Assembly (NCBI GenBank): GCA_028534125.1
Contig: CM052816.1
Coordinates: 21,640,001-21,704,000, forward strand
Direction of reading: 5' to 3'
Source of the DNA: Lama glama
Lineage: Eukaryota
Length of the DNA stretch: 64,000 bases
Part shown: one piece after another, positions 1 through 64,000 of the stretch
Position numbering within the stretch: the first letter of the stretch is position 1
Layout: each line of letters begins with the position of its first letter
Position numbers and translations under genes: made by a program
Notes under the pieces: model-generated
Seen by the model: the letters and a program-made list of their open reading frames with translations, nothing else
Database searches by the model: none
What the model was told of the DNA's origin: nothing

Positions 1-2304
1 TCAGCTAAGTGTTTCATTTGTAGGCCTAATTTTTAATTAAGTTCTTAGGCAAGCACATTAGGAGAAGACTTCTGCCACATCTCCCACTTCCCTCTCATGT
101 GTGAGAAGAGCCATAGGACTTCATGCCCTGGGTGCATCCTTGTGGGTGTTGTGATTCATATCTTCCTGTTGTTGTTAAGACATCTGCCACTGCTTCCTGC
201 ACATCAGAGCCAGTGTTAGGACTCTCATGGCCCTTATTGAGGACAATGGCCTGCTTGGTTGCTGATTCCAAACCCTGGACCAAGGAGCTGAGAAGAGTGG
301 ACAGGACCTGTGCCCCTCTTGCTCTGGTGACTGGCTTCCCGGCTGTACCCTCTGTACCCTTTCTCACATGCAGCCTGAGAAGACAACAGCTTCATGCTTG
401 GACTAGCTTCTCTGCCACAACCCTGGCTTCATCTTAACTGACCTTTTGTCATGTGGTAGTTGACGACTGAGGACTGAATGCTGCAACTCCTAGTGAAAGG
501 GCTTTTATGGTCAGAGCTCTTCTGGAAGAGCTGGGCCACAGCTACCAGGAGGCTAAGACAGCGTTGTGGTTTGGTTTCCTTCTGTAGGAACTATCTTGGC
601 ATTTTCTTTGCCACTGAGTGGTATTGAAAGCTTTGATCCTGCGTATTCTGGGGACAGGAACCTGGGTTTCAGTACCTGTCTCTAAATGTTCATTTTACAT
701 TCCACACAGTGTGACATATGCCTAGGCACCAGCAATAGCCTCCTTTGCAGGGCCCCAAAGGGAGTGTTACAGGCTTCTGGAAGGGAACTAGTTCTTTTTC
801 GGCCTGTCAACATTCTTTCATCTCTAGTTGATGTGTTTGCTATAGATCATTCGGAAGAAAGAGCAATTGTGGCTTTCTTGTGAATTGGATGAGGGCCTAT
901 CTGATAGTGGAGGAGATGCTACAGTGCCAGAATTCTCTAAGATTGAAGACACTCCTGACTCAGTGTCTCAGCCTTCACCAAAAAAGTGATTTCTAACCAC
1001 TTTTTACCCTTCACTTTGACCTCAGTATCATAAATACCCATGTCTTTCAGCGACTGATTCTTCTACTTTTGTAATAAGAAATCTAAAAATGCAAATGAAT
1101 ACCTCCTTCCAGGAATCAGTTTTGATGTACAGTTGCTTAAAAATATGAGTCTGGAGCCTGGAGTTTGCTCATGTGGCGATCCTGATTGCTGCAAATCCAG
1201 AGGTTCCCATGACACTTGCACTATTTGGGGCTGTATTAAATAGCATAGGTACAAATCGCTTCAGCACCATGATTAATGTGAGTCCCCAAACTGTTAAAAG
1301 TTGAGCCAGCTATAACAATGCATCTTCTTTCATTACCCCCAGTAGAGAAAGTTTAAGCAGTCCATCCAGTAAGTGGGAGCGTTGGAAGGCTCTGCAGCCA
1401 TAATAGTCTCCAGCTACAAGCAGTGATCAAATTTCCCTAAGTGCATTGGCACAGTAATCACAGCCATGTTTAAAACTTTCTTAAAGTTCTCAGCTAGAGA
1501 GGGTCCAAAGAAAAGGCATTTGTAATATCACTTCATCAACTGCACTAGCATGTCTCTCCTTAGATGCATCTCCAGCACTAGAGCCATCTTCTGAGCCAGG
1601 CCTCCTGGCACTGTTGACAGGATTTCCAAGTATTTTTGGTGTGGGCCTCATGAAGATCGAAGCAGTGTATGCCAGCATATTTTCATCCACTGATTCTTCG
1701 TGTCACAATTTTTATTTTTGTGGACACTGAAAACCATGCTGCTGAAGTTCTCCACTGCATCATGTTTGATAAAGTTTTGTTTTGTTTTTTTACTCCAACA
1801 GGAATATTTTCTCTCTTGTAAAGTCCACCCTCCCTTTATCTCCCCTTCACGTCCATACGTCTCCATTATTGCTAGCTTTGCAGCATCTCTCACCTGACTG
1901 TTGGAATTGCCGAAAAGGATATACAAAACCAATTTTTTGAGTACTAATAGCCGAACCCCAAAGATGTTTATGGTTTCATTAAGACACAGAGCCATGTGTT
2001 ACCATTCGGTACATCAGCTTCCGTGTCAGATTCTGTACTTCATCTTGAACTTCGTCTCCCATTCCAGCTACTAAAGCTAAAATAACCATTGTGATTTAGG
2101 ACTTGTGCAGATAAGCTGTTCAGAAAGGCACTTATAATTTCTAATCCTGTTGGTGACACCTGAACTGGCTCAGGCCCTACTTCAGGTCCAGACTCCCATT
2201 GGGAGCCCTGGGGTGGAGCAGCAGTTTTGGCTACCCTGCAGCCAGCCGTCCATGCCCTGCTGCTTCATTTGGATGCAGAAGTACTTCATGCAGTAGACCA
2301 CTGT
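1..2304 (-). pseudogene. CLASP2: Processed pseudogene (retrocopy) of CLASP2, antisense in a P4HA2 intron; continues beyond window start; 5'UTR remnant may extend to ~2400
   Basis: Colinear minus-strand peptides with stops and frameshifts and no introns: MKYFCIQMKQQGMDGWLQ (~MEYFCAQVQQKDVGGRLQ), GLEIISAF, LCLNETINIFG..LFGNSNSQVRDAA, GNPVNSARRPGS..ASAVDE, ANALREI*SLLVAG, PNSASVMGTSG, SNCTSKLIPGRRYSFAFLDFLLQ, SDRPSSNSQES, NTGSDVQEAVAD, EDVAEV. Compared with CLASP2 recalled from memory. Confidence 0.92.
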
Positions 2305-2816
2305 GGGATGGGGTGGGATATGCTTGTCCAGTTCAGCCTGACCAGGAAGAGCTTCTAGGGACAGTAATGGAGGTGGCAGGAGCACTGCCAGGCACTAAGT
2401 AGCTCCCAAGTTAGCATTTAAAAAATTAATCCCAAATCTGAGTTTGTTTCTTTCTGCTGATTACCTTCTCACTATTTTCCAAACAACCAGGGCCCACGCC
2501 AAGGTCTGCTTCAAGAAGGGCTCCCTCTGCCACTGTACAGGTGTCCCCACAGGGCTGGAGCTTCTCCCCAGTGGCCATCTGCAGCTTGTTCTGTTTGGGA
2601 AACCACATTTGTGCTGCAGCCTTCCTCTTGGACAGCTGTAGACCTGTTTGCAGCATTTGCTCTGCCCGTGTTGGCAGGGCATAATTATCCTCCACTTCAG
2701 ACAGGCTGCTCTTGGGGGTTCTAGTTGTTACCTGGGGAGATGGTATCCCTGGGAGAGGGGCTGCTTCAGGATGGTTCATGCTGCTGACAAAATCCAACAT
2801 TGTTATTTCCCACCAG

Positions 2817-2870
2817 GTTGCTAATTATGGAATGGGAGGACAGTACGAGCCACATTTTGACTTCTCCAGG
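2817..2870 (+). CDS. P4HA2: P4HA2 coding exon (54 nt) VANYGMGGQYEPHFDFSR, with the Fe-binding H-x-D motif
   Basis: cag|GTTGCT...TCCAGG|gtaagg; peptide typical of the collagen prolyl 4-hydroxylase alpha catalytic domain. Confidence 0.97.
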
Positions 2871-3319
2871 GTAAGGCCCAAATCACCTCGAAATCAGGTG
2901 CTTTCAAGGGACCCGTGCCAGGTAGTTTGAGAAGGTTGGGGCCTTTAGGAGCATGGCAGCCTCTGCATCAGGTCCCCCTCCCTCAACAGGGCCTACCTTT
3001 GTTGCTGGCAAAGCCCAAGTCCGGAGCTGAGTGCAGCCCAGCTGTTTCCCCTGTGATGTAGGGAGTGGTTCCCCTGGCCTAACCCTGTCATTCTTTGCCA
3101 TGGTTCTAAAGCAGAGGACCTCACTCGGTCTTTGTGAAAGCTGTTCCTGCCTCCTTTTCCTCATGCCCGGCCAGGGTTTCCTTTGCAGCCTTGACCCGTG
3201 GTCCAGGCTGATGTATGGAACACACACTTACTATCTTCCCCTGACCTTTTGGGCCCCAGTCTTGTGGGTGGTGGGAGAAGTCAGTTGCAAACTTGGGTGA
3301 AAGTTGTTGTCTGTTGCAG

Positions 3320-3379
3320 CGACCTTTTGACAGCGGCCTCAAAACGGAGGGGAATAGGTTAGCGACGTTTCTTAACTAT
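3320..3379 (+). CDS. P4HA2: P4HA2 mutually exclusive exon, 60 nt, RPFDSGLKTEGNRLATFLNY
   Basis: ttgcag|CGACCT...AACTAT|gtaagt; phase 0-0; matches the known short P4HA2 isoform peptide. Confidence 0.95.
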
Positions 3380-3428
3380 GTAAGTATCAGGTACAGGCCC
3401 ACCTGTTTACTCTCACTTGATTTTATAG

Positions 3429-3494
3429 AAGAATGAGCAAGATGCTTTCAAGCGTTTAGGGACGGGGAATCGTGTGGCCACATTCTTAAACTAC
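3429..3494 (+). CDS. P4HA2: P4HA2 mutually exclusive exon, 66 nt, KNEQDAFKRLGTGNRVATFLNY
   Basis: ttttatag|AAGAAT...AACTAC|gtgagt; phase 0-0; paralogous to the preceding exon (GNR[L/V]ATFLNY). Confidence 0.95.
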
Positions 3495-3969
3495 GTGAGT
3501 ATGATGCGTGCAGCGTATGGGCCTTAAGGGGAGCCTGGGTCCAGAGTGCTCTCTGACATCCACTCCTATCAGAGCTGATACCACCAGCTGTGTTTGATGG
3601 CTGGCCCTTCTGGCTCTTTGCACCCTTCTTGGCTGGAGTAGAGAGTTGCCCTTTGTTCCTATCTGTGTGCTCCCCTGATCCCCCTGACTTCTACATCGCT
3701 GGCTCTTTTTTGATGGGTCCAGTGCTTGTCTGGACTTTTGGGATGGGTGCCCTGGCAGCAGAGTGAGGAGGTATCCATGAGGTGCTCTTAGATGAAGCTG
3801 CCTTCGTTTCCCCAGAGCTCCAGCCACAGGCCATTGAGTTTACCTCCCATGTGAGGAACAGTTTCCTCTCCCCTTTGCTGAGAGCCAGCTCTTAAGAGGC
3901 ATAGAAGCCATCAAGCAACTTAGACAGAAGCTGGTGTCCATTTTCTTCTTTGGTGTCTCACTTATGTTT

Positions 3970-4425
3970 TTATTGTGTGGTTATCATGTGCTGGGGATTG
4001 CCATGAACATGTTGGTGAGCAGGACATGTGTGGTCTCTCCTGGGCTTAATGGTCTAACGTGAAAGACTTACTTTAAACATAGGAGAGGTAACTGTTTAGT
4101 TACCATGGTGATAAGTGCTTTGAAGTACTTAGTAGTGCAGGGTAGGGTTCAGAGAAGGCTTCTCTTGGGAAGTAACATGTCAGTTGACACTTGAAGGTTG
4201 AGTGGAAATTAGTTGGTGAAACATGGTTTCTGGCAGAGGAGTGAATGTGAGGAGACCTTAAGAGGAAAGGAGCTTGGGATGTTGGAAAAAAGAGAAAATG
4301 GATGGCGTGTCTAAGAGTGCATGATTTGGGAGTGGCTAGAGGGAGAGGCTGGTGAGGCTGCCAGGTTCTAGAAAAGAGCCTGGATTTGATCCCCGCTCCT
4401 ATGAGAAGCCATCAGGGGGTTTTGT
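3970..4425 (-). mobile_element. Degraded L2 LINE fragment (intronic), boundaries approximate
   Basis: Purine-rich L2-like phrases (agagaaggcttctc, gagaagccatcaggggg). Confidence 0.5.
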
Positions 4426-5190
4426 CTTATTCATTTACCATATGTTTCTTGAGTGCCCTTCAGTCTGTCTGGTATATGTCCCGTGGAAATATTTTTTAGC
4501 TCCACATTTTATTACATTACAGGCTAAAAGCCTGAAGTAAGAGAGCCAGATGAGAAGTGGTGCTTTGGGCATGAGCTGAGGCACGCTCTGGGCATGAGTG
4601 CGGCCTCGCTACTGTTGAAACTGTGTTCCATTTAGTTTGAGGTTTTACTGTGGGCCTCTGGAGACAGCGCCCTGCCTGCCTGCCCACCCAGCTGGCCCTG
4701 AGGAAGGTGGCTGTTCTGGGGAGGGGAGGTCTGACTAGAGCTGCCAGAGAAACAGTCCAGAGTCGGGATCACAGATGGTGTTGGAAGCCATAGGGAGCTC
4801 CCCGTCAGGGCAGCTCACAGGGCACTGGCTTAGGCAAGGCCCAGGCTGGATGGGGATAAAAGGGGTGGAGGTCAGTCAGGCATTTTTCCAGTACAGACTC
4901 AGATTGTTCCCATTCGAGGACAGCCAGGTTATGGGTCTCCTGCAGGCCTTTGTCTCTCAAGCGCCCATGGCATGGAGACTGTCCTGATGAACCATAAGCA
5001 GGGTTGAGAGAGGGGCAGAGTGTGGGAAGAGCCTTTCTTGGCTGAACGGCTGGTGGTGGAGCAGAGCCTCCAAGCAGTTCTGCTCATGCTCAGGGTGGGG
5101 GTGATCTGCATACCTTGCCATGTCCTTTGTGGCTCAGTTGCTCTGAGAGCCTTGAGTAGAAGGGCCAAGCTCTATGTCTTGTATTCCCAG

Positions 5191-5259
5191 ATGAGTGATG
5201 TAGAAGCTGGTGGTGCCACTGTCTTTCCTGATCTGGGGGCTGCAATTTGGCCTAAGAAG
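5191..5259 (+). CDS. P4HA2: P4HA2 coding exon (69 nt) MSDVEAGGATVFPDLGAAIWPKK
   Basis: ttcccag|ATGAGT...AAGAAG|gtaggt. Confidence 0.97.
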
Positions 5260-5633
5260 GTAGGTTCTGGTTCTTGTGGGTCAAAGGTTGAAGTACGGGG
5301 CTCAGACTTCATCCATGTCTCCTAGTCCCATTCCCTGGCCTGCTTGACTACTGCTTTGAGGGGCCTTAGCCCCTTCTTGCCTGAACCCTGACCTTGTGGT
5401 TTCGGCTTCTATCTGGGAAGATGGGATGGGGAGGCAGGTAGAATTCGAACATCCACACCACCCCACTGTGAAGGGTAGGTGCTTTCTGGGGAACTTCTCT
5501 ACACTGGAGTCCTAGAGCCCTTGTACATGAGATAGTGAGGGTGTTTCTGCTCAGGGAGGGCTCTGTGGTACTCAGGGTCAGATCCTTGAGCCCACTATCC
5601 AAGCATGTTGTTTGACGGGGCTTCATTATCCAG

Positions 5634-5730
5634 GGCACAGCTGTATTCTGGTACAACCTCCTGCGGAGTGGAGAAGGTGACTACCGAACGAGACATGCTG
5701 CCTGTCCCGTGCTTGTGGGCTGCAAGTGGG
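5634..5730 (+). CDS. P4HA2: P4HA2 coding exon (97 nt) GTAVFWYNLLRSGEGDYRTRHAACPVLVGCKW, with the distal Fe-binding His and the 2-oxoglutarate-binding Lys
   Basis: atccag|GGCACA...TGGG|gtgagt; ends in phase 1. Confidence 0.97.
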
Positions 5731-6447
5731 GTGAGTGGCTTAAGGTGTAGTGTTGGTCTCTGGGGTCTAGCGGTCAGCCTGAGACTCTGAGCTGGGAGAC
5801 AACTGCTGCCAATTTTCACAAGACCAGACGGTCTCCGTTTTTGAGATTTTGTTTCTTTTTTTGTTTGTTTGTTTGTTTTTAAGCCTGCTAACTGGTAGCC
5901 CCACCTAGCCATGTAGCTGTGCATTCAGCTCATTATGTGCCAAGACAACTGGTTGGGGACACTCTCAGAGATGCCTAGAGAGCTGCAGAAGCCCCAAGAA
6001 AGGATAGCTATACAAGCATTGTGGGTCCAGGATGGCTCCCCAGAAGAGTGGACTCTGGCAAGGGTTCTGAGGGTGTAGCTGGGGAGAACTGGAATCAGAG
6101 AGGGCTGGGGTGTCCCAGGCAAGCAAAGCCTATGTGGAACAGCACAGGCTAAGATCAGCCTCATAGGTGTGGAGACTGGCTGCCTTTGTCTTTCGCACAA
6201 GAGGAGGCCTGTGGCACAGGGGCCAAGAGATGAGGCTCCAGGCTGGGAACAAACTGTGGAGACTGAAACTTGAGCCTTGTTCTGGAAGCAGCTGTGGTGA
6301 GCCATGGAGAAGCTTGAACCAGGATGTGACAGGAAGTGATCACAAAGAGATGAGTATAAGCCCCCTGGGAGAGTTTTGGGGATAAATAGTGATGGGTCAC
6401 AGAAAATTAAGAAAATGAGAAAAGAAACAAAAAAGGGAATATAAGTA

Positions 6448-6663
6448 CAGTTGACCCTTGAACAGAGCAGGGGTTGGGGCGTTGACCCTCTGTGTATAAT
6501 TTATAGTTGGCCCTTCATATACGCTGTTCCTCTGTATCCGGGATCTGGATTAGCAGATTCAGCCAACTATGGATCATGTAGCACTGTTGTATTTGCTACT
6601 GAAAAAAATCCACGTGTAAGTAGACTCGTGCAGTTCAAACATGTGTTGTTCAGGGGTACACTA
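6448..6663. mobile_element. Tigger2-family non-autonomous TcMar DNA transposon (MITE)
   Basis: TIR CAGTTGACCCTTGAACA at left and degenerate inverse (tgttcaggggtacacta) at right, flanked by TA. Confidence 0.8.
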
Positions 6664-6669
6664 TATAAT

Positions 6670-7075
6670 CTATATTAGGTAGCTCAGATATGAGTAATAT
6701 TTATATAATGATGTAAATACTGAATATTAATTTAACTAGAACTTGTAATTTAACTATATTGGGGGGTGGAGGGGAATAGGTATTTTAAGAGTGGTATAAA
6801 AATTTCCAAATCTCCATCTTTCATTGTAGACCATCAACATGTAAGATCTAAAATTGAAAGTCAAGAAATAGCATTATAAGTATGTTATGTAGAAAAATGA
6901 GGATAAGTATCAGAAGAAACAACAAAAGGAGTTGAATATACTCAAAGTGGGGATTGGTGGTGGGAAGGGGTAGGTAAGGATTGCTGTTTATCATTATAAG
7001 CCTTGTAGAACAATTTGATTTTTTTCAACTAAGTACATGTATTACTTAAAAAATATTATAAATTATATTTTAAAA
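6670..7075 (+). mobile_element. Old L1 (L1MC-like) 3' end fragment, approximate
   Basis: G-rich tract followed by AT-rich L1 3'UTR-like tail. Confidence 0.5.
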
Positions 7076-7785
7076 GTATTCTTGCTTCATTTGTGCATTA
7101 ACATCAATTTTAAAAAATTCATTATGGAACAGTCCCAATAGAGGAATGAAATTGTGGTTTGTAAGCATTTAAAACAGAGCTTTAGATGACAGACCATGCT
7201 AGCACTGGCTCTTCTTCTCTGCTGCCCACAGCACGCAGATTGGATCTCCTGGCCCAGAGCCGTGAGGTTCCTGTCTAGGCCTTCTGCAATACTGACAGGC
7301 TTCCTCACCCTCATCCCCCACCTCTTAGTTCCCACCTGCCACTCCTCAGTAATATTAAGTGTTGGGGTCCTTGACTTAACACCAGGGTGGTTCATGCCTT
7401 GATGTCTTTGTCATCCTGTTTCCACTTTGTGGACCCTCTTGGTGTAGGAGCCATCTGCTCTGTCCAACCTCTGTCCAGCTTCTTCCCTGATACCTCCTAC
7501 TCAGTTTCGTGTTCCAGCCCTGGGGTCTCCTCTTCCCCGACATGGGTAGATGCCCTTTGGCTCCATGTCCATAGCAACCTACACACATATATATCTTGTA
7601 TCTCTGGCAGACTTTTGTACCCTTATCTGTCTTCCTCACCAGCTCATGAGCAACTTGAGGACTGAGACCAAGTCCTACTCATATCTGAGCCTCAGGTCCA
7701 GTGTAGAAGTCATTGTGAAGGAATCATTAATTTTGGCTACTGAACTAATCAACAGGATTGTAACATACTTTCTCTCTGTTCACAG

Positions 7786-7856
7786 TCTCCAATAAGTGGT
7801 TCCATGAACGAGGGCAGGAGTTCTTGAGGCCGTGTGGATCAACAGAAGTTGACTGA
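7786..7856 (+). CDS. P4HA2: P4HA2 last coding exon (V)SNKWFHERGQEFLRPCGSTEVD*
   Basis: ctctctgttcacag|TCTCCAAT...GACTGA; phase 1 fits the previous exon; C-terminus STEVD matches P4HA2. Confidence 0.97.
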
Positions 7857-8255
7857 CATCCTTTTCTGCCTTCCCCCTTCCTGGCCCCACAGCCCATGTT
7901 GTCTTCAAGTTCAACGTGACAGACCCCTCTGTATGTTCCAGCCCCTGTCAGGAGGGTCTTTGGAGGAGTGAATGTTTGTCCGGAGCAGAGAGTGGACTGG
8001 GGAAGGTCTTGGGTGACCTGAGTCCAAGCCTCTCCAGTCAGCCTGTGCTATCTCTGGCCGCAAGGGTCGGTTGGAGTGGCTGCAGCAGAGTTGGGCTGTC
8101 TAGCACCTAGCAAGGTGCTTTTGTACCTCAGATGCTTTAGGTGTGAGATGTTTCAGTGAACCAAAGTACTGATACCTTGTTTACATGTTTGTTTTTATGG
8201 AATTTCTACTAATGTGGCTTTAACCAAAAATAAAATGTCCCTGCCAGAAGCCTTA
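7857..8255 (+). other. P4HA2: P4HA2 3'UTR (end approximate)
   Basis: Between the stop codon and the AATAAA signal. Confidence 0.8.
8229..8234 (+). terminator. Polyadenylation signal AATAAA of P4HA2
   Basis: AATAAA ~370 nt after the stop, with a U-rich upstream element and downstream GU/U-rich gagtgtttttt at ~8270. Confidence 0.8.
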
Positions 8256-8479
8256 AAGAGCCTTATCTGGAGTGTTTTTTAAGATGGAGAGCTTTTACCA
8301 AGTAGCATTTCCTGTGCATCTTCTCTGTGCAGGCAGAATCTGGGTAGTATTCATTAGGCTCTAGATCTGGTTTTGGCACTTAGTTTTTCCTCTAAGTGTC
8401 CTTTCTGGAAGGTGAGAGAGATAGTCTCTCCTTGCCTTTCGGAGAACACAGAGATCATGTGTGTCCATGATTGTGATGC

Positions 8480-9660
8480 TGTTATAATTTGAAATTTTGA
8501 GACATACACACAGAATTGTTTGTGACTCACAGATGTACAGTTTAAAGAATGTGAAGGTGAGTATGAGCTCCCATGTCACCACCACCCAGGTTAGAGAAGA
8601 GATCATTTTCAAATTGACATCTCAGGAGTCCCTATGGGTCCCTCCTTGACCTGCCCCCACTACCTCAGTGGTAACCATTGTCTGGTGATTTGTGGTAGTT
8701 GTGCCTTTGCTTTTCTCCGTAGTTTTACTATCCATGCCTGTATCCCTAAATAAATAGTAGTTACTTTGCTTTCTCTGATTTTGAACTTTTTCTAATGGAA
8801 TCAGAGTATATTTTGTTGAGTGTTTGGCCTCTTTCATTTAACAGTTGTTTTTAGGATTCATCCACGTTGTTGTGCAACTGCAGTTTGTATTTATTTGTAT
8901 AGTTCAGTTTTGTTAATGTATATTATAGAACAATACCATAATATAGCTGATACACTGTTGATAGACATTTGAGTTGGCTTCAGTCTTGGTATATTATGAA
9001 TAATGCTGCTGTTGCATTTTTGTAAGTGATTCCTGGTGCACATAAACACATTTCTGTAGAATACATATCTAGACAAGGAAATGCTGAGTGTTAGTAGGTG
9101 AACCTTCAACTTTACCATTTAATGTATTCAAGAGCAGTTATGCACATTGCCACCAAGAGTAAATAAGAGTTCTTGTTATCCCAACCTTCTCCAGTATCTG
9201 GTATTGTCATACTTTTGTATTTTAGCTAGCTTGTTACAAGTATAATATTATCTATTTTAACATGATTATTAATGACACTGAACAGCTTCCTGTATGTTTA
9301 TTAGTCTTTAGATTTCATCTTTGTTCAAGTCTTTCTCTTACTAATTCATAGGCATTGTTAATATATTAAGGACACAAGCTGTTTGTTGATTACATGCTTT
9401 GCATCTTTTCTCCAGTCTGTCTTTTACTTGCAGCTCTGTCTTTTGATGAATAGAACTTCTTAATTTCTAGGTCAAATTTTCAAGCTTTTCGTTTTTGATT
9501 TGTGCTTTTTTATGTCTTGTTTAAGAAATTCTTCTATACCCCAAGATGTTGAAGATATTTCTTCTTTTATAAAAGCATTATAGTTTTATCTTTTACATTT
9601 ATATCTTTAATACACCTGGGTTTTATTTTTGTATATGGTATGAAGTACAAGGGTCTATGT
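8480..9660 (-). mobile_element. Old L1 (L1ME/MC-like) 3' region, approximate
   Basis: Antisense L1 3' phrases (ttcatccacgttgttg, gttgatagacatttgagttg, tattatgaataatgctgct). Confidence 0.75.
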
Positions 9661-9999
9661 AAAAAGATTCTTTTACATATTTTATTAGGATAGGCCAGGC
9701 TTATGCTAGAATAATAAAATAACCTTTAAATCTTGATGGCTTAATGTATAAAGCTATGTCTCAGGCAAAAAGAAATCACTGGGTCTAGGGCAACTGCTAC
9801 CTATCTACTGCCATATAATCTCCCTCTAGTGCCTTCCCCCATCAGAACCTAACAGGAAGCCAGCTGGTAAGGGAATCTGAGAAATGTGGTTTAGAGTCAC
9901 AACTCCGCTGTAACAGCAGAGCATATAACAGATGAGCTTGGAGCTGAGAAACAACAGAAAAATTACTGGCATGCTAGGTGTTCTGTTTGTTTTGTTTTG

Positions 10000-11220
10000 T
10001 TTTTGTTTTTATTTTTGTTGTTATTTTATTCTGAGATTCTTTGGGCTTCTTTGAATCTGTATGATAGTATCTTCAGTCAGTTTTGGAAAATTATTAAATC
10101 ATTTTCTCTTTCAATATTTTCTGCATTCCTCCTGGAACTCTGGTTAAATGTAAATTAGACTGTGTCATGCTATTCTTATCTCTTAACCTGTCTTCCATAT
10201 TTTTAATATCTGTGGTATGTTTCAGTTTTTTTACAACTGTCTTATAATTTACTAATTCTCTTCTATTAAATGCATCTAGGAGTTTTTCTTTAAGCACTTT
10301 AAATATGTTAAGTCCATTCTTTTCTTTCTTTATACAATTTCTGTTGAAAATTCAGCTATCTTGTCGTCTTGCTGCTCTTTTAAAAGTAATTTCTCCCCAC
10401 TCACTATCTACAATCTGCTTTTTAAGATTTTTCTTTGTTTTGGTTTTCACTAGTTTTACTATATGATATACCTAATTGGGTTTCTTTTTGTGATTTTCCA
10501 GCCTGGGGTTTACAGAGCTTCTTGAATTTGTGGGTTGATGTCTTTGATCAATTTTGGAAGTTTCTCAGATATTATTCAAATATTATTTCTGTCACATTTT
10601 CTGTCTCTCCTCTCTTTCTGGGATACCAGTAATCTGGATGTTAGAACTTATCATTGTGTTTCATGTCTCCTAATCTCTCTTCTGTATCTACTATTCTTTT
10701 TCCCCCTTGTGCTTCGGGCTAGGTATTTTCTATTGATCTCTCTTCCAATTCATTTCTCTTCTACTAGGTCTGTCTATTGAGTTCTTAATTTTAGTTCTTG
10801 TATTTTTTTTAGTTATAGAATATATTTTCAGTTATTTTGAATAGATTCTAGTTCTCTGGGGGAATTTATCTTTTGTCTTCTCTTTTCTTGAACCAATGGA
10901 TCAGTTATTTTGAAGTTCTTGTCCAATAACTCCATGATTTAGATTTTCTATGAATCTCTTTCTGTTGTCTTTTTTTGCCCCTGTAGTTTCTGGTCATTTG
11001 TTCCACTCTCTTGGTATGCCTGGTAGTTTTTGATTGAATACTCGACATTGTGTATGACAAATTATAGTAGCTCTTGATGGTGATAACCTCCTACACAAAG
11101 GGTTTACTCTTTACTATGGAGAGTGGGGATTGATCATCTTGATCCAGTCAGGGCCTGGGCTGACATAATTAATGCTGGGTTCTGGTTTTCTTAAGACGCT
11201 ACCTCTGGTTTACCCTTGTT
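10000..11220 (-). mobile_element. Old L1/HAL1-like ORF1 and 5' region fragments, approximate
   Basis: Minus-strand peptides resemble ORF1p (IKNMEDRLR..SNLHLTRVPG); T-rich + strand. Confidence 0.6.
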
Positions 11221-11226
11221 TTCTCA

Positions 11227-11770
11227 TGTTAGGGGAGGGGAATTTTCCCCCTCTGCTCCTTTTGAGTTCTTGTGACTGAAATGATGATAAAATTTCAAGG
11301 CAGATTAACAGGAAAAAAGAAACAAATTTTAAGTCATGTGCACAGAGGTCTCATAGAAATGGGACCTAAGAAGTGGCCAAAGCAGGCATTTTTTATACTT
11401 CTTAGACAAAGAAACAATAAATTTGTGAAGGATTGACAGAAAAAAGAAACTTAGGTTTTGGGTGCTCAGTTAGTGAAAAATCTAAACAGAATTTGGACTT
11501 GGGGTGGTGAATTAAAGAAGTGACAAGGTTTGTTTATATAGGCTTCTCAGCCTGAATTGTCTATCTCTGGTGATAAGGGTTTCCTTCTACCTCCAGATGC
11601 AGGGAGTACACCTTTCACATGAGAGATTTATTTCTTGCTTTCAGGGAGACAAAGGAGGGTCACAGTGTCCCTCTTGTGATGACCATTTCTTAAGTAACTT
11701 TAATTCAAAATCATCAATATGCTATTTAGGTACATTTTGGGGTGGCCTACCCTGGGCCCCAGTACCCCCT
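11227..11770 (-). mobile_element. Solo ERV1-class LTR (MER34/MER39-like)
   Basis: Right end acattttggggtggc reverse-complements to the MER34-like start (gccaccccaaaat); interrupts older L1 sequence. Confidence 0.6.
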
Positions 11771-12894
11771 TTATAGGATATAGTCTTCCAGGAGTTTTTT
11801 AGTTGACAGCCTAGAGTCTTAACTGTATCTGTCTCTGCTAGCAGTTCTACAGTTCTAATCCTTGTATCCCCAGTATCTAGACACTTCTTTTCAGAGGTTT
11901 TCTGCTTAGCTTCTTAATCTTCCATTGTGCACAGCTTCAGAATTCAGAAAATGTCCTAATGGGTAAACAGGCTGAGTAGTTGACTTATCTCCCCACCCAT
12001 CCCTCCTATCCAATACTCTAACAGTTTAATTTTTGTCTTTCAGTGCCCTTTGAGACTGCCAAGAGTTCTGTTGATTTCCGTGTCTCTTAGCAGTTGCCTT
12101 TTGCTTGGGTCCTTTATCTGGGTCATCAATCTCTTACTCCATGCTTAGAATCAGTAAATGATCTAAGGGTAAAAGAGGCTACAGACTTTTGGCTTACCCA
12201 CCTGAGATTCATTCTTCCCTAGGATCTTGATGCTTAAGCCCTTTTTGCTTTGGCAGTCTGTTGATATCTTTAGACAGATTTTTAAGATTTTATCCAGCTT
12301 TCTTGGTTGTTTTTGATATGAAAAGTGACATGCAATGAGCTGTTCCATCTTAGCTAGGAGTGGAAGTCTTGTTCATTTGAGTTTTGAAAATATATTTTCA
12401 TGTGAAATAAAATACAGATACATAAAACCTTGTCTTTGATATCTTCCATTGTTACCTGGTATAACAAGATGTTCCACGTTCATCTTGAACATTTCCTGTG
12501 TTAAGCATGGAATCAGCCATTAAGGAATCTGTTATGTGTTGGTGCCTTCCTTTCAATCCCACTGTGGTCCTGGAAACAAACACAAGATTACCTTGGAGAC
12601 GAGGCACTGTTTTCAGTAAGCTTTATTAACCTACTTAGTATTAACATGTTCACTATGGTGCCAAAGAGTCGAGCATTTCATTAGGCATTTTGGTAGTGTG
12701 CTAAGGATCTTACAATCTGTTATTTCAGACTCACAGCTCTTTAGAATAGATACAGAAGACATTGAAGGTCAAAAGGCTATTTAATGTATCTGAGGTCACA
12801 TGAGGTCTCATTGCTGGTTAGTGAAAGGCCTGAAAGTCAAACCTGATCTGGCAGCTTACCCAAGCCTTTGCTCTGAAAAAGTAATTTATATTTT

Positions 12895-13110
12895 TATTCA
12901 TTCAACATTTATTAAAGAACTGATGTGGTAGCAAAGATAAAGAAAATACTGACTCTACCTTTAAATAATTTGGAGTACTGGAACAGATCATAAATAGATG
13001 TGTAGGTGTTGAGAAGTCTGATAACAAAGAACCTAGTGCTTGAGGAGCGCAGGAGAGGTCTAATGTAACCAGAGAAGTTGGTATCACATTAGATCTGAGT
13101 CTTAAAGCAT
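12895..13110 (-). mobile_element. L2 3' end fragment
   Basis: ttcattcaacatttatt (inverse of the L2 terminal aataaatgttgaatgaa). Confidence 0.6.
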
Positions 13111-13769
13111 AAGTAGAAATTTGTTTTTCTGCTATCATAGTTTAAAATACATGCACATGGCTTAAAAAATAAGGAACAGAAGAACTTACCATGAATAATG
13201 CTTCCCTACCCTCCTCTAGTCCCCTTTCTTAGAGGAACCTTTTAAAATTGTCTTTGTTTTTTAATTTTTTTTTTACTATAAATCATATTCTTACAAAGTG
13301 CTGTCTCTTGGTTTTTCCACTTTAGAAATTTGAAAGATGATCATCTAGATTTACTATCCTTTATTACACCTCCTCCTTTTATCACTTTTTGATAATTAAC
13401 ATTATTTATAGTCTTTTCCTCATTGCCTGATAACACAAATTTCCTTTTTGTTCTGTGAGCCTAAGGTAGCATCTCTGACATTTTAGTATGTGAGATGAAG
13501 ATCTAGACTAGTATTTGACCAAACAGCTGGTCACCATAGCCTAGTCAAGCTGACATATACATTAGCTATCACATGCCATTTTACCTACCAACTTCTATTA
13601 GTTGTACTCTGGACACTGCTTTTATACCAGGATAAATTGATAATAAAAATTGAAAAACCAAATATTATGTATGTATCTTAAACTTACAGTCATTATAATG
13701 TTGATGGAGCCATCATAAAAAATAATCTGTGCCTTATTTGTCTAATAAAATTCAAAACAAATCTACAAT

Positions 13770-14130
13770 GTGTATTATTTTGTTAGGGCTGCAATAACAA
13801 AATATCACAGACTGGGTGGTTTAAAACAAACTTACTTCCTCACAGTTCTGGAGGCTAGAAGTCCAAGATCAAGGTATCAGGAAGTTTGGTTTCTTGTGAG
13901 ACCTTTCTCTCTGGCTTGCAGATGAATTTTTCTATGTCTTCATATGGTCACCCCTTGGTCTGTGTGTTGTCTGTGTCCTTATCTCTTCTTATAACGGTAC
14001 TAGTTATGTTGGATTAGGTCCCACCCATATGACCTCATTTTACCTTAATTACCTCTTTATGGTCCTAATTCCAAATACAGTTGCATTCCAAGGTACTAGG
14101 ACTTAAACATCCAAATTTTGGGGAGATACA
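13770..14130 (-). mobile_element. MaLR LTR (MLT1A-like)
   Basis: tagggctgcaataacaaaatatcacagactgggtgg...ctcacagttctggaggctagaagtccaagatcaagg. Confidence 0.85.
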
Positions 14131-14139
14131 TAATGCTAC

Positions 14140-15645
14140 TAGGAAATCATGTTAGATCTGAGACCCTATTGGGAATAAAAGAAGCACTTGCCCTTATTTG
14201 TATACCAGATGTAGCCCATCATGAACAAATGTGTCAGATACTATGTTTGCACTAAGAATGTCATAACAATAGAAGAAATTTTGATTTTATTTAAGAGCTT
14301 AAGTGATATAGGCTATTCTATGAAATTCTTAATACAAAAATCTTTCAGGCCAGGGTTATGTTAATGGTACAAATACTGCAGGTGTGTATACAGAGTGTAT
14401 AAGCCATTATTTCACCCCAAAATGATTATACCACATTTGCTTAATGTGCAAAAAGGCCACTTTTGATGAATTCACATATACCCTTTTTAGTACTGTACAA
14501 ATGATATATATGTGTGTGTGTGTATATATATAGTAAATTCAGTGAGCAGACAGAATACTATGTTCTAAAAAGTACATTACAGGCATCAAGATCGAATGCA
14601 CTCGAGGCACTTCACACAAAGATGTTTGTCAAATGTTAGAAAACATAGCATCAAAGGACAAAATACAACATGGTGAAACAGAAAGCACTATGGTGCAAAT
14701 AGATTACAAATGTTTATGCAACTTATCTGTATGGCATAATATTGTGAAATAAGTGGGAAAAGAAAAAAACACATAACTATAAAAGCTGCATGCTTTAATA
14801 GGTCTATGTCTTTGTTTATAACAAATGAGAGCAAGTAACTCTGCAAGTATGTTTGGTTAATGTAAAACTTTAGCAAGAGATAGGAATATATTTCCTGAAT
14901 TTGAAAATGAAGAGAAATTGTTAATGTACAAATTGCTGGATGAGTGTTTCAATTATAGGAAAAGTGTTTATCAAATAGAAATTAAGGAGATTATAAATGC
15001 CCTAGAAATGGAGATATGGAAAATCAAGTGAAATGCCTTCAGATATTTTGAATTTTTACCTGGAGAAAAGTTACTTTTTATGAATACATCAGATTTACAG
15101 AAAGCAGCCTCTTCAATAGTCTAATGATTTAACTCCTGTGTAAATTTCATCTGAAGTAGTTTTAAGCACCATACAACAGCAATAATTGGTAATATAAAAT
15201 CAGCATTGTGTTTGGAGCCTCTAAAACTGATTCACGAATTTTTCTTAGTGCAATCTTACCCAATTTGGAAGTGGTCTAGGGAATTTTATTCTAAACAATA
15301 CCAGTCACAATGGCATCGTACAAAAGTTTCAGTAAATTGAAATTAAATTTTATTCAATTTAAAATGACAAGATTGCACTTTGTCAAGAGAAGTAAACTTT
15401 GAAATTTTTATTGGTGAGTTTGCTTCCATTAAAACCGGGAAAATAAATGTAGTAATTTTTATTTTTGGTAAAAATAAAATAAACTTAATGTGAATTTCAA
15501 AATACCAATCTTTTCAATTTTCCAATAATTTTAACTAATTTACTATTTGGGGGACATTAACTATTAAAAAATACACAGAAACATGTACATGAGGGGCACA
15601 CGAGTCCTTCTGGCTCAGGCTCTAACATGGCTTGGCATGGCCCAT
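14140..15645 (+). mobile_element. Decayed hAT DNA transposon (Zaphod/Tip100-like) with a transposase C-terminal remnant
   Basis: ~15255-15450 reads TIPVTMASYKSFSKLKL..GEFASIKTGK (hATC dimerisation motif); right end ggcttggcatggccc resembles a Zaphod/MER115 TIR. Confidence 0.65.
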
Positions 15646-15681
15646 TCTTGTTTCCAAACTTGGCATCTGAACTCTAACATT

Positions 15682-15830
15682 AGAGATGCCAGATTTAACA
15701 AATAAAAATACAAGATACCCAGTTAAACTTTAATTTCAGATGAACAACGAATAATTTTGCATGAGCTATACTAAAACTTTATCCGAAATTCAAATTTAAC
15801 TAGGCATCCTGTATATTATCTCGCCACCTT
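15682..15830. mobile_element. MER53 palindromic MITE, internally deleted
   Basis: gccagatttaacaaataaaaatacaagatacccagttaaa...aaattcaaatttaactaggcatcctgtat. Confidence 0.85.
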
Positions 15831-16089
15831 AAACATCATTATCTTACATAGTTGAGATATCTGCCTGCCTGCTTCTGGGTCCACCAACGCCGTCTCGTCA
15901 TCCAGACCGCTGGTTATACAGTGATGCCCGTGGGGGGTGGGGTGTCACACGGGAAGTCACGAGGCTTCATGTCACGTTGAGCGGCCTGTAGGCACGTCCC
16001 ATCCTTACCAGGTCAGGGAAACCCCGAATCCTCACCCTGTGGAGGGATAGCAGCTGGGGAAGGCAGAAAGCACTCTCCCGCCCGGCTGC

Positions 16090-16430
16090 CTCTGCTCTAG
16101 CCACAGTGGCCTCAGGCCTTTGTGCTTCCTAGTCCCTCTGCCTGGAATACGCTTCCCTCAGGTAGTCAGAGTTTCTGCCTTCATTCCCTTGGGAATGACA
16201 TAGTACCACGTTCTCAGACACCACATCAGATGGGCCCTTCAAGACTACCGTGGAGGATCTGCGTCCTCATTCCTCCCCTTCTGCTTCTTTTTCTTCATAG
16301 CGCAAACCACCACTAGTTAAAGACATCTATTTGTGCATCAACTTATGATCTGTCTCCCCCAGTTGGAAAAGAAGCTCCTCGAGGGAAGTTTTATTTTCCC
16401 ACTGCTCTATCCCCAGCGCCTGAAATAGTA
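16090..16430 (+). mobile_element. L2 3' fragment between two CpG-rich patches
   Basis: ccctctgcctggaatacgcttcc...cactgctctatccccagcgcctgaaatagt. Confidence 0.7.
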
Positions 16431-16435
16431 TTACA

Positions 16436-16900
16436 CTACACGCGGCTTCGCCCTCAGGAGTCACGGAAGTGAAGCCTTCGGGAGGGACCTAAGTACCCGG
16501 ATGGGGGCCTTGTGGGATTTCCGGCAAGAGGCGGGGCCTGTGCGCGGTCTTGGGAAGGGGCGGGACCTGTGGTCGCCTGAGGGAAGGGCGTGCGACTAGA
16601 GGTTTCTGGAAAGGCTGTGGGCCTGTGGCGCAATTCCCCAGTTCCCAGAGGTGAGGCGGTGAGAGCTGGTGCTGGGCCCTCGCGGATGCGGCGGTGTCTG
16701 TGGCTGCTCTGGTTTAGGGTTTCTGGCTGGCCCCACCGGTCAGGCCTGTCCGTTCGGAGCAGGCCCTGAGGACCGGCTTGGTCCTGCGTGGGGCCTCTGG
16801 AGGGCTTACGCACAGGGTGGGCGGAGTGCAGGACGTGCCCTGGGGGAGGGCTTGGAAACGTCCAGTGCTGTCTGGGACGTTGCCAAGGCTGAAGCGATTT
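16436..16900. promoter_or_regulatory. CpG-island-like promoter with a candidate + strand first exon
   Basis: Dense CpG; ETS CGGAAGTG 16464-16471; GGGATTTCC(GG) 16514-16524; GC boxes 16528-16537 and 16557-16566; splice donor GAG|GTGAGG at 16651. Confidence 0.75.
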
Positions 16901-19305
16901 TGAAGTTTGTTTGTTTTTTTTTTGAAGAGGTTTATTAAACTTTGGTTTAGATTCTTTATTCTAAATGTGGGGAAAATAAATTTTTTGTGAAGCGTTTGGT
17001 TAAGGGAAATAATTGGTAGGAAAGAGCCATGGGTATTTGGCAAACCAAAGTTTTGTGTTTTAAAGGAACTTTTAGGTGTCTTTATGAGAAAAAGTGCTTC
17101 TATAATGTGAAGCATTACCACGCTCCCAGGAGACCTCTCTTCCTTGATATCACTGTCTTCTCTGAAGTCACCTCCTCCTTGCCCTTACTTTGTGAATCTG
17201 CAGCCACTAAGCCCTGCTAAAGTTATAGCCAAAACCCTCAATGGGCTCCCAGTTGTCATCTCGTCTGCCGTCCTGATTTCACTGGCAAGCAGCTTAAAAC
17301 TATGTGCTGTATTTACTGTTTATTTTTTGACATAGTAAATCTACCACAACTAATTTCCTGAAAACCTTGAAGTGTTCAGGGTCCTCCTAGTGGCCAAACT
17401 CAGTAGACGCTTTTGACTTTTTTTCCTTTCAGTGAGGGAAAGATCTCTTCACGATTCCTGATTCTCCTTTTTTCCCAGCCTCCCTTGCTCGCACTTTTCA
17501 ATGGCCCAGATTTCTCCTATGTATGTTGCCTGGTCCCTGTTTCCTTTTCACAATACTGCACACTGTAGGAGGAAGGATTTTCTTTACTCTCATTGCTGTA
17601 CCAACCATTTGTATGCTTATAATTTATTAAACTGCAGTCAGATCTTTCTCCTGAGTTCTCTTGTAGCCCCTTATAGCCAACTTCCTCTTGGATATTTCTA
17701 CCCGAACTTCGCACATAAATTTAGAATGGCTGTCACGGATTATTCAATGAATGATCATAAATAGGGCCGGAGGTCGGAAAAAAATACAGTTACAGTGACT
17801 ATTAATCTTTGGAGTGACAGCCCCTCTTAAGAATCTTATGAAATCAAAGACTTTTTCCCTAAAAAGGTGCACACTAATTTCTGCATATAGTTTCAGAACT
17901 TCCTAGACCTGCTACAGTTTGAAAACTCAGATCTTAGATTAGGGCTTCCTAAAGTGATGAAAAAATGAAAAGTATATTTTCATATATACATCAGATTTAG
18001 AGTTTTACCGTGAGAATACATTGTATTCCATTCTCCATTGACTAGTAACGCGAATTAATCCATCAAACTTATTTATAGGAACTTGGTCTTTGGAAGAAGA
18101 ATCGAGAATGGAAAGTTAGGCGCACAAGAAAGAGAGTTTGATTAACTGTGTAGATTGTGTATATCACAGTTCAAATTGGACCTACCTTAATCTGGTCAGA
18201 GATCAGGGTCTTCTGCAGACTTTCCAGAAAATGCTTGCTAGTGAGAGTGTAGCCTTCTCCCCTGAGGACCTGAGTACAGGTCTGAGGCCTGGTGCTTGGT
18301 AAGAGCCCTGAGTGTGGAGGCAAGAATGATAGAGAGGCAAGAGATTTCAGGTTTGTTGTTGTTTTAGCAGAATCTTTCTTCTTTGATGATTTGTAGGGTC
18401 AGTGATCAGTGATTTTCTTAGTTCCAGAGTTATTCCCTTGATTGTCAGTGAGTGCTGCTTTGAAATTGACCCCTCTCTCTCCTGAATGAAATCTGTCTCA
18501 TTTCTCTTGTTCTTGTGCCAATAGGCCAAAAGGCTCCTAAATATATATATATATTTTAATAGAGATGAGAACTAAGGAAACATTGGCCACTGTTTTTAAA
18601 AACCCTTCTCTTGGCTTCCATGAGAAGCCAAACCGATTGTATTCTTATTTTTCTTGTATCCCCTTGACTAAAACTTCTTAACTCTCCCTGGCCCTTTTTT
18701 CTCAGTCCTCAGTTATGGCTCGGTTTCTTTGTACCCATTTTGATTTCCCAGAAGGGTCATAATTTCCAAATATTGCCTATGTATTGAAAACTCTTCAGTC
18801 TTTAATTCTAATCACTTTCCACCTAGCAGCTCCAGCATTGCTTAAATGGCACACAAGTTCTTCCATCTGAATACATCCAAACTAGGTTCATTATGCTTCA
18901 TTTAAGTGGTTCCTGTTTCTGTTTTACGTGTCTTTGTGCATGGCAAAAATAACTGATCATTTCTCCTAGCTACAGACTCATGTGTGATCCCAGATTCCGT
19001 CTTCTCTCTCCACTGCTGTTAATAACTAATCATGTGAAATTTCTTTCTAACATTCATTGCTTTGTTCTCTTTTCACTGTGCCAGGAAATTAGTGATTTGT
19101 TTCCATTTTGTTTTTAGTATTTTCAGCAACTTGGAGTTTAGGTATGTACTTCCCATTTTACTTATTAGAAAATAAGCTTACTTTTTAGATTATTAACTAC
19201 ATAAAGAAAGTGTATGTACATGTTACTGCTAAACATTTAGGCAAAACCGAAATAGAGCAAAATGTTACAATGCCTCCTCTCCCCATTTTCCTTCTTTCTC
19301 TAGAG

Positions 19306-19511
19306 CAGTGGTTTTCAACTGGACAGTATTTGCCCCACAGGGAATATTTGGCAAAATTTGAAGATAATTTCGATTGTCATGACTGAGAGGATGCTATTGG
19401 CATCTAGAGAATAGAGACTAGGGATGCTTCTAAATATCTACAGTATGTGACCCCTACAATAAAGAATTACTGGGTCCCGAATGTCAGTAGTGCCAAGGTT
19501 GAGAAACAGTG
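19306..19511. mobile_element. MER20 (hAT-Charlie)
   Basis: cagtggttttcaac...gtcagtagtgccaaggttgagaaac; 8-bp TSD ctctagag/ttctagag. Confidence 0.9.
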
Positions 19512-19544
19512 TTCTAGAGGTAATCACTGTATATTTATCTATAA

Positions 19545-19752
19545 CTGCATTGTCCAAACTATAGACACTAGCAACATGAGGCTGTTTAAATTGAAAGTAA
19601 TTCAAATTAAATTAAAAATTCAGTTCCTCAGTTGTATTAACTACATTTTAAGTGTTCAATAGCCACATGTGGCTACTGAATTGAGTAGTAGATTATAGAA
19701 CATTTCCATTATTGCAGTAACAGTTTTATTTTTTTTTGTATTGAACAATGCC
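19545..19752. mobile_element. MER3 (hAT-Charlie)
   Basis: aaattcagttcctcagtt...aatagccacatgtggcta...tagaacatttccatt. Confidence 0.8.
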
Positions 19753-19969
19753 TCAGGTATATATCATGCAAATAAATTATACTTTACATAAACTGAATCA
19801 TATTAAACATGTTGTAAAGTTTACTCTGTTAATAGTATGTCTCTAAGATTTTTCTGTTCTTAACATATACAGTATACAACTAGAAATTTAAATGTAATGG
19901 TCTTGTGAGATAATTCAATTTTATAATTTAGCAATATACTTTAATTTTACCTTTTTGAAAGTTTATGTT

Positions 19970-20640
19970 CATGAACTCATACAGTATGTATTATGTTTTT
20001 CTGGCTTAATTTAGTCAGTGTTATGTTTTTAAGATTTATCCATGTTATTTTTGTGTACCTGTAGCTCATTCCTTTCAAGTATTCTGTGGTATTCCTTCGA
20101 ATTGAAACTATGGTAATAGTTTCTTTATGCATTCTACTGTTGATGGACATTTGAGTTTCTTCCACTTTGGCTATATAATGAACTCTGATGTGAATATTCT
20201 TGTTCTTGTTTCCTGTACACATATTTCTGTTCAGTTGATGGGAATGGAATTACTGGGTCATTGAAATTTATTAGATTATGCCACTTTCTCAAAACAGTTG
20301 TATTTTCACTTCACCAGCCGTGTGTGAGTTCCCATTGTACTGCAGTCCATACCAATATTTTCCATTTGTCAGAATCTTGAATTTCAGACTTCCTGATGGT
20401 GTGTGCTTGTATCTTGTAGTTTTATTTTGCATTTCTCTGATTATGAATGAAACTGAACACCTTATGTATATTTATTGGCCGTATGGATATCTTCTTTTAT
20501 GAGTTCTTTTTGAGTCTGTAGTCCATTTTTCTGTTGAGTTGTTCTCCTTAATCATTTGTTGGAATACTTTGTATAGTCTTCATGCAAGCTTTTTACTGGT
20601 AGTATATGTTGCAGAAATATGCTTTAGTGATTTGCCTTTT
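19970..20640 (-). mobile_element. Old L1 (L1ME-like) 3' fragment
   Basis: Antisense L1 3' phrases (gttgatggacatttgagtt, tgcatttctctgattatgaatga). Confidence 0.75.
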
Positions 20641-21601
20641 CTCTCTCTCAATTGTAATTTTTTGTTTGTTTCTTAGAAATATCAAGGTTTCATCCTAAGA
20701 TCATTCAGCAACAGTAAAATAATTCTGAGAGCCTGCTTTTAATTTAAGTGGGTTTAGTTCCTCAATTCCAAAGTTTATAATCACTTTAATATGATCTGAA
20801 AAAAAAGAAAAATAGTTCTATAAATCATGATGTTTATAAAAATTAATTCTTTCACATTGTAATCCAGTTTTGGAGATAGCCACCAGTAAATTGTTAACAA
20901 ATGTCTATACTTGGACATATCACTTAAATATTTAGAGCATTGGGTTTTTCCAAACAGTAAAAAAGTCCTTGTCTTATCTACCTTGCAGAGTTTGTTGGAT
21001 GCCGTATCAATGCTAGCTAATACTAACTTAGAATATGGTTATTCACTTTTTAAGTTCTTCACATCCTAGTGACACAATAAGATACCTGACCCACATCATT
21101 TACTGTGTGACCTAGGGCAAGTTAACTTAATGACTCTGTGCATTAGTTTCTTTAGCTATAAAAATTGTCTAATACATCAATTCCATAACTTCATTGTTAC
21201 AGATGATAACCTATTGCTTAGACAGAATAAATGAGAGGATTTATAAACGAAAGGACTAAGCAGATGATTTAGTTTTCCTAATTCGTCAAGTCAAGGGGAG
21301 AGTTATAAGTACTATATGTTCTGGGTAAAATTACAGCATCACCTCAAAGAGACAGCCACTTACCCCTTGGTTAAATATTCTTCCTAAAGTATTTCTTGGA
21401 GATCAGAGTGGGTGGGGATGTAGTCATGAGCCTGACCTCACGTTACTTATAGGGAAATGAGTGGTCTGCCCATTTATTTCATTGAAATAAGCATACACGG
21501 CCTTTAGGGAAGACTTCCATTGTCCTTCAGGTAATATAAGTCTTTAAACTTCATTCTTTTTCAGAATTTCTCAAAAATTTTCAAAATTTTGGCTGTTCTA
21601 G

Positions 21602-22044
21602 TGTGCAATGTGAAATAAACTGGAGTCACTTATGACAAGGTTTTTTTCTTTTTAATGGAGCAGGGAGGTGATTAAGGAGGTAAACCTTACATACCTCCTC
21701 ACCAGGTGGAACCATGATCTTTTGAACTGGGCCAAATTACAAACATTCCAAGGATTCTGCAAGAACACCTGCAACTTGTTACAGTAATGAACTTTTAATT
21801 CCTTCTAATGATAGCCTTAACACTCAGTCATATTTAGCCTAGTAGAATAACTTCTGCTTCCACCTTCAATTAAAATTCTTCGTAATGCAAACTTCCATTC
21901 TCTGCCTTTAAAAGTCCCTGACTTTCACTCTCCAGCTGGACACAGGGTTGCTACACAAATCTGTGTACCCCAAATTGCAATTCTTTGATCCCAAATAAGT
22001 GCTTTTTGCTTGATTATTGCCTCTTAGGTTTATTTGGGTTGACA
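21602..22044 (+). mobile_element. Solo ERV1-class LTR inserted into an old L1
   Basis: TG...CA ends; 4-bp TSD ctag/ctgg; splits the L1 phrase tttggctgttct|gggtcccttgcatttccatatg; TATA-like ctttaaaa and polyA-like aaataag. Confidence 0.7.
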
Positions 22045-23103
22045 CTGGGTCCCTTGCATTTCCATATGAATTTTGGAGTTAATTTGTCAGTTTCTTCAAG
22101 AACACCAGCTGAGATTTTGATAGGGATTGTATTGAATCTGAATCAATTTGGGGAGTATTGCCAACTTAATATTAATTCTTCCAGTCCAAAGCATAGAATG
22201 TTTTTTTCATATATTTAGAGTTTTGAAAATTTCAGCAGTGTTTTGTGGTTTTCAATGTATAAGCCTTATGATTTTGTTAAATTTCTTTCTATGTAGTGTA
22301 TTCTCTTTTTTTTGAAAGGTAAAAGCTCAAAACATTTTTAAAAAATTTTTAAAAGTTTATTTTAGGAAGAGCAACTCATCAAGAGATAAAATTGTTTTAA
22401 AATTTACATATATGTACTGTTCATTGTTTCTAAGAGCAGTTTAGAACTTTAGCTTTTTAAACTTACATAGTTATCAAGAGAATAAAGGCAACAACAAAAT
22501 AAGAATAAACAGAATGCAGTAATCAATCATAAAGGACAGTCAAATGTTTTTATACATATTCAAGAAATCAGTCATCTAAGTTATAAATAATGTCATTCAT
22601 TTGTGTCTTTTTTAGATTCCACATATTAGTGATATCATATGGCATTTTTCCTTCTCTTTCTGGCTTGCTTCACTTAGAATGAAAGTCTCCATGTCCATCC
22701 ATGTTGCTGCAAATGGCATTATTTTATTCTTTTTAATGGCTGAGTAGTATTCCATTGTGTATATATACCACATCTTTATCCTGTCATCTGTTGATGGACA
22801 TTTGGGTTGTTCCCATGTCTTGGCTATTGTAAATAGTGCTGCTATGAATATTGGGATGCATGTGTCTTTTTGAATTATTTTTTTCCACATATATGCCCAG
22901 GAGTGGGATTGCTGGATCATATGATAAGTCTATTTTTAGTTTTTTAAGGAGCCTCCATATTGTCCTCCATAGTGGTGGCACCAGCTTACATGCCGTCCAA
23001 CAGTGCTGGAGGGTTCCTTTTTCTTCACACCCTCACCAGAATTTATCGTTGGTAGACTCTTTAATGATGGCCATTCTGGCTGGTGTGAGGTGATATCTCA
23101 TTG

Positions 23104-23646
23104 TGAGAAGGAAGCGCCATAAAAAGACCTAGGCAGGGCTGCTGCTCTCCTCTTAGCACCGACCGGTTCCCTGGCCCAGAGGCTCTGTCTCACTTTTTGT
23201 CTTTAAAGTGGCTAACTTATACCTAGGATTCTGTTGGTTCCCTGAGCTCACTTCTGATTGGTTATTTCCTTCACTCCTGATTGGTTATTACTCTTACTTC
23301 TGATTGGTCCACTTCCCTAACTTCTGATTGGTCCATTTGTAATACTTTATTTACATGGAGCTCACTCCTGATTGGTCTGTTTCTACAAAGCTTGTTCCTG
23401 ATTGGTCAACTTCTGTTGTACTTTATTTGCATATGATGTTGCAGAGTGTAAAACTGGCAGCCTATAAAAGGCCTGTGTAAACCTACAGACGGGGTTCAGA
23501 GCTTGAAGTGTTAATGCCTCCGGGCATGGTGGCATAATAAACCTGAGTTCTCCAACTCTCCAAATGCTGCTTGGTCTCTCGCCCGGATCCAGATTGCTGT
23601 CACAACTGAGCTGTAACACTGAGCTGTAACACATTTTTCCACAACA
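23104..23646 (+). mobile_element. Solo ERV1-class LTR with a CCAAT array, nested in L1
   Basis: TG...CA ends, perfect 4-bp TSD attg (23100-23103, 23647-23650), TATAAAA 23463-23469, AATAAA 23536-23541. Confidence 0.9.
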
Positions 23647-24381
23647 ATTGTAGTTTTGATTTGATTTTCTCTAACAGTTAGTGAGGTTGAGCATCTTTTC
23701 CTGTGCTTGTTGGCCATCTGTCTGTCTTCTTATGAGAGATGTCTGTTTAGGTCTTCTGCCCATTTTTGATTGGGTTGCTTGTTTTTTTGATATTAAGGTG
23801 TATGAGCTGTTTGTATATTTTGGAAATTATTCCCATGTCATTTGCATCATTTGCAAATATTTTCTCCCATTCTGTAGGTTGTCTTTTCGTTTGGTTGATG
23901 GTATCCTTAGCTGTGCAAAGGCTTTTAAGTTTCATTAGATCCCATTTGTTTATCTTTACTTTTATTTCCATTACTCTAGGAAAAAAATAATGCTGTGATT
24001 TATGTCTAAGAGTGCCTTTCTGCCTATGTTTTCCTCTAGGAGTTTTATAGTCTCTGGTCTTACATTTAATTATTTAATCCATTTTGTATTTAGTTTTTTA
24101 TATGATGTTAGAGAATGTTCTAATTTCAGTCTTTTACAGATAGCTGTCCAGTTTTCCCAGCACACTTATTGGAGAGACTGTCTTTTCTCCACTGTATATT
24201 CTTGCCTACTTTATCATAGATTAATTGACCATAAGTATGTGGGTTTATTTCTGAACTTGCTATCCTGTTCCATTGATCTGTGTGTCTAATTTTGTGCCAG
24301 TACCATACTGTTTTGATTACTGTAGCATTATAGTATAGTCTGAAGTCAGAGTGCATGATTCCCCCAGCTCCATTCTTCTTC

Positions 24382-24458
24382 CTTTTTTTTTTAACTTTTT
24401 TTTTATTGAGTTATAATCATTTTACAATGTTGTGTTAAATTCCAGTGAAGAGCACAAT
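24382..24458 (-). mobile_element. 77-bp extremely 5'-truncated young L1 insertion nested in L1 ORF2
   Basis: Poly-T head; 13-bp TSD tccattcttcttc (24369-24381, 24459-24471); near-identical to the L1 3' end at ~37315-37381. Confidence 0.9.
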
Positions 24459-27400
24459 TCCATTCTTCTTCTTCAAGATTGTTTTGGCTATTTGGGGTCT
24501 TTTGTATTTCCATACAAATTTTAACATTTTTTCTTACGGCTATGTGAAAAATGTCTTTGGTAATTTGATAGGGATTGCGTTGAATCTGTATATTGCCTTG
24601 GGTAGTATGGCCATTTTAACAATATTGATTCTTCCAATCCAAGAACACAGTGTGTCTTTCCATGTGTCTGTCATCTTCAATTTATTTCATCAGTGTCTTA
24701 CAGTTTTTGGAGTACAGGTCTTTTACCTCCTTGGGTAGGTTTATTACTAGATATTTTATTCTTTTTGGTGTGATGGTAAATGGTATTGTTTCCTTAATTT
24801 CTTTAACCTGTTATTTCATTGCTAGTGTATAGAAATGCAGGTGATTTCTGTATATTAATTTTGTATTCTGCAACTTTACCAAATTCATTGATGAGTTCTA
24901 GTAGTTTTCTGATTGCCTCTTTCATGTTTTCTATGTATAGTGTCATGTAGTCTGCAAATAGTGATAGTTTTACTTCTTTCTTTCCAATTTGGATTCCTTT
25001 TATTTCTTTTTTTTCCTCTGATTGCTATGGCTAGGACTTCCAAAACTATGTTGGACTTTCAAAACTATGTTGAATTAAAGTGGCAAGAGTAAGCATCCTT
25101 GTCTTGTTCTTGATCTTAGAGAAAATGCTTTCAGCTTTTCCCCATTAAGTATGATGTTAGCTGTGGGTTTGTCATATATGGCCTTTATTATGTTGAAGTA
25201 TATTCTGTCTATGCTCATTTTCTGGAGAGTTTTTATCATAAACAGATGTTGAATTTTATCAAAAGATTTTTCTGCATCTTTTGAGATGATCATATTGTTT
25301 TTATACTTCAATTTGTTAACATGGTATATCACATTGATTGATTTGCAGATATTGATATATCCTTGCATCCCTGGGATAATTGCCACTTGATCATGGTGTA
25401 TGATCCTTTTAATGCATTGTTGGAGTTGGTTTGCTAGTATTTTGTTGAGGATTTTTGCATCTATATTCGTAAGTGATATTGGCCTGTAATTTTCTTTTTT
25501 TGTGATATCTTTGCTTTTGGTTTCAGGGTGATGATGGCCTTATAGAGTGAGTTCAGAAGTCTTCCTTCCTCTGCAATTTTTGGGAATAGTTTCGGGAGGA
25601 TGGATGTGAACTTGTCTCTAAATGTTTGGTAGAATTCAGCTGTGAAGCCATCTAGTTCTGGACTTCTGTTTGTTGGGAGTTTTCAAAATGCTGATTGAAT
25701 TTCAGTACTGGTAATTGGTCTATTAATATTGTCTATTTCTTCCTTATTCAGTCTTGGCAAATTGTACCTTTGTAAGAAATTGTCCATTTCTTCTACGTTG
25801 TCCTTTTTGTTGGTGTATAGTTGCTCATAGTAGCCTCTTATCTCTTGTATTTCTCTGATGTCAATGTGACCTCCTTTTTCATTTCTGATATTATTAATTT
25901 GGTCTCTCTCCCTTTTTTCTTTGATGAGTCTGACTAAAGGCTTATCAATTTTATCTTTTCAGGGAATCAGATTTTAGTTTCATCAATCTTTTATATTTTT
26001 TAGTCTCTATTTCATTTATTTCTGGTCTAATCTTTATGATTTCTTTTCTTCTACTAACTTTGGGTTTTGTTTGTTCTTCTTTCTCTAACTGCTTTAGGTG
26101 TAAGGTAGGTTGTTTACTTGAGATTTTTCTTATTTCCTGAGGTAGGCTTGCATCACTATAAACTTCCCTCTGAGAACTACTTTTGCTGTGTCCCGGAGGT
26201 TTTGGATTATTGTGTTTTCATTTTCATTTGTGTCAATGTATTTTTTTATTTCCTCTTTGATTTCTTGAGTGATCCATTGGTTATTTAGTAGCATATTGTT
26301 TAGCCTCCACGTGTTTGCAGTTTTTGCAATTTTTTGTCTTGTAATTGATTTCTAACCTTATAGCATTGTGGTCAGAAAAGATGCTTGGTATGATCTCAGT
26401 TTTCTTAAATTTACTGAGGCTAGCTTTGTGTGCCAGCTTGTGGTCAATTCTGGAGAATGTTCCATGTGCTCTTGAGAAGAATGTGTATTCTGTTATTTTT
26501 GGATGGAATGCTCAATAGATATTAAGTCCATCTGGTCTAATGTGTTATTTAGGGCCTGTATTTCCTTATTGATTTTCTGACTGGATGATCTGTCCATTGA
26601 TGTAAGTAGGGTGTTAAGGTCCCCTACTATTCTGTTATTGTCAGTTTCTCTTATGTCTGTTAACAGTTGCCTTATATAATTAGGTGCTCCTGTGTTGGGT
26701 GCATATATATTTATGATTGTTATATCCTCTTCTTGGATTGATCCCTTAAGCATTATGTCATGTCCTTCTTTGTCTCTTGTAACATTCTTTATTTTAAAAT
26801 TTGTTTTGTCCAATATAAGTATTGCTGCGCCAGCATTCCTTTGGTTTCCATTCGCATGGAATATCGTTTTCCATCCCCTTTCAACCTGCCTGTGTTTCTA
26901 GCTCTGAAGTGGGTCTCTTGTAGACAGCATATATATGTATGGGTCATGTTTTTGTATCCATGCAACCAGTCTATGTCTTTTGGTTGGAGTGTTTAATCCA
27001 TTTACATTTAAAGTAATTATTGATATGTGTGTTCTTATCATTTTGTCAATTGTTTTGGGTTTGCTTTTATAGGCCTTTATTTTTTCTCTTCCTTCTTTTT
27101 GTTCTCTTTTCTTGTGGCTTGATGACTAGAGAAGGTCCTTTAACATTTGTTGTAAAGCTGGTTTGGTGGTGCTGAATTCTTTTAGCATTTGTTTATCTGT
27201 GAAGCTTTTGATTTCTCCATCAAGTCTAAATGAGAGTCTTGCTGGATAGAGTATCTTAAGCTTTTTCCTTTCACACTTTAAATATATCTTGCCACTCCCT
27301 CTGAGCTGTAGAGTTTCTGCTGAAAAATCAGCTGATAACCTTGTGGGAGTCCTGTTGTATGTTATTTGTTGCTTTTCTCTTGCTGATTTTAATATTTTAT

Positions 27401-29569
27401 TCTTATCCTTAATTTTTGTCAATTTGATGACTGTGTTCATTGGTGTGTTCCTCTTTGGGTTGATCCTATGTGGAACTCTCTGCACTTCCTGGACTTGGGT
27501 GACTGTTTCCTTTCCCAAGTTGGGTAAGTTTTCAGTGATTATCTCTCAAGATTTTTTCAGGTCCTTTCTGTCTCTCTTCTCTTTCTGGGACCCCTGTAAT
27601 GCGAATATTAGAGCACTTCATGTTGTCCCAGAGTTCTCTTAGACTATCCTCATTACTTTTCATTCATTTTCCTTTTCTCTGTTCTGCAATAGTGATTTCC
27701 ATTAATCTGTCTTCTAGCTTACTGATCCATTCTTCTGTTTCATTTAGTCTGTTCTTGCTTCCTTCTAGTTTGTTATTCACTTCAGAAATTTTATTTCAAC
27801 TTTAGGTATTGTTTATATTTTGCAACTCTGCTAAAATTTTGCTCTGTGCATCTATACTCCTCTTGAGTTTTCTAAATATCTTCACCATCATTACTCTGAA
27901 CTGTCTCAGATAAATTGCCTATCTCCTTATCATTTATTTCTTCTTCTGGGATTTTATCTTGTGCCTTGGCCTGGAAGATATTTTCTGTCACCTCATATTG
28001 TCTGTCTTTCTGTTTGTATTTTTAGGTAGGTTAGTTATGTTTCTCGACCTTGGAGAAGTGGCCCTCTGTGGGAGACATCCTTTGTGTCCCAGCAGTGCAC
28101 TTCTCTCGTCACACAAGGGCCAGGGTCCAGCCAGTCCCAGTGTAGAGTCTGGCCTGTGTTTGTGGATTCCTTCCACAGGCTTCGGGATTGTTGTTTTCTT
28201 ATCTCTGCTATCTGCCCCCTGGTGGATGAGGCTGAACAGGAGGCTTATGCAGGTTTCCTGGAAGGAGGAGTTGGTGCCTGCCCACTGCTGGATGAAGCTT
28301 GATCCTGGACCTCTGGTGGGTAGGGCTGTGTCTAGAGCCCTTTGTGGCTTAGGAAGACTGATGATGAGTGTGGTGGTGTTCCCACCCTGTATGTTGTTTG
28401 GCCTGAGGCTTCCTTACAGGCTGTTGGGTGGGTTTAGGTCTTGGTGCTAATGATCCGATCAAGATGTCAGTCTCCAGGAAAGCTCATGTAGATGAACAGT
28501 CCTGGAATGTCCACCACCAGCTTTTATGTCCCCTGGGTGAGCCACAGCTGTCCCCCACATCCCAGGAGACCTTCCAAAACCAGCAGTCAGGCCCGACCCA
28601 GGTTCCTATGAAATCACTGCCTCTGCAACTTGAACCTGGAGCATGTGAGTTTCTATGTACGCTTCCCAAGAGAATGAGGTCTCTTTTTCCCCTAGTCCTG
28701 TGGGGCTCCTGGAGCTAAGCCCTGCTGGCCTTCAAAACCAGATGTCTTGGGGTCTCCTCCACCTCCCAATGCTGGAAACTCAGGCTGGGGAGCTTAGAAC
28801 TCTCACTTCTATGGGAGGGCCTCTGCGACTTAACTATTCAGCTTGTGGGTTGCCCACCTGCGGGGTATGCAGCCCTATTATATCATGAACACGCTCCTCC
28901 TACCATCCTACTATGATTCCCTCTTTATGTCTCTAGTTGAAAAAGACCTTTTTTCTAGGTTCCAGTCTTTTTTTCAATGGTTGTTTGGCAGTCAGTTGTG
29001 GTTTTGTTGTAGTCGAGAGGAGAGGCAAGCTCATGGTCCTACCACTCTACCAGCTTGAATGGAGGGATATAATCTTTATATACAGCAGAAGTTCTTACTT
29101 GTCAGTATTTTATTTGGACATTTTCTCTTTTCTGTAGAATAGATAATATCTATTGGTATACCTCCAACCTCAATGATTCTGCCTCTGTCATCTCCATTTT
29201 CATATTAAGTCCATCTAGTGAAGTTTTAAACTCAGACATTATATTTTTCAATTCAATAATTTTCAATAGATTCTTTATTCCTATTATTATTAACTACCTC
29301 TTTTCTGAGATTTCTCTTATTATTAATTGTATTATTTTTCTTTACATTCTTGCATGTGGTTATAATAACTGCTTTAAAATCTTTGCTAATTCCAACATCT
29401 GTTTTATCTTTAGATTGGTTTCATTTGTGTCTTTTCTCTAGAGAATATGTCACATGTTTCTGGTTCTCCATTTGTCAAGTAGTTTTTTTATTATTATATA
29501 CTGGCTTCTGCAAATATAATAATGTTGGGCCTCTAGATTCTATTATAATCTTTTGAAGAATGTTGTTGT

Positions 29570-32500
29570 TCATTGATATAATTGACATGTAACATTGTAT
29601 TAGTTTTAGATGTACAATACAATGATTTAATAATAAATCATTATTTAGTTAATAATGATTTAATAATAATTTAATAATAATAAATTTAGTTAAAATCCAT
29701 CACTTTAAATAGTTACAATCTTTTTTGAGATGAGAACTTTTAAGATTTATTCTCTTAGCGACTTTCAAATGTACAATACAGTATTGTTAATTATAATCAC
29801 TGTGCTGTAGATTACATCCCTAGGACCTATTTTGCCCACCCTGCCACTCTCCATCTCTGGCAACCACCAATCTGTTCTTTATATCTATGAGTTCAGTTTT
29901 TTGTTTTTGTTTTTAAAGTTCACATTTAAGTGAGATCATACAGTATTTGTCTTTGTCCATCTGACTTATTTCATTTAGCATAATGCCCTCTAGGTCCATC
30001 CATGTTGTTGCAGAAAGCAAGATTTTCTCTTTTATGGCCGAATAATATTCAACTGTCAATGGATGTTTAGACTGTTTCTATGTCTTACCTATTGTAAATA
30101 ATGCAATGAACATGTGTATGCAGATACATTTTCAAGATTGTGATTTCTTTTCCATCGGATAAGTACACAGAAGCATAATTTCAGGATCGTATGATAGTTC
30201 TATTTTAACTTTTTGAGGAATCTCCATCCTGTTTTTCATAGTGGCTGCACCAATTTAGGTTACCACCAACAGTGCACAAGAGTTCCCTTTTCTCCACAAC
30301 ATTGCCAATACTTGTTATTTCTTGTCTTTTAGATAATAGCCATTGTAACAGATGTGAGGTGGCATCGCATTGTGGTTTTGATTTGCATTTCCCTGATGAG
30401 TAATGATTTTGAGTACCTTTTCATGTATCTGTTGGCTTTTTTATGTCATATTTAGAAAAATGTCTATTCAGATCCTTTGCTCATTCTTTAATTGGATTGT
30501 TTTGTTTTGTTTTTCTATTGAGATGTATGAGTTCTACATATAATTTGGATATTGGCCCCTTATCACATATATGATTTCCAAATATTTTCTCATGTTCCAT
30601 AGTTTGCCTTTTCATTTTGTTGATAGTTTCTCTTGCTATACAGGAGCTTCTCAGTTTGATATAGACCCACTTTTTTATTTTTTATTTTGTTGCTTTCATT
30701 TTTGGTGTCAAGTCCGAAAAATCATTGCCAAGGCCAATGTCAGGGACCTTACCCTCTAGGTTTTCTTCTAGGAATTTTATGATTTCACGTCTTATGTTCA
30801 AGTCTAATCCATTTTGAGTTGACTTTTGTATGTGGTATGAGATAATGGTCTAGTTTCATTCTTTTGCATGTGGCTGTCCAGTTTTTCTAATACCATCTGT
30901 TGATGACATTATACCTTCCCCATTTTGTAGTCTTGTCTCCTTTGTTGTAAACTGAACAAATATGCATAGATTTATTTCTGGGCTTTCTCTTCTGTCCCAT
31001 TGATCTGTATGTCTTTTATGTCAATACCATACTATTTTGATGACTGTTAAGTATGTAATACAGTTTGAAATCAGGACGCATGATACCTTTAGCTGTGTTC
31101 TTTTTTCTCAAGATTGTTTTGCCTATTCAGGGTCTTTTGTGGCTCCATGTAAATTTTAGGATTTTTTTGTTCTATTTCTGTGAAAAATGCCTTTGGAGTT
31201 TTGATAGGGATTGCATTGAATTGTAGATTGCTTTTGGTAGTATGAACATTTTAACAATATTACTTCCAATCCATTAGCCTGGAATATCTTTCCATTTATT
31301 TGTGTCTTCAGTTTCTTTCATCAATATCTTATAGTTTTCAGCATACAGATTTTTCACTTCCTTGGTTAAATTTATTCCTACATGTTTTGTTCTTTTTGTT
31401 ACAATTGTAAATGGGATTGTTTTCCTAGCTTCTATTTGATTGTTTGTTACTAGTGTATAGAAATGCAACTGATTTTTGTATATTGATTTTATATCCTGCA
31501 ACTGCTTAATTTGTTTATCAGTTCTTATTTTTTTGGTGGAGTTCTTAGACTTTTATATATAAGATAATGGCATCTGCAAATAGAGATAGTTTTACTTCTT
31601 CCTTTACAGTTTGGATGCCTTTCATTTATTCTTCTTGCCTAATTGCTCTGGCTAGGACTTACGGACATCCTTGTCTTATTCCTGATTATGGAAGAAAAAT
31701 CTTTCCATTTTTCACCACTGAGTGTCATGTTCATTGTGGATTTAGCATATTTGGCCTTTTTTATGTTAAAGTATATTCCCTGTATACCCACTTACTGAGA
31801 GTTTTAAAAATCATGAATGGGTGTTGAATTTTGTCAAACGATTTTTCTACATCTATTGAAATGATCATATGACTTTTCCCCTTCATTTTGTTAATATGGT
31901 GCATCACATTGATTTTTGAACCATCCTTGCATTCCAAGCATAAATCCCACTTGATCTGTTTGTGTGTGATCTTTTTACTGTATTATAAAACTTGGTTTGC
32001 TAATAGTTCATTAAGGATTTTTACATCTATGTTCATCAGGGAAATTGGCCTGTATTTTTTCTTCTTGTATTTTTGTCTGATTTTGCTATCAGTATAATGC
32101 TGGCCTAGTAAAATTAGTTTGCAAGCATTACCTCTTCTTATACTTTTTGGAAGAGTTTAAGAAGGATTGGTATTAGTTTTTCTTTACATATGTGGTTGAA
32201 TTTACCAGTGAAGTCCTGTTGTCCTGGACTTCTTTGTTGGGAGGTTTTAAGTTACTGATTCAGTCTCCTTACTAGTAATTGATCTACTTAGATTTTCTGT
32301 TTCTTCGTGATTCATTCTTAGTAGGTTGTATGTTTCTAGGAACTTATCCATTTCTTCTAGGTTGTCCCAATTTATTGGTGTATAGTTATTCAAAGTAGTT
32401 TCTCACAGTCCTTTGTATTTCAGTGGGTATCAGTTGTAACACCTCTTTTTTCATTTCTGATTTTATTTGTTTGAGTCTTCTCTTTTTCTTGGTGAGTCTA

Positions 32501-35500
32501 GCAAAAAGTTTGTCTATTTTGTTTATCTTTCCAAAAAACCAGCTCTAGTTTTATTGACCTTTTGTATTGTCTTTTTTGTCTCCATTTTATGTGTTTCACC
32601 TCTGATCTTTGTCATTTCTTTCCTTCTTTTGACTTTGGGCTTTATCTGTTCTTTTTTTCCCCTAGTTCCTTGAGGTGTAAAGTGAGGTTGTTTGAGTTCT
32701 CTTTTGTTTCTTAGGCATTTATTGCTATGAGCTTTCCTTTTAGAACTGCTTTTACTGCAGTTCTTAAGCTTTGGTATGTTGTATTTTCACTTTTATTTGT
32801 CTCAAGACCTTTTTGATTTCTCTTGATTTCTTCTTTGACACATTGGTTGTTCAGTGGCATGTTGTTTAGTCTCCATGTGTTTGTGAATTTTCCAGTTTTC
32901 TTCTTGTAATTGATTTCTAGTTTCATATTGTGTGATTGGAAAAAGATGCTTGATACAATTTCAATGTTCTTAAATTTATTAAGACCTGTTTTGTGGCCTA
33001 ACATATGATATATACTGGAGAATGTTCCATGTATGCTTGAGAAAAATATATATTCTACTGCTTTTGAGTGGAATGTTCTATAAATGTTCTGTTAAGTCCA
33101 TCTGATCTAATGTGTCATTTAAGTCCAATGTTTTCTTTTTGATTTTCTGTTTGTATGATCTACCTACTGATAGAAGCAGAGTACTGAGTACCCTACTGTT
33201 ATTGTATTGCCACCTATTTCTCCCTTTAAGGCTGTTAACATTTGCTTTATTTATTTAGATACTCCTTTGTTTTGTGTATAAGTATTTACAGATGTTATAT
33301 CCTCTGATTAGATTGACCCCTTTATCATTGTATAATGACCCTTTTTGTCTCTTTATTACAATTTTTGTCTTTAAGTCTACTTTGTCTGGTATAAGTATAG
33401 CCTTCTTAGCTTTCTTTTGGTTTCCATTGCATGGACTGTATTTTTATATCCCTTCACTTTCGGTCTATGCACATCCTTAAAGTTGAAGTAAGTTTGTTGT
33501 AGGCAGCATATTGCTGTTTTTTTTTTTCTTTTTGGTAGAGATAGAACTTATTGCCATTTTGTTAGTTGTTATAGTAATTATTGATAAATATAGACTTATT
33601 GCCATTTTGTTAATCGTTTTCTGACTGGTTTTCAATTACTTTGCTCTATTCTTATCTTGCTTTTTTTTTAATTTGATGATTTTTAAAAATAGTATGTTTA
33701 GATTCTTTTCTGTTTATTTTTTGTGTATTTACTGTAGTTATTTTCTTTGTTACCATGAGGCTTACATAAAGCCCATCTTGTATTTATAACAGTCTATTTT
33801 AATTTGCAACAACTTAACTTAGAATGCATTTTAAAGTTCTATATTTTTACTCTCCCTTACCCATTTTTTGTCTTTTTGATGCCACAATTTACATATTTTT
33901 TGTCTTGTGTATACATTAACAAATTATTACAGTTATACTTATTTTTACTGCTTCTGTCTTTTAACCTTTACACTAGATCTGTGTGATAGCCCACTACTAA
34001 TATAACATTGGATTATTTGAATTTAAGTATGTATTTGTCTTTACCAGTGAGATTTTTTATTTTCATGTTTTATTGTTATTAATTTTCTAAGGTACTAAAT
34101 GTACCTTTTCATTTCATATTGAAGAATTCCCTTTAACATTTCTTGTAAGGCTGGTCTAGTGGTAATGAGCTTCTTTAGCTTTTGCTTATGTGGATAACTA
34201 TCTCTTGTTCAATTCTGAAAGACAGCTTTGCTGGGTACAGGATTCTTGGTTGTCATTTTTTTTTCCTGTCAGCAGTTGGAATATATTCTGCCACTTCTTC
34301 TTACCTGCAAAGTTTCTGCTGAACTTATAGGGGCTTCCTTGTTCATAAGTTGTTGTTTTTCTCTTGTTGCTTTTAAGATTCTTTTTAACTTTTGAAAATT
34401 TAATTATAATATGTCTTGGCATGGGTCTCTGGATTTATCTTATTATCTTATTGGAACTTTCTGGGCTTCCTGCATCTGGCTATGTGTTTCCTTCCCCAGT
34501 ATAGGGAGGTTTTCAGCCATTATTTCTTCAAATACATTTTCTGTCCCTTTCTTTCTCTTTTTCCTCCTGGGACCTTTCATAATGGAAATATTGATCTGCT
34601 TGATATTGTCCCATAAGTCCCTTAAGCTATCTTCATTCTGTTTTATTCTCTTTTGTTTTTGTGACTCTGGATAAATTCCACTGTCCTATATTCAAATTTG
34701 CTGATCCTTTCTTCTTCATCTAGTCTGTTCTTGAATCCCTGTATTGAATTTTATAGTTCAGTTCAGTTTTTGTATTCTTCACCTTTGTGATTTCTGTTTA
34801 GTACTTTCTTATGTTATCTGTCTCTTTGTTATAATTCTTATTTTGTTCACGCATTGTTTTCTCTGACTCAGTCAGCATCTGTATGACCATTATTTTAAAG
34901 TCTTTATCAGATAAACCATTTATCTCCATTTTTTTAAGGTCTTTTTTGATGTTTTATCTTATTCATTCATTTGGAAGATATTCCTCTATTTGTTCATTTT
35001 CCTTGAATCTCTGTTTTGGTTTCTATGCATTAGATAAAGAGCCCCCACTTCCAGACGTAAAAGAGTGGTCTTATGTAGGAGATGAACCCTGTCATTAAAC
35101 CATCCCTTAGCTCTTGAGGGTGTCTCAAACCTTTGCAATTGTTCAAGCTGCCTTATTTGTTCTTAGTGGCTTCTAGTAATTGAGGGCATACCAAGCCCTA
35201 TTAGTGTCCAAAGGGAAGGATATTAGTCAGCTCCTAGATGCAGGATGAGTGTAATCTGGACTCTCTGGCAGCAGCTTTTAAAGTAGGCAAATATACCCTT
35301 TTCAAGTGAATTCTGGGAGATGTGTATTTCTCTGCTCCCTCTGTGGCCTGTGGTAATAGCGAATTAAGAACTGTTTGTTTGCTCCCCTCCTGTTGAAACC
35401 GTGAACACAGACCTCACTGTCCACCAAGAGGTGTGCCCTGGACTGCATCACAGAATCTGGAGCACCAGGGCTATGCACAAAGTCTTTCTGGGAGAAACCA

Positions 35501-36390
35501 GTGACCTGGAGCAAGGGAGGAGGGTATGAAGATAGTGTCTGCTACCTCCCTCGTCTCTGGAGAGTATTACAATCAGTTCCTTGATGTGTATTAAGTTAGA
35601 ATCTGGCCCCTGAGGCTGCAGCTATTAAAATAAGCAAATATATCTCTTTCACCAGACAGACTGCTGGATCCCAGAGGAATTAGATATGGTAAGTCCATGT
35701 GAGCCCTTTAAGAACAATCTCTTAGTTTGCTGTATAGCCTTGTAGATATCATAGATGTAAGCACTGTTGGCTTTCAAAGCTAGATGTGTTGGGGCCCCAT
35801 CTCTCAGGTAGACATCTTAAAAGCAAGATGTGGGGTCCAAACCCATTCCTCCTCAGGGAGATGCTGGGAGTTTTGAGTTGCCTCCTGGTTTTGCATCATC
35901 TTGCCAGATTTGGGGTTTATGGCAAGATTGTGTCTCAGCCTCCCTTATGATTATTTTTAAATTAATGTTTAGTTGATTTACAATATCATGTTAGTTTCAG
36001 GTGTACAACCTAGTGATTCAAAAATTTTATAGATTATACTCCATTTGGAGTTATTATAAAATATTGGCTATATTCTCTGTGCTGTATAATGTATCTTTGT
36101 TGCTTATTTATTTTATACATAGTAGTTTGTACCTCTTAATACTCTACCCCTATTTTGCCCTCCCCCTTTCCTTCTCCCACTAGTCACCACTAGTTTGTTC
36201 TCTGTATCTGTGAGTTTGTTCTCTCTTACTGTTTTTGATGTGGGTTTTTTCTTGTTTGCCTGATGTATAGGAGTCACTCAGCCTCTGGATTTCTTTCAGA
36301 GAAATTTTTTCTGTATGTAGCTGTAGATTTGATGTGTCCATGGGAGGAGGTGAGTTCAGGATTCCCCTACATCACCATCTTGGAATAGAC
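29570..36390 (-). mobile_element. Second near-full-length, older decayed L1
   Basis: ORF2 remnants (LGHKTGLNKFKNIEI..WRLNNM; GINLTKEVKNLYAENYK..NKWKDIP), ORF1 remnant (MPRHIIIKFSK), 5' end caccatcttgg; TSD-like gaatgttgttgtt/gattgttgttgtt. Confidence 0.9.
35950..36220 (-). mobile_element. Younger L1 3' end nested in the 5'UTR of the older L1
   Basis: agttgatttacaatatcatgttagtttcaggtgtaca...tagtttgttctctgtatctgtgag. Confidence 0.8.
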
Positions 36391-37289
36391 AACTGATTGT
36401 TGTTGTTTTTAATAACAGGCAGTTAACTTGGTTGGACACACTGCAAGCTCTATTTTCTTGTGTAGTTCAGTTCTTTTATTCTTGGCTGGGCAGCTTGCAG
36501 TCTCACTTACATGTGCTCTGTTTAGATGTCTGCAAGAGATTCAGGCAAGCTTATACACAGAATGTGGAAATCCTCTTTCTGTCACATTATTGTGATTTAC
36601 TCTTCACTTTTTAGCAGCTATGGTTGCCTCAAACTCTGTAATGTGGTGCTTCAGGTTAGAAAAACTTTGGATTTTCTGTCAAAATTGTAGCTACCCTGTG
36701 CTGTGTCAACTGTGGTCATCTAAGGCTAGCAGCCATTTAAGAATACGAAACTACCATGTACCATTCCTGTCTTTTAAAGATTGACTTCCATTCATAATCT
36801 GGCTGTTTTTGTTTACTCTGCAGTGCCTTCTAGTAATTATTTTTCATATTTTGTCTAGAGTTTATGGTTATCTGGGTGGGAGTCAGTCTGTTAGGAATGT
36901 ACTTAGCTATATTAAACAATCTTTTATTCTTAATGAAAATAATTCTGTTTATCTATGTGAATAAGTACTTTGTTCGTATGACTCGTGTATTTGGTCTCAG
37001 TTTTGACATGCTATTTTAGGTTAATTTACTGTATTAATAATTTTATATTTGCCTGTTTTACTAGGATATATCTTAGAATTGGCCCTTTAAGGTCAATTCC
37101 TCTCATTTATTTTTCTTTTATAAGGATCCACTGAAACCTACACCGCTTTTCTTTGTTAGTCTTTTATATTTATCTCTGATCCTGTTTACTTTTATCTTCA
37201 TTCTCTTTATTTTACTTTCCTAGTTCTTTCCTCTGTGTCTCTTGGTACACTTTGATAATATCTGCATATTTGTTGGACACTTTATAATT

Positions 37290-37533
37290 TTTTTCTATTT
37301 ATTTATTTATTTATTTTAACATTTTTTATTGCTTTATAATCATTTTACAATGTTGTGTCAAATTCCAGTGTTCAGCACAATTTTTCAGTCATTCATGGAC
37401 ATATACACACTCATTGTCACATTTTTTTCTCTGTGAGTTATCATAACATTTTGTGTATATTTCCCTGTGCTATACAGTGTAATCTTGTTTACCTATTCTA
37501 CAATTTTGAAATCCCAGTCTATCCCTTCCCACC
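37290..37533 (-). mobile_element. Young L1 3' end running into the assembly gap
   Basis: (TTTA)n tail then the same 3'UTR sequence as 24382-24458. Confidence 0.85.
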
Positions 37534-38033
37534 NNNNNNNNNNNNNNNNNNNNNNNNNNNNNNNNNNNNNNNNNNNNNNNNNNNNNNNNNNNNNNNNNNN
37601 NNNNNNNNNNNNNNNNNNNNNNNNNNNNNNNNNNNNNNNNNNNNNNNNNNNNNNNNNNNNNNNNNNNNNNNNNNNNNNNNNNNNNNNNNNNNNNNNNNNN
37701 NNNNNNNNNNNNNNNNNNNNNNNNNNNNNNNNNNNNNNNNNNNNNNNNNNNNNNNNNNNNNNNNNNNNNNNNNNNNNNNNNNNNNNNNNNNNNNNNNNNN
37801 NNNNNNNNNNNNNNNNNNNNNNNNNNNNNNNNNNNNNNNNNNNNNNNNNNNNNNNNNNNNNNNNNNNNNNNNNNNNNNNNNNNNNNNNNNNNNNNNNNNN
37901 NNNNNNNNNNNNNNNNNNNNNNNNNNNNNNNNNNNNNNNNNNNNNNNNNNNNNNNNNNNNNNNNNNNNNNNNNNNNNNNNNNNNNNNNNNNNNNNNNNNN
38001 NNNNNNNNNNNNNNNNNNNNNNNNNNNNNNNNN
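37534..38033. other. Assembly gap, exactly 500 N
   Basis: Run of N. Confidence 1.
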
Positions 38034-39380
38034 TCTTCCCCTCCTCCAGAACTCGACTTTTATTACCTAAAATATATTTATTTGCTCAATTCTAGTATAC
38101 AAATAAAGTAGTTTCAGAGTTGCAAACTCAAACTCCTTTGAGAAACATTTTACCAACTATACTGCAGTACAGTATTTGTATACAGTTCATTTTATCTTCA
38201 GCACTATAGAGTCCAGTCAAAATATTGTTTTCTAGAATTACTTCTGTCAGCTCCTTTCTTCTCAGTCTCTTTCAGTACAGTTACATCGTTCATTTGTAAT
38301 ATAGTTACTAAGTATATATACTCATAAATGTAAGTTTGACTAAGTTGTATTAATTTGTTTGTTGTCTGAATTTCATTTTCCTTCCCATATTCTGGTTGTT
38401 GTTTCTAAATTTTCATATGGTAAAATTTATTCTTTGTAGTGTACCATTCTGTGATCTTTGATAGATGTGTAGGGTCATGCCTTCACCACCATTCCATAGA
38501 ACAGTTCCATCACCCCAGCAATTCCCTGATCATTTCTCTTGAGAGTCAGCCATTCTTCCCAACATCGGCTATTGTTGGAAACCACTGATTTCTGTTTTCT
38601 ATCCCTATACCTTTGCCTTTTCCAGGGATTTGTATAAATGGAGTTGTACAGAATATACCCTTTTGAGTCTGGCTTCTTTTGCTTAGTGTAATGCATTTGG
38701 TATTCATCCATGTTGTATCAGGAGTTTGTTCCTTTTAATTAATCAGTAGTATTCCATTGTATGGCTGTACCACCATTTGTCTATTAATTCAATGATTGAA
38801 GGGTATATGATTTGTTTCCATTTTTTGGTGATTATGAACAAAACCATTATGTTAGTGTGTAGGTCTTTGTATGAACATTAGTTTTCATCTCTTAGATAAA
38901 TACCAATAAGCAGGATCGCTGAGTCATATTATTAATGTTGTATATTTATTTTAAAAACTGCCCAAACGGTTTTCCAAAATGATTTTGCATTTCTGTAAGC
39001 AACACATAAGAGTTCCAGTTATTCCACATCCTTTCTAGCACTTAATATTATCATTTTATTTAGGCCATGATAGGTGTGTAGTGGTCTCACCTTCCACTTT
39101 CTTGGTATTTAATAATACTGAATATTGTTACATGCTTATTGCCTTCTGTATATTTTCTTTGGTGAAATGTCTGCTCAACTCTTTTGCCTATTGAAAAAAT
39201 TAGGTTGTTTATTTTATTGAGTTTATAGAATTCTGTATATATTTTGGATAGAAATTTTTATTATATATGTATTTTACAAGTGTTTTTACCCAGTATATAC
39301 CTTGTCTGATTTATCATTTTATTATGGATCATGATTTTTGTGTTAGATTATCTAAGAAATTTTTGCCTAATCAAAGGTCA

Positions 39381-39460
39381 TGAAAAATTAGAGTGTTCAA
39401 AGCAGGCCTGAGCTGCCTGGATACCACAGTTAGAAATAATGGAATGCATTTACTTTGAAA
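39381..39460 (+). pseudogene. Short 18S rRNA-derived insertion, circularly permuted
   Basis: tgaaaaattagagtgttcaaagcaggcctgagctgcctggataccacagttagaaataatggaat matches mammalian 18S rRNA; followed by gcatttactttgaaa, which precedes it in 18S; flanked by the direct repeat aaaggtca. Confidence 0.88.
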
Positions 39461-39927
39461 GGTCACAAGATACCCCATGTATTTCCCCCTAGAAATCTTA
39501 TGATGTTAGATGTTACATTGATGTCTATGATATATTTGGATCCAGTTTTATATATAGTGTTAGGTAAGGATTGAGGCTTTTTTTTTCTTATCGATTACCA
39601 ATTTTTCCAGTGTCATTTATTGAAAAGACTTATTTGTCCACTAATTTGCCTTTAAAACTTTATTGAAATAAATTAATTACAGATATATAGGTCTATTTCT
39701 GGTCTCTCTATTTCTTTCCATTGATCTGTATGTTTTTACTTTTCACTTATACCACAGTGTCATGATTAGCTTTATAGTAAATCTTTGGAATCAGGTAATG
39801 TGGAGTGTCCAACTTTGTTCTGTTTTGTCAAAATTGTCTCAGCTAGCTTAGTTGTTTCATTTTGTTTTGTTTTCCATATAAAGAGAACCAGCTTGTTGAT
39901 TTCTATAAATGAAATTGTGATGAGACT

Positions 39928-39952
39928 TTGTGTATGTGTGTGTGTGTGTGTG
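39928..39952. repeat. (TG)n microsatellite
   Basis: tgtgtatgtgtgtgtgtgtgtgtg. Confidence 0.9.
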
Positions 39953-40324
39953 GTAAAATATACATGATGTTTACCATTTTGACCTTTTAAAAAATGTACA
40001 ATTCACTGACATTCAGTATTTTCATAATGTTGTGCAGCCACCATCATTATCTATTTTCAGAACATTTTTATCAATCCAGAAGGAAACCTTGTGCTCATTA
40101 AGCAGTCACTCCTCATTTACCCTTCCTTCTAGCTCCTGGCAACTACTAATCTGCCTTCTGTCTCTGGGTTTGCCTGTTCTGGAAAGTTCACATACATAGT
40201 GTAATACAGTGTGTACTTTTTGTGTGTGGCTTCTTTCACTTAACATAATGTTTTCAAAATGCATCCATATTGTAGTATGTGTAAGCATTCCATTCCCTTT
40301 TTGGCTGAATAATATATAATTGTA

Positions 40325-40795
40325 TGATATAGTGGATTGTATAGTGGCTCTCCAAAAAAGATAAGTCATGTCTTAACCCCCAGAACCTGTGAATGTGACC
40401 TTCTTTGGAAAAAGAGTCTTTGCAAATATAATTAAACTGAGAGTCTCAAGATGAGAACATCCTAGATTATCCAGTGAGTCCTAAATCCAATGACAAGTGT
40501 CCTTATAAGAGACAGAAGAGAATAAGATACAACAAAGGACAAGACCATGTAAAGACAGAGGCAGAGATTGGAATGATGAAGACAATGAAGCCCAGGGGTG
40601 CCTGAAGCCACCAGAAGCTAGAAGAGGCAAGGACGGATTCTCCCCTAGAGCCTTTGGAGGATATGCTGTCTGCTGACACCTTGGTTTTAGATGGCAAGCT
40701 TCCAGGATTGTGAGAGAATAAATTTCTGTTATTTTAAGCTACCCATTTTATGATCATTTGTTATGAAAACACATATGTATTAGGAAGCTAATACT
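40325..40795 (+). mobile_element. MaLR LTR (MLT1C-like) nested in L1
   Basis: cccagaacctgtgaatgtgaccttctttggaaaaagagtctttgca...ccaccagaagctagaagaggcaagg...gagaataaatttctgttattttaagc. Confidence 0.85.
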
Positions 40796-42422
40796 TATGA
40801 ATATGTCACATTTTATTTATCCATTCATGAGTTGATGGACTCCTGGATTGTTCTTACTGTTTTACTTTTGTGAATAGGGCTGTTACGAACATTTGTGTGC
40901 AAGGTTTTGTTTAAACATCTATTTTTAATTCTTTGATTATATACCCAGGAGTGGAATTGATGAGTCAAGTGGTGAATCTATGTTTAACTTATTTAGTAAC
41001 ACCAAACTATTTTTTATAATAGCAGTCACATTTTATGTTCCAATTTATCCACATTCTTGCTAACATTTGTCATTTTCCTTTTTAAAAATATATATAGCCT
41101 TCCTAGTGGTTATGAAGTGGTATCTTGTGGTTTTGATTTGTATTTCAATAATGAGTAATGGTGTTGAACATCTTCTCATGTGTTTGTTGGCCATTTGTGT
41201 ATCTTTTAGAGACATGTCTATTCAAATCCTTTGCCCATTTTTAAATTGGGTTGTCTTTTTACTGTTGAGTTGTTAAAGTTCTTTATGTATGCTGCATACT
41301 AGACCCATACCAGGTAATATGATTTGCTTTCTCCCATTCTGTGGGTTGTCTTTTCTTTCTTGATGGTGTCCTTTGAAGCACAAAAGCTTTTAAATTTTGA
41401 TGAAGTCCATTTTATTTACTTTTTCCTTTGGTTGCTTATACTGTAGGTATTATACCTAAGAAATCATTGCCAAATCCAAAGTCATGAAGACTGACTTCAG
41501 TGTTTTCTTTTAAAAGAGTTTTATGGTTTTAGCTCTTATGTTTAGGTCTTTGATCCATCTTGAGTAAATTTTGTATATAAGGTAAGGGTTCAACTTTATT
41601 CTTTTGCATTCAGATACCTAATTATCCTAGCACTATTTGTTGAAAAGACTTCTTTCTGCACTAAATCATCTTGGCACTCTTGTCAAAAATCAATTGACCA
41701 CAGATGTGTAGATTCATTTCTGGACTGTCAGTTCTATTCCATTGATGTATCTATCCTTATACTGTTACCACACTGCTTTCATAGTAAGTTGCTTTGTAGT
41801 AAGTTTTGAAATCAACAAAAGTGAGTTCTTCAACTCATTTTGAATATTATTTTGACTATATGTGTTACCTTGAAATTCCATATGAGTTTTAGGATTGGGT
41901 GTTCAACTTATGCAAAAAAAAAGGCCATTGTGATTTTGATTGGGATTGAACTAACTCTGTAGATCTCTTTGGGTAGCATTGCTGTCTTAATATTGTCTTC
42001 CAGTCTATGAACATGGGGTGTCTTTCAGCTTATTTATGTCTTCTTCAATTTCTTTCAGCATTGTTTTATAGTTTTCAGTATGTAGATCTGGCACATCTGT
42101 GATTAAACTCATTCTTTTTGATTCTATTTTAAATTGCATTGTTTCCTTAATTTTCTTTCAGATGTTCATTGCTAATGTATAGAAATACAACTAATTTATG
42201 TGTGTGCTTGGATTTTGATTGGGATTGTGTCAAGTCTATAGATCAACTGAGGGAGAATTATCATCTTAACAATATTGAGCCTTATAATTCATGAACATAG
42301 TCTCCATTATTTAGATCTTCTTTGATTTTTTATCAGATTTTTATTTGTTATTGTAGTTTTCAGCCTACAGAACCTACACGTTTTGTTACATTTATGCCTA
42401 AATAGCTCATGTTTTTGTGCTG

Positions 42423-43200
42423 TTTTTTTTAATTGAAGTACAATCAGTTGCAATGTGTCAGTTTCTGGTGTACAGCACAATATTCCAGTCACATTGTCCC
42501 ATATACACATATGTTCATTTTCATATTCTTTTTCATTAAAGGTTATTACAAGATGCTGAACATAATTCCATGTGCTATACAGAAGAAATCTGCTTTTATC
42601 TATTTTTATATATAATGGCTAACATTGGCAAATCTCAAATCTCAGATTTATCCCTTCCCACTCCCTTCCCCTGGTAACCATAAGATCATTTACTATGTCT
42701 GCAAGTTTGTTTCCATTTTGTAGATGAGTCATAGCGTCCTTTTGTTTGTTTGTTTGTTTCAGATCCACATATGAGTGATATCATATGGTATTTTTCTTTC
42801 TCCTTCTGGCTTACTTCACTCAGATGACGATCTCTAGGTACATCCATGTTGCTGCAAATGGCATTATTTTATTCTTTTCTTTGGCTAAGTAGTATTCCAT
42901 TGTATAAATATACCACAACTTCTTAATCCAGTCATCTGTCAATGGACATTTAGGTTGGTTCCATGTCTTGGCTATTGTAAATAGTGCTGCTGTGAACATC
43001 GGGGTGTTTGTACCTTTTCAAATGTGGAGTTTTCTTGGATATATGCCCAGGAATGGGATTGCTGGATCATATGCTAAGTCTGTTTTTAGTTTTTGGAGGA
43101 ATCTCCATACTGTTTTCCATAATGGCTACACCAAACTACACTCCCATCAACAGTATAGGAGGGTTCCCTTTTCTCCATACCCCATCCAGCATTTATCTTT
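42423..43200 (-). mobile_element. Younger 5'-truncated L1 3' end nested in older L1
   Basis: Poly-T head; close similarity to 22600-23050 (gttgctgcaaatggcattattttattc). Confidence 0.85.
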
Positions 43201-46200
43201 TTCTGTTGTTATGAATGGTACTCTTTAGAATTTCATTTTCCAGTTATTCCTTGATAATATACAGAAATACAATTGATTTTTTATTTCAACTTTTTATCCT
43301 GTGATCTTGCTTAACTATTAGTTCATTCTAGTAGCTGTGTTAAAATTTCTTCAGAATTTTATATGTAGACAAACATGTCTGCAGATGGAGACAGTTTTAT
43401 TTCTTCATTTCTAATCTGTAGGCTTTTAGTTTCATTTTCTTACCTTATTGCACTGGCTAGGACCTAGAGTATGATAGTGAATAGGCATGGTGAGGACAGA
43501 TCTCTTTGTCTCATTTTCAATCTTAGGGAGAAGCATTCAGTTTTTTACTGTTAAATATAAGCTAAAGGTTTTATATAGATGATTTTTGTCAGGTTATGAA
43601 TATTTCTTTCTCTTCCTAGTTTGCTGAGAATACCATGAATGGAGGTTGTATTTGTCAAATGCTTTTTCTTTAACTACTGATGTAATCAGTCCTATGAGAT
43701 TTTTCTTCTTTAGTCTGCTGATGTTATGAATTACATTAAATGTTGAACTCACCTTGCATTCCTGGGATAAACGCCACTTAGTCATAATGTTGTCCATTTG
43801 CTATATTGATGGATTCCTTTTTCTAATATTTTGTTAAAGGTTTTTGAGTCAAAGTTCAAGAAGAATGTTGGTCTGTAGTTTTCTTTTCCTATAATCTTTT
43901 TCTCTGTTTTTTATCACGGTAACTCTGATCTCATAAAATGAGTTGGAAAGTGTTTTCTTCTTTTGTCCAGAAAAGTTTGTGTAGAATTGCTAGTTATTTC
44001 TTCATTAAGTGTTTGGTAGAACCTACTAATGAACCCATTTGTGCCCAGAGTTTTCTTTGTTGGAATATACCTTAATAAGTGTAGGATTATTCAGATTATT
44101 TATTTCTTCTTGAGTGAGATTTTGGTAGTTTATATCTTTTAAGAAATTTTTCCATTTTATCCAAGTTGAATTTATTAATATCAAAGTGGCCTATAGTGAT
44201 AGCCCTTCTTTCATCCTTGATATAGGTAATTTGTTTCTTCTTTTTTTCAATATCAGTCTGACTAGAAGTTTGTATATTATTGATCTTTTTCAAGAATTAA
44301 CTTGGTTTCATGGATTTTCTCTGTTGTTTGTGTTTCCAGTTTCATTGATTTCTGCCTTTACCAAGTAATACCCTTCCTTCTGTTTGCTTTGCATTTAATT
44401 TTCTCTTTTTCTGTACTCTTGTGGTAGTAGGTTAGGTTATTGACTCAAAACTTTTCTTCTGATATAAGCATTTAATGATAAACATTTTCTTACAATCACT
44501 GCTTTGGCTTTATCATGCAAAAATTTTAATAAGACTTTTTATATTGGGATAATTTTAGATTTATAGAGCAGTTGCAAAGATAGTACATAGAATTACTCTG
44601 TATGTATTTCACCCAGTTTCCCCTAATGTGAACAACTTACACAACTAAGAAATTAATATTGGTATATTACTATTAACCTAAGATTCAGACTTTATTCAGA
44701 TTTTACCAACTTTTATACTAATGTCCTTTTTCTCTTCCTGGACCCAATCCAGGGTACCACAGTGCATTTGGTCACCATGTCTTCATTGATTCTTTCCTTT
44801 TTTCAATAGCATTAACAATTTTAAAGAGTGCTGGCCAGATATTTCATAGAAAGCCATCAACTTAAGTTTGTCTGTTTTCTTATGATTAGACTGACATAAC
44901 GAGTTTTGGAACAGAATGTGCCCTTCTTGCATCATTTTAGAGGCACATGACATCAACATGACTTATTACTGGTGACATACCTTGATCACTTGGTCAAAGT
45001 CATCACATAAATTTTGTGATGTGTTTCCATCTGAATTCAATTAAAAATATTTTCTAATGTACTTATGACCTCCACTTTGACTCATGAGTTATTTAGAAGC
45101 ATATTGCTTAATTACCAAATGTTTGGGGATTTTCCACATATGTTTCTACTTTTTACTTTTAACTCTATTCTGTGCTGATTAAGGGAAATATTGTATGATT
45201 TTGATTTTAAATTTGTTGTGGATTGTTGTATGGCAAAGAATTATGGTACACTTGGTGAATACTTCATGTGCACCTGAAAAGAATGTGTATTTTGTTGTTG
45301 GGCTGAGTGTACTATAAACATCAATTAGGTTAAGTTGGTTGATAGCATTCTTTAGATTTTCTATATCCTTACTTATTTTCTATTTGTTACATCAATTACT
45401 GAGGAGTGTTGAAGTCTAACTATGATTGTGGGTCATGTCTGTTTCTACTCAGTTCTGTCAGTTTTTGCTTCATGTGTTTTGAAACTCTTTGTTTGATGTA
45501 TACACAATTAAGATTGTCTTCTTGGTTAATTTACCCCTTTATCATTATATAATGCCTTCTTACACCTGATAATATTTCTTGTTCTGATGTCTATTTTGTC
45601 TGATATTAATATAGCCACTCCAGCTGCCTTTTGATTTGTGTTTTAGTAGCGTATCATTTCCCATCATTTTACTTCTTAAAAATTGATAGTTAATTTTTAG
45701 ATAAATTTTAGGTTTACAGGAAAACTGAGCAGAAGGTATAGTCTTCCCATTTTCCTCCTTTCCCTCCACACAGTTTCTTCTATTATAAACATCATGCCTT
45801 AGTGTGATGCATTTGTTACACTTTATAAGCAAATATTGATACATTATTATTAACTAATGTCCATAGTTTACAATAGGATTCACTCTTTGTCTTATACTGT
45901 TTTGTGGTTTTTGACAAATACCATATATTTTACAAATACCAAATACATGATGATATGTATCCACCATTCCTACATCACAGTGAGTAACAGCCCTAACCTA
46001 ATAATGCCATGTGCTCGACCTATTTATTCATTTCTCCCCACTCCTTGAACTCTTGGCCATCATTGATCTTTTTACTATCTCTATAATTTTGCCTTTTCCA
46101 GAATGTCATATAGTTGGAGTCATACATTATGTAGCCTTTTCATATTTATTTCTTTCACTTAGCAATATGCATTTGACATTCGTCCATGTCTTTTCATGGC

Positions 46201-47529
46201 TTAATGGTTCATTTCTTTGTATTGATGAATAATATTTTACTATGTGGATGTACCACTTTGTTTATTCACCTATTTCAAGACATCTTGGTTGCTTTCAGGT
46301 TTTGACAATTTTGAATAAAGCTGCTATCCACATTTGTGTGCAGGTTTTTGTGTGGACATTAAGTGTTCAGCTCATCTGGGTAAATACCAAGGAGCACAAT
46401 TTCTGGGTCATATGGGAAAACTATGTTTAGCTTTGTAAGAAGCTGCCAAACTATCTTCCCAAGTGACTGTTCCATTTTTTATTCTTGCCAACAATAAATA
46501 AGAGATCCCCTTGTTCCATGTTCTCACTAGCATTTAGTGGTGTTGGTGGCTTGGTTTTTCAGCATTCTGTTAGGTATGTAGTAGTATCTTATTGTTTTAA
46601 TTGCAGTTCCCTAATGACACATGATGTTAGCATCTTTTCATGCTAACTTCCCTTCTGTATATCTTCCTTGATGAGGTGTCTGTTCACATACTTTGCCCAT
46701 TTTTAATTGGGTTGTTTGTTTCCTTATTGTTGAGTTTTAAGAGTGTATGTTTTGGATAACAGTTCTTTGTCACGTATGTATTTTACAAATATTTTCTTCC
46801 AGTCTTAGGCTTGTTTTTCATTCTTTTGATATCATTTTACTTTTAACCTATCTTTAATTTTAAAGTAGGTTTATTATATTATTATAGCATGTAATTGTCT
46901 TGCTTTTTCATCCAATTTAACAATCTCTATCTTTTAATTTCTGTGTTTAGACAAGTTATATTTAATATAATTATGATATAGTCAGATTAAAATTGATCAT
47001 TTTTTTAGTTGACTTCTGTTTGTTTGATCTGTACATTGTTCCTTTTTTCCTATTTTTCTGCCTGCTTATGGATTGACTATTTTTTATCAATTCTGTTTTA
47101 TCTCTGTTGTTCACTTATTACTATTATTTGCACCACTTTTTAACAAATTTTAGTGGTCCAAGAGTTTATAGTATACTTGAGTTAGCTAAAATCATTCTTT
47201 GAATAATATTATACTACTTCATGCATGGTTTAAGAAACTTACAGTAATATTCCCAGTTTCTTCTTTCCAAGTTTGTGCTAAGTTGTCATACATTTTACTT
47301 TATCATATGCTATAATTCCATAACACTTTGCTATTATTTTTACTTTAGACATTCAGTTATCTTTTAGGAGATTAAAAATATGAAAAATATATTTTGTGTT
47401 TACATTTATTTATCCTTCTCCAGACATCTTTATTTATCCTTCCCCAGACACCTTTATTTCTTTGTGTAGATCTAAGGTTTTCAGGGTAGGACTGTGGGTA
47501 TCAACTTTTATTTATCTGAAAAAATATTT

Positions 47530-50065
47530 CATACCTCTCATTTCCTGTCTGGCCTATAAGGAACTTAGAAGTTGCCATTGCATCCTAACAACAACAAAAA
47601 GATGAACACACTAAAAAATCAACAACTCTGCTTAGACCTATCAGAGAAGTGAGGTCACAGAGCAAACCTCTGCCCCATAAATTGGAGCAACAGACAGCAG
47701 ATAGAATCACAACTTACTAGAGCAGAAATCCACCTCCATGAGAGTGAGTATTGGGATAGAAAAACCTGAACTGTGATTAAGTTCCTGGAGGCTCTATGAA
47801 TAAGCTTGAGAGATTGAAAAAAAAAAAACAAAAAACAAAAAACTCCAGGAGCATCCTAGTAATAAGAAGGCTCTCACACTTCTGTGAGAACTTTCCCAAG
47901 TACTCACAATGAAGATCACAGGAAAATCCTCTCATGCTTCTAGCATGGGAAGGGAAAAGGAACCATTTTGAATTATACCAGATCATTCTGCTCTCCCTAA
48001 CAAGGCCTTCTCTCTGGAGAAACTATTTTACCAGAGCTGGGGTTTTATTAGAGCCTAAACAACCTGAGGGAAAGGAAATACCCAACTCCAGCTCACTTCA
48101 GCCTTCCATGTCAGGGAAGGGAAGTACCAACTGTAGCCCATTCTACCCATCCTCTTCCACCTAAGGGGGAAAAACTTAGAAGCACATCCCAGAGGCACAA
48201 GCTCACCAAAAGACCGAGATGTAATCATGGGTCTGTAACATGCTTCAACTCTCTCCACACCTTACCACTACAATACTAAAGCCTACTCACCAAGTTCCTT
48301 TTATCCAATACATCACATTCTCCTTTCAACAAAAGACTATAAAGCATACTAGAAGGAGGGAAAAAAAACAATTTGAAGAGACACAGCAAGCATCAGAACC
48401 AGACTAGATATGGTAGGGATGTTGGGATTATCAGACCATAAATTTAAAACAATTGTGATTAATAGGCAAAGGGCTCTAACAGAAGAAGTGAAAAATATAT
48501 AAGAACAGATGGGTAATATAAGCAGAGAGATTGAAACTCTAAGAAAGAAAAAATGCTAGAAGTGAAAATTAGTATAACAAAAATGAAGAATACCTTTGAT
48601 AGTCTCATCAGGATATGGGATGCAGACAAGCAAAGAGAGTGAGCTTGATAATACGTGAATAGAAACTTCACAAAATGAAAAGCAAAGAGAAAAAAATTTT
48701 TTAAGTAATGGAATATCCAGGAGCTGTGGGACTATCACAAAAGTTGTAAAAAACGCATAATCAGAGTTCCAGAAGAAGGAAGAAAGGAGCAGAAGAAATA
48801 TATGAAGCATTAGTGACTGAGAACTTCCTTAAGTTAATGTCAGACACCAAATTCAGGAAGCTCAGAGAAAGATGAGCATGATAAATAACCAAAAAACAAA
48901 CAAAAAAAGTCTACACCTAGGCATATTGTATTCAAACTGCAGAAAATCAAAGATAAAGAAAAAATCTTGAAAGAAACCAAAATCAAAAAATAATGGTGGG
49001 AAGTGGTATAATGTTATTTGAAAGTAGACTTGGATTAGTTATAAATTTATTTTGCAAACTTTAGGGCAACCACTAAAAAAGTTTTTTTTAAAGAAGTAGT
49101 GTATCAATTATACCTCAATAAAGCTGTAAAAAAAAGTTTAATTTATATGCTAAGAAAAGAAAGAAAATGGACTTCTATAAAATTAAATTAATTAAAACCA
49201 CAAGAGGCAGAAGAGAGTAGAAGACAAAAACAGGAACAAAGAACAAGGGCAACAAACTAAAAATGGTAACAAATACAATAGCTATTAATCAAAGTATATC
49301 AGTAATGACTACAGTCACTTTGGAGGACAATTTGGCAGTTCTTACAAAACTAAACATAGTTTTACCATATCATCCAGCAATCACAGCCCTTGTTATTTAC
49401 CCAAATGAGTTAAAACATATTCGCACAAAAATGGCACAAAAATGTTTATAGCAAATTTATTCATAATTGCCCAAACTTGGAAGCAACCAAGATGTCCTTC
49501 GGTAGGTGAACTGGTGAACTGTTGTACATCTAGACAATGGACTGTTACTCAGGGCCAGAAAGAAATGAGCTGTCAAGCCATGAAAAGACATGGAGGTATT
49601 TTGAGTACATATTGCTAAAGAAGTCAATTTTGAAAAGACTACATAATGTATGATTGCAACTACATGAAATTCTGGGAAAGTCAAAACTTAAGGAGACTAT
49701 GAAGATTAGTGGTTGCCAGGGGTTGGAAGGAAGGAGGGGTAAATAGGCAAAGCACAGTGGGGTTTTAGGGCAGTGAAACTATTCAGTATGATACTGCAAT
49801 GGTGGATACATGTCATTAAATATTTGTGTAAACCCATAAAGTGTACAACACCAAAGTGAACCCTAATGTAAACTATGGACTTGAGGTGATAATGATGTGT
49901 CAATTTTGGTTCATCAATTTTTGCACATGTACCACTGTGGTGCAAGATGTCAGAAGCGTGAGAGATTGTGCATGTATAAGGGCAGGGGGTAACTAGGAAC
50001 TCTCTGTACTTTCTGTTCAGTTTTCCTGTGAACCTAAAACTGGTCTAAAAAAATAAAGTCTATTT
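47530..50065 (+). mobile_element. Old L1 on the + strand: 5' region and ORF1 remnants joined to an L1MC-like 3' end
   Basis: A-rich + strand; acacctaggcatattgtattcaaactgcagaaaatcaaagataaaga (ORF1); ends gtgaacctaaaactggtctaaaaaaataaagt. Confidence 0.8.
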
Positions 50066-50099
50066 TTTTGAAAGCTTTTTTTTTTCTTTCAGTTTGTAA

Positions 50100-51900
50100 G
50101 ATTGTTTCTGTTGAATTCTGGTTGACCACTTTTTTTCTTTCAACACTCTGAAGATCTCACTCCATTGTTTCCTGGATTACATAGTTTATGAATATATCTG
50201 TTACAAGTTTTATCTTTGTTTCTCTGTGTGTATTGTTTCTTTTTTCTCTTGCTGCCTTCAAAATTTTTCTTTGTCATTGATTTTAAATGTAACTTTTTTA
50301 GGAGGGTGGTATTTGTGATTTCTGAGCTTCTTATATTTGTAATTTATATTTTTCATTATTTTCTGAAAATTCTTGCTATCTTTAAATGCCTTTTTCTTTT
50401 ATTATATTTCTCCCTTCTGGGATTCTGATTACATGAATATTAGACCACGTGATATTGTCTCACAGCTCCTGGATACTCTATTCTGTTTTTTTTTTAATAC
50501 CCCTTTTCCTTTTATGTTTCAGTTTGAGTCATTTATAATGCCCTATCTTCAAGTTCCGTTGATTCTTTCCTTTGCTGTTTTGAGTCCACAATGAGCCTGT
50601 CAAAGGCATTCTTTGGCTCTCTTATTGTATTTTTTATCTCTAGAATTTCCATTTGACTTTTTCTTATGATTCCATATTTCTTCTGGGATTCTTTATCTGT
50701 TCATATACATCATCCATTTCTTTTACTCAAGGCTTTATCTTATTTATCATAGATTTAAATTCCTTGTCAGTTTATTCCAGCATTTGGGTTTTTCCTGATT
50801 CTATTTCACAAAATTACTTTGTCTCTTAACAGTGTTTTATTTTCTTGCTTTTTTGTGTCTTATAATTTTTATTGCATACTTGTATGTAATATAATGTCTA
50901 ATATCATCATGTAAATATGAATTTTTTCTGGACGTGTGCACAATTCTTCTTTTCCTAAGCCATTAGTGTGGGGAGTTGAGTCAGTTTAGTTATTATGTAA
51001 CCTAGGCTAGAGATTATTTTTGGTTTCTATATTTGACTTCAGTGTACCTTCAGCTTCAAAAATTTTTGCTTAAGTAGGGGCTAAGTTTCCAGAAGTTTTT
51101 GTTTTTAAGTATTCCTGCTTCACCTGCAGCTTTGAGACTTCCCAGAAGACCTCAGAAGGATTTTCTGGATGCACTCTTGCTCATCACCAGCAAGATCTAT
51201 TCTTCTATTCTTCTATCTATTCTTCTGTCTAATCTTCTGTTGCTTGGTACTTATGCTTGCTAGCCTGCTGGTGAGGACCAGCGGGGATCCTGTGTTGTCC
51301 TGGTCCAGCCTCAATTATAGGCAGTTTGCAAACTCTGTTTCCCTGCGGGAGGGTCAGGAAATGATATGGCCCCAGATCATTAAAAATCTTTACCATTGTG
51401 GGCGTCGCATAATACTCTCTTCTGCCCAAGACCCACCAAAGATACAAGGAAGACTTTTGAATATTGTGGAAAGGAAAGTCAGCATCACCGAGAAAGCCCC
51501 ATGAACAGGAATAGTCTTTCTGATGAGTACCCAGTGAAGGTCTGTGGAGAAGAGATGTGAGAGGTGTGAATTTCCCTTATGTCTGTGACTCCTAGCAGTC
51601 CCATGCTCTCGCATAGCCTATACTTTGCCTTTAGCAATTTGTTTAAAATTTTTATGTGAATTCTTGTTATCTGCTTCTTTGGTGCCCACTGTTTCTTCCT
51701 TTTGTATTCTGCTGCGGGTGCTCCCTTCCATCTCTAAGTGTTGGCACCTGTTTTGCCTTAGATTTTTGGCTTTTTGATTGCTCTATGACCTCAGATCCCT
51801 GATGGGTTCAGGAAACGTTGCAGTTTTGTAGTTTATCCGGCTATTGTTGTTATTAGGGTATGAGTAATACTCTTCCCAGCTTTCTGCATCCCGGAATTAT
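50100..51900 (-). mobile_element. Old L1 ORF1/5' region fragments
   Basis: T-rich + strand; inverse similarity to 48500-48800 (tcacagctcctggatact, aaggcattctt). Confidence 0.65.
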
Positions 51901-52569
51901 TCTTTGTGTTTTGAGGAATTTTTTCCCTAGTACATTCCATGTATATTTAATATGTAGCATGATCATTGATGTTTCCTTTTGTTTACTTGTAGTTTTGATT
52001 CCCTCTTTGACTTACAATTATTTCGATAGTGACTTTTAAAAAAATTTAGAGGTGGTTGAGATTCTTACTTAACCTTTCAATCTCTATTTGTATTGTTATA
52101 ACATTATGAATATGGGCAATTGCTACTTTGGGACATATGTTGAAGTCATTTTTATAACTTTTGGACCAGAATGTATATTCACTATTTATGGGATATAGTG
52201 TTGAATATCTTTGTTAAGCCAAGTTTATTAATTATTAATAGTCAAGTTCTCTATACTTCAATTAAAAAATATATAACATAGTCAAGTTCTCTATATCATT
52301 ATTTGCTTAATCTGTTAAAGACTGAAAGAAGTATGTTAAGGTATCCATTATGATATTGGCTCTACAGTATTTTTAATAAATTGTCTTTTTCCTGGCTGTT
52401 TCACTTATTTTGTAAGCTGTTTTTCAGCCCAGCAATATTTATAAATGTCTTCACTTGGGGACATTGTAGCATAGAAACCCTCTGATTTTATTTACTTGTG
52501 TTTTTCTGTTCCTAATTCTGATTTCTTTTTCTTTTATGTATCTTTGCCCATCTCCTTATTTTTAATCTA

Positions 52570-53190
52570 CCTGCTTGTGTCCATATCCACTGTCAAAACT
52601 CAAGTCCATGTTTATTGTCATCCTTTCCCTAGACTACTGAGATAGGTTTCTCATTGGTCTCCTTGCTTCTACTTTTACCTTACAACAGTTCATTCTCTGC
52701 TCAGCAGCCAAAGTCATCTTTTTCCATCTGAAAGCTCTCCCATGGTGTCTCTCACACTTAAAATTCTTACTATGGCTTATAGTGTATAATCTACCCCCTG
52801 CCTACCTCTTCAACCTCATCTCATCCCACTGTCCCCTTTACTCACTGTTTACCCTAGCCATACTGGCTTTATTTCTTTTCTTAAAACTTGCCATTTTTTT
52901 ACTTCAGGGCCTTTGTACTAGGTAGGTCCTCTACTGAGACGGCTTCTTATCATGACTAAGGCTTATTTTCATTTAGGTCTAAGTGCATTTGTCACCTCTG
53001 AGAATTCTTCCCTGACTATTCAATCTGAAGTAGCCATTCTATCACCAAGTCACTATATCATGTTGTTTTGTTTTTTTTTCTTTAAATCATTTACTAATAT
53101 CTGAAATATTCTTGATTATTTATTTGTATACTCAGTGAGAGTGGGTAACTCGTGTGAGTTGTTTTCTGTTGTATTCCTGACACCTGTACC
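52570..53190 (+). mobile_element. L2 fragment
   Basis: ctagactactg..ctcattggtctccttgcttc..cagcagccaaagtcatctt..cagggcctttgtact. Confidence 0.75.
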
Positions 53191-53849
53191 CCTGCACACC
53201 TCAGGGAAGTTTTCTTCAGCTATTTCTTTAGGTCTTCATTGAATCAGTTCTCTCCTTCTCTCCCGAAATTTCTTTTATAGTCACTTACCTTGTCTGGAGT
53301 TTTCTTCCAGATCTCGTAATTTTCTTCCTTTTTGTTTTTCCTTGAATTTCTCAAAATTTCTTTTTAAGTTTGCTCACTAACGCACTTATTCTGTTCTCTG
53401 AAGTACATAGTTCTTCTTTTCACTGCTTCCATTGTGATTTTAAATCTGTAATTCTGTAATCACATTTTTTTCTCTCCACATTCTTTTTCTGATTATATTG
53501 TTCTTCTTGGTGTAATGTCCTTTTAGAATTATGTTGGAAAAATTATTCCTTAGATTGGGTCACTTTTTTAAACTGCTAATTTTTTTTTGTTTGTCTCGCA
53601 TTTTATCTGTTTTCTTTTCATTGCAGAGGGAGGCCTGAGTTTTTCCAGTACTAGGAGTTGATGTGACTTTACCATAGATTATATCTATCCTTCTTAAATG
53701 CTTTCAGACTTCTGAGATGTGCAAGAGCATTTAAGTTGTGGTGAAGGCAAGAGTCAGGTCTGATACAGAGAAAAGTCTTCTTCATCAAAGGGAGACTCCC
53801 CAGCATGGTTACTGACACAGAGTTAACACTCAGAATATGTTTGCTGAAA

Positions 53850-54400
53850 TGAACCAAAGCATGCTGAGTGATTGCTATATGCCTGGTTCTGTGCTGGGTG
53901 CTGTGGGAAATTCAGAGACAGTAATCCCATTCTTGCAGTGGGCTCCACGTAGTAGGAGATATTAGCCATTTGAAGAGTTAAATAACGAAGAAATTTCTCA
54001 ATAAATCTAGGTATGCTTAAAGAAGGGAGAGTTCACTCTGAATTAGATAAGACTTTCAGAAGGAGACAATATTAGCTGGATCTCAAAGAAGTGGTTGGAA
54101 AAAGGAAGGATGTGGTCAGGGTGAACTAGGTTGTAGGAGTAGCTGATAGAAAGATGATGTAGAGGCCCTAATCCATGTGATGTGTGTGGAAGAAGTAAAA
54201 CGATCAGTTTGTTTAGAACAGACAAGACAATGGAGATATAGAGTCAGTGGGCCCTGGTCCAGTAAATGAACCTTGATTGCTAAGCATAGAATTTTAGCCC
54301 TTACCTTTGTGGCTGCAGGAAGATGTTAGAGGCCTTTGAACCAGGAAGGAAGAACTATGATTAGAACCACCTGAGGAAGCTCCATCCGTATATTTCCACT
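53850..54400 (-). mobile_element. L2 fragment
   Basis: ctatatgcctggttctgtgctgggtgctgtggg and purine-rich L2-like continuation. Confidence 0.55.
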
Positions 54401-55717
54401 GATATGAGGTGGACACGATGTAAGATGTCTCCTCTTGTGTTTTTCTTCCTTTCATCCTATCTTGTCTCTTCTCTGTTTTTCTCTTCCTCCAACCTGCACC
54501 AGTCTCCTGAGATATTCCCTGCAGTGGCTTCTGATTCCTACCATCTCCAAAGGAGTAACAAGGTCAGCACCACAATCTTTACTTAATAGTAGTTAGTATA
54601 ATCTGAGTCCTGGGTAGTATGCCAGATATACAGAGATATTAGAGCTTTACAGAAGCAGGTCTGTGTCCTGAACTGACCTGGGAGCAGACAAGATGGATGT
54701 CATATTCTTGTCATATGGCTTTTGAAAATTGGCCTTAAGAAAAGAAATAACAAATGGAAGGAAGTTACTGTCTCTCCATGCCTTGGGGATGGATGGGGAG
54801 AAGGGAGTATTGGGCTCACTGATTGCCTAAGCTTCTAAGATTTTTTGCACCATCTGAAGAGCTACCTTGCCTAAAGGGCCGAAGAGATCTTCATGTAGTC
54901 TAATGGTTAGAACGTTGATGTCTCTCTCAACCCATCACTCTGCCTCCTGAGTCACTGCCTGTGGACGAAAGGAAAGTCCAGTCCTAACACTGTGTCCAGC
55001 CTGGTAGTTCCTTTGGCCACTTGCTGAAGTGGAGCTTCTCACTAATGAGAATGGAGATAAAGGTTTCACCCAGATATCACTAGGATTATACTGTTCTATT
55101 CTGAGTTTGTTATACCTATACCTTATTTCTCCATTTCACTAATATACCCCCTTTCCTAGGACTTTTTTGAAAACATCCCTCAGTCAAAGTTTTTGTGTGT
55201 ATAGCACCTGCTTGAGAAGATTTGAGGTCCTGCAGCTGTTCTGTGCTGCCATGACACTTGTTCTGAGCTTCATCCATCAAGAGGATTTTGTTTCTTTTTT
55301 TTAAATTTACACTTTTATTGATTAGAAATTTTGTTACTAGAAAAGTGAATAAATAATTGTGAATATTGATTCCTACTTATCAAGCAAATAATATTATATG
55401 GTAAGATTGATGTAGGCCATTCTTAAAGTTCTATTATATTTTTATTAGTCATGTCATTTTGTAAATTAAGTATTAAGGCAAGTGTGCTGCATTGATATGC
55501 GAATACCTAATTGCTTTCATTGTATAAATTCCAGCCTGTGCCCTCTTCCTTTTTACTTTAGCTTTTCTCATTATCTCCTTTTTCTACCTAAATTTGTCAG
55601 TAGTACTAAACTTTTTATCCTGAGTAATGCCCCTCACACCTAAAGATGCTACTATCTGTGAATATATTTCCCAGATAGGAATGAAGCTTTAGAGCTAAAA
55701 AAATCTGAGATCATTTA

Positions 55718-56055
55718 AAATTTTTTTGAACAACTTTATTGTGGTATAATTTCGGCACAGTAAACTACACATATTTCAGGTGTACAATTTGATGAATTTT
55801 GTTAGATGTATACACCTGTGAAACCACCACCACAATCAAGATACCTAACATTTCAATCACTCTCCAAGAGGTTCAAATTTTGAACTCCCAATTTATCCCT
55901 TCCCACCTCCTTCCCCCAACTGGTAACCATAAGTTTGTTTTCTATGTCTGTGAGTGTTTCTGTTTCTCAAATCAGTTCATTTGTGTCTTTTTTTGTTCTG
56001 TTTTTTTTTTCTTAGATTCCACATATAAGTGATATAATATGGCATTCTTCTTTCG
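55718..56055 (-). mobile_element. Two juxtaposed L1 3' end fragments
   Basis: aactttattgtggtataat..gtgtacaatttgatgaattt, then ggtaaccataagtttgttttctatgtctgtgag..agattccacatataagtga. Confidence 0.75.
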
Positions 56056-56174
56056 AATCTTCCTGGCTTTGTTTCTCATGTGTTTCATAGTGTTTTCTGC
56101 TACCACCCTTCACTGTGCATCTCCTATCCTTTGGCAAACTCTGCCTCAAACAAACAGGACAGATTACCTAGAAC

Positions 56175-56380
56175 TCTGCTGTCCAGTACAATAGTCACTA
56201 GCCATATATGGATATTTAATTAAATACAACTAATTAATTAAAATTAAATAAAATAAAAATTCTCAGTTGCCTTAACCATAGTTCAAGTGCAAAATAGCTA
56301 CATATGGCTAGTGGCTCCTATACTGGACAGTGCAGACACATAATTCCCATCATCACAGAAAGGCCAATTGAAATGCTGGT
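56175..56380. mobile_element. MER3 (hAT-Charlie)
   Basis: gctgtccagtacaatagtcactagccatatatgg...tggctagtggctcctatactggacagtgcag. Confidence 0.8.
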
Positions 56381-56518
56381 CTAATACAGCCAAATTCCAG
56401 CAGTACATTCCAGCTGGATGTAGATACTCCAAAGCAAGTTCAAGTTCTTCATTGCTACTGTGTGAAGCAGGTGAACCTCTTCATTATTTCAGTTGTGCAT
56501 CTAGTGACTATTAGATGA

Positions 56519-56558
56519 GACACACACACACAAACACACACACCCCTACATACACACA
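56519..56558. repeat. Imperfect (CA)n microsatellite
   Basis: cacacacacacacaaacacacacacccctacatacacaca. Confidence 0.85.
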
Positions 56559-58159
56559 GAGTCACTCATTAATTCTTACAGACTAGATATTCTAAACCCA
56601 TCAGAAATAAGAGGAGCATTTTCCAAATTGCTCCATAATTTTTCTTATCCCTTATACAGTTGACATCTCACATTATTATACAAGGAAGTCTCTCTCTTTC
56701 AAATTGAGCCCCTTTGGGCCCATCATAAAGAAGAAATAAGCCCATTTCTGAACCTTTTTCATTTAATGTCAGGTCACTTAGCCCTAAAAGGATGTGACAG
56801 AAGCTTTTCTTACATGTTCCTTTCAAGAGCTTGATGACATGCTCACCTTCTCCCCAGTCTCTGCTGAGGCTCTGGAGGTAGAAACCAGGAGTCTCAGCAT
56901 TGGGAAGGCCTGCTTAGATGCTGTAGCCTCTGTCATTTCACACCTTAACCTCAAAGGAAGCCCTTTTTCCTGGATGGAGCACTTTAGTTCCCACAGCTCT
57001 CCTCTGAAGTCATTGCAGAGTGGGTGGAGAAGTCATTGTAGAGTGGGTGGAGGGAGGTGAGGATGATGCTTTGGTCTGAACTTTTTGGGTAAACTTAGGA
57101 GTGGATCTGTTAAAACCAGAGGGTTTTTTCTTTACCACACCACCCCCAGGATTCCATTTCCTGCATATGTGGCATCAGCACCTTTAGCCATCTTGGCCTA
57201 GGCCTTTGGACCATGCCTCGGAAGGGCTCTGCCTCTGCCTTGAACTCCATTTGTACCTCCCCAGTGGAAACGATGACTTTCTTTGTCCTGACCTGGTGAG
57301 AAGGCTCTTTCTTCACTTATTTGGTTAACCAAAGTGGGAAATAGGATTACTACCCTTGTGAGTTAAAGACATTTTGCTCCATGTTGGAGAAAGAGGTAGG
57401 TAGTGGTTTCATCTGCCACTACTACTCATGGATGTGAATAGAACCTCCTCCTGATGCAGATCCCTGTCTCTGCCCCTGGCCTTTTCCCAGCTCCTATACT
57501 GTTTTGACTTCTATTCACCTCTTTTTCTAACCCTGATGCTATCCCAGATCATTTTTTTCTGTCCCTCCTCCTGCCCATGGTCTAGCCACTGCTCTGAAGG
57601 ACTCAGGGTGAGCTGAGAGAGACAGTCTCTCAAAATCTGGGTAAAGATCCTTGAGGGTAGGGTGCTTCTCAGATGTGAGGTGAGGACGTGGGGAGAGACA
57701 CACATACCCTGAATGCCAGTACCTGCCTGCCAAGGCTGGACCTTCCATGGCCTTCTCTTCTTTCTGTCTTTGAACTTCTTTCATCAGAGGAGCCTTTATC
57801 GTTTGATCCCCTCACTATCCAGTAACTTATGCCTGTCCCCCATTCCCTATTTGGGGACATTTAGCTGTGCTGCCGGAGAGGGCTGGCCCATGCCCCCATT
57901 TTTAGGGGCCAGGGATGTCCATGAACATGACAATGAGGCCTAGGCAAAGACATGGCAGGTGAGCAGAGACATCTGGAATCAAGTCATTCATGGTTTGCAG
58001 GGACTCCTGCAGAAGGATTAGGCTCCAAACTTTAGCCTTTCCTTGGCCAACTCCTAATGCTTTTATAAAAAGTAGTTTTATTTTTAATTATGCAAATGAT
58101 GCATGAATACATTCTCTTGTAACATTTTTCAAGAAGAGAATATTCTCTTCTGGTTAAAA

Positions 58160-58250
58160 CAAAGAAGGATGAAAGGAAAGAGAAAGAAAAAAAAAGGGAA
58201 GGAAGGAGAGAGAAAGAGAGCGAGAGAAAAAGGAAAAGGAAGGAAGGAAA
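58160..58250. repeat. GA-rich polypurine low-complexity tract
   Basis: Almost pure A/G for ~90 nt. Confidence 0.85.
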
Positions 58251-58299
58251 TTCAGCCTGATGACTGTAAAATCGTAAAGCTAAATGAAGTACCCTTTGA

Positions 58300-59400
58300 C
58301 TGCCTTACGTGATCCCAGTCCCCTCCTCTCTCTGTTCCCACAAGTAACCACCAGTCTTAGCTAGGAGTGTATCTTTCCAGATCTTTTTTTCAAAGTACAT
58401 TTACTTACTGACCCTGTATATCTATTTTAAAAAATAGATAAGGTTCTTTTGTGATTTTCCACTTTTCTTTCCTTCCTTCTCTTTCTCTTTCTTTCTTTTT
58501 CCTATTTCCTTTCTTTTTCATAATGATGTACTATACCTACTACTTTGCAGTTATCAGTCAGTGATATCTTAGAGATCTCTCCAACTTGGTTCAAAGAGGT
58601 CATGTGCATTTTGGAATTGCTACACTCTGTTCTCTAGCATGAACATACCTCAGTTTATTTATTCATCTCTGGTTGATGGACATTGAAGTATCTGCCACAT
58701 TTCACTATTATACATAGGCTGCAATGAATATTCTTGCATATTAAGCACATGAGCAAGCATCTTTCCTGAGGGATACAACATAGGAAATTACAGACTCACG
58801 GGAATATATATTACATTTAGTAGAGTCTGTCCACTTATTCTCTAGAGAAAAAATGGGTTCACTAACAGCCACTAAATTCTGTACCCTCTAAGAGCCTATT
58901 GAAGCCATTGTGTTCATATTATCAAATGTTGCATACAAAATGTCTGACTGTTTACTTCTCAAGTTCCTTAATGATGCTAAACATCTCTTTATTGGGCATT
59001 TTTGTTTCTTCTGTTAATTGCCTGTTCATATCCTTTTTCTATTAAGTTGTTAAGATTTTACTTGTTAACTTTTGATACTCCTTGTGTACTCTGGATATTA
59101 ATTCTTTGCCTATTTTAAGTGTTACATATGTTTTCTCCCAGTGTTTTACTTGTTTTTTATTTTATAGTAGCTTTTCATATACTAAAGTGTTTGATTTTGA
59201 TGGAGTAAAGTGATCAATTTTTAAAGTGACTTGATTTTTTGTGTCGTCTTAACTAAAAATATTTCCTCTCACCAAAGGTCGTAAATGTATTATTCTATGT
59301 TTTTCTGCTATGTTTATTTTTATATTTAGGGCTTTAATATAAATTAAATCTGAATTTATTTTGTGAGTGGTGTGAGGATGAATCTAGCTTTGTATTTCCT
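58300..59400 (-). mobile_element. Old L1 (L1ME-like) 3' fragment
   Basis: ggttgatggacatt, gctgcaatgaatattcttgcata, ctggatattaattctttg. Confidence 0.7.
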
Positions 59401-59414
59401 CTTAAGTGATAACT

Positions 59415-59925
59415 TTGTGGAAGCTTTACTGATTGTCTTTTTGGTACTTATTCTTCCCTCCTCCCTTAAAAGCATTCTGAATTTCCCAGATGTGTAATTT
59501 GTGTGGAATTGCTCTCACCTTCACCTGTTAAAGTAGATCTTAGTTTGCTTAGGCCAGTCAATGCATCTCATCCCCCTGGCTACAAGACATGAATGGTTCA
59601 GGTGGGTAAATGACCCTTCGGGGGCCAAGATACATGAAATGTTTGCTGTGAGCTTTTAAGAAAGAGCCTTTCTTTTTAGTGTTGGCTCATTTGCCACTGA
59701 CATTCATCTTACTCCCACAAGGGAAGCTGGTCTTAGGATGAACTAGTACAGAAGACAAAGAGAGAAATCAGGTTCTTGATGACATCATTGATCTGCTGGA
59801 CCAATCCTATTCTGAAATCTAGTTTACCACTGGACATTTATTTTACATGAGCCAGTACATTTTCTATATTATTTAAGCCAGTTTGAGTTGAATTGAGTTG
59901 AATCTTTTACTTAAAATTAAAAGAA
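59415..59925 (+). mobile_element. Old MaLR LTR (MLT1J/I-like)
   Basis: Terminal catgagccagtacatttt..tttaagccagtttgagttg. Confidence 0.65.
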
Positions 59926-59926
59926 T

Positions 59927-60001
59927 GGGGAGAGTATAGCTCAGTGATAGCGTGCATGCTTAGCATGCCCGAGGTCCTGGGTTCAATCCCTATTACCTCC
60001 A
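59927..60001 (+). mobile_element. tRNA-Ala(AGC)-derived SINE (camelid vic-1-like)
   Basis: ggggagagtatagctcagtgatagcgtgcatgcttagcatgcccgaggtcctgggttcaatccctattacctcca; A and B boxes; flanked by the ttaaaaga direct repeat. Confidence 0.8.
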
Positions 60002-60898
60002 TTTAAAAGACCACTTGTGGTACACTCAGGCTTGCTTACTGAAAGACCCAGAATATATATGAACAGAAAACTCCAAGACTAAGCTAGGTAAGGATAGATT
60101 GCCCCAAAAAACTGGCAACAAGAATTTTCAAGGCCTAGAATATACATACTAGGACACTGTGATGTGACTTACCGAAGTTCAGAATTATTGCTGTATTTTG
60201 TAGTGTGAGCTGTTTCTGGTGCTAACATAGGAGGGATTGTAAAAGGAAATGAGTGCTCTTCTGGACTCTTCTGACCTGATGGACATGTCATTCTATGCTG
60301 GCTGCCAAGACCATAAACTTGGGAGAATGCCTTTGTGAGAAAGCAAGAACCCCCCACATGCATCCTCATCTCATGAATATCCTTTGTACTCCGAATTATT
60401 AACTCCTTTAGGAATAAACCAAAATAAAACCAACCATAAAGAGAGTCCAAGTTAGTATTATCACTCATCTTTGAATCTAGACTTTATCTCACTTCCATAA
60501 ATCCCATAAATATGGGATCCATTTCTAGACTCTTTATTCTGAGTTACTGATTTGTTTATTCATTATTGTAGCAGTACCACACTGTGTTAATTCCTGTTGC
60601 TTTATAAAATATTTTGAAATCATATAGGGCAAATCTTCCACCATGGTTCTCCTTCAGAATTATCTTGAATATTTTTCCCTATGAATTTTAGATCCTATCA
60701 GGATCCATGAGAAGTTCTGTAAAGGGATTTTTATTTTGTTAGAATTAGGGTAGAATTTATAAACTAGTTGGAGGAGAACTGACTTTTGTGGAATTTGGGA
60801 AAGCTGCTAAGTTTTTGTTTGTTGGTCTTATATCTGGCTACGTTGTTCAACTCCTGGGTTTTCTGTGTAAAGCCTCACATCATCAAGAGGTAATATAG

Positions 60899-60985
60899 CT
60901 TTGCTGTATGCCCGACACTAACATTGTAAATCAAGTACACTTCAATAGAAACCAAAATTTTAAAAATAAAATAAATAAATAGAAA
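60899..60985 (+). mobile_element. 87-bp truncated L1 3' end inserted at the head of a MIR
   Basis: A-rich tail; 14-bp TSD aagaggtaatatag (60885-60898) / aagagataatatag (60986-60999). Confidence 0.8.
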
Positions 60986-60989
60986 AAGA

Positions 60990-61225
60990 GATAATATAGT
61001 GATTAAGAGCATGAAGTCTGAAGTCAGACTGCTTGGGTTTAAATTCTATCTGCCGTTTACCAGCCAAGTACCTCAGTATCTCTGTTATTTAGTCTCTTCA
61101 TCTGTAAACATGGGTTTAATACTAATACCTACCTCCCAAGATGGTTGTTAGGATTAAATGAGTTAAGATACATACAGCATTTAATATAAAGCAAGCAGCA
61201 ATAACAATCACCATCATCATTATTT
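60990..61225 (+). mobile_element. MIR SINE
   Basis: agtgattaagagcatgaagtctgaagtcagactgcttgggtttaaat..tcatctgtaaacatggg..ggattaaatgag. Confidence 0.85.
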
Positions 61226-61899
61226 ATTGTAAGATAAATTTATCTGATTTTTTTTCGTCCATCCTCACATCTATTTTTCTTATCTTAATGCACTGTCTAG
61301 TATTTCAGCACAGTATTGCACAGTAACATGGGTGTCAGGTATTGTTGTTTTGTTCCTGACTTTGACGGAATTTCTTCTAACATTTCACTATCAGAATATA
61401 TTTGCTGTAGATTTCTGGTATAATCCTTGGTCATATTAAGAATGCTTTCTGGTAATCCTAGTATACAGAGAATTGGCTGCAGCAATGAGTGAAGGCCACA
61501 CCCTGAGCACTTGGCCAACCTTGTTCACAGTCTATTAGGCATAAAGTAGCTAGGACCACAAGAGAAGTAGAGGCAGGGTTGTGGGTGCCCCAGGCAGGCC
61601 AGACACCTGCCCTCCTCTGTTGGAGAGTCCCATGCTCAGAAGGGGCATGGCAGAGATGTGCTTGGGATGTGCATGTGGTAGTTTCTCTACAGCAGTGGTG
61701 AAGGCTGTGGCCTGTGTGTACAAGAGCTATATGTACCCAAGGGAGTGTGTACATGTGTGCAAGGGTGCCCATGCATGCTTATGCTGGTCCTGATTCTTGC
61801 AGCAGAAGCCATAATTATGGGCTTAGCCATCTTTTCTGCAGTTGGGGGAGAGGAGCTCCTGACTACTATATCTCTTTTGGATTTTCATAGTTTACTGTG

Positions 61900-63650
61900 T
61901 GCAGCACCCCTATTTCACCTGCCCCACCCCCTAGAGGCAGTCAGGGTGATGACTGAAGCATCAGACCTGTGGTTTCTGTAACAGGAAGTGATTTAGATGC
62001 TGAAAGCTAACTTTAGATAAGTTGATACGGGGTTTTCAAAGAATGTTTCAGGGGTGGTTTCAGGCCCAAGTTTCATCCCCCAGCTCCTCTCATCTATAAG
62101 GTGCTGGCAGTTTCCCACTGTCATTGTCACTGTCTAGCTGAGTGAGCTCATGCCCAGCTGGTCAGCACTCTTGGGTGGAAAGCCAGGGCTGGTTTTCCCT
62201 GGATTCCAGCCTGCCTGAGTCATTGCTTTTGGCCTTAAGCTCCAGGCAGATTCTTGTGACTCAGCATAAGCTGGCTTTAGGCCAGGCTGACACAGGGCCC
62301 CTTATCCCTGGCAAGGATTGCCTGAAGGCTTTGAGGGTCCTATCAGGATAGGGCAATCCACCCCATCTAGGCTGAAGCCGGGACCAGTGATGAAATGAGG
62401 CTTCTGGGCCAAGAGAAACGTCATCTTGGATGGCAGGCACTTAGGTGGGGCATCTTCAGGTCAGCCCCTTCCCAAGCCTCTTAGAAGGGAGGACACTCAG
62501 AACCATAATAGCCACACTGGAGATTCTACCCTGAAGGTTGGGAGTCTTGCTAGTAGCAGCAGACACAAAAGCAGGGGAATAGACACAGAACATTCAGAGT
62601 CCTGTCCTAGAGCTGAAGCCCTGCAGGGTTGGCACCCTCAGGCCTCAATTGTTCCTGTCTCTGCCAAGGCCTGATCATAGGAAATAGAAGCCTAGGGCTC
62701 TATGCTTACCTCCACAAGAGTCTACAAAGCCTACTTTCATTTGCTGTCCTGTACCCTAGGCTTTCACACTAACACTTGCAGCAGAGAAGGCTGTCCCCAT
62801 TCTCAAAGAAGATGGGCCTCAGTGCACTAGGGAAGGTGGCCCAGGGTTACACAGTCAGTGTGGATGGCATCAGAGCCAGGCTGGATGCTGGCCCCTGCAC
62901 CATAATGCCAATGGGATGCCCAACATTCAGGGAAGGAGCTCTGCATGTCTGATTCAGGCAGCAGCCAGCCAGCCATGAGCCCCTGCCACAAGCCTGGGAC
63001 CTCTTGGAAGCTGGGGGAAGCATAACTGAAGTCTCTGCCAGTGCCTGATCTACCTCTTGCCCTGCTTTGAGGGTGAATTGTAGCCTGGGAGATGAGGCCA
63101 GGTTTCTAGGTCTTGGTTGGGACATAAGAAGAGACACATCTGCCCTGGAGAGGCTGTACAGACTTTCCAGAGGCAAAGAGCAGGCTGCTTTCTCTTGGCG
63201 TCTATAGCCAGTCAGTCCCCTGAGGCGGACCAAGGAGGGCAGGACTGACGACCAGCCCAGAGCCAAGGCTGGGCTCAGACCCAGAGAGGAAGAGAGCATT
63301 CTCACAAAGCCCAGTGTTTGCAGCCTATTGACATAGAGTTTGATGGTATGAGCTAAGCCCTGCTTTGAGAGTTCCATAGAAGGAGTCTTTGACCTATTTT
63401 TCAAGGGCTGTGGTGGCAGGAGGGATTTTTGGCCACATCATAAAGAGTTTCGTGGCCACCTCTGATAGACCCGTCTCAGGAAGTTGTAATTTTCCACGAT
63501 TAGGTTATTAGTCACCAAGGTGATCCCTGCCCCCAGCTCCTGGCTCCTGTGCTGTGGCAGCCTGACAGAGGTGGTGCTCCATTGTGGTTAGGCCTCTTCA
63601 GTAGGCCAGGAGCCCTGGAGGCCCCGAGAACTAAGGTTGGGCCATCTGTG
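61900..63650. promoter_or_regulatory. Candidate distal enhancer region with RUNX/ETS/AP-1/NFAT/GATA motif clusters
   Basis: Non-repetitive, GC-richer DNA; motif coordinates given in findings. Confidence 0.4.
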
Positions 63651-64000
63651 TGCCTGCCTTGTTTGTGGAGCTTCACAGCCCCATTCCAGGATTTACCACT
63701 TTCTTGAGCACTATGTCCTCCTCAGGAGATTTAGCTTGGGCAATAAATTCCTTACGATCTCAATGAAGGGATGTGGATAGAGAATAGCTCCCAAAAAATC
63801 CACTTAAAGGAAGACCCATGTACTCTGTGGTATCAGTAACTGTGAAGGCCCAGTCTATGACCTTTCTGGGCATTTTCATTTTAAGAAAAGAGAAAGTCTT
63901 AAGCCAAAGGAATGCATTAATGGAGATCTTTCATAAAGCACTTGCAAGAAACCTTGCAGCACTCAGAGCTCCTTGCCCATTAGAAAGATGGGGTTGTGTG

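Follow-up and report, generated by a model that had tools for sequence, protein, structure and literature searches.

An apparent processed pseudogene of CLASP2, old and probably inside an intron of P4HA2, in Lama glama

The P4HA2 locus and the position of the copy

The analysis covered a window of 64,000 nucleotides of Lama glama DNA, by which the whole stretch is meant. Between 0.95 and 0.97 of the words of the CLASP2-like copy described below are present in 6 rows from 5 other studies (8 rows that were possible sources having been left out), and this sequence can therefore be regarded as real genomic DNA. The exons of P4HA2 that could be recognized all lie on the plus strand:

2817..2870, plus strand: P4HA2 exon closest to base 1, VANYGMGGQYEPHFDFSR, with an AG acceptor and a GT donor (translation and splice sites)
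5191..5259, plus strand: P4HA2 exon, 23/23 residues identical to P4HA2 in PDB 7ZSC (E=5e-10)
5634..5730, plus strand: P4HA2 exon, 32/32 residues identical to P4HA2 in PDB 7ZSC (E=5.5e-19)
7786..7856, plus strand: last coding P4HA2 exon, with the stop codon (translation and acceptor)

The exon at 2817..2870 also gave a weak match to the 2OG-Fe(II) oxygenase family of Pfam (E=0.044, below the cut-off). Since this exon is preceded by an AG acceptor and encodes mid-protein sequence, intronic DNA is to be expected ahead of it. It is in this DNA, on the opposite strand and with its start 528 nt from the exon, that a CLASP2-like sequence was found. The initial annotation had placed this sequence antisense in a P4HA2 intron. 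The antisense orientation follows directly from the plus-strand exons that begin at 2817, and the intron placement, with the upstream exon lying outside the window, is highly probable from the gene structure. The host strand of 1-2816 contains one ATTAAA and zero AATAAA. Between 2871 and 5190 (plus strand) two similar intact exons were observed, about 50 nt apart and ending in NRLATFLNY and NRVATFLNY, respectively, which we take to be the known mutually exclusive exons of P4HA2.

Extent and parentage of the CLASP2-like copy

The following features of the minus strand belong, or may belong, to the copy. The names TOG1, TOG2 and TOG3 are used for the regions and for the corresponding PDB entries.

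52..2289, minus strand: coding-derived body of the apparent CLASP2 processed pseudogene, aa ~6-875, comprising TOG1, linker, TOG2, the S/R-rich region and the start of TOG3 (tblastn and frameshift-aware alignments)
6..46, minus strand: probable continuation of the copy to the window edge, aa 890-895 and 902-907 (score reached by 3/300 shuffles)
1648..1998, minus strand: longest stop-free piece, TOG1-derived, LFGNSNSQVRDAA (50.7 bits to CLASP2 5NR4, 31.6 bits to CLASP1 6MQ5)
1313..1702, minus strand: stretch derived from linker and TOG2, lacking blocks of 5, 10 and 3 codons, which distant unnamed copies lack as well (alignments)
2290..2422, minus strand: candidate decayed 5' UTR and 5' junction, a T-run and then AAAT at about 2422-2412 (CpG o/e 0.0, TpG o/e 1.75)

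The minus strand of 1-2400 carries the short ORFs and motifs that had been described, as seen in the ORF listing and in the sequence. The proposal that these represent colinear, intron-free pieces of one protein, starting near MKYFC at 2289, was confirmed: the window from 2289 down to 6 is colinear with CLASP2 residues ~6-907. In a tblastn search the CLASP2 protein of Bos indicus (P0108) gave five colinear matches, which together span 2289-857 (E=2.6e-54), and further matches at 494-152 (E=4.5e-10). The frameshift-aware alignment with the best reference, CLASP2 protein P0061, which extends from 2289 (MKYFC, matching MEYF) to 52, contains 376 identities in 732 aligned residues and reaches a score of 981, as compared to 37-56 for shuffled proteins (n=10) and 41 for the plus strand. 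It includes 16 stops, 20 frameshifts, 123 deleted residues and 3 inserted codons. With the camel protein P0111 as the reference, 369 of 731 residues were identical, with 18 stops and 21 frameshifts, so that the reading frame is disabled by 16-18 stops and 20-21 frameshifts, depending on the reference.

Two additional pieces of 6 residues each, likewise colinear, were identified in the final 51 bases (aa 890-895 at 46-29 and aa 902-907 at 23-6). As their score was equalled by just 3 of 300 shuffles, the copy probably extends beyond base 1 of the window, in line with what had been suggested earlier. In that case ~600 further residues' worth of sequence, corresponding to about 1.5 kb at the degree of retention seen here, the 3' UTR, the poly(A) and the 3' target-site duplication would lie beyond the edge.

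One frame of the copy, read through its stops (P0001), served as the query for the protein search, in which 2692 proteins were found among 7999 candidates. Among the 120 matches listed of these 2692, CLASP2 is the first name in 115, the UniRef label 'CLASP1' occurs in 4, and 1 has no name; all 120 score 739-981 in the frameshift-aware alignment to the window. The proteins P0002, P0019, P0074 and P0120 bear the UniRef label 'CLIP-associating protein 1', yet have CLASP2-like scores; the one label that was checked, that of P0002, is attached to a protein 97.8% identical to camel CLASP2. A comparison of 12 ORFs with Pfam yielded nothing above the cut-off. In the PDB search the TOG1 and TOG2 pieces of the copy matched solved CLASP2 domains, and four non-CLASP matches (E 0.05-1.6) were treated as chance.

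The earlier preference for CLASP2 over CLASP1 as the closest relative was clearly upheld. Six CLASP2 proteins scored 848-981 against the window, whereas the full-length or long CLASP1 proteins scored 404-426 (13/13). At the paralog-diagnostic sites of the CLASP2-anchored alignment the copy has the CLASP2 state 118 times and the CLASP1 state 17 times (97 neither), and in the CLASP1-anchored alignment the counts are 57 and 29 (109 neither). With a second CLASP1 reference they became 118/16/93 and 48/33/97, respectively. A second PDB comparison gave 61.8 bits for CLASP2 versus 47.9 bits for CLASP1, and in general CLASP1 (PDB 6MQ5, 4K92) fits the copy far worse than CLASP2 does. To judge from these comparisons of sequence, the parent is CLASP2 and not CLASP1. 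The copy shares with CLASP2 (PDB 5NR4, 3WOY) the residues ~6-907 of the long form, in order, but differs from it in having no usable frame. The SxIP region, which had been listed together with TOG1 and TOG2 among the recognizable parts, does align as these two do, but both SxIP motifs themselves are destroyed in the copy.

The match begins at the Met of MEYF, which is residue 6 in most isoforms and residue 1 in P0061, and spans TOG1. Because TOG1 lies upstream of the K|DKSF junction and is included in the copy, the template was a long CLASP2 isoform, in agreement with the initial annotation. The copy may be 5'-complete, as had been described, in that its coding match begins at this Met; neither the first five codons of most CLASP2 isoforms nor the 5' UTR could be matched. 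The top mean scores (950.7 and 952.5, versus 856.7-938.4) belonged to the isoform groups that include the EDTSD segment and to those that lack the 21-residue exon. Given the deletions in the copy, we are unsure of any detail beyond 'long form' that such group means may suggest.

A probable processed origin, decay and age

The retrocopy nature of the sequence was proposed on account of its lack of introns, and this is well supported by the alignments. Across ~870 residues there is no insertion of more than 1 codon, only 3 codons are inserted in all, and gaps that would indicate retained introns are absent. The positions of CLASP2 introns could be approximated from three unnamed ORFs (P0159, P0175 and P0179), in which a CLASP2 match of 85-93% comes to an abrupt end: before DKSF in 3/3 ORFs, after KVGG in 2/3 and after VQ in 1/3. 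These break points, which come from unnamed ORFs and from no annotated gene, would correspond to exon-intron edges of CLASP2. Each of the three putative intron sites is spanned in the copy by consecutive codons, the sites after KVGG and after VQ within 1313..1702 and the site before DKSF at about 1716. By all appearances it is an intronless copy of CLASP2 mRNA, i.e. a processed pseudogene (retrocopy).

A decayed duplicate made at the DNA level, or the relic of a third CLASP gene, could be proposed instead, in that the poly(A) and the target-site duplication were not seen (the 3' end being outside the window) and in that heavy deletion could hide a former exon structure. Such an origin is nevertheless very improbable in view of the rarity of inserted codons, the three putative intron sites that are crossed without insertion, the affinity to CLASP2, which is clear and not intermediate between the paralogs, and the absence of a codon-position bias from a coding past.

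The processed pseudogene of CLASP2 has much in common with the LINE-1-mediated mammalian retrocopies, the hallmarks of which are described in the accessible part of PMC8071448: it is an intronless copy of a spliced mRNA, located away from its parent and with its coding frame destroyed. It differs from them in being unusually decayed, with about 0.39 substitutions per site and about 14% of the residues deleted. A candidate LINE-1 endonuclease site at about 2422-2412 is TT/AAAT-like, with 1 mismatch to TTAAAA, which is estimated to lie within chance.

At non-degenerate sites the copy mismatches CLASP2 at 268 of 881 positions, corresponding to a JC distance of 0.39 and a K2P distance of 0.40 (0.38-0.41 with four references); the distances derive from protein-to-DNA alignments, in which misalignment inflates the values. 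The parent protein, for comparison, has hardly changed, as five other mammals share 94-98% of its residues with camel. Mismatches affect 114/390 first codon positions (29.2%) and 148/479 second positions (30.9%), and this equal alteration of both positions is as expected without coding constraint. The earlier characterization as heavily diverged and old could thus be retained: by these measures the copy is old, died early and underwent a neutral-looking decay.

Support for a great age also comes from unnamed ORFs. The searches yielded 43 distinct proteins, 23 of which were aligned to the window; the other 20, consisting of 18 genuine CLASP proteins or fragments and 2 apparent mosaics, were left out. 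Two of the 23 aligned ORFs are near-identical to the window (JC 0-0.03) and 21 are distant from it (JC 0.16-0.38). Among the distant ones, 18 are nearer to the window than CLASP2 over the same span and 3 are equally far or farther. The 10- and 3-codon deletions of the copy are common to 5/5 aligned unnamed ORFs, and the 5-codon deletion is found in 4/4 unnamed ORFs that span it, as compared to 0/2 of the CLASP controls in both cases; four of the five deletion-sharing ORFs form one close group and are not independent. As the distant ORFs come without flanks, and also without a species, it is on the shared lesions that their probable orthology to the copy rests. The common deletions suggest that one copy first decayed and was then passed on to lineages that are now far apart.

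The distances between the window and the ORFs are sums of two branches. If each branch is given an equal share, some 0.2 substitutions per site are left for the time before the deepest split. Neutral distances between mammalian orders are near 0.3, and the two values together point to an insertion before the orders separated. It thus seems that a single insertion took place before the placental orders split, probably in the eutherian stem, with the reservation that rates vary between lineages. Since the insertion was inherited, the long CLASP2 isoform would have existed as a spliced mRNA in the germline or embryo of an early mammal. At 22 sites with lineage-specific CLASP2 residues the copy has the primate/rodent state once, the camel state 5 times and neither state or a gap 16 times, a weak form of dating, as most of the 22 sites represent rodent-specific changes. 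At the camel-only sites 111, 228 and 720 the copy has the non-camel residue or is one base away from it. In a metagenome scan for related loci with alignment A1, 0 of 242 pattern matches were confirmed.

Two types of irregular ORF were encountered in the course of these comparisons. The unnamed ORFs P0157 and P0172 consist for one half of genuine CLASP2 exon and intron and for the other half of pseudogene, with the switch inside the shared RKPGSAGGPK. They are probably assembly chimeras that arose via this shared word, and possibly products of gene conversion. In P0153, the segment that corresponds to window 1828-1523 (ASAFK.P.PK.PGNPVNS.RKPGSAGGPK) is far closer to CLASP2 than it is in the window, and this points either to a host lineage that evolves slowly or to a conversion event of local extent.

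Function and known counterparts

The reading that accounts best for these data, and that we hold with high confidence, is that of an inert processed pseudogene, derived from a retrotransposed long-isoform CLASP2 mRNA and now constituting dead intronic DNA in P4HA2. The LINE-1 machinery would most likely have reverse-transcribed the spliced mRNA of a long, TOG1-containing CLASP2 isoform and have inserted the cDNA, oriented opposite to the gene, in a P4HA2 intron. Without a lasting coding role, the copy would have decayed neutrally and lost several blocks before the carrier lineages separated; at present it would be passenger DNA that is transcribed within the P4HA2 intron and spliced out. The copy appears to have no function. 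The shares of its words in RNA data (0.46-0.50 in X16-X18, 0.11-0.14 in X19-X20 and 0.50 in X15, which is RNA by guess) were considered as evidence of transcription and set aside, because they carry no information on strand and because equal values would be obtained from the intron of the host, from carry-over of DNA or from a related species. Transcription of the copy independently of P4HA2 is conceivable.

A position on the opposite strand within a gene is common among retrocopies, which lessens the significance of the antisense orientation. According to section 3.4.3 of PMC7290577, 2139 human retrocopies overlap genes, 1301 of them on the opposite strand, and nearly 40% of retrocopies have an intronic location as stated in the accessible part of PMC8071448. 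The CLASP2 copy resembles the nested opposite-strand retrocopies of PMC7290577 in being intronic and antisense to its host, and it is apparently older than most of those catalogued. Neither CLASP2 nor P4HA2 was found in the searchable supplement of PMC7290577.

A literature search, to which most subscription papers were out of reach, yielded no description of a CLASP2 retrocopy in P4HA2. In human, a processed pseudogene of ~4 kb with CLASP2 as its parent presumably lies on the opposite strand in a P4HA2 intron, namely ENSG00000224431 (AC063976.7/.2). The human counterpart may therefore already be annotated as a GENCODE pseudogene, and the earlier suggestion that the copy is easily missed by annotation finds no support. 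The identifier ENSG00000224431 is given as a GENCODE pseudogene entry that is testis-dynamic in Table S8 of PMC9641868, without coordinates or a parent in the part seen, and AC063976.2 occurs, without position or parent, in one table of PMC8284828 in the portion available. Other AC063976 genes are the subject of PMC11017616, PMC10543573, PMC8548124 and PMC4140826, as far as their accessible parts go. The identifier or gene is absent from the supplements of PMC2584115, PMC11017616 and PMC4140826 to the extent that these are open, and the accessible part of PMC4772013 contains nothing on this locus.

One alternative to an inert copy is that the dead copy was co-opted in cis, either through a transcript that is read from the strand of the copy and so is antisense to P4HA2, or as a regulatory element, with an effect on the level of P4HA2 or on which of the mutually exclusive exons, located about 1 kb downstream, is used. 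The retention of the copy in several distant lineages is compatible with such a role, as is the existence of a class of cis-antisense retrocopies, described in section 3.4.3 of PMC7290577. If the human identification given above is correct, the developmental dynamics of ENSG00000224431 in testis (R-squared 0.82; PMC9641868 Table S8, as far as available) and its increase in head-and-neck tumours (1.68) beside that of P4HA2 (1.28; PMC12519442, in part) would also be in line with it. However, the label of dynamic is given to as many as 2741 human pseudogenes (18%) in PMC9641868, and a co-movement with P4HA2 in tumours is expected from intronic reads of the host. CpG is moreover depleted throughout (o/e 0.0-0.36), so that the portion of the copy inside the window lacks a promoter of the island type, and no conserved core was observed. 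The distances to the distant copies (JC 0.16-0.38) resemble the neutral values between orders mentioned before. We consider a co-option in cis improbable, and are slightly more sceptical still of a specific form, in which the retrocopy was dead before the placental orders diverged and was retained because it turned into a cis-element or a regulated antisense RNA, perhaps active in testis, by which P4HA2 levels or the use of one or the other of the mutually exclusive exons for the catalytic domain would be adjusted.

A second alternative concerns CLASP2 itself. It had been pointed out that the P4HA2 pre-mRNA would carry more than 2 kb of degenerate anti-CLASP2 sequence, and as a matter of geometry this is right. 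The antisense orientation and the length of the stretch (more than 2.2 kb) could suggest that the intronic RNA pairs in trans with CLASP2 mRNA, as a trans-NAT or a source of endo-siRNA, and candidates for retrocopy-derived trans-NATs are described in the accessible part of PMC7290577. The capacity for pairing, however, is small: mismatches amount to about 30% at non-degenerate sites, the copy is interrupted by about 20 frameshifts and numerous deletions, and the longest possible perfect duplexes are two runs of 9 and 8 codons, with 2/178 runs reaching 7; these are upper bounds, synonymous sites being unreadable. Nothing indicates, either, that the copy was kept similar to its parent. Introns, once excised, are usually nuclear and short-lived. 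A role in trans is accordingly most doubtful.

The inert processed pseudogene, as it is best regarded, is an ordinary and very old one, a fossil marker that bears no sign of function. Its value is modest: for the deep phylogeny of mammals it offers a clean marker, in terms of presence or absence and of shared deletions, and it also offers a long clock of neutral decay. It opens no standing question, and would gain greater weight only if the copy regulated P4HA2, of which there is no sign here.

The remainder of the window contains several repeats. Rfam and ARAGORN found nothing on the whole window, and accordingly did not call a SINE derived from a tRNA and containing a pol III B box at 59928-60005 (plus strand), which we take to be of a camelid type. 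What is presumably a MIR-like element follows at about 61000-61200. The AT-rich block at 22000-56100 is dense in old repeat pieces, presumably LINE-1, that are mostly 64-81% identical to each other; it includes an ORF2-like frame at 25539-25078 (minus strand) and, at 37534-38033, an assembly gap of 500 N.

Follow-up and report, generated by a model that had tools for sequence, protein, structure and literature searches.

Features of the locus

A 77-nt insert (39381-39457) lies between two copies of the octamer AAAGGTCA within a fragment of an old L1 element, in a window (the whole stretch of DNA analysed) of 64,000 nt. The insert is made up of two blocks of 18S rRNA sequence in swapped order, whose positions are given in Table 1 together with those of the neighbouring features. 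The first-pass annotation of this DNA had described a repeat-flanked insert inside an old L1, and its coordinates proved to be exact, with AAAGGTCA at 39373-39380 and again at 39458-39465. When a 77-nt stretch was placed at random in the window, an exact 8-nt repeat was present at both ends (±3 nt at each) in 655 out of 198,011 placements (0.33%).

Table 1. Features of the insertion site, numbered from the first letter of the window
Feature	Position	Strand	Description
8-nt direct repeat, left copy (AAAGGTCA)	39373..39380	+	putative target-site duplication
Block B	39381..39445	+	TG, five A, then 18S rRNA nt 810-867 (sense)
Permutation junction	39445..39446	+	18S nt 867 joined to nt 792
Block A	39446..39457	+	18S rRNA nt 792-803; native position upstream of block B
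8-nt direct repeat, right copy (AAAGGTCA)	39458..39465	+	opening AAA shared with the beginning of the native six-A run (putative priming overlap)
Host L1 fragment, old, diverged	38591..39837 (approximate)	-	limits from matches to other L1 copies of the window

The window is mammalian in content, and other parts of it also contain L1 sequence. A long L1 with broken frames occupies 22600-28400 on the minus strand, with matches to RVT_1 (25078-25539) and to the L1 ORF1 domains (27129-27545), and several older L1 fragments are found between 29900 and 50100. An assembly gap of 500 N (37534-38033) is located just after the apparent 3' end of a young repeat, which is also present near 42426-42740 and is presumably of a type that suggests a camelid host. 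At 40330-40745 old L1 sequence is interrupted by a segment of higher GC content, which we take to resemble an ancient MaLR-type solo LTR. Finally, a short frame in the plus strand (5230-5290), in our view resembling an exon of a prolyl 4-hydroxylase alpha subunit, gave no match in Pfam.

Identity of the insert with 18S rRNA

In a scan of 161 nt, the Rfam model of eukaryotic SSU rRNA (RF01960) matched the insert from 39383, at model position 761, with an E value of 4.6e-4 and 20.6 bits, a score that falls below the gathering score of 50 set for this model. The match was absent from a 5-kb scan and from a scan of the whole window at the gathering threshold. Native 18S sequences for comparison were provided by 26 eukaryotic contigs (L001 to L026), which had been found with a 24-nt motif of the insert inside prokaryote assemblies. 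Six of these contaminating contigs, with different sequences, belong to one assembly of Virgibacillus profundi, and L010 is chimeric, with unrelated sequence upstream of the motif. A BLAST search against L016 aligned 39383-39445 to 325-266 (E 5e-8) and 39449-39460 to 335-324, with 12 identities out of 12; in native order the second match lies directly upstream of the first one, and taken alone it has an E value of 0.063. Two HSPs in swapped order, which the first-pass annotation had called for as a check of its claim, were therefore obtained on one and the same native locus. The assignment of block B is based on the Rfam match, on the alignment to L016 and on oligo and probe sequences printed in papers, and its opening TG and A run match 18S nt 802-809 with one A fewer.

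That the last block of the insert belongs before the first, as had been stated in that annotation, is borne out by the native eukaryotic 18S loci and by mammalian primers. A script found the 9-mer at 39449-39457 directly upstream of the A run, and exact, in 14 of the 26 native loci; L002 also carries it, at the end of the contig and beyond the 14 counted by the script, and in 10 other loci it differs by one base. A profile of the upstream block, from which L010 and the loci with <16 nt upstream were left out, ranked the insert site second among 126,944 positions of the window. The top site of the profile (18002-18016) has no 18S sequence alongside and was taken as a chance match.

The letters of mammalian 18S rRNA were taken from published oligos covering nt 777-806 and 830-852, namely the primers printed for human (PMC10174586) and dog (PMC3608535), two antisense oligos (supplement of PMC6887119) and a dog probe; nt 810-829 and 855-867 were compared only with Rfam and with the non-mammalian loci. 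Block A is identical to the human and dog primers, the dog probe and the two antisense oligos at 11 of 12 positions, the remaining one being a CpG decay. The chance of a match of at least 11/12 is 4.7e-6 for a single place, 3e-4 when 65 offsets are allowed, and 0.017 over the whole 18S rRNA on both strands. With respect to the mammalian oligos, all four CpGs are decayed in the insert (18S nt 794, 831, 836 and 848), in agreement with the four decays previously noted. The other differences are a C to T change at 852, a G to A change near 855 (with respect to Rfam and the native loci) and an A run shorter by one A. No second piece of 18S was found in the window by BLAST against the 26 native loci, mammalian 18S was found in 0 viral contigs, and a mammal-type motif in 0 metagenome contigs.

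Insertion into an older L1

When the insert and one copy of the repeat are excised, alignment of the flanks with all three paralogous L1 copies of the window shows no large gap, and each copy has a single homologue of the octamer. A local L1 origin of block A was rejected, the best match to it in the paralogous L1s or in the flanks (39200-39380 and 39466-39766) being 9/12. The paralogous copies thus stand in for an orthologous empty site and, as far as sequence comparison goes, point to an insertion into an older L1. The host fragment is 61-69% identical to the other copies in the window, and one of its paralogues adjoins an L1 whose frames match the RVT_1 and L1 ORF1 domains. The host L1 differs by about 35% from its paralogues and the insert by about 9% from 18S rRNA, so that the insert is younger than its host; a rough estimate of its age would be tens of millions of years.

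Since all four CpGs are decayed, the insert represents an old genomic copy and not a chimera formed with an rRNA read. Moreover, 24 sequencing runs were compared, none of them a raw-read RNA run, and 14 contain at least half of the 87 words sampled from 39000-39900. Eleven of the 14 carry a flag as a possible source, and the three unflagged runs, from two studies, contain 0.98-1.00 of the words, which would imply coverage of the junctions. Six runs with word shares of 0.13-0.38 give no evidence either way. In view of the word shares and of the CpG decay, an assembly artefact is very unlikely, and the feature is confirmed as real and well supported.

Structure of the junctions

At the internal junction, nt 867/792, there is no flush microhomology and no letter beyond those that native 18S rRNA can supply. 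The trinucleotide GAA is present on both sides of it (before nt 792 and at 864-866), out of register by one T. A switch at flush microhomology in GAA was rejected, as the T at 867 would then have been lost. At the 3' junction, the native six-A run begins with the same AAA that opens the right repeat. The two blocks complete exactly one 76-nt round to within 0-5 nt, as a single template would explain with no coincidence.

The 5' side may be read in two ways. With a duplication of 8 nt, the TG and the As would be templated, and the copy would overrun its start point by 2-5 nt. If the two bases after the octamer were instead an ancestral CpG that decayed oppositely in the two copies (TG on the left, CA on the right), the duplication would be of 11 nt and the copy would correspond to one round within about 1 base. 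At the position following the octamer, TG is present in one of the paralogous L1 copies and not in the two others. The microhomology previously claimed at both junctions is thus retained for AAA at the 3' side; at the 5' side the right repeat copy continues with CAAG, as against the tgaa of the claim, which would require that these letters were formerly present in the target.

The nick site, TC/AAAGG, compared with TT/AAAA or TT/WAAAAWW, shows one mismatch before the nick and has three A after it. The insert derives from a cellular RNA and, as the first-pass annotation had noted, has no oligo(A) tail; it ends in TTTG against the right repeat.

Correspondence with a structural domain

The oligo positions 777-794 and 830-848 are mutually consistent and place the copied unit at 18S nt 792-867, that is, 76 nt; rabbit 18S served as the reference for read alignment in PMC6887119, and the oligo numbering may be offset by a few bases. 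The limits given there for the helices of expansion segment ES6S are 740-793 for B, 795-864 for C-D and 865-910 for E. The unit thus comprises the hairpin domain ES6S C-D with a margin of 3 nt at either end, and the six-A run (804-809) is the point at which it has been opened; the match was established post hoc and with helix limits from this one paper. A fragment of about 75 nt had been proposed before, and its match to a structural domain had not been noted; by the numbering used here, this equality of the unit with ES6S C-D and its 3-nt margins, opened at the A run, is what appears to be new in our analysis.

The domain was further considered in an alignment of 19 of the 26 native loci, from which four short sequences, two duplicates and L010 had been dropped. 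A hairpin with the A run unpaired, the model being drawn from one of the aligned native sequences, was compatible with 91.9% of 285 cells over the 19 sequences, compared with 33-55% for slid controls. Compensatory changes were found in 0 of its 15 pairs among these sequences, and the unpaired state of the A run is a property of a model without covariation support. Only 7 of the 19 native fragments have at least 3.5 expected pairs between their ends. With RNAalifold on a longer region, the last ~8 nt of the fragment paired downstream and the closing helix was not recovered.

Comparison with known retrocopies

The insert resembles the tailless retropseudogenes (Noll et al. 2015, PMC5322556; Kojima 2010, PMC2912911) in being a short copy of a non-polyadenylated RNA, with no A tail and with a target-site duplication, here an exact 8-nt repeat with one homologous copy in each of the three paralogous L1s. 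It also shares with them a 3' end that falls within the RNA, at an A-rich stretch matching the target (PMC5322556). According to that study, priming of tailless copies takes place at single-stranded, A-rich sites whose complementarity to the target extends over 2-18 nt, and the human ones include two 5'-truncated cases from 18S rRNA, of 51 and 56 nt. The AAA shared with the six-A run conforms to such a priming site and, by analogy, the overlap at the 3' junction would fit the internal-priming signature of these elements. Tailless retropseudogenes are described in PMC5322556 only as truncated copies, and they are colinear and 3'-truncated; unlike them, the insert has its blocks swapped, with sequence from downstream of the priming site placed in front. 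That paper's main text gave 0 matches for "circular", "permut" and "template switch".

A genomic non-colinear junction with few or no terminal adenosines is also found in the pseudogenes derived from circRNAs (Dong et al. 2016, PMC4897178), a source in which an alternative is already put forward, namely that a structured open RNA with close ends is reverse transcribed across them. Those pseudogenes come from back-spliced exons of mRNA genes. In contrast, the junction of the insert (nt 867/792) joins parts of an 18S parent, a domain of 76 nt from Pol I rRNA that lacks a splice junction and for which a circular parent is not known; the duplication of the insert is clean. A third related group is that of the chimeras between LINE-1 and noncoding RNAs (U6, U3, 28S; bioRxiv 2025.02.02.635956), for which RtcB ligation or template switching during target-primed reverse transcription has been considered. 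In these the RNA is joined to L1, while our insert is joined to itself and its host L1 is older and unrelated; the main text of that preprint gave 0 matches for "18S", "circular" and "permut". A literature search by title, with subscription journals largely outside its scope, found no prior rotated rRNA retrocopy or small rRNA circle. The route, which had been called unusual, is less so than was implied, as both tailless copies (PMC5322556) and permuted circRNA pseudogenes (PMC4897178) have been published.

Proposed mechanism

We consider it probable (about 0.7) that the insert was made by the L1 reverse transcriptase in one round of copying of a single, probably excised, rRNA hairpin domain. 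A nuclease would release the ES6S C-D hairpin, and the L1 endonuclease would nick the strand opposite TC/AAAG. The freed TTT end would pair with the internal six-A run (nt 804-809) and prime synthesis as in tailless retropseudogenes. The enzyme would then copy nt 803 to 792 and pass to nt 867 of the same molecule; copying would return to the A run, stop at its start point and join the upstream end of the target, and a staggered second nick would yield the duplication. The return of the copy to its own starting point argues for a single molecule, whether circular or not. RNA-templated passage from the 5' end to the 3' end of the template was one of three routes put forward in the first-pass annotation, and it is supported by the duplication, by the A-run overlap at the 3' junction and by the meeting of the blocks after one round. 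Of the three routes, which differ in likelihood, the rDNA microcircle gives the worst fit.

For the passage from nt 792 to nt 867, we favour, at somewhat less than even odds, a template jump from end to end of a linear fragment over a covalent circle. Prior ligation into a covalent circle is a more tentative proposal, and the two cannot be separated from DNA alone. The blunt-looking junction is not proof of ligation, because the junction observed would also result if one A were added and paired with U867. In vitro, ORF2p performs template jumping and non-templated addition, and it can be primed with 5-nt primers (PMC10830420). The broader proposal that mammalian germ cells make a covalently closed 76-nt circle of ES6S C-D, through nuclease excision and RtcB-type joining, and that L1 can retrotranspose small splice-independent circles of this kind, should be regarded as possible but doubtful. 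The motif of the 867/792 junction was found in 0 metagenome contigs, which is a weak test since the native mammal-type motif was found in 0 as well.

What counts most against the L1 route is the duplication of 8 nt, since L1 duplications peak at 14-16 nt and trans-mobilised copies have not been associated with short duplications (PMC2912911). Also against it are a priming overlap of 3 nt, below the 4-6 bp cited in PMC10830420, and the imperfect nick site. Once integrated, the copy was probably methylated and decayed neutrally, and it is probably now an inert fossil without function.

Alternative explanations

L1 reverse transcription could also have switched between two RNAs, or across a helix junction of intact 18S rRNA or pre-rRNA, with no excised fragment involved. 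ORF2p makes concatemers in vitro from a second incoming template (PMC10830420), chimeras of 28S rRNA and L1 formed by ligation or switching have been described (bioRxiv 2025.02.02.635956), and the GAA just before nt 792 together with that at 864-866 provides a near-microhomology. However, the match is out of register by one T that only block B supplies, and a switch between two molecules gives no reason for stopping within 0-5 nt of the priming site, so that we judge this explanation unlikely.

The capture of sequence during repair of a double-strand break, by patchwork synthesis from rRNA or rDNA at a staggered break and without the L1 endonuclease, is less likely still. Polymerase theta is an example of an enzyme capable of patchwork templated synthesis, and the short duplication, the imperfect nick site and the 3-nt overlap would all be in line with such an event. 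Inserts of this class are usually accompanied by deletions and by nearby templates, but here the target is intact in comparison with its paralogues, the overlap at the 3' end consists of an A run, and the unit follows a structural domain of the RNA.

A 76-bp extrachromosomal microcircle of rDNA, opened at the A run and then integrated, would give an exact permutation of one round, as any circle opened at one point does. Against this, a length of 76 bp does not exceed the size needed for ready closure of a double-stranded DNA circle, and DNA circles usually close at a direct repeat, whereas nt 867 and 792 were joined without flush homology. DNA would have no reason to follow an RNA domain, and integration alone gives no target duplication; we therefore hold this origin to be highly improbable.

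Finally, a chance match of block A, or an assembly chimera of the locus with a read derived from rRNA, can hardly be credited: block A alone has a BLAST E value of 0.063, site 18002 outscores it on the profile, one other site is within one mismatch of it and the 500-N gap is 1.3 kb away, but the chance of a match in the right place is at most 3e-4, decay of 4/4 CpGs is unlike any rRNA read, and three unflagged runs from two studies contain 0.98-1.00 of the sampled words, with the coverage of the junctions that this would entail.

Significance

The weight of the finding is limited in that it concerns a single, old and inert insertion with no sign of function. Copying of one hairpin domain by L1, our preferred reading, nevertheless makes predictions, namely that the 867/792 junction should occur in 18S-derived RNA and that other rotated retrocopies should exist whose ends follow RNA domains. 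Small rRNA circles are usually discarded by circRNA pipelines, and a positive result in RNA would show that they occur naturally. Either outcome would bear on the question of whether non-colinear inserts made by L1 arise from ligation of RNA or from template jumping in vivo. If the circle reading is true, the locus would be the fossil of such a molecule, and there may be a hidden class of rotated retrocopies of structured RNA domains that has been missed by colinear searches.
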